Positions 1 to 5,795 of a DNA stretch of 5,795 nt are shown piece after piece. Both the position numbers and the translations under genes were made by a program. How positions within the stretch are numbered: position 1 is the first letter of the stretch; each line of letters begins with the position of its first letter. Location: positions 1-5,795 of IMG/VR virus record IMGVR_UViG_3300026877_000103. The stretch is one strand, 5' to 3'. The notes under the pieces were generated by a model. The model made no database searches. It had not been told where the DNA came from and saw only the letters and a list, made by a program, of their open reading frames with translations.

Positions 1-1017
1 ACAATTAATGACCTCTATGGCAAGATAGTAGGTATTCACGGAAATAAATTGATAATGGAGGTACTTGATTTCAATAACGGTTTGGAGGATCTACGCAATC
101 ATACGTTAAGGTTCGTAGGAAACCCGCAGGAGAGAATAGATGAGGATCCGCTTAGGATACTGAGGGGGATAAGGTTTATCCTTTACGGCTATAAAATGCC
201 CCCAGACCAATTAGAAATTATGAAGAAGAATGTTGATAAGCTGGGTGGGTTACCTATAGAGAGAATAAGGGATGAGATACTGAAAATACTAAAGGTTAAC
301 CCTGCGGAGGGGTTTGAACTACTTGACGAGTTCGGTCTGTTAAAATATCTCTATGGAGAACATTACGAGGCATTAATGAATACCTATCACGATTACAGGG
401 GTTCACACCACGGTGAGAACGTCATAGAACATACATATGAGGCGTTAAAGAGACTTAGAAACCCAGACATTGAAACAATATTAGCAGTAATTTACCACGA
501 CGTGGGCAAACCTTATACTATGAGCGAAAAGAACGGAAAAATAATGTTCATAGGTCATGCTAATAAGAGTGCAGAAATTGCAAAAGAATTAATGAAGAGG
601 CTAAAGTTACCTAACAACCTAATAAAGGACGTTACTAACTTAATAGAAATGCATATGGACTTCAATCTAGCACAGAATAACGAGAAGAACCAGGCACAAT
701 TAATTACTAAGTTAATGCCGTTATATGATTGGAACCCTGAGAAAGTAAGAGAGATATATAATAAACTAATAGAGCTATCTCACGCGGATACAGGGAGTGA
801 GAATATACTCAACATGTCCAACAGGATAACAAAACCGATTGTAACAGGAGAAGACATAATAAACACTTTTGGTGTGAGCGGAAACATAGTGATGCATTTG
901 AAGGAGAGAGCATATACTCTGCAACTGCTAGGGTACGATAAAGACGAGATAATGAGGATGTTGAAGGGTGATAACAAATTATACGAGTTTAGGAAGCTGT
1001 TAGAAAATTGGAGCTGA
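1..1017 (+). CDS. cca: Class II CCA tRNA nucleotidyltransferase / poly(A) polymerase family protein with HD phosphohydrolase domain (5'-truncated by window edge)
   Basis: Frame 1 is open from base 1 (TINDLYGKIVGIHGNKLIMEVLDFNNGLEDL...). TIN matches the tail of the RRDFTIN motif, so the real start is upstream of the window. Class II motifs follow: DxxxGxxDL, LRFVGNPQERIDEDPLRILRGIRF (EDxxR template motif at 142-156) and ERIRDE. HD-domain residues: EHT, YHDVGKP (HD at 496-501), FIGHA, EMHM, HAD. The C-terminal PIVTGEDI is typical of these enzymes. Stop TGA at 1015-1017. CCA versus CC/A/poly(A) specificity cannot be settled without the N-terminus. Confidence 0.88.
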   Translation, partial: TINDLYGKIVGIHGNKLIMEVLDFNNGLEDLRNHTLRFVGNPQERIDEDPLRILRGIRFILYGYKMPPDQLEIMKKNVDKLGGLPIERIRDEILKILKVNPAEGFELLDEFGLLKYLYGEHYEALMNTYHDYRGSHHGENVIEHTYEALKRLRNPDIETILAVIYHDVGKPYTMSEKNGKIMFIGHANKSAEIAKELMKRLKLPNNLIKDVTNLIEMHMDFNLAQNNEKNQAQLITKLMPLYDWNPEKVREIYNKLIELSHADTGSENILNMSNRITKPIVTGEDIINTFGVSGNIVMHLKERAYTLQLLGYDKDEIMRMLKGDNKLYEFRKLLENWS

Positions 1018-1027
1018 AGAGCATTAT

Positions 1028-1085
1028 CTGACTTCCTCCCCGCCCTGGAAGGGCGAGGCTTTCCGCTTCCTTAACCCCTTTCTTT
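1028..1085 (-). mobile_element. Minimal IS200/IS605-family remnant: left-end/right-end hybrid around a single hairpin, no transposase
   Basis: The minus strand reads TTAC|AAAGAAAGGGGTTAAGGAAGCGG-AAAG-CCTCGCCCT-TCC-AGGGCGGGG-AGGAAGTCAG|. This matches IS608 architecture: TTAC target 5' of the left end (1086-1089), AAAG guide at the hairpin foot (1059-1062), an imperfect 9-bp GC-rich hairpin (1038-1058), and a 10-nt tail ending TCAG (IS608 right end ends TCAA). Confidence 0.72.
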
Positions 1086-1094
1086 GTAAGTTCG

Positions 1095-1101
1095 AAAAAA
1101 A
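1095..1101 (-). terminator. Archaeal oligo-T terminator of the 81-aa gene
   Basis: T7 run on the minus strand (A7 on +) begins 9 nt after the TAA stop at 1111-1113. Confidence 0.5.
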
Positions 1102-1110
1102 GAATTTATC

Positions 1111-1356
1111 TTACATTGTGTTTTTGTTTAGTTTTTTGGATAGTTCGTCCAAAAGACGTTTATCCATCAGTAAAATGTCTGTAATGTCATCAATATATTC
1201 GTTCACTATGTCTTCTAGATCAGTACGATCAAACTCCACATCATCAACGTCAACGTCAACATAATCTTTGAAGTCGTTGCATATGATCCCTTCTTGCTTA
1301 TCGCAATCACAATTGTCCTCTAATCTACTATATTTTATGAACACTGGTACTTTCAT
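1111..1356 (-). CDS. Small highly acidic hypothetical protein (81 aa)
   Basis: ATG start preceded by a GTGAG SD-like element and a TATA box (TTTATATA, 1389-1396), with an oligo-T terminator downstream. It fills the gap between larger genes. 23 D/E versus 11 K/R, and three Cys (CDC..C). No family recognised. Confidence 0.75.
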   Translation of the reverse strand: MKVPVFIKYSRLEDNCDCDKQEGIICNDFKDYVDVDVDDVEFDRTDLEDIVNEYIDDITDILLMDKRLLDELSKKLNKNTM

Positions 1357-1375
1357 TTAGCTCACACTATAATAC

Positions 1376-1415
1376 TATCAAAAACTGGTATATAAACCTC
1401 AAACAGCTGTTTGTG
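1376..1415 (-). promoter_or_regulatory. Archaeal promoter of the 81-aa gene with palindromic operator-like site
   Basis: Minus strand: CACAAACAGCTGTTTGAG-G-TTTATATA-CCAGTTTTTGATA. A perfect 14-bp palindrome CAAACAGCTGTTTG (1400-1413) sits just upstream of the TATA box, over the BRE position. Confidence 0.6.
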
Positions 1416-1431
1416 AGAGCGGAATACGGGT

Positions 1432-1465
1432 CTGATCCCCCTGGGAGGGTGAGGTTTCCCGCTCA
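1432..1465 (-). mobile_element. Second, degenerate IS200/IS605-like end
   Basis: Minus strand TGAGCGGGAAACCTCACCCTCCCAGGGGGATCAG aligns with GAAGCGGAAAGCCTCGCCCTTCCAGGGCGGGGAGGAAGTCAG of the 1028-1085 element in the same orientation, with a deletion in the 3' hairpin arm/tail. It is a GC-rich island in AT-rich DNA. Confidence 0.5.
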
Positions 1466-2131
1466 TTAACTTCCATTTAAAACTACGGAAAATATCGTAG
1501 TGTTTTGTGCATATATAACTAGAGTATTATCACATATGTACGATTTTACTTCTCCACCATCATGTGCCACTATTATGCTTCCATTTATTGGGTAGTATAA
1601 TGTCTGTTCTATCAGTGCTGTTCCATTTATTGTGATTTTTCCTTTTTGCACTGTTATATGCCCGTTATATAGTATCTGCCAGCCGTATTCCGATACACCA
1701 TACGATGAGTTGTATATTACAGTAAAACTAGGATTTACGATAGGATATACCGTACCTGCAGGAGCGAATCCGCTTATAGATAAGACAGCAGTTTGAGTAC
1801 TGTACAGGTAGAATGTAATTACATAGGGAGAGTTTTGTGAAATGGCAACAGTAGGATCTGGTGCCGTAACGTTTACTATAACATATTCGTGCGGTTTTAG
1901 GATTATTATGTTTTGGTACCAACGATGACTGTTAATTACCGGCACCAATACATATGTTTTATTGGTAGGGTTTTGTATGCATATCGTTAGCACGTTGTAC
2001 TTATTTATTTCTCCTACGTCGTAGAAATCCAGTACCTTTGCATGCAATTGTGGTTGATAGAAAAAAATAGAAAACGTGAAAAGGGATGGTATTATAACTG
2101 CTAAAATTAGTATGATTTCAAACTTTTGCAT
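1466..2131 (-). CDS. Membrane-anchored, beta-rich exported protein, probable glycoprotein (221 aa)
   Basis: N-terminal hydrophobic anchor (IILILAVIIPSLFTFSIFFY). The rest is rich in V/I/Y/T/N, with seven N-X-S/T sequons (NKT, NVT, NSS, NGT, NGS, NTT and a terminal NGS). The start overlaps the upstream gene by 14 bp and has a GGATGA SD-like element. Confidence 0.8.
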   Translation of the reverse strand: MQKFEIILILAVIIPSLFTFSIFFYQPQLHAKVLDFYDVGEINKYNVLTICIQNPTNKTYVLVPVINSHRWYQNIIILKPHEYVIVNVTAPDPTVAISQNSPYVITFYLYSTQTAVLSISGFAPAGTVYPIVNPSFTVIYNSSYGVSEYGWQILYNGHITVQKGKITINGTALIEQTLYYPINGSIIVAHDGGEVKSYICDNTLVIYAQNTTIFSVVLNGS

Positions 2132-3167
2132 CTTTCATCATCCATACTGCATATTGTAATGCAAAATAAAATGTAAAATATCCCAAATCTCTAAAAGAGA
2201 ATATCCATATTAACGCCGGAAGACCCCAAGCTAATTCTTTCTTATTATTATATAGTAGGATTAATGCAAAAAGAGACACCTCAAGTACGGTATACACGAA
2301 CGAGGGGATAGGTAAGCCGAACGCAGTAAGGAGTGAAAACGAAACGCCCTGCTGTGCAACAGGTTGTGTAATAGTTATAACGGACGCAAGGTATTGCTTT
2401 GAAATGAAGGGTATTGATGAGAGCAGTAGCGGTAACGCGAATTCTATTATCTTTCTAAGTTTCTGTCTTTCAAATTTAATTAGAAGAATAGCTATCAGTA
2501 TCGCAAACTGCTTTACGTCTGCAGAGATTCCTAGGAGCAGGTATCTGAATCTCTCATTAAGTAGGGCAAGAAACGCAATAGAATATGCAAAAAGGTTCAG
2601 TTCTTGCCCTGTCGCAAAATCATATGAAAGTGCAGGAAATAGGAAAAAAGATGCGATGAAAGCGTTTTCGTGTCTTTTGAGGAAGGAATACGTAAAAGCT
2701 AAAACAGCTGTTATTACGTTTACTGTTTCAAGGTTATGCAAAACCGCAACGCTGATGAACGATAATGGGGGGTAAATATAGACGGTCGGCAGAAATGAGT
2801 TTGACGTAGTGCCGGTAACAACGTTATACGGAACGTGATATATGAAAAATGCTTTAGTCATTGAATAAAGGTACGGGTTTTTTCCGTCGAGGAATAAGTG
2901 TGACGCGTATAATATTGTTGCTTCTTCATCCGTTAGGATAGGTAATCCTGTGATTATATTCACCACAGCTGTAATAGTAGCAATAGCAAAAGCCGAAACA
3001 ATGAGTATTCTTTGCCTTACGAATATAGAGATCATGCCTAAAGCAACAACGAGAAATGCTGTAGGCAATAAATACGGTTTTCCGTCACCTAAAAACGCTG
3101 ATCCCATGCTAACTAAACCCAGCCCTGCCAAAAACCATGATATATTATCTTTCAATTTTTCTTCCAT
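2118..3167 (-). CDS. Polytopic membrane protein, GT-C fold glycosyltransferase-like (GT87/DUF2029-type) (349 aa)
   Basis: Many predicted TM segments. An acidic TDEE motif lies in the first large loop, followed by GKNPY, YIYPPLSF and a later VKQF. This motif order is characteristic of GT87-like lipid-phosphate-sugar-dependent transferases. CDS reality is highly likely, the family call is moderate. Confidence 0.68.
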   Translation of the reverse strand: MEEKLKDNISWFLAGLGLVSMGSAFLGDGKPYLLPTAFLVVALGMISIFVRQRILIVSAFAIATITAVVNIITGLPILTDEEATILYASHLFLDGKNPYLYSMTKAFFIYHVPYNVVTGTTSNSFLPTVYIYPPLSFISVAVLHNLETVNVITAVLAFTYSFLKRHENAFIASFFLFPALSYDFATGQELNLFAYSIAFLALLNERFRYLLLGISADVKQFAILIAILLIKFERQKLRKIIEFALPLLLSSIPFISKQYLASVITITQPVAQQGVSFSLLTAFGLPIPSFVYTVLEVSLFALILLYNNKKELAWGLPALIWIFSFRDLGYFTFYFALQYAVWMMKDAKV

Positions 3168-3176
3168 AACCGACGC

Positions 3177-3827
3177 CTACAACCTATCGGTACTTATGGG
3201 GGTAATGCCTAACGTCTGTGCTATTTCGAGTGGAGACAGCATTTCTACTCTCATTTTCGATGTGCTTACTCCTGCAACTTCCATGATACTCCTTTCAAAC
3301 GCTAACAAAAGTAACACTACTAGTTTATGTGCCTCATTGAGCTTAGCTATTATATCATCATAATTTGCATCGCTTGATATCAAACTATGAAGCTCTGAAA
3401 ACTTTTCAGACAATTCGTCAATGGAAAGACTTGAAAACCTATCCGTCAAAATCGATAATAAAATCTGGAAATTATCATCTACGTTATATGGGGTGCCGTA
3501 GAACTGCAGAGACCCGCTCTTAAGATCTTTTGTTAAAATCAATACGTAATTGTTTAGGATTTCTTGCACAGTTGTTATTTTGATGGCTTCTTTTTGGGTC
3601 ACCTGCCTTGTAGGGATTATAGCTTTTTCCCTGATTGCTTGCCTGACCAGGTTTGGGTCAACTTTTACAATATTTCTTCGTCCAAGTGGTGATAATTGAG
3701 GTTGTTGTTGGGTTTGTTGTATTTGTGGAAATAGTTGCGGTGGTGCAGGCGTTGCCGTGTTTGCAGGTATTTCATATGTGGGTTCTTGTTGCTGTTGTTG
3801 TTTTTTATTGGAGTTATTTAGGCTCAT
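3177..3827 (-). CDS. Hypothetical protein with Q/P-rich low-complexity N-terminus and helical C-terminal domain (216 aa)
   Basis: ATG lies 24 nt downstream of the TATA box TTTTTAAA (3852-3859, minus), a leaderless geometry. The stop is 9 nt before the next ATG, making it the first gene of the operon. The N-terminus contains KKQQQQQEP and QIQQTQQQPQ. Confidence 0.8.
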   Translation of the reverse strand: MSLNNSNKKQQQQQEPTYEIPANTATPAPPQLFPQIQQTQQQPQLSPLGRRNIVKVDPNLVRQAIREKAIIPTRQVTQKEAIKITTVQEILNNYVLILTKDLKSGSLQFYGTPYNVDDNFQILLSILTDRFSSLSIDELSEKFSELHSLISSDANYDDIIAKLNEAHKLVVLLLLAFERSIMEVAGVSTSKMRVEMLSPLEIAQTLGITPISTDRL

Positions 3828-3925
3828 GATAATTTCTTTCCCCAGAAGTCATTTAAAAAGCTGGTTTTAAGGCTCAAACAGATGTTTGAGGAAAATTTTT
3901 AAGTTTCTGATGTTAGATGTTTTTT
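3828..3925. promoter_or_regulatory. Divergent archaeal promoter pair with central palindrome
   Basis: Minus-strand TATA TTTTTAAA at 3852-3859. Plus-strand GAAAA-TTTTTAAG (purine-rich BRE plus TATA) at 3891-3903. The inverted repeat CTCAAACA-GA-TGTTTGAG at 3873-3890 lies between them. Confidence 0.68.
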
Positions 3926-5674
3926 ATGCAATTACAAGAACAAGAAAAGAACAGTGAGATTTTGTCGTCTTCTGCTGATGTTTCTACTATTGCAAGACGT
4001 TTGAAGGACGAGTTAGATAAATATGTTGTCGGAAATGAAGACGTCAAAACAGCTGTAATAACAGGACTTCTGACAGGGTTTCCTACCCTGCTCATCGGAG
4101 ACCCAGGGACTGCAAAAACGTATACTATCGAGATCTTATCAAAAATGATCGATGGGGTTAAACCAGAAGAGCTTTTTATAGTACTCGCTCACGAGGCAAT
4201 GACACCAGAAGACATTTTTGGAAATACAAACCTAAAAAAATTGAGAGAAGAAGGAGTACTAGAATATATTACTGAAGGCTTCTTGCCTTCTGCTAAATTA
4301 GTTTTCATAGATGAGATTTTCAAGAGCAACAAAGTCCTTGCCGAATCGCTGTTTAGAGCGATTAACGAAAAGAAGTTCAGAAATGGAAGTAAAGAGATCT
4401 CGTTACCATGGCTAGCGTTCTTTTCTGCGTCAAACGAGGTGAGGGTGAATACACAAGCGGACAGAGCATTCCTCGATAGGTTCAAGATATTCGCTACGGT
4501 TCTTTCGCCTAACTTGGAAGACATACAAGATCTCAAATCAACCGCGGAAAGGTATTATAAAGTTCTTACGGCAACTAAGCCTGCTTTCATCCCAATTGTA
4601 ACGAGTTATGACGAAGTTAAAAAAATACAGGATAAAATTCTTTCAGATTACTCCAAATACACAACACAAGATATTGTACTCGAAGCGGTGAAGCAGGCTA
4701 ACCTCATCCTGGGTGCAATAGCACAGGCTTTGCAAAACCCAAGAGCGTTTGGTGATTCCGGAATTGTAAGGTCGTACTTCAAATCGATGGGCGGATATCT
4801 GACAATCAGCGAGAGAAAATTCAAAAGTATAATGCAAGTCGCTAACGCGTTACGTGAAATGTTCGGCAATTCAACAATTACACCAGTGCATACTGCATTA
4901 GCGTTCTATCTTACAATTCCATTCACACCAGAGCTAAAGAATATAGTATCCCCTCTAGTCTCGTCATTGATCAAATCGTATTTCAACACAAATACATCGA
5001 ATAAGTCTTCTATTGATATTAATAGCTTGGTAAAAAGTATTTCCAAAACAGCAGAGAAAATCTTCACGGACGAAAACCTAAATAAGTTACTAGACGAAAC
5101 GTCGGCTTACGCTGTAGATGTTATTACTAAATCATTTCCAGCGTCGTCACCCGATTTAGCAAAAGATAGAGCAGATCTTGTTAAGAAATTTTTGGAGGTA
5201 ACAAATAGTACTGGTGACACACTGTATAAGTTGAATAATTTTATAAAAGCTGTAGGTACCTTAAACGATATTGCAACTAGGTACGCCAATAATATTAAAA
5301 TTAGGACTTTAGCACAGAAACTGCTTCAAAGTGTTGTATCTACTGTCTCTGACAAGATAGATATAGATCGTATAAAAGCTAATGCGATGACCGAGCTTGA
5401 TAAAACTTATAACAAGATAAAAGCTGAAATTGAAAGTAAATTTAACGAACTAATGAAACTAGGAGAGAGCGACGAGAACAGTAAACTCATCTCTGGGATA
5501 CAAAAATTCTTCCCGCAATTTTCTAACGCATTACCAGAAGCAGTGGTAAACCAAGAGCAAAAAGAAGTAATAATGAAGAGTCTTGACAATACTATAGGTG
5601 AAGTAAGGACTAAAATACTAGATTTCATAGACACATTAGAAAAAACTAAGAAGATACTTTCGCAAATTAAGTGA
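3926..5674 (+). CDS. MoxR-family (RavA-like) AAA+ ATPase with long helical C-terminal extension; resembles bicaudavirus ATPases of the ATV p618 type
   Basis: YVVGNEDV N-linker, Walker A GDPGTAKT (4097-4120), TPEDIFG, GFLPSA, Walker B LVFIDEIFK, sensor I SASNE, Arg finger AFLDRF and sensor II-like ISERK. The ORF track starts at 3917, but ATG 3926 is 22 nt after the TATA box and fits a leaderless start better (582 aa). Confidence 0.88.
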   Translation: MQLQEQEKNSEILSSSADVSTIARRLKDELDKYVVGNEDVKTAVITGLLTGFPTLLIGDPGTAKTYTIEILSKMIDGVKPEELFIVLAHEAMTPEDIFGNTNLKKLREEGVLEYITEGFLPSAKLVFIDEIFKSNKVLAESLFRAINEKKFRNGSKEISLPWLAFFSASNEVRVNTQADRAFLDRFKIFATVLSPNLEDIQDLKSTAERYYKVLTATKPAFIPIVTSYDEVKKIQDKILSDYSKYTTQDIVLEAVKQANLILGAIAQALQNPRAFGDSGIVRSYFKSMGGYLTISERKFKSIMQVANALREMFGNSTITPVHTALAFYLTIPFTPELKNIVSPLVSSLIKSYFNTNTSNKSSIDINSLVKSISKTAEKIFTDENLNKLLDETSAYAVDVITKSFPASSPDLAKDRADLVKKFLEVTNSTGDTLYKLNNFIKAVGTLNDIATRYANNIKIRTLAQKLLQSVVSTVSDKIDIDRIKANAMTELDKTYNKIKAEIESKFNELMKLGESDENSKLISGIQKFFPQFSNALPEAVVNQEQKEVIMKSLDNTIGEVRTKILDFIDTLEKTKKILSQIK

Positions 5675-5679
5675 GAGTT

Positions 5680-5795
5680 ATGCAAAGCTTCTTTAATAAT
5701 AATGAAGATGAAGAGAGACAACTAACAGAACTAACAGACACTATCTTTGAAACAGTGATAAAGGATTTAAAATCTAAGTCTCGTTATCTCACAAT
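5680..5795 (+). CDS. 5' end of downstream gene (partial), possibly the VWA-domain partner of the MoxR ATPase
   Basis: ATG 5 nt after the ATPase stop, with a GTGAG SD-like element overlapping that stop. The frame is open to the window end (MQSFFNNNEDEERQLTELTDTIFETVIKDLKSKSRYLT). VWA identity is inferred only from the usual MoxR-VWA pairing. Confidence 0.6.
   Translation, partial: MQSFFNNNEDEERQLTELTDTIFETVIKDLKSKSRYLT

Follow-up and report, generated by a model that had tools for sequence, protein, structure and literature searches.

A probable class II tRNA nucleotidyltransferase fused to an HD domain in a large tailed spindle virus of Sulfolobales

Results

The window analysed here, a stretch of 5,795 nt, is the entire 5.8-kb IMG/VR contig IMGVR_UViG_3300026877_000103 (100% identical to L003). 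Its left end is occupied by the 3′ three-quarters of a gene (nt 1–1017, plus strand) that almost certainly specifies a nucleotidyltransferase of class II, the bacterial/eukaryotic type, with an HD domain fused to it. Frame 1 of the plus strand has no stop from base 1 until the TGA at nt 1015–1017, giving 338 codons, and the 5′ end of the gene lies off the contig. The head domain with motif A (the 5′ 114 codons) is missing from this copy because the contig ends there. The GC content of the gene is 38%, compared with 37% in the remaining window.

The right part of the window (nt 1466–5795, both strands) is an SMV1-like module that anchors the locus. Three genes on the minus strand, coding for proteins of 221 aa (nt 1466–2131), 349 aa (a membrane protein, nt 2118–3167) and 216 aa (nt 3177–3827), are followed on the plus strand by a gene for a MoxR AAA+ ATPase (nt 3917–5674; Pfam bpMoxR, 1.8e-31) and by the start of a further ORF (nt 5680–5795), which occupies the same place as the von Willebrand factor A (VWA) gene of Sulfolobus monocaudavirus SMV1 and is assigned by position. 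The order of MoxR ATPase and VWA position is the same in contigs L005, L006, L007 and L121, and in L004 up to the contig end. Between the module and the nucleotidyltransferase gene lies a CDS for an 81-aa acidic protein with cysteines (nt 1111–1356, minus strand; phrog_17634), which belongs to the same accessory cassette as the nucleotidyltransferase gene and is conserved in L004, L005 and L006.

The intergenic regions carry two plus-strand copies of a dispersed, GC-rich element of roughly 50 nt, one directly 3′ of the nucleotidyltransferase gene (nt 1035–1085) and the other at nt 1430–1470. Matches to the first copy were found in SMV1 (L002:4374–4435, where it adjoins MITE-SMN2), in L004 (nt 3436–3479, opposite strand) and in L005 (nt 15015–15065). 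Folding z-scores of the element were near zero on both strands (0.05–0.67), so that a structured RNA is not supported. A palindrome, CAAACAGCTGTTTG, is located at nt 1398–1411, just 5′ of the second copy. The sole Rfam match, to HgcC at nt 1015–1191 (minus strand), reached 20.3 bits where the gathering score is 50 (E = 0.19) and was taken as chance.

Over bases 1400–5795 the window and SMV1 agree in gene order and in 93% of nucleotides, and PHROG matches were obtained; over bases 1–1022 the identity to Acidianus tailed spindle virus (ATSV) is 91.5%. On these matches the locus belongs to an SMV1/ATSV-like member of the large tailed spindle viruses (Bicaudaviridae: SMV1–4, ATSV) of Sulfolobales, archaea that live in hot springs, which bears out the original prediction of an archaeal virus-like locus of Sulfolobales origin. 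A chimeric join at about nt 1020–1090 had been considered in that prediction as well. The junction between the gene and the SMV1-like module recurs in L004, L005, L006 and L121, and L007 has the same gene order with other small genes in between; these independent contigs, which stem from at least four other samples, show that there is no chimera at nt 1020–1400. In the window lineage the gene is inserted into an SMV1-like backbone, with a 217-aa gene on one side and the 221-aa membrane-protein gene on the other. It is located in an accessory-gene hot spot.

The gene is not new, as it is already annotated in the published relative ATSV. The ATSV_C450 protein (AME30106.1) shares 91.7% identity with the window protein over all 338 residues (91.5% at the DNA level), and is named "poly-A polymerase" in GenBank and "tRNA nucleotidyltransferase" in RefSeq. 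The PHROGs family phrog_2244, 'tRNA nucleotidyltransferase', is matched at 2.3e-76. The question of annotated homologues in related viruses, which the original prediction had left open, is thereby answered. ATSV_C450 has the same domains as the full-length relatives of the window gene, comes from the same virus group, and its promoter-proximal sequence matches those of L004–L007, but the ATSV locus differs in that an integrase lies near the gene and another small gene comes after it.

The truncated window protein begins with TIN (nt 1–9, residues 1–3), the end of motif B, which reads RRDFTIN in the aligned full-length relatives. Next is an extended beta-hairpin between motifs B and C (nt 13–66), which exceeds that of E. 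coli Cca and of the bacterial homologues by about 8–10 residues. It is common to the aligned relatives P0025 and P0027, and its strands correspond to full-length residues 120–127 and 130–136 in the AlphaFold2 (AF2) model described below. The motif C region, DFNNGLEDL...LRF (nt 67–114, residues 23–38), contains D137, G141, D144 and R151 (full-length numbering), which are invariant or nearly so across 35 relatives. Motif D, EDPLRILRGIRF (nt 142–177, residues 48–59), corresponds to the nucleotide-selecting EDxxR...R of class II enzymes, and motif E, ERIRDE (nt 259–276, residues 87–92), lies inside the neck domain (nt 187–354, residues 63–118; PolyA_pol_RNAbd, Pfam PF12627, 5.2e-11, 42.6 bits, cutoff 22). 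All of these features, and those that follow, are on the plus strand.

The HD/HDIG phosphohydrolase domain (nt 406–789) includes H136, H144, H166-D167, K170, H186, H218 and D263. These residues, among them the metal ligands (H136, H166-D167 within YHDVGKP, an HDxGK motif, H186, H218 and D263), are invariant or nearly so in the 35 relatives, and the HD residues of the viral protein align with those of E. coli Cca. The window copy exceeds the cutoffs of Pfam HD (6.3e-10; 39.8 bits, cutoff 22) and of NCBIfam TIGR00277 HDIG (33.3 bits, cutoff 27.6), and NCBIfam models of CCA enzymes match it with E-values down to 1.2e-29. The helical C-terminal tail, PIVTGEDI... (nt 835–1014), can be aligned with the corresponding tail of bacterial CCA enzymes that have an HD domain, and its helices span residues 397–451 of the AF2 model. 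The class II motifs (TIN, motif D and ERIRDE) and the complete HD set read in the original prediction are thus all present at nt 1–1017, and the motif and domain matches are far beyond chance. Across five gene copies dN/dS was 0.06–0.27; the gene is under purifying selection.

The part upstream of the window, with motif A and its DxD, can be read in relatives alone, and the closest copy (L004:3745–5100, 98% identical to the window gene) was used for this purpose. The five full-length relatives are 450–452 aa long and 88–98% identical to the window copy across the shared part. All five have intact GGTVRD...DLD and RRDFTIN motifs, so the upstream catalytic motif looked for in the original prediction is present in the relatives and lies outside the window copy itself. 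Residues R111, R112 and N117 of motif B are invariant in 35 sequences, and the transferase residues (DxD, RRD, EDxxR) are conserved as strictly as the HD ligands. The PolyA_pol head (PF01743, 73.4 bits, cutoff 23), the neck (PF12627, 42–48 bits, cutoff 22) and the HD domain all score above the Pfam cutoffs in full-length relatives, and the neck and HD domains are found in the window copy.

AF2 modelling gave a high-scoring structure (pLDDT 93.1, pTM 0.87), and the best PDB fold matches (Foldseek) were class II CCA-adding enzymes of human mitochondria, T. maritima, Planococcus and B. stearothermophilus (E-values 4e-15 to 1e-12). Comparisons of the model with class II structures, which have the seahorse fold, gave E-values of 1e-15 to 1e-9 and TM-scores of 0.5–0.7. 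The E-values for structures of CCA-adding, A-adding and poly(A) polymerase (PAP) enzymes were only a few orders of magnitude apart, and fold comparison was rejected as a means of assigning the subtype; neither sequence nor fold separates CCA-adding, A-adding and poly(A) enzymes here. The best NCBIfam score was to a CCA model, TIGR02692 (177.5 bits); PcnB scored lower (126 bits). Scores were below the equivalog cutoffs for the CCA models (TIGR02692, 177.5 of 438.8; NF009814, 127.2 of 290; NF008137, 106.4 of 451) and below the curated cutoffs for the pcnB models (TIGR01942, 126 of 305.65; NF008634, 94 of 702). The match to NF008137 extends over residues 24–367 of a full-length relative. The flexible loop between motifs A and B (RKERY..SKPTVELGASLEED), which is deleted in CC-adding enzymes, is within 1–2 residues of the length found in named bacterial CCA enzymes, in an alignment that includes no CC-adding reference. 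Class I CCA families were absent from the Pfam and NCBIfam matches of the viral protein.

In the tree of class II enzymes, a step proposed with the original prediction, the viral proteins form a clade (SH-aLRT 100) nested in a 28-member clade (SH-aLRT 99) made up entirely of uncultured sequences and separate from every named bacterium and from E. coli Cca and PcnB. Of ten member contigs inspected, four have marker genes of archaea or archaeal viruses (STIV_B116-like, TFIIB/PriL, Hjc, MCM/PCNA). Cellular relatives were all bacterial, with 28–35% identity, among the best 80 profile-scan matches listed, in keeping with the bacterial-type enzyme (class II plus HD) first proposed. No close relative was detected in 185,579 species genomes (cellular genomes and proviruses). 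The tree suggests a branch of class II enzymes that had not been described before, and bears on how this 'bacterial' enzyme class entered archaeal viruses. SMV1–4 lack the gene and do well without it, and it is therefore dispensable.

Genes near the nucleotidyltransferase were surveyed in related contigs. A KwaA-like gene lies upstream in divergent orientation in L005, L007 and L122; ATSV_D139, upstream of C450, shows no similarity to it. Among more distant members (32–35% identical), three of the ten contigs examined have other neighbours linked to conflict or RNA repair: in L100 a Csx3 gene ends 5 nt upstream of the transferase gene, in L102 an AbiEii gene ends 10 nt upstream and an Rnl1-like ligase is also present, and in L101 an eRF1-like gene is nearby. 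A PNKP-type 3′-phosphatase is encoded in ATSV, L005 and L007. It was rejected as an obligatory partner, for SMV3, SMV4 and YNP1/2 carry the phosphatase and lack the transferase; the two are therefore not a linked pair. A 455-aa gene found just upstream in L004, L005 and L007 was rejected in the same way, with homologues (36–48% identical, no known domain) at about 2.2–3.6 kb of the SMV1, SMV3 and SMV4 genomes, all of them transferase-less. No tRNA genes were found in the ten loci scanned, and the annotation of ATSV, over the roughly 59 kb covered, includes neither an RNA ligase nor a tRNA gene.

Discussion

The viral protein shares its architecture with E. coli Cca, the 'multifunctional CCA addition/repair protein', for which 2′,3′-cyclic phosphodiesterase and phosphatase activities are established and which RefSeq lists as 'fused CCA tRNA nucleotidyltransferase/phosphohydrolase'. 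The order of head, neck and HD domain, motifs A–E and the HD ligands can all be aligned between the two. Their identity is only about 29%, however, and they fall in separate, well-supported clades; the viral protein also has the longer B–C hairpin and a tail like those of HD-containing bacterial enzymes of uncultured lineages. Virus-encoded class II enzymes of the same fold occur in mycobacteriophages, jumbo phages and Halogranum virus HGTV-1 (gp242), and are grouped in phrog_2244. Phages and giant viruses with tRNA nucleotidyltransferases usually carry many tRNA genes, unlike the ten loci scanned here. The HGTV-1 and Vibrio phage enzymes cluster with E. coli Cca, and that of Tunturi_5 with Acidobacteria-like sequences, all outside the viral clade. 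The archaeal host has its own CCA-adding enzyme, which presumably catalyses the same reaction but is of the unrelated class I, so that the viral enzyme would duplicate a host function without being orthologous to the host protein.

We consider a role in the repair or maintenance of tRNA ends the probable function of the gene. In the mechanism we infer, with its putative tRNA substrate, CCA specificity and phosphoesterase activity, the HD domain would strip the 2′,3′-cyclic phosphate, or a 3′ or 2′ phosphate, from a clipped tRNA tail, and the nucleotidyltransferase would then restore the missing C, C and A from CTP and ATP. Host tRNAs repaired in this way could be charged again, and viral protein synthesis could continue. 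Metal-independent host RNases of defence and toxin systems would be the most likely source of the damage, candidates being Csx1 activated by cA4, with its preference for C-C bonds, and HEPN toxins from the HEPN-MNT pairs listed in Sulfolobales genomes; damage by heat would be a secondary source of broken ends.

That the purpose of such repair is specifically counter-defence is a more speculative proposal, which we regard as plausible but rather doubtful, and for which the neighbouring genes of distant relatives and the literature give contextual support. Phage CCA-adding enzymes have been proposed to repair tRNA in conflicts with the host (PMC7824862), and cleavage of the tRNA CCA tail is a demonstrated immune strategy from which the means of viral escape was described as 'yet unknown' (PMC12851939). 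The tail is common to every tRNA, so viral tRNA genes give no evasion (PMC12851939). In S. islandicus, Csx1 prefers C-C phosphodiester bonds (PMC6754442). A viral enzyme able to take off the blocking phosphate and build the tail anew would be an obvious escape route from such cleavage. We know of no demonstrated case of escape by a virus-borne, tail-rebuilding enzyme, and the one described here would, if the proposal is correct, be the first viral answer identified to tRNA-tail-cleaving immunity. Extending the idea to the whole clade, as a dedicated class II CCA-adding/HD lineage (so far from uncultured contigs only, several of which resemble archaeal viruses or mobile elements) that heals the cyclic-phosphate 3′ tails of tRNAs clipped by HEPN nucleases as a counter-defence, is more tentative still. 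A similar principle is known from phage T4, in which Pnkp and Rnl1 heal tRNA cut by a suicide RNase of the host, the anticodon nuclease PrrC, and the PNKP-type phosphatase homologues of ATSV, L005 and L007 form a parallel. The T4 system differs in that the break is in the anticodon loop and not the 3′ tail, that repair is by ligation and not re-synthesis, and that the examined parts of ATSV have no annotated ligase.

Other readings of the gene were weighed against tRNA-end repair. It may simply supplement housekeeping by additional CCA addition or renewal during the burst of viral protein synthesis, unrelated to host RNases; the reasons would be that CCA is for the most part not encoded in Sulfolobales tRNA genes and that tails are lost at 80 °C. 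We judge this unlikely. In its favour, the architecture is the same as that of ordinary cellular CCA enzymes, the gene is patchy, dispensable and accessory, the PADLOC defence models gave no match to it, and in the searchable supplements of PMC11065993 neither the gene nor ATSV nor the protein accession appears among the predicted early and anti-defence genes of archaeal viruses. Yet the host already owns a class I enzyme, the viruses have no tRNA genes (ten loci) that would need maturation, and the accessory neighbours are of a conflict type (KwaA-like, and in relatives Csx3 and AbiEii); the retained HD domain, too, points to damaged, phosphorylated ends over simple maturation. If the enzyme were an ordinary helper in tRNA maturation, the finding would be one of routine annotation. 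Improbable, in our estimate, is a poly(A) or other RNA-tailing polymerase that marks host or viral RNAs for decay or stabilisation. The GenBank name of the 92%-identical ATSV gene agrees with it, as do the best PDB sequence matches, which are to E. coli PAP I (3.8e-23); head and neck are shared with E. coli PcnB, motif D is identical in aligned PAP and CCA enzymes, and A-rich tails are used by the Sulfolobales exosome. Against this, PcnB has no HD domain, intact in the viral protein, and is the most distant sequence in the tree; its signature after motif A (GRRFRLAH), a check suggested with the original prediction, is absent from the viral protein, which has GIPFGVLRI. The score to the pcnB model is not only below its cutoff but also lower than that of the CCA model, and both RefSeq and PHROGs use the name tRNA nucleotidyltransferase.

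The HD domain could instead provide the main activity, as a phosphodiesterase of immune second messengers or phosphorylated small molecules, with the transferase serving as an RNA- or nucleotide-binding scaffold. Every HD metal ligand is conserved, one relative shares an operon with a homologue of the Csx3 ring nuclease, and many nucleotide signals are hydrolysed by HD domains, but the DxD, RRD and EDxxR of the transferase are equally conserved and the domain aligns specifically with the HD of CCA enzymes. At least two relatives in the clade (P0025 and P0033) have no Pfam HD score and have kept the transferase, and we regard this reading as very unlikely. An artefact, either a chimeric assembly or a decaying fragment of a bacterial gene, might have been suspected of a gene that is truncated by the contig end and of a window that matches two different reference viruses, ATSV on the left and SMV1 on the right. 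The junction or gene order is nevertheless repeated in contigs of at least four other samples, the reading frame is open, dN/dS is far below 1, the GC content is near that of the rest of the window, and no close relative was found among the 185,579 species genomes. The chance of an artefact is close to nil, and as far as the sequence data reach this reading is refuted.

Returning to tRNA-end repair, the viral class II activity can be distinguished from that of the host both genetically and biochemically because the host enzyme is of the unrelated class I. Close relatives with the gene (ATSV and the window lineage) and without it (SMV1–4) offer a test bed. The recorded hosts of SMV1 are Sulfolobus (Saccharolobus) solfataricus P2 and S. 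islandicus REY15A, both of which are genetically tractable and possess type III CRISPR systems with Csx1 and many HEPN-MNT pairs.

The transferase gene and its full-length relatives

The gene at nt 1–1017 (+) is certainly a class II nucleotidyltransferase fused to an HD domain. Frame 1 runs for 338 codons from base 1 to the TGA at nt 1015–1017 with no upstream stop, so the gene extends past the 5' end of the window. The class II motifs and HD set of the original prediction are all in place, namely TIN (residues 1–3), EDPLR within EDPLRILRGIRF (residues 48–59), ERIRDE (residues 87–92), and the HD residues H136, H144, H166-D167, K170, H186, H218 and D263. Domain searches agree, with matches above the curated Pfam cutoffs to PolyA_pol_RNAbd, the RNA-binding neck of class II nucleotidyltransferases (5.2e-11), and to the HD domain (6.3e-10), a match to the NCBIfam HDIG domain with 33.3 bits against a cutoff of 27.6, and, also from NCBIfam, partial matches to several CCA-enzyme models (best 1.2e-29). 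Each HD ligand has its counterpart in the alignment with E. coli Cca, which carries the word 'phosphohydrolase' in its RefSeq product name and is named 'multifunctional CCA addition/repair protein' by NCBIfam. The hairpin between motifs B and C (nt 13–66, residues 5–22) exceeds its counterpart in E. coli Cca and bacterial homologues by about 8–10 residues; it is also found in two protein relatives, P0025 and P0027, and is peculiar to the clade of this transferase.

Since the window is the whole IMG/VR contig IMGVR_UViG_3300026877_000103, the upstream sequence of this copy is absent from the data. Nucleotides 1–1022 share 91.5% identity with Acidianus tailed spindle virus (ATSV), and the counterpart protein, ATSV_C450 (91.7% identity), is named 'poly-A polymerase' in GenBank and 'tRNA nucleotidyltransferase' in RefSeq. 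The gene is thus already annotated in a published relative, which answers a question raised with the original prediction. Including ATSV, five full-length relatives are available (the others are on contigs L004, L005, L006 and L007), of 450–452 aa and 88–98% identical over the shared part. All five carry motif A as GGTVRD followed by DLD, motif B as RRDFTIN, and the Pfam head domain (73.4 bits). The catalytic DxD is neither missing nor frameshifted in any of these nearest relatives.

Enzyme subtype

An AlphaFold2 (AF2) model of the L004 protein (pLDDT 93.1, pTM 0.87) best matched class II CCA-adding enzymes (human mitochondrial, T. maritima, Planococcus and B. stearothermophilus; E 4e-15 to 1e-12). 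The fold leaves the subtype undecided, as A-adding enzymes and poly(A) polymerase ranked close behind. A poly(A) polymerase, the function named in GenBank, is argued against by the segment after motif A, where the PAP-specific signature GRRFRLAH of E. coli PcnB is replaced by GIPFGVLRI in the viral protein; in addition, PcnB lacks an HD domain, and pcnB models score below CCA models on the viral protein. A CC-adding enzyme is weakly disfavoured by a loop of normal length between motifs A and B, as judged against named bacterial CCA enzymes alone. As none of the matching models reached its NCBIfam equivalog cutoff, the protein was filed as an HD-domain class II transferase whose CCA specificity is probable.

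Phylogenetic position

Among 1.84 billion representative proteins the viral group forms a single cluster; the next match is P0025 (42% identity), and the remainder are at 30–45%. Metagenomes contain about 24 clusters of relatives at 52–100% identity, and no close relative was found in 185,579 species genomes. Of the distant cellular relatives, the best 80 matches listed were all bacterial (28–35% identity). A maximum likelihood tree (62 sequences, LG+G4, quick search) recovers the viral group as monophyletic (SH-aLRT 100), nested in a 28-member clade (SH-aLRT 99) that consists of uncultured sequences only. Outside this clade lie all named bacterial enzymes, the Tunturi_5 phage enzyme, PcnB and E. 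coli Cca, the last of which groups with the enzymes of a Vibrio phage and of the haloarchaeal virus HGTV-1.

The ten inspected contigs of the clade carry many genes without known domains, and marker genes of archaea or archaeal viruses occur on four: an STIV B116-like protein with VWA (L008), TFIIB and primase large subunit (L009), Hjc (L094, from a hydrothermal vent), and MCM and PCNA (L100). The predicted bacterial type holds for the enzyme class, whereas the immediate relatives appear to form a lineage that resides in archaeal viruses and mobile elements, and a bacterial donor could not be identified. Beyond the existing annotation, the gene is placed in a distinct uncultured clade, partly on archaeal virus- or mobile-element-like contigs, in a hot-spot location and with conflict-type neighbours.

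Genomic location

The best reference switches from ATSV to Sulfolobus monocaudavirus SMV1 at about nt 1020–1400; nt 1400–5795, spanning two membrane-protein genes, a 216-aa gene and a MoxR ATPase, are 93% identical to SMV1. A mis-assembly, conceivable at this point, was ruled out, since the junction of transferase, small acidic ORF and 221-aa gene recurs in L004, L005, L006 and the related contig L121, which run on into a 349-aa gene, the 216-aa gene and MoxR to each contig's limit. L007 conserves the gene order with other small genes in between, and these contigs derive from at least four other samples.

Compared with SMV1, which has only a MITE plus about 500 bp at the same point, the window lineage has an additional 3–4.5 kb between the gene for a conserved 217-aa protein and that for the 221-aa membrane protein. 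The insert holds the transferase, one or two small genes and a 325–470-aa protein without known function; some contigs add a KwaA-like gene. This insertion, together with the absence of a transferase homologue from SMV1-4, marks the transferase as accessory and its location as a variable hot spot. The gene was not imported recently, given its GC content (38%, rest of the window 37%) and a dN/dS of 0.06–0.27 among five copies. Despite equal overall GC, third-position GC is 0.44 in the transferase (nt 1–1014) against 0.35–0.36 in neighbouring viral genes (nt 2118–5674); a foreign origin may have left this slight signal, or the gene may be expressed differently.

Neighbouring genes and possible role

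In more distant clade members, a homologue of Csx3 (ring nuclease family; L100, nt 9679–9996) ends 5 nt ahead of the transferase, and on L102, which also carries an Rnl1-like RNA ligase, 10 nt separate the end of a preceding homologue of AbiEii-family transferase toxins from the transferase (nt 8478–9479 and 17669–19027 for the AbiEii and Rnl1-like genes). An eRF1-like release-factor homologue adjoins the transferase on L101 (nt 11956–12558). In the window's own lineage, the transferase is preceded by a divergent KwaA-like gene on L005 (nt 5367–6026, −), L007 (nt 8315–8986, −) and the related contig L122 (nt 331–825, −), with PADLOC E-values of 7e-11 to 2e-10 and a match to Pfam PF28043. KwaA belongs to the Kiwa anti-phage system as its membrane component; a KwaB partner was not seen for these three genes, and they may specify a virus-borne decoy or exclusion factor.

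A PNKP-type 3'-phosphatase was considered as a partner. It is encoded by ATSV (nt 1625–2143), L007 (nt 3383–3880, −) and L005, and the ATSV gene annotated 'phosphatase' is identified by Pfam HAD_PNKP (40–44 bits, cutoff 27.6) as encoding the HAD phosphatase part of polynucleotide kinase-phosphatase; it lacks a kinase domain. The enzyme is widespread in Sulfolobales spindle viruses and occurs without the transferase in SMV3, SMV4, YNP1 and YNP2, so it was taken as background and rejected as a partner.

By standard inference from the domain architecture, the HD domain would clear phosphate from a damaged end and the transferase would rebuild the tRNA CCA tail. The usual explanation for such enzymes in large phages is the maturation of viral tRNAs, which is inapplicable here because no tRNA genes were found in ten related loci. 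A C-C phosphodiester bond is present in every tRNA tail. S. islandicus Csx1 has a strong preference for C-C phosphodiester bonds (PMC6754442), and restoring tRNA ends in conflicts is a role proposed for the CCA-adding enzymes of phages (PMC7824862). Entries in the supplement of PMC11065993 list HEPN/minimal-nucleotidyltransferase pairs in S. solfataricus genomes, and a HEPN toxin paper, as cited in PMC12851939 (reference 51), implicates tRNA tail cleavage in other cellular processes. Contextual evidence, from the absent tRNA genes, the conflict and RNA-repair neighbours and this literature, makes counter-defence a plausible candidate purpose. Against a stronger claim, the transferase is dispensable in SMV1-4, is absent from the searchable anti-defence gene lists of PMC11065993 and matches no PADLOC model, and the telling neighbours belong to relatives only 32–35% identical. 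The idea is newly topical and directly testable.

Other elements of the window

The MoxR ATPase (nt 3917–5674) has a C-terminal extension of about 375 residues with no domain match beyond weak spurious ones, and its AAA+ part weakly matches RtcR_PspF1--CARF_AAA_HTH in PADLOC (E 6e-06). An Rfam match to HgcC RNA (nt 1015–1191, −; 20.3 bits, gathering score 50, E 0.19) is probably due to chance.

Directly downstream of the transferase, and conserved in L004, L005 and L006, is a gene for an 81-aa protein of unknown function (nt 1111–1356, −; phrog_17634). The protein is very acidic, with D/E runs and a CDCD...C cluster, and its size and charge may be likened to those of DNA-mimic or anti-defence proteins. 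The gene is bracketed by two direct copies of a GC-rich element of about 50 nt (nt 1035–1085 and 1430–1470; core CCCTGGAAGGG...GGCTTTCCGC..CTTAACC), which is found repeatedly between genes in these AT-rich genomes, flanking accessory genes. Further copies are in SMV1 (nt 4374–4435), abutting MITE-SMN2, in L004 (nt 3436–3479, −), inverted and upstream of the transferase, and in L005 (nt 15015–15065). The element folds no better than shuffled sequence, and it may serve in recombination or mobility, or as a terminator.

In relatives, the transferase has a conserved promoter whose TATA-like box is flanked by AAACAG and ATGTTT. Within the window, a near-perfect palindrome, CAAACAGCTGTTTG or CAAACAGATGTTTG, lies beside TATA-like boxes in two promoter regions, between the 81-aa and 221-aa genes (nt 1398–1411) and between the 216-aa gene and MoxR (nt 3873–3886); a viral regulator may use it as its operator.

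What the first reader, a model, noticed from the sequence alone, without database searches (positions are those of the whole stretch)
1028..1089. 58-bp collapsed IS200/IS605 element: left-end and right-end signals on one hairpin
Seen on the minus strand: TTAC, a 23-nt linker, AAAG, one hairpin, then AGGAAGTCAG. Established from IS608: TTAC cleavage site and AAAG guide define the left end, and hairpin plus a 10-nt tail ending TCAA defines the right end. Inference: recombination between the near-identical LE and RE hairpins deleted tnpA/tnpB and left a single-hairpin scar. It could also be a REP/PATE-like mini-element, or have been retained as a terminator between convergent genes. It predicts an exact empty allele on the + strand: ...GAAGAGCATTAT|GTAAGTTCG...
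Basis: partly seen in the sequence, partly recalled or inferred. Interest (0 to 1): 0.6.

Follow-up and report, generated by a model that had tools for sequence, protein, structure and literature searches.

The report
Collapsed transposon stub in archaeal virus
The 62-base stretch is the fused left and right ends of a TnpB-type insertion sequence, sharing one hairpin, in a Sulfolobus-type spindle virus; this kind of remnant is already described in salt-loving archaea, so the reading is correct but the find is ordinary.

Summary
On the minus strand, window 1028-1089 reads TTAC, a 27-nt left-end linker ending AAAG, an 8-bp G+C hairpin, then AGGAAGTCAG.

- **Match to a transposon.** In host-type genome G165, the first 38 nt match the left ends (89.5%) and the last 32 nt match the right ends (100%) of the same elements. 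These are 1.28-1.29 kb tnpB-only insertion sequences and ~360-nt MITEs. The two matches overlap in the hairpin's 5' arm.
- **Long form at the same site.** A virus relative that is 95% identical (L145) carries a long form at the same TTAC, in the same orientation.
- **Boundaries.** Metagenome contigs break at 1027/1028 and 1089/1090.
- **Mechanism in this lineage.** SMV1a lost an IS from SMV1 by deletion between hairpin remnants.
- **Not a one-off.** The fused form recurs: about 6 copies in G165, about 15 in G088, and matches in 24 of 151 genomes of that order. A second, decayed copy lies at window 1432-1484.

The same product, 52-bp "terminal-only PATEs" made by repeat-mediated deletion, was described in Haloquadratum in 2011. 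This is therefore a new member of a known kind.

The predicted empty allele was not found. Whether the stub can still move is unresolved. No terminator role is supported.

The parts
1086..1089 (-). TTAC, the left-end target and cleavage tetranucleotide. By the IS608 rule it belongs to the target, not to the element.
   Evidence: TTAC precedes all five short copies and 11 of the 12 long copies printed from G165, each with different upstream flanks; the twelfth (L142) has TTAC too, with a short duplication after it. It also precedes 11 of 13 short copies in G088. Repeat similarity in metagenome contigs ends at 1089/1090. It was not tested against an empty site.
1059..1085 (-). Left-end linker of 27 nt, AAAGAAAGGGGTTAAGGAAGCGGAAAG. 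The AAAG at 1059-1062 abuts the hairpin foot, in the guide position of IS608.
   Evidence: Window 1089-1052 is 89.5% identical to positions 1-38 of the G165 IS and MITE. It is 87% identical to the left end of the element at SMV1 33824-33885. The first 21 nt, including TTAC, are identical to L145.
1038..1058 (-). The single subterminal hairpin CCTCGCCC-TTCCA-GGGCGGGG: 8 bp including one G-T pair, with a 5-nt loop. It is the right-end type of hairpin.
   Evidence: Folded. It is identical to the right-end hairpin of the G165 MITEs. The same hairpin plus tail aligns to the 3' end of Rfam HgcC. [quoted passage not shown]
1028..1037 (-). Right-end tail of 10 nt, AGGAAGTCAG, ending in the TCAG cleavage site.
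   Evidence: The tail is identical to the right-end tail of the IS200/IS605 annotated in SMV1 and of all 12 long elements examined in G165. Contigs diverge at 1027/1028. Relatives L150 and L151 share the flank up to 1027.
1432..1484 (-). Element B, a second and decayed single-hairpin stub of the same kind: ...GTTAATGAGCGGGAAACCTCACCCTCCCAGGGGGATCAG.
   Evidence: It was seen. At the same locus SMV4 has a ~215-nt version and SMV1 a ~395-nt version with the same end sequences. One metagenome contig lacks 1425-1476. The stop codon of the 221-aa ORF (1466-1468) lies inside it.

Best explanation
Window 1028-1089 is a 'terminal-only' remnant of an IS200/IS605-family transposon of the tnpB-only (IS1341) group common in Sulfolobales. 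It consists of the 27-nt left-end linker, one subterminal hairpin and the 10-nt right-end tail, sitting just 3' of a TTAC target on the minus strand.

It most likely arose in place. A long form, a ~360-nt MITE or a 1.3-kb IS, inserted at this TTAC between the convergent tRNA-nucleotidyltransferase gene and an 81-codon ORF. Its near-identical left and right hairpins lie as ~20-bp direct repeats. They then recombined or slipped during replication, removing everything between them.

Shown here:
- the chimeric anatomy;
- the exact boundaries;
- a long form at the same site in a 95%-identical relative;
- hairpin-mediated deletion in this virus lineage.

Inferred:
- the order of events;
- that the stub is now inert. 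It has lost the GAAC tetranucleotide that precedes the right-end hairpin in long copies. By IS608 rules that tetranucleotide specifies cleavage at TCAG. Only the left-end AAAG, which specifies TTAC, remains.
For: - **Chimeric anatomy.** The G165 MITE positions 1-38 match window 1089-1052 at 89.5%. Positions 331-362 match 1058-1027 at 100%. The two matches overlap on CCTCGCC.
- **Parent elements.** Long elements in G165 are 1282-1291 bp or ~360 bp. Their left end reads TTAC|AGAGAAGGGGGTTAAGGGGGCGGAAAG-hairpin. Their right end reads GAAC-hairpin-AGGAAGTCAG.
- **The IS encodes TnpB.** Its 353-aa ORF matches TIGR01766 at 1.5e-18 and NF040570 at 2.2e-18.
- **Long form at the same site.** L145 is 95.4% identical to window 3856-1053. 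It then continues from the same cgaacTTAC|AAAGAAAGGGGTTAAGG into MITE-type interior.
- **Boundaries.** Contigs break at 1027/1028 and 1089/1090. Breaks also occur at 1056, where long-form left ends run on.
- **Mechanism in this lineage.** SMV1a differs from SMV1 by a ~2-kb deletion. It removes the IS and runs between two hairpin remnants...AAAGGGCGAGG and ...TTAGGGCGAGG.
- **A second example.** Element B shows the same relation to longer versions in SMV4 and SMV1.
- **Precedent.** 52-bp terminal-only PATEs arise by repeat-mediated deletion between near-terminal palindromes of HqIRS46 and ISHwa23 (PMC3119063). Fused left and right ends are also reported in Halobacterium (PMC4615843).
Against: - No empty allele and no complete long form with both junctions at this site was recovered. 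The L145 contig ends inside the element.
- Fused copies are multi-copy and nearly identical at unrelated loci in host-type genomes. That would also fit transposition of the short form.
- All five G165 short copies have a TTTA loop, whereas 8 of 12 long copies have a TTCCA right-end loop. This hints at a common founder. However, one long copy (L142) has identical TTTA hairpins at both ends and would be especially prone to collapse.
- Relatives L150 and L151 carry right-end-like remnants in the opposite orientation between the same flanks. A single simple history does not explain this.
Confidence: 0.7

Rival explanations
1. The 58-nt unit is itself a mobilisable mini-transposon, PATE- or REP-like. 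A host, plasmid or virus TnpA pasted it as a unit 3' of this TTAC, and no collapse took place here.
For: - The short copies sit after TTAC at unrelated loci with unique flanks. There are five printed in G165 (plus one more likely copy), about 15 in G088, and others in G190, G363, G327 and G387.
- Short copies within a genome share loop type.
- 24 of 151 genomes of the order carry the fused signature, with 0 hits to the reversed control.
- SMV1 has two short copies of a different left-end type that share GGAGGAGGTCAG, whereas the neighbouring full IS has GGAGGAAGTCAG.
- Dyall-Smith et al. raised the same possibility for the 52-bp form of ISHwa23.
Against: - TnpA dimers synapse two hairpins, and this unit has one.
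- Its only guide tetranucleotide is AAAG, which matches TTAC. TCAG in long copies is preceded by GAAC (the IS608 rule is from my own knowledge).
- Long forms with matching left ends coexist in every genome examined. Independent collapse therefore explains the copies as well.
- A long form sits at this very site in L145.
Confidence: 0.2
2. Whatever its origin, the hairpin is kept because it works as a transcription terminator or RNA-stability element between the two convergent genes.
For: It lies between the stop of the tRNA-nucleotidyltransferase gene (1017) and the stop of ORF81 (1111). Related viruses repeatedly have such stubs right after ORF81's T-run, in either orientation.
Against: - No T-run follows the hairpin on either strand, and the terminator scan does not call it.
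- ORF81's own T7 run (1097-1103 on the minus strand) lies before the element.
- Relatives have it decayed, truncated to 21 nt, replaced by unrelated sequence or absent. ATSV has none after the same gene. This pattern is not one of conservation.
Confidence: 0.07
3. It is a residual piece of a TnpB guide RNA (omega/reRNA or HgcC-like). It is transcribed as a decoy that titrates TnpA or TnpB.
For: The hairpin plus GAGGAAGUCAG aligns to the 3' end of Rfam HgcC. In Halobacterium, a fused left-end/right-end PATE is transcribed and its overexpression changes growth (PMC4615843).
Against: - The Rfam score is 20.3 bits against a gathering score of 50, and only the last ~45 model positions align.
- The stub lacks the ~150-nt scaffold region and the TTTAAATA promoter-like box that long forms keep.
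- No RNA data could be laid on it.
Confidence: 0.03

Closest known systems
Terminal-only PATEs of Haloquadratum walsbyi: the 52-bp forms of HqIRS46 and ISHwa23 (Dyall-Smith et al. 2011, PMC3119063)
   Same: Both have fused left and right ends of an IS1341-type (tnpB) element or its non-coding derivative. Both keep one copy of the near-terminal palindrome and measure about 50-60 bp. Both have no inverted terminal repeats and no target duplication. Both are made by deletion between the ~20-bp direct repeat formed by the two palindromes. Both leave the same open question of whether the stub can still move.
   Different: Here the host lineage is Sulfolobales rather than a haloarchaeon, and the carrier is a virus genome. 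The left-end linker is 27 nt. Deletion was shown there by strain comparison at the same locus. Here it is shown only by a long form whose contig is incomplete.
SMN1/SMN2, Sulfolobus miniature non-inverted-repeat transposable elements (Berkner and Lipps 2007, as cited in PMC3718332 and PMC3839810)
   Same: These are non-autonomous IS200/IS605-derived elements of Sulfolobus, its plasmids and SMV1. They have no inverted repeats. A 251-bp SMN2 is annotated in SMV1 at the locus orthologous to element B.
   Different: SMN elements are 250-320 bp and have two ends with interior sequence. Element A is a 58-nt stub with a single hairpin. I could not obtain the SMN1 sequence, so identity of the ~360-nt G165 MITE with SMN1 was not tested.
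IS608 of Helicobacter pylori (Barabas et al. 2008; from my own knowledge)
   Same: The code is the same: a TTAC target with an AAAG guide abutting the left-end hairpin, and a 10-nt right-end tail. The right-end pair here is GAAC/TCAG against GAAT/TCAA in IS608. That is a matched change at the last position of both the guide and the cleavage site.
   Different: The hairpin sequence differs. The left-end linker is 27 nt. The parents here carry tnpB only. No biochemistry exists for this family.
Bacterial REP elements with RAYT (TnpA-REP) transposases
   Same: Both are short, single-hairpin, multi-copy intergenic repeats related to IS200/IS605 ends.
   Different: REPs have their own domesticated Y1 enzyme and a GTAG-type 5' tetranucleotide, and they often pair into BIMEs or REPINs. 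No dedicated Y1 gene is linked here. The only Y1 match in G165 carries an internal stop and is split between two reading frames.
Rfam HgcC (RF00062) and sotRNAs, the tnpB 3'-end RNAs of archaea
   Same: They share the right-end hairpin and the GAGGAGGUCAG-like tail. The link between HgcC and the right-end tetraloop of IS1341-type elements is published (PMC4615843).
   Different: Only the 3'-terminal part of the model is present, and the score is below the gathering threshold.

Membership tests
IS200/IS605 family (IS1341 group) end-derived sequence | Subterminal hairpins at both ends of full elements, with no inverted terminal repeats | tested here: met
   Long copies in G165 have CCTCGCC...GGCGGGG near the left end and CCTCGCCC...GGGCGGGG near the right end as direct repeats, and no inverted terminal repeats. 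Element A carries one such hairpin.
IS200/IS605 family (IS1341 group) end-derived sequence | Insertion 3' of a fixed tetra- or pentanucleotide, without target duplication | tested here: inconclusive
   TTAC precedes all 17 copies printed from G165 and 11 of 13 printed from G088, and flanks show no duplication. No empty site was recovered to show that TTAC belongs to the target.
IS200/IS605 family (IS1341 group) end-derived sequence | Full copies encode TnpB and/or a Y1 TnpA | tested here: met
   The 353-aa ORF of the 1.28-kb copy matches TIGR01766 at 1.5e-18 and 67 bits (cut-off 32). It matches NF040570 guided_TnpB at 2.2e-18 but below that model's cut-off, and Pfam OrfB_IS605 only weakly. These copies carry no tnpA.
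IS200/IS605 family (IS1341 group) end-derived sequence | 5' part homologous to left ends and 3' part homologous to right ends of the same element | tested here: met
   89.5% over 38 nt for the left end and 100% over 32 nt for the right end of one G165 MITE. The right-end tail is also identical in the annotated SMV1 IS200/IS605.
Terminal-only PATE (Dyall-Smith 2011) | [quoted passage not shown] | tested here: met
   The unit is 58 nt: left-end linker, one hairpin and right-end tail.
Terminal-only PATE (Dyall-Smith 2011) | Derived from a long form at the same locus by repeat-mediated core deletion | tested here: inconclusive
   A long form lies at the same TTAC and orientation in L145, but the contig ends inside it, so the right-end junction is unseen. 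An analogous hairpin-to-hairpin deletion is documented between SMV1 and SMV1a.
Mobile mini-element (MITE/REP-like) | Presence/absence polymorphism of the short form itself, with no long intermediate | tested here: inconclusive
   Many short copies exist. Species-level genomes were too divergent to give empty sites. The metagenome contigs gave no clean empty allele.
REP/RAYT system | A linked or genome-resident dedicated TnpA-REP (RAYT) gene | tested here: not met
   G165 has a single Y1_Tnp match. It has an internal stop and is split into two frames. It sits next to a 414-aa ORF, with no CCTCGCCC-type hairpin within 3.3 kb. The window has none.
Rfam HgcC (RF00062) | Score at or above the gathering threshold over the whole model | tested here: not met
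   The score is 20.3 bits against 50, and only the 3' hairpin and tail align convincingly.
Intrinsic terminator | A hairpin followed by a T-run on the transcribed strand | tested here: not met
   The scan does not call it. The tails are CTTTCCGCTTCC on the plus strand and AGGAAGTCAGAT on the minus strand. The scan uses bacterial rules. Archaeal termination needs only T-runs, and none follows the hairpin.

The most novel reading that the evidence does not exclude
Single-hairpin stubs of 43-58 nt are not dead scars. They would be a self-propagating class of the smallest known IS200/IS605-derived transposons in Sulfolobales and their viruses, moved by TnpA supplied in trans. Their insertion, inversion and recombination would mark the break points at which bicaudavirus genomes exchange modules. 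Examples are the switch at window 1096 in a 99.3%-identical relative, and opposite-orientation stubs between identical flanks.
Probability: 0.15. Interest if true: 0.55.

Novelty: new member of a known kind. Interest (0 to 1): 0.27.

Why it matters
It shows that the repeat-mediated collapse of tnpB transposons into ~50-60-nt stubs also operates in Sulfolobales and in their viruses. This process was first described in haloarchaea.

Practical consequences:
- Such stubs are common. Matches occur in 24 of 151 sampled genomes of the order, with up to about 15 copies in one genome. They should be masked or annotated, because they inflate coverage about 10-fold and break metagenome assemblies.
- They mark former insertion sites in compact virus genomes.
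- The family gives a natural data set for the TnpA guide/cleavage code: AAAG/TTAC and GAAC/TCAG.
- It also suggests the TAM (TTAC) and the guide start of a thermophilic TnpB.

It does not reveal a new mechanism.

Tried and rejected
- **Exact left-end pattern in IMG/VR and GTDB genomes.** Only SMV1 matched. The other viral hits and all 29 hits in the genome collection were chance matches in unrelated organisms, so the pattern was too strict. This used the single genome-contig scan.
- **Predicted empty allele GCATTATGTAAGTTCGAA in IMG/VR.** Two hits appeared, both in unrelated contexts and taken as chance.
- **Right-end junction AGTCAGATAATGCTCTTCAGC in IMG/VR.** No hits.
- **ATSV as an empty-site reference.** Its homology stops at window 1022 and the downstream gene differs. 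It shows absence of the element but not a precise empty joint.
- **Genus-level relatives of G165 for empty sites of a short copy.** The flanks are not conserved between species.
- **tRNA fragment or attachment site.** No tRNA was found.
- **Hairpin stability as evidence.** The z-score of -1.39 is not significant on its own.
- **Berkner and Lipps 2007.** The paper is not held, so the SMN1 ends could not be compared.
- **S. islandicus IS605-type TnpB elements (PMC11043419).** These use TTTAA and TTCAC ends and are a different family from this one.
- **The tnpA locus of G165.** It has different ends and a broken gene, so the mobilising TnpA was not identified.

Full report
**What the window is.** The 5,795-bp window is a fragment of an IMG/VR virus record. 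Bases 1400-5795 are 93% identical to Sulfolobus monocaudavirus SMV1 and 77-89% identical to SMV2-4. Bases 1-1022 are 91.5% identical to the tRNA-nucleotidyltransferase ("poly-A polymerase") gene of Acidianus tailed spindle virus, ATSV. Pfam agrees: PolyA_pol_RNAbd plus HD for the ORF ending at 1017, and a MoxR-type AAA ATPase at 3917-5674. The finding lies between the stop of the + strand nucleotidyltransferase gene (1017) and the stop of an 81-codon ORF on the - strand (1111-1356).

**The observation.** The parts are:
- TTAC at 1089-1086;
- a 23-nt linker;
- AAAG at 1062-1059;
- the hairpin CCTCGCCC-TTCCA-GGGCGGGG at 1058-1038;
- the tail AGGAAGTCAG at 1037-1028.

As single-stranded DNA it folds to that hairpin at -8.9 kcal/mol. 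This is not exceptional for its composition (z = -1.39). The case therefore rests on homology, not energy.

**First leads.** An E-value-thresholded Rfam scan aligned the hairpin and the GAGGAAGUCAG tail to the 3' end of HgcC (RF00062). The score was 20.3 bits against a gathering score of 50. HgcC is known to contain the right-end tetraloop hairpin of IS1341-type tnpB elements (PMC4615843). By eye, a second related sequence lies at 1432-1484 on the same strand; I call it element B.

The SMV1 record annotates a full IS200/IS605 with tnpA and tnpB. Its right end reads CCTCGCCCTTTAGGGCGGGGAGGAAGTCAG followed by flank. That is the finding's 3' half apart from the loop. The SMV1 left end is of another type: TTGAC|AAATGAACGACAAG-hairpin.

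**The parent family.** A BLAST of the 81 nt around the element was run against 401 evenly sampled Thermoproteota genomes. It hit 73 of them, mostly over the hairpin and tail. One 2.19-Mb single-contig genome, G165, holds three size classes with the same ends:
- elements of 1282-1291 bp;
- elements of 341-364 bp;
- units of about 58 nt.

The long forms begin TTAC|AGAGAAGGGGGTTAAGGGGGCGGAAAG-CCTCGCCTTTTAAGGCGGGG-ATGGATAG...TTTAAATA. They end ...GGGGAAC-CCTCGCCCTTCCAGGGCGGGG-AGGAAGTCAG|.

The 1.28-kb copy encodes a 353-aa protein. It matches the TnpB models TIGR01766 (1.5e-18, above cut-off) and NF040570 (2.2e-18, below cut-off), and it has no tnpA. This is the IS1341 group.

Positions 1-38 of a G165 MITE match window 1089-1052 at 89.5%. 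Positions 331-362 match window 1058-1027 at 100%. The two matches overlap on CCTCGCC, the 5' arm of the hairpin, which is where a crossover must have occurred.

**Boundaries.** Logan contigs of four hot-spring metagenome runs were laid on 600-1700.
- Summed depth jumps about 10-fold over 1007-1080.
- Many contigs with unrelated continuations break at 1027/1028 and at 1089/1090.
- Further breaks at 1056 lead into ...CGCCCTAA-type sequence. These are long-form left ends.

**A long form at the same site.** IMG/VR relatives were found with the ORF81 and nucleotidyltransferase proteins. Locus L145 is 95.4% identical to window 3856-1053. After ...ttttcgaacTTAC|AAAGAAAGGGGTTAAGG it continues into GGGGATGGATAGTCCCCTTATATTTAAATAC...CTCTTAGTGAT. 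This aligns with the interior of the ~360-nt MITEs of G165. The contig ends there, so the right junction is unseen. The unusual AAAGAAAGGGG start is shared by the window and L145 but not by the host copies, which argues for one ancestral insertion.

**The mechanism seen in this virus lineage.** SMV1a, a laboratory descendant of SMV1, lacks about 2 kb that includes the IS. The deletion runs from the hairpin of an adjacent stub (...CCCTAAAGGGCGAGG) to a hairpin remnant beyond the IS (...CCTTTAGGGCGAGG), leaving one copy.

Element B tells the same story. Between the same flanks, SMV4 has a ~215-nt element and SMV1 a ~395-nt one, the latter with the annotated 251-bp MITE-SMN2 nested inside it. The window keeps only about 53 nt. 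One metagenome contig lacks 1425-1476 altogether.

**How common the stubs are.** G165 has five printed short copies, plus one more likely copy at 1774914-1774976. Each printed copy follows TTAC, has unique flanks, and differs from the others only in G-run length.

The fused signature is GAAAG, hairpin, then AGGRRGTCAG. It occurs in 24 of 151 sampled genomes of G165's order, with no hits to the reversed control. Some of these may be right ends of other IS types, so this count is an upper bound.

In G088, the 13 hits are 43-nt stubs reading TTAC|AAAATGATGAAAG-hairpin-tail. Pairing left-end and right-end pattern hits gives about 15 stubs beside about 20 long-form left ends. SMV1 itself carries two stubs of its own IS type.

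**Comparison with what is known.** Dyall-Smith et al. (PMC3119063) described this in Haloquadratum. The PATE HqIRS46 (390 bp) and the tnpB transposon ISHwa23 (1500 bp) are shortened to 52-bp "terminal-only" elements by deletion between the 19-22-bp direct repeat formed by their near-terminal palindromes. They noted that the stub might still be mobilised.

Gomes-Filho et al. (PMC4615843) found fused left and right ends to be common in haloarchaea, and found one that is transcribed. The Sulfolobus SMN1 and SMN2 elements are the longer non-autonomous relatives (PMC3718332, PMC3839810). The finding is therefore a new member of a known kind, in a new host lineage and on a virus.

**How it likely works now.** From my own knowledge of IS608, the tetranucleotide 5' of each hairpin pairs with the cleavage site: AAAG with TTAC at the left, GAAT with TCAA at the right. 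Here the long forms have AAAG/TTAC and GAAC/TCAG. That is a matched change at the last position, which fits the same code.

The stub keeps only AAAG and one hairpin. I therefore infer that TnpA could recognise TTAC but not TCAG, and could not synapse two ends. It would be an inert scar. This is inference, not a test.

Against it stand the many near-identical short copies and their shared TTTA loop in G165, where 8 of 12 long copies have a TTCCA right-end loop. One long copy (L142) has identical TTTA hairpins at both ends and would collapse most readily, which can explain the bias.

**Other readings.** A terminator role is not supported:
- no T-run follows the hairpin;
- the scan does not call it;
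- relatives show decay, truncation, replacement or absence at this spot.

A role as a guide-RNA remnant is unlikely because the scaffold and the promoter-like box are gone.

**What remains open.** The predicted empty allele was not found.

Relatives L150/L161 and L151/L157 have right-end-like remnants on the opposite strand between the same flanks, gagcattat and ttcgaaaaaag. They read GTCAG where the window has GTAAG. I could not decide between an in-place inversion and separate insertions.

L143 is 99.3% identical to window 1096-2933. At 1096 it switches to another, oppositely oriented stub and another neighbour. Recombination break points therefore sit at these elements.

The TnpA that moves this family was not identified. 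G165's only Y1 match has an internal stop, is split between two frames, and belongs to an element with other ends.

**Verdict.** It is already explained by a published mechanism, so interest is low to moderate.

Noticed in passing
window 1432-1484 (- strand): Element B is a second, decayed single-hairpin stub. The stop codon of the 221-aa ORF (1466-1468) lies inside it, so the element supplies the gene's last codons. SMV4 and SMV1 carry ~215-nt and ~395-nt versions at the same locus, and SMV1's has the annotated MITE-SMN2 nested in it. One metagenome contig lacks 1425-1476.
   Followed up: partly
window 1400-1413 and 3875-3888; SMV1 locus L004: The palindrome CAAACAGCTGTTTG / CAAACAGATGTTTG sits in promoter regions. 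CAAACATATGTTTG flanks the SMV1 IS and lies near both SMV1 stubs. The SMV1 IS target TTGAC lies inside one copy. It may be a regulator's operator.
   Followed up: no
window 1-1022 versus 1354-5795: The genome is mosaic. The tRNA-nucleotidyltransferase gene is ATSV-like (91.5%) and absent from that position in SMV1. The rest is SMV1-like (93%). The stub sits at the seam.
   Followed up: partly
L150/L161 and L151/L157, at the spot corresponding to window 1028-1090: Relatives carry right-end-like remnants of 66 nt and 21 nt in the opposite orientation between the same flanks. They read GTCAG where the window has GTAAG. This is unexplained; it could be inversion or independent insertions.
   Followed up: partly
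L143, corresponding to window 1096: A relative 99.3% identical over window 1096-2933 switches exactly at 1096 to a different, oppositely oriented stub and a different neighbouring sequence.
   Followed up: no
SMV1 (L002 ~10095-10200, L004) versus SMV1a (L075 ~9590-9625): SMV1a lost about 2 kb, including the IS200/IS605, by deletion between two hairpin remnants that share AGGGCGAGG.
   Followed up: yes
G165 loci L131-L138: The ~360-nt MITEs keep the left end with a TTTAAATA box and roughly the last 110-150 nt of the IS, the region from which TnpB guide RNAs are made. They may be stand-alone guide-RNA genes.
   Followed up: no
G088, for example C1:116520-116564 and C1:1673950-1673994: This is a family of about 15 stubs of only 43 nt (TTAC|AAAATGATGAAAG-hairpin-AGGARGTCAG), beside about 20 long-form left ends in one 2.06-Mb genome.
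   Followed up: partly
ATSV (W02) 21684-21723 and 62303-62343; SMV1 21891-21927: Further left-end-like sequences (TTAC|AAAGAAAG..TTAAGG..GGAAAG) are followed by different hairpins, with GGAG/CTCC in one against GGGG/CCCC in another. They are probably left ends of other long elements in these viruses.
   Followed up: no

What the first reader, a model, noticed from the sequence alone, without database searches (positions are those of the whole stretch)
1381..1415. Shared palindromic operator, copy 1, within a ~35-bp promoter module repeated at 3856-3890
Seen: CTCAAACAGCTGTTTGTG (1398-1415) and CTCAAACAGATGTTTGAG (3873-3890) match at 16 of 18 positions. The similarity extends leftward: AAAA-CTGGTATATAAACCTCAAACAG versus AAAAGCTGGT-TTTAAGGCTCAAACAG. 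Both copies lie in the only two promoter-bearing intergenic regions, upstream of minus-strand genes. Inference: this is a binding site for a dimeric viral regulator (RHH or wHTH type) that co-regulates the acidic protein, the glycosylation operon and the ATPase operon. Here it covers the BRE position, which suggests repression or TFB recruitment.
Basis: partly seen in the sequence, partly recalled or inferred. Interest (0 to 1): 0.62.

Follow-up and report, generated by a model that had tools for sequence, protein, structure and literature searches.

The report
Genome-wide promoter palindrome of SMV-type archaeal viruses
The two matching 18-base palindromes are real, but they are two copies of a dyad found about 30 times per genome in promoter regions of Sulfolobus monocaudaviruses, most likely the docking site of a still unknown symmetric DNA-binding regulator.

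Summary
The two 18-bp near-palindromes (1398-1415, 3873-3890) are real: 16/18 identical, and 0 of 200 shuffles give two. They are not a private operator. The same dyad, CTCAAACA-NN-TGTTTGAG, occurs 26-31 times in each complete genome of the closest relatives (SMV1, SMV4, SMV3; reversed-pattern control 0-3). About 80% of good sites lie in the 12-18% non-coding DNA.

Sites fall into two positional classes:
- abutting or upstream of the BRE/TATA, which is where both window copies lie.

In 11-13 distinct orthologous promoters the arms stay fixed while the two central bases and the flanks drift. RNA contigs flank copy 2 but do not cover it, and the RNA hairpin is weak, so the site most likely acts as DNA.

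Best reading: it binds an unidentified two-fold-symmetric protein that controls many promoters of this virus lineage, with an effect that depends on position.

The ~35-bp "module" extension is weak. "Glycosylation operon" has no support. No recognisable regulator is encoded in the window.

ATV, ATSV and STSV1/2 each carry their own intergenic palindrome, and those of ATV and ATSV share the CANNTG centre.

The parts
1398..1415 (.). Palindrome copy 1 (1 mismatch to the dyad consensus; the distal arm reads CAC instead of CTC).
   Evidence: In 13 distinct orthologous promoters the TATA-proximal arm and AAACAG are invariant, and only the outer 3 nt of the distal arm vary.
1389..1396 (-). TATA box (TTTATATA on the minus strand) of the 81-aa gene promoter, 1 nt from copy 1.
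   Evidence: Sequence. Kept in 13 orthologues. The TATA centre lies about 35 nt from the ATG. A metatranscriptome contig over the gene ends near 1365-1374 (record 15).
1111..1356 (-). 81-aa acidic, Cys-containing protein gene. It is the variable cassette driven by the copy-1 promoter.
   Evidence: PHROG 17634, unknown function. Orthologous promoters drive different first ORFs: ATGAAAGTA, ATGTCTCAA or ATGGCTCAG. The cassette is absent from SMV1.
3873..3890 (.). Palindrome copy 2 (perfect arms, centre GA), between divergent promoters.
   Evidence: In 11 distinct orthologues 15 of 16 arm positions are invariant, and the centre varies: TC/GA, GG, CC, GC. No RNA contig covers 3828-3971 in two culture RNA runs.
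3895..3902 (+). TATA box (ATTTTTAA) of the MoxR promoter. The BRE position 3889-3894 overlaps or abuts the palindrome.
   Evidence: Sequence. Conserved in orthologues. It lies about 27 nt before the conserved start ATGCAATTA at 3926, which suggests a leaderless mRNA (inference).
3852..3859 (-). TATA box (TTTTTAAA on the minus strand) of the 216-aa gene operon, 13 nt from copy 2.
   Evidence: Sequence. Conserved. RNA contigs of the operon end at 3819-3827, which is the ATG.
1466..3827 (-). Three-gene minus-strand operon (216 aa, 349-aa membrane protein, 221 aa). No function could be assigned.
   Evidence: A single RNA contig spans 1508-3819. The 216-aa protein models as a disordered N-terminus plus a helical hairpin, with no fold match.
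3917..5674 (+). MoxR-type AAA+ ATPase gene. The conserved start is probably 3926.
   Evidence: Pfam bpMoxR 1.8e-31 and AAA_5 4.5e-19. The start codon is compared across orthologues.
1417..1465 (.). GC-rich stem (GAGCGGAA...TTCCCGCTC) between the operon stop and copy 1. It is a likely 3'-end element of the operon, and its left half is conserved next to the palindrome.
   Evidence: SMV1 carries a MITE and SMV4 another insert between the two halves.

Best explanation
The 18-bp dyad CTCAAACA-NN-TGTTTGAG is a cis-regulatory DNA site shared by many promoters of the SMV1/SMV3/SMV4 lineage of large tailed spindle viruses of Sulfolobales. The window is a fragment of one such virus. The two 8-bp arms have centres 10 bp apart, one helical turn, and the two central bases are free. 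This is the layout expected for a two-fold-symmetric dimer (or dimer of dimers) contacting two successive major grooves. The effect should depend on position. [quoted passage not shown] Where it abuts the BRE/TATA (copy 1: 1 nt; MoxR side of copy 2: 4-5 nt), it would compete with TFB or replace the weak BRE contact. Where it lies 10-13 nt upstream (216-aa gene side of copy 2), it could recruit TFB/TBP. Shown: the symmetry, the copy number, the non-coding enrichment, the two positional classes, and the conservation of arms against drifting spacer and flanks. Inferred: that a protein binds, the sign of regulation, and that the binder is virus-encoded. The binder is not identified and is not recognisably encoded in the window.
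For:: two sites found, 0.03 expected; 26, 29 and 31 sites (up to 3 mismatches) in SMV1, SMV4 and SMV3, against 0, 2 and 3 for the reversed pattern; an unbiased count of all 6-mer-arm palindromes puts AAACAG|CTGTTT (12-14 exact copies) and AAACAT|ATGTTT (8-11) on top in these three genomes, with a null maximum of 2-3; core ACAGCTGT occurs 22-33 times against about 1 expected; 11/14, 17/22 and 17/22 sites with up to 2 mismatches are non-coding, although 82-88% of the genome is coding (binomial p 4e-8 to 5e-12); in SMV1, 14 of 37 gene-upstream gaps carry a site, and 12 of 18 in the conserved core; there are two classes. In one, a TATA box lies 3-9 nt upstream of the dyad or overlaps it, with the ATG 3-21 nt after it. 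In the other, the TATA lies 1-33 nt downstream of the dyad; phylogenetic footprint, as described in the parts list; exact matches occur in about 30 SMV-like metagenomic viral contigs, most of them with several sites. RNA contigs stop at both edges of the copy-2 gap; the RNA hairpin is only -3.6 and -7.9 kcal/mol at 37 C, in a virus whose cultured relative SMV1 grows in hosts kept at 75-78 C (PMC9976878, PMC11065993). Established knowledge: archaeal repressors act by binding over or downstream of the TATA, as stated for aCcr1 in PMC9976878, and activators bind upstream of the BRE.
Against: No binding protein was identified. Window proteins show no DNA-binding domain. The spacing between dyad and TATA is not fixed (0-33 nt), which is unusual for a single stereospecific mechanism. 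About 20% of good sites and several core-only sites lie inside genes and are not specially conserved there. In SMV1, copy 1 persists with no gene beside it. No direct TSS data exist; the RNA evidence comes from assembled contigs only. I could not scan host genomes, so a host factor is not excluded.
Confidence: 0.65

Rival explanations
1. The dyad is a factor-independent core-promoter signature. It would be a virus-specific proximal-promoter or initiator-type sequence, or a BRE substitute, read directly by the host basal machinery (TBP/TFB/RNAP or a TFB paralogue), with no dedicated regulator.
For: In the proximal class the dyad fills the -17 to +1 interval, where the A/T-rich proximal promoter element and the initiator lie. 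At copy 1 it fills the BRE position. It is found at strong-looking promoters of structural genes.
Against: Basal elements are directional and position-fixed. This site is symmetric, both arms are conserved, and it occurs both upstream and downstream of the TATA at variable spacing. Its arm next to the TATA (TTGAGG) does not resemble the purine/A-rich BRE seen at the proximal-class promoters (for example CGAAAAG). ATV, STSV1 and STSV2 lack the dyad, although STSV2 shares a laboratory host with SMV1 (PMC9976878).
Confidence: 0.15
2. The palindrome acts as RNA, as a 5'-leader or 3'-end hairpin affecting translation, stability or termination.
For: It is a perfect inverted repeat and often lies within 3-13 nt of a start codon. 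The copy-2 hairpin has z = -3.9 against shuffles.
Against: The stem is only 5-7 A/U-rich pairs, -3.6 and -7.9 kcal/mol at 37 C, and would be melted at host growth temperature. The arms are invariant rather than covarying. Both window copies lie upstream of their TATA boxes. RNA contigs end at 3819-3827 and restart at about 3972, leaving copy 2 uncovered. No T-run follows the dyad. There is no Rfam match.
Confidence: 0.04
3. The dyads serve mainly as recombination or cassette-exchange points, either as a recombinase target or as dispersed microhomology. Their promoter location would then be secondary.
For: Similarity to SMV1 starts at window 1400, inside copy 1, while 1-1022 is ATSV-like. The copy-1 promoter drives different ORFs in different contigs. 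SMV1 keeps the dyad but lacks the cassette.
Against: Most sites sit at syntenic, conserved promoters of core genes with no rearrangement. The fixed relation to TATA boxes and start codons is not explained. Mosaic junctions at shared promoter sequences are an expected by-product of dispersed repeats.
Confidence: 0.08
4. The binder is a host transcription factor exploited by the virus, not a viral protein. The site function is as in the best explanation, but the owner of the regulator differs.
For: No viral binder was found. ATV and ATSV (Acidianus hosts) have related but shifted dyads with the same CANNTG centre, as orthologous host factors might give.
Against: STSV2 shares a laboratory host with SMV1 (PMC9976878) yet has none of these sites. 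The dyad is lineage-specific among viruses. Host genomes could not be scanned here, so this remains open.
Confidence: 0.25

Closest known systems
Operator sites of small RHH regulators of crenarchaeal viruses (SSV1 F55, SIRV1 SvtR, AFV6 AvtR). Recalled from the literature, not re-read here.
   Same: Short repeated or symmetric DNA sites placed over the BRE/TATA or the transcription start of viral promoters. They are read by small virus-encoded dimers that switch viral genes.
   Different: As I recall, those regulators have a handful of sites per genome and a known binder. Here there are 26-31 sites per genome in two positional classes, the binder is unknown, and the sequence is unrelated.
aCcr1-box of Sulfolobales and its viral RHH homologues (PMC9976878)
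   Same: [quoted passage not shown] Homologues are encoded by SMV3 and ATV. SMV1 has an unannotated RHH ORF with the same R2/K7/R27 residues.
   Different: The aCcr1-box is a 9-bp motif, A(T/G)G(A)TA(G)A(T/G)TACN, not AAACA-NN-TGTTT. Its known targets are host cell-division genes, not viral promoters.
Virus-specific regulatory sequences of anti-defence genes in archaeal viruses (PMC11065993)
   Same: Conserved sequence around a strong BRE/TATA is shared by several genes of one viral genome. For SMV2 the authors describe inverted repeats overlapping the BRE and propose a repressor site. Copy 1 has the same TTTATATA box as their strong-promoter consensus.
   Different: Their sets are small groups of early single genes. 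The orthologues of the window's cassette (SMV4 gp28/gp29, SMV3 gp36/gp37) are not in their lists. Their SMV2 candidate binder gp37 has no homologue in SMV1/3/4 or the window. The dyad described here also marks structural-gene promoters.
Position-dependent archaeal regulators such as SurR and TrmBL1/Tgr of Thermococcales (recalled knowledge)
   Same: One palindromic site type activates when upstream of the BRE/TATA and represses when downstream. This is the logic suggested by the two positional classes.
   Different: Those are cellular regulons of Euryarchaeota with known wHTH or TrmB binders. Nothing links them by sequence to this site.
Eukaryotic E-box (CANNTG) of bHLH proteins
   Same: The centre of the dyad is CAGCTG, CATATG, CAGATG or CACCTG.
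   Different: The two central bases are the variable part here, and specificity lies in the AAACA arms. No bHLH-like protein was found. The resemblance is superficial.

Membership tests
Palindromic operator of a dimeric transcription regulator | Dyad symmetry with half-sites about one helical turn apart | tested here: met
   8-bp arms with centres 10 bp apart. The symmetrised matrix reads C67 T85 C65 A97 A98 A96 C99 A98 (%), with a free 2-bp centre.
Palindromic operator of a dimeric transcription regulator | Sites concentrated in promoter regions, beyond chance | tested here: met
   There are 26-31 sites per genome against 0-3 in the control. 77-79% are non-coding although 82-88% of the genome is coding, p 4e-8 to 5e-12. 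The relation to the TATA box and ATG is defined.
Palindromic operator of a dimeric transcription regulator | Conserved in orthologous promoters while neighbouring bases drift | tested here: met
   Copy 2: 15/16 arm positions are invariant in 11 orthologues, and the centre varies. Copy 1: 15 of 18 positions are kept in 13 orthologues.
Palindromic operator of a dimeric transcription regulator | A cognate protein binds it specifically | not testable with these tools
   No DNA-binding domain was found in window proteins. Candidates elsewhere in SMV1 are only suggested.
Palindromic operator of a dimeric transcription regulator | Occupancy changes transcription | not testable with these tools
   Only assembled RNA contigs were available.
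aCcr1-box | [quoted passage not shown] | tested here: not met
   The motif was read from PMC9976878. The dyad sequence is different, and both window copies lie upstream of their TATA boxes.
BRE (TFB-recognition element) | Directional purine/A-rich hexamer immediately upstream of the TATA at a fixed distance | tested here: not met
   Copy 1 occupies the position, but the site is symmetric and its TATA-side arm reads TTGAGG. About half of all sites lie downstream of the TATA.
Intrinsic terminator or structured RNA element | Stable stem, a following U-run, and covariation | tested here: not met
   Free energy is -3.6 and -7.9 kcal/mol at 37 C. There is no T-run, the arms are invariant, the site is not covered by RNA contigs, and there is no Rfam hit.
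Anti-defence-gene early regulatory sequence (PMC11065993) | Shared sequence around a strong promoter of early single genes listed as ADGs | tested here: inconclusive
   Copy 1 has a strong-type TATA box and drives a variable small acidic protein. However, its SMV3/SMV4 orthologues are not in the published lists, and the published motif logos are images I could not read.

The most novel reading that the evidence does not exclude
Each lineage of large tailed spindle viruses carries its own genome-wide intergenic palindrome: SMV CTCAAACA-NN-TGTTTGAG, ATSV (TGAA)AACACA-NN-TGTGTT(TTCA), ATV AGAACA-NN-TGTTCT, and STSV1/2 GAATTGTCATGACAATTC. In this reading a fast-evolving, still unrecognised virus-encoded master regulator reads the palindrome. 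Through site position alone (downstream versus upstream of the TATA box), one protein would keep structural genes off while permitting or stimulating the non-structural ones. That would be a single-factor temporal or carrier-state switch for a whole archaeal virus genome.
Probability: 0.25. Interest if true: 0.75.

Novelty: new variant of a known kind. Interest (0 to 1): 0.6.

Why it matters
Transcription programmes of the large spindle-shaped viruses of Sulfolobales are essentially unmapped. Most of their genes have no assigned function. A single dyad present at many core promoters gives a direct handle on this. It can be used as bait to fish out the regulator and to predict promoters and correct start codons. 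Examples are the SMV1 coat-protein-like gene and the MoxR start in this window. The dyad also sorts genes into two regulatory classes without expression data. If the position-dependent model holds, it would be a compact example of whole-genome temporal control in an archaeal virus. The lineage-specific variants would then offer a natural series for studying co-evolution of a regulator and its sites. I found no description of this dyad in the searchable literature. The original SMV genome papers are not in that library, so prior mention cannot be excluded.

Tried and rejected
1. The 216-aa protein next to copy 2 as an autoregulated HTH protein. Its C-terminus looked HTH-like by eye. Pfam finds nothing. 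The AlphaFold model (pLDDT 69) is a disordered N-terminus plus a long helical hairpin, and the last helix is of low confidence. Foldseek against the PDB gives nothing below E = 0.5, and the ESM Atlas gives no usable hit. Rejected as evidence.

2. SMV2 gp37, the 'leucine zipper' proposed in PMC11065993. It has no homologue in SMV1/3/4, ATSV, ATV or the window, and its sequence is largely hydrophobic.

3. The SMV1 65-aa basic protein (36963-37160). It looked AbrB/SpoVT-like by eye. The model is beta-beta-alpha-beta-beta, but pLDDT is 66, with no fold match, no PDB sequence match and no Pfam hit. It remains only a weak candidate.

4. The SMV1 RHH protein (48050-48370). It has an RHH_1 match at 1e-8 in its C-terminal half and a sub-threshold RHH_1 match (E = 0.018) in its N-terminal half. 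A self-comparison found nothing. It is the best-annotated SMV-specific DNA-binding candidate, but nothing ties it to the dyad.

5. aCcr1-box identity. Rejected by sequence.

6. My guess that the copy-1 cassette equals the published ADGs SMV4 gp40 and SMV3 gp46-48. This was wrong: the orthologues are gp28/29 and gp36/37.

7. Host-genome scan. The search for related loci with the SMV1 integrase found no relative. A CRISPR-repeat pattern gave no genome hit. The scan could not be done.

8. Intragenic core-only sites (ACAGCTGT at 2704, 2965 and 4049; ACATATGT at 1532 and 1950). They are not more conserved than their coding surroundings, so I do not count them as functional sites.

9. tRNA and Rfam scans of the window. 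No tRNA was found. The only Rfam match is a sub-threshold HgcC hit at E = 0.19.

Full report
**What the window is.** The 5795-base window is a whole IMG/VR contig. Positions 1400-5795 are 93% identical to Sulfolobus monocaudavirus SMV1, 89% to SMV4 and 83% to SMV3. Positions 1-1022 are 91.5% identical to the tRNA-nucleotidyltransferase/poly-A polymerase gene of Acidianus tailed spindle virus (ATSV).

The gene map comes:
- 1-1017 (+): a nucleotidyltransferase/HD protein.
- 1111-1356 (-): an 81-aa acidic protein.
- 1466-3827 (-): an operon of three genes (221 aa, a 349-aa membrane protein, 216 aa).
- 3917/3926-5674 (+): a MoxR-type AAA+ ATPase, followed by the start of the next gene.

The three operon proteins have no Pfam match. 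'Glycosylation' therefore has no support.

**The observation.** The pattern CTCAAACANNTGTTTGAG with up to three mismatches finds only these two places. Shuffles expect 0.03, and none of 200 gives two. Copy 1 ends 1 nt from a minus-strand TTTATATA box (1396-1389), which lies about 35 nt before the ATG of the acidic-protein gene.

Copy 2 lies between two divergent TATA boxes:
- ATTTTTAA at 3895-3902 serves MoxR. Its conserved start among relatives is the ATG at 3926.
- A minus-strand TTTTTAAA at 3859-3852 serves the 216-aa gene.

The proposed leftward extension to about 35 bp is weak. Its gapped score is reached by 7 of 171 other site flanks, and its CCAG is not kept in orthologues.

**The dyad is genome-wide in the relatives.** Scanning whole records gives the following:

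| Genome | Sites (up to 3 mismatches) | Reversed-pattern control |
|---|---|---|
| SMV1 | 26 | 0 |
| SMV4 | 29 | 2 |
| SMV3 | 31 | 3 |
| SMV2 (degenerate sites) | 13 | 1 |
| ATSV | 4 | 1 |

ATV, STSV1 and STSV2 have 0, 1 and 0 sites.

An unbiased count of all palindromes with 6-mer arms puts AAACAG|CTGTTT (12-14 exact copies) and AAACAT|ATGTTT (8-11 copies) on top in SMV1/4/3. The maximum in Markov-shuffled genomes is 2-3. The core ACAGCTGT occurs 22-33 times against about 1 expected. An exact-match scan of IMG/VR returns 47 stretches. About 30 are SMV-like contigs of 35-41% G+C, most of them with several sites, and the reversed control gives none.

**Where the sites lie.** With the deposited SMV1 annotation, 15 of 26 sites lie in the 12% non-coding DNA. 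With a uniform ORF caller, 11/14, 17/22 and 17/22 of the sites with up to 2 mismatches are non-coding in SMV1, SMV4 and SMV3. The binomial p-values are 4e-8, 5e-12 and 2e-9. In SMV1, 14 of 37 gene-upstream gaps of at least 25 nt carry a site. In the conserved core (0.9-37 kb) the figure is 12 of 18.

I oriented 112 distinct site contexts towards the nearest start codon and scored TATA boxes. Two classes appear.
- **Proximal class.** The ATG lies 3-21 nt after the dyad. A TATA box lies 3-9 nt upstream of the dyad or overlaps its outer arm (TTTAAACAG...). With the usual spacing of about 26 nt from the TATA centre, the start of transcription falls at the 3' edge of the dyad (inference). In SMV1 these are the genes of the virion-protein half of the genome. 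One site sits inside the annotated coat-protein-like CDS but directly before a conserved ATG.
- **Distal class.** The ATG lies 26-60 nt after the dyad, and the TATA box is 1-33 nt downstream of the dyad, with modes at 1, 5 and 12-13 nt.

Both window copies are distal-class.

**Conservation.** Among 11 distinct orthologues of the copy-2 region, 15 of the 16 arm positions are invariant, and the sixteenth differs only in SMV3. The two central bases vary (TC/GA, GG, CC, GC), and the bases beside the dyad drift. Among 13 orthologues of copy 1, the TATA-proximal arm and AAACAG are invariant, and only the outer three bases of the distal arm vary. The promoter is conserved, but the first ORF behind it differs between contigs. 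SMV1 keeps the dyad without any cassette. The symmetrised half-site is C67 T85 C65 A97 A98 A96 C99 A98 (%). The centres are CAGCTG (42), CATATG (25), CAGATG (10) and others (9) of 86 sites.

**DNA or RNA.** As RNA the hairpins are worth -3.6 (copy 1) and -7.9 (copy 2) kcal/mol at 37 C. The arms do not covary, and no T-run follows. Two culture transcriptomes that hold an SMV1-like virus give contigs over 1508-3819/3827 and over about 3972-5795. Nothing covers the region between, which holds copy 2. [quoted passage not shown] These are assembled contigs, so they show presence rather than exact ends. They do agree with near-leaderless divergent mRNAs and an untranscribed dyad. Rfam has nothing.

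**Mechanism.** Symmetry, half-site spacing, a free spacer, promoter location and conservation all point to a dimeric DNA-binding protein.
- Proximal sites should repress, because they occupy the place where RNAP, TFB and TFE sit. This is the argument made for aCcr1 in PMC9976878.
- Sites abutting the BRE/TATA (copy 1, and the MoxR side of copy 2) would compete with TFB or stand in for a weak BRE.
- Sites 10-13 nt upstream (the other side of copy 2) are placed like archaeal activator sites.

I therefore favour one regulator with position-dependent output. Structural genes would be held off whenever it is bound. The sign of regulation at the two window copies remains open.

**Who binds.** This was not settled.
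- Window proteins show no DNA-binding fold.
- The only confident DNA-binding protein confined to SMV1-4 is an RHH protein at SMV1 48050-48370. It may be a tandem RHH.
- An unannotated RHH ORF (41757-41960) is shared with ATSV and ATV. It has the aCcr1 signature residues and probably reads the different aCcr1-box.
- A 65-aa basic protein is a weak candidate.
- SMV2 gp37, proposed elsewhere for SMV2, has no homologue here.
- A host factor is not excluded, because I could not scan host genomes.

**Wider pattern.** The other large tailed spindle viruses carry their own palindromes:

| Virus | Palindrome | Sites | Control | Non-coding |
|---|---|---|---|---|
| ATV | AGAACA-NN-TGTTCT | 22 | 3 | 9 of 22 (p 5e-4) |
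| ATSV | (TGAA)AACACA-NN-TGTGTT(TTCA) | 20 | 6 | 15 of 20 (p 5e-8) |
| STSV1 | GAATTGTCATGACAATTC | 8 | 0 | 7 of 8 |
| STSV2 | GAATTGTCATGACAATTC | 8 | 1 | 6 of 8 |

The SMV, ATSV and ATV dyads share the ACA-NN-TGT centre.

**Literature.** No paper in the searchable library contains the motif in this context. The nearest is PMC11065993. It reports virus-specific regulatory sequences around strong promoters of anti-defence genes and, for SMV2, inverted repeats over the BRE. The orthologues of the window's cassette are not in its lists.

**Verdict.**
- The operator idea is supported in kind.
- The binder and the sign of regulation are unknown.

No sequence was altered or reconstructed.

Noticed in passing
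window 1025-1096 (hairpin core 1041-1056): A GC-rich hairpin repeat (TCTGACTTCCTCCCCGCCCT-loop-AGGGCGAGGCTT) lies in the convergent gap after the acidic gene. In two metatranscriptomes it is covered hundreds to thousands of times deeper than its surroundings, with many different flanks. SMV1 has at least 5 copies, mostly just past gene ends, and two of them bracket its IS200/605 element. It may be a terminator-type 3'-end hairpin or the end of a mobile element; this is undecided.
   Followed up: partly
window 1417-1465; L001 3010-3410; L002 3067-3275: The stem GAGCGGAA...TTCCCGCTC lies between the operon stop and copy 1. In SMV1 the two halves are separated by a MITE (SMN2) and in SMV4 by about 130 other bases, so the loop tolerates or attracts insertions. 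The left half (GAGAGCGGAATACGGGTCTGA) stays attached to the palindrome.
   Followed up: partly
window 1-1022 versus 1400-5795: The genome is mosaic. The left end is 91.5% identical to the ATSV nucleotidyltransferase gene, and the rest is SMV1-like. SMV1 lacks 1023-1399, and its similarity begins inside copy 1. The dyads may double as recombination junctions.
   Followed up: partly
window about 3779 (metatranscriptome run X19): An RNA contig matching the window from 3779 carries a loose end that reads like a Sulfolobales CRISPR repeat (ACTTTCAATTCTATAGTAGATTAGC). This suggests a host spacer against the 5' part of the 216-aa gene. The exact repeat was not found in the genome collection.
   Followed up: partly
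window 3917 versus 3926: The longest MoxR ORF starts at 3917. The start conserved in relatives is ATGCAATTA at 3926, and in SMV4 the upstream ATG is out of frame. Position 3926 also fits a leaderless mRNA about 27 nt after the TATA centre.
   Followed up: partly
L005 (SMV1) 16772-17233, site at 16861-16878: A perfect dyad with its own TATA box lies inside the annotated 5' end of the coat-protein-like gene and is followed 7 nt later by a conserved ATG (also in SMV3, SMV4 and several contigs). The deposited start codon is probably about 115 nt too far upstream.
   Followed up: partly
whole records of ATV, ATSV, STSV1 and STSV2 (L103-L114, L047-L050): Each has its own over-represented, mostly intergenic palindrome: ATV AGAACA-NN-TGTTCT, with 44 copies of ACAGCTGT against 0.9 expected; ATSV (TGAA)AACACA-NN-TGTGTT(TTCA); and STSV1/2 GAATTGTCATGACAATTC, with 8 sites each.
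   Followed up: partly
window 2704-2711, 2965-2972, 4049-4056 (ACAGCTGT); 1532-1539, 1950-1957 (ACATATGT): Core-only copies of the dyad centre lie inside genes: seven cores in 5.8 kb against about 0.4 expected. They are not more conserved than the surrounding codons, so their meaning is unclear.
   Followed up: yes
L070 about 13516-13610: In one metagenomic relative the copy-1 promoter has a tandem duplication of the segment TTTATACCAGTTTTT between the dyad and the ATG, giving two TATA-like boxes.
   Followed up: no
L005 (SMV1) 36797-36962: The dyad at 36840 is flanked by TATA boxes pointing both ways, 10 and 12 nt away. The rightward one faces a short ORF (24 aa in SMV1, longer in relatives) that is antisense to the end of the 65-aa basic-protein gene. 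This may be a divergent or antisense transcript.
   Followed up: no
L005 (SMV1) 48050-48370: The SMV-specific RHH protein seems to hold two ribbon-helix-helix units in one chain (C-terminal RHH_1 at 1e-8; N-terminal sub-threshold at E = 0.018, in register). In SMV1 a MITE separates its gene from a degenerate dyad upstream (47708).
   Followed up: partly
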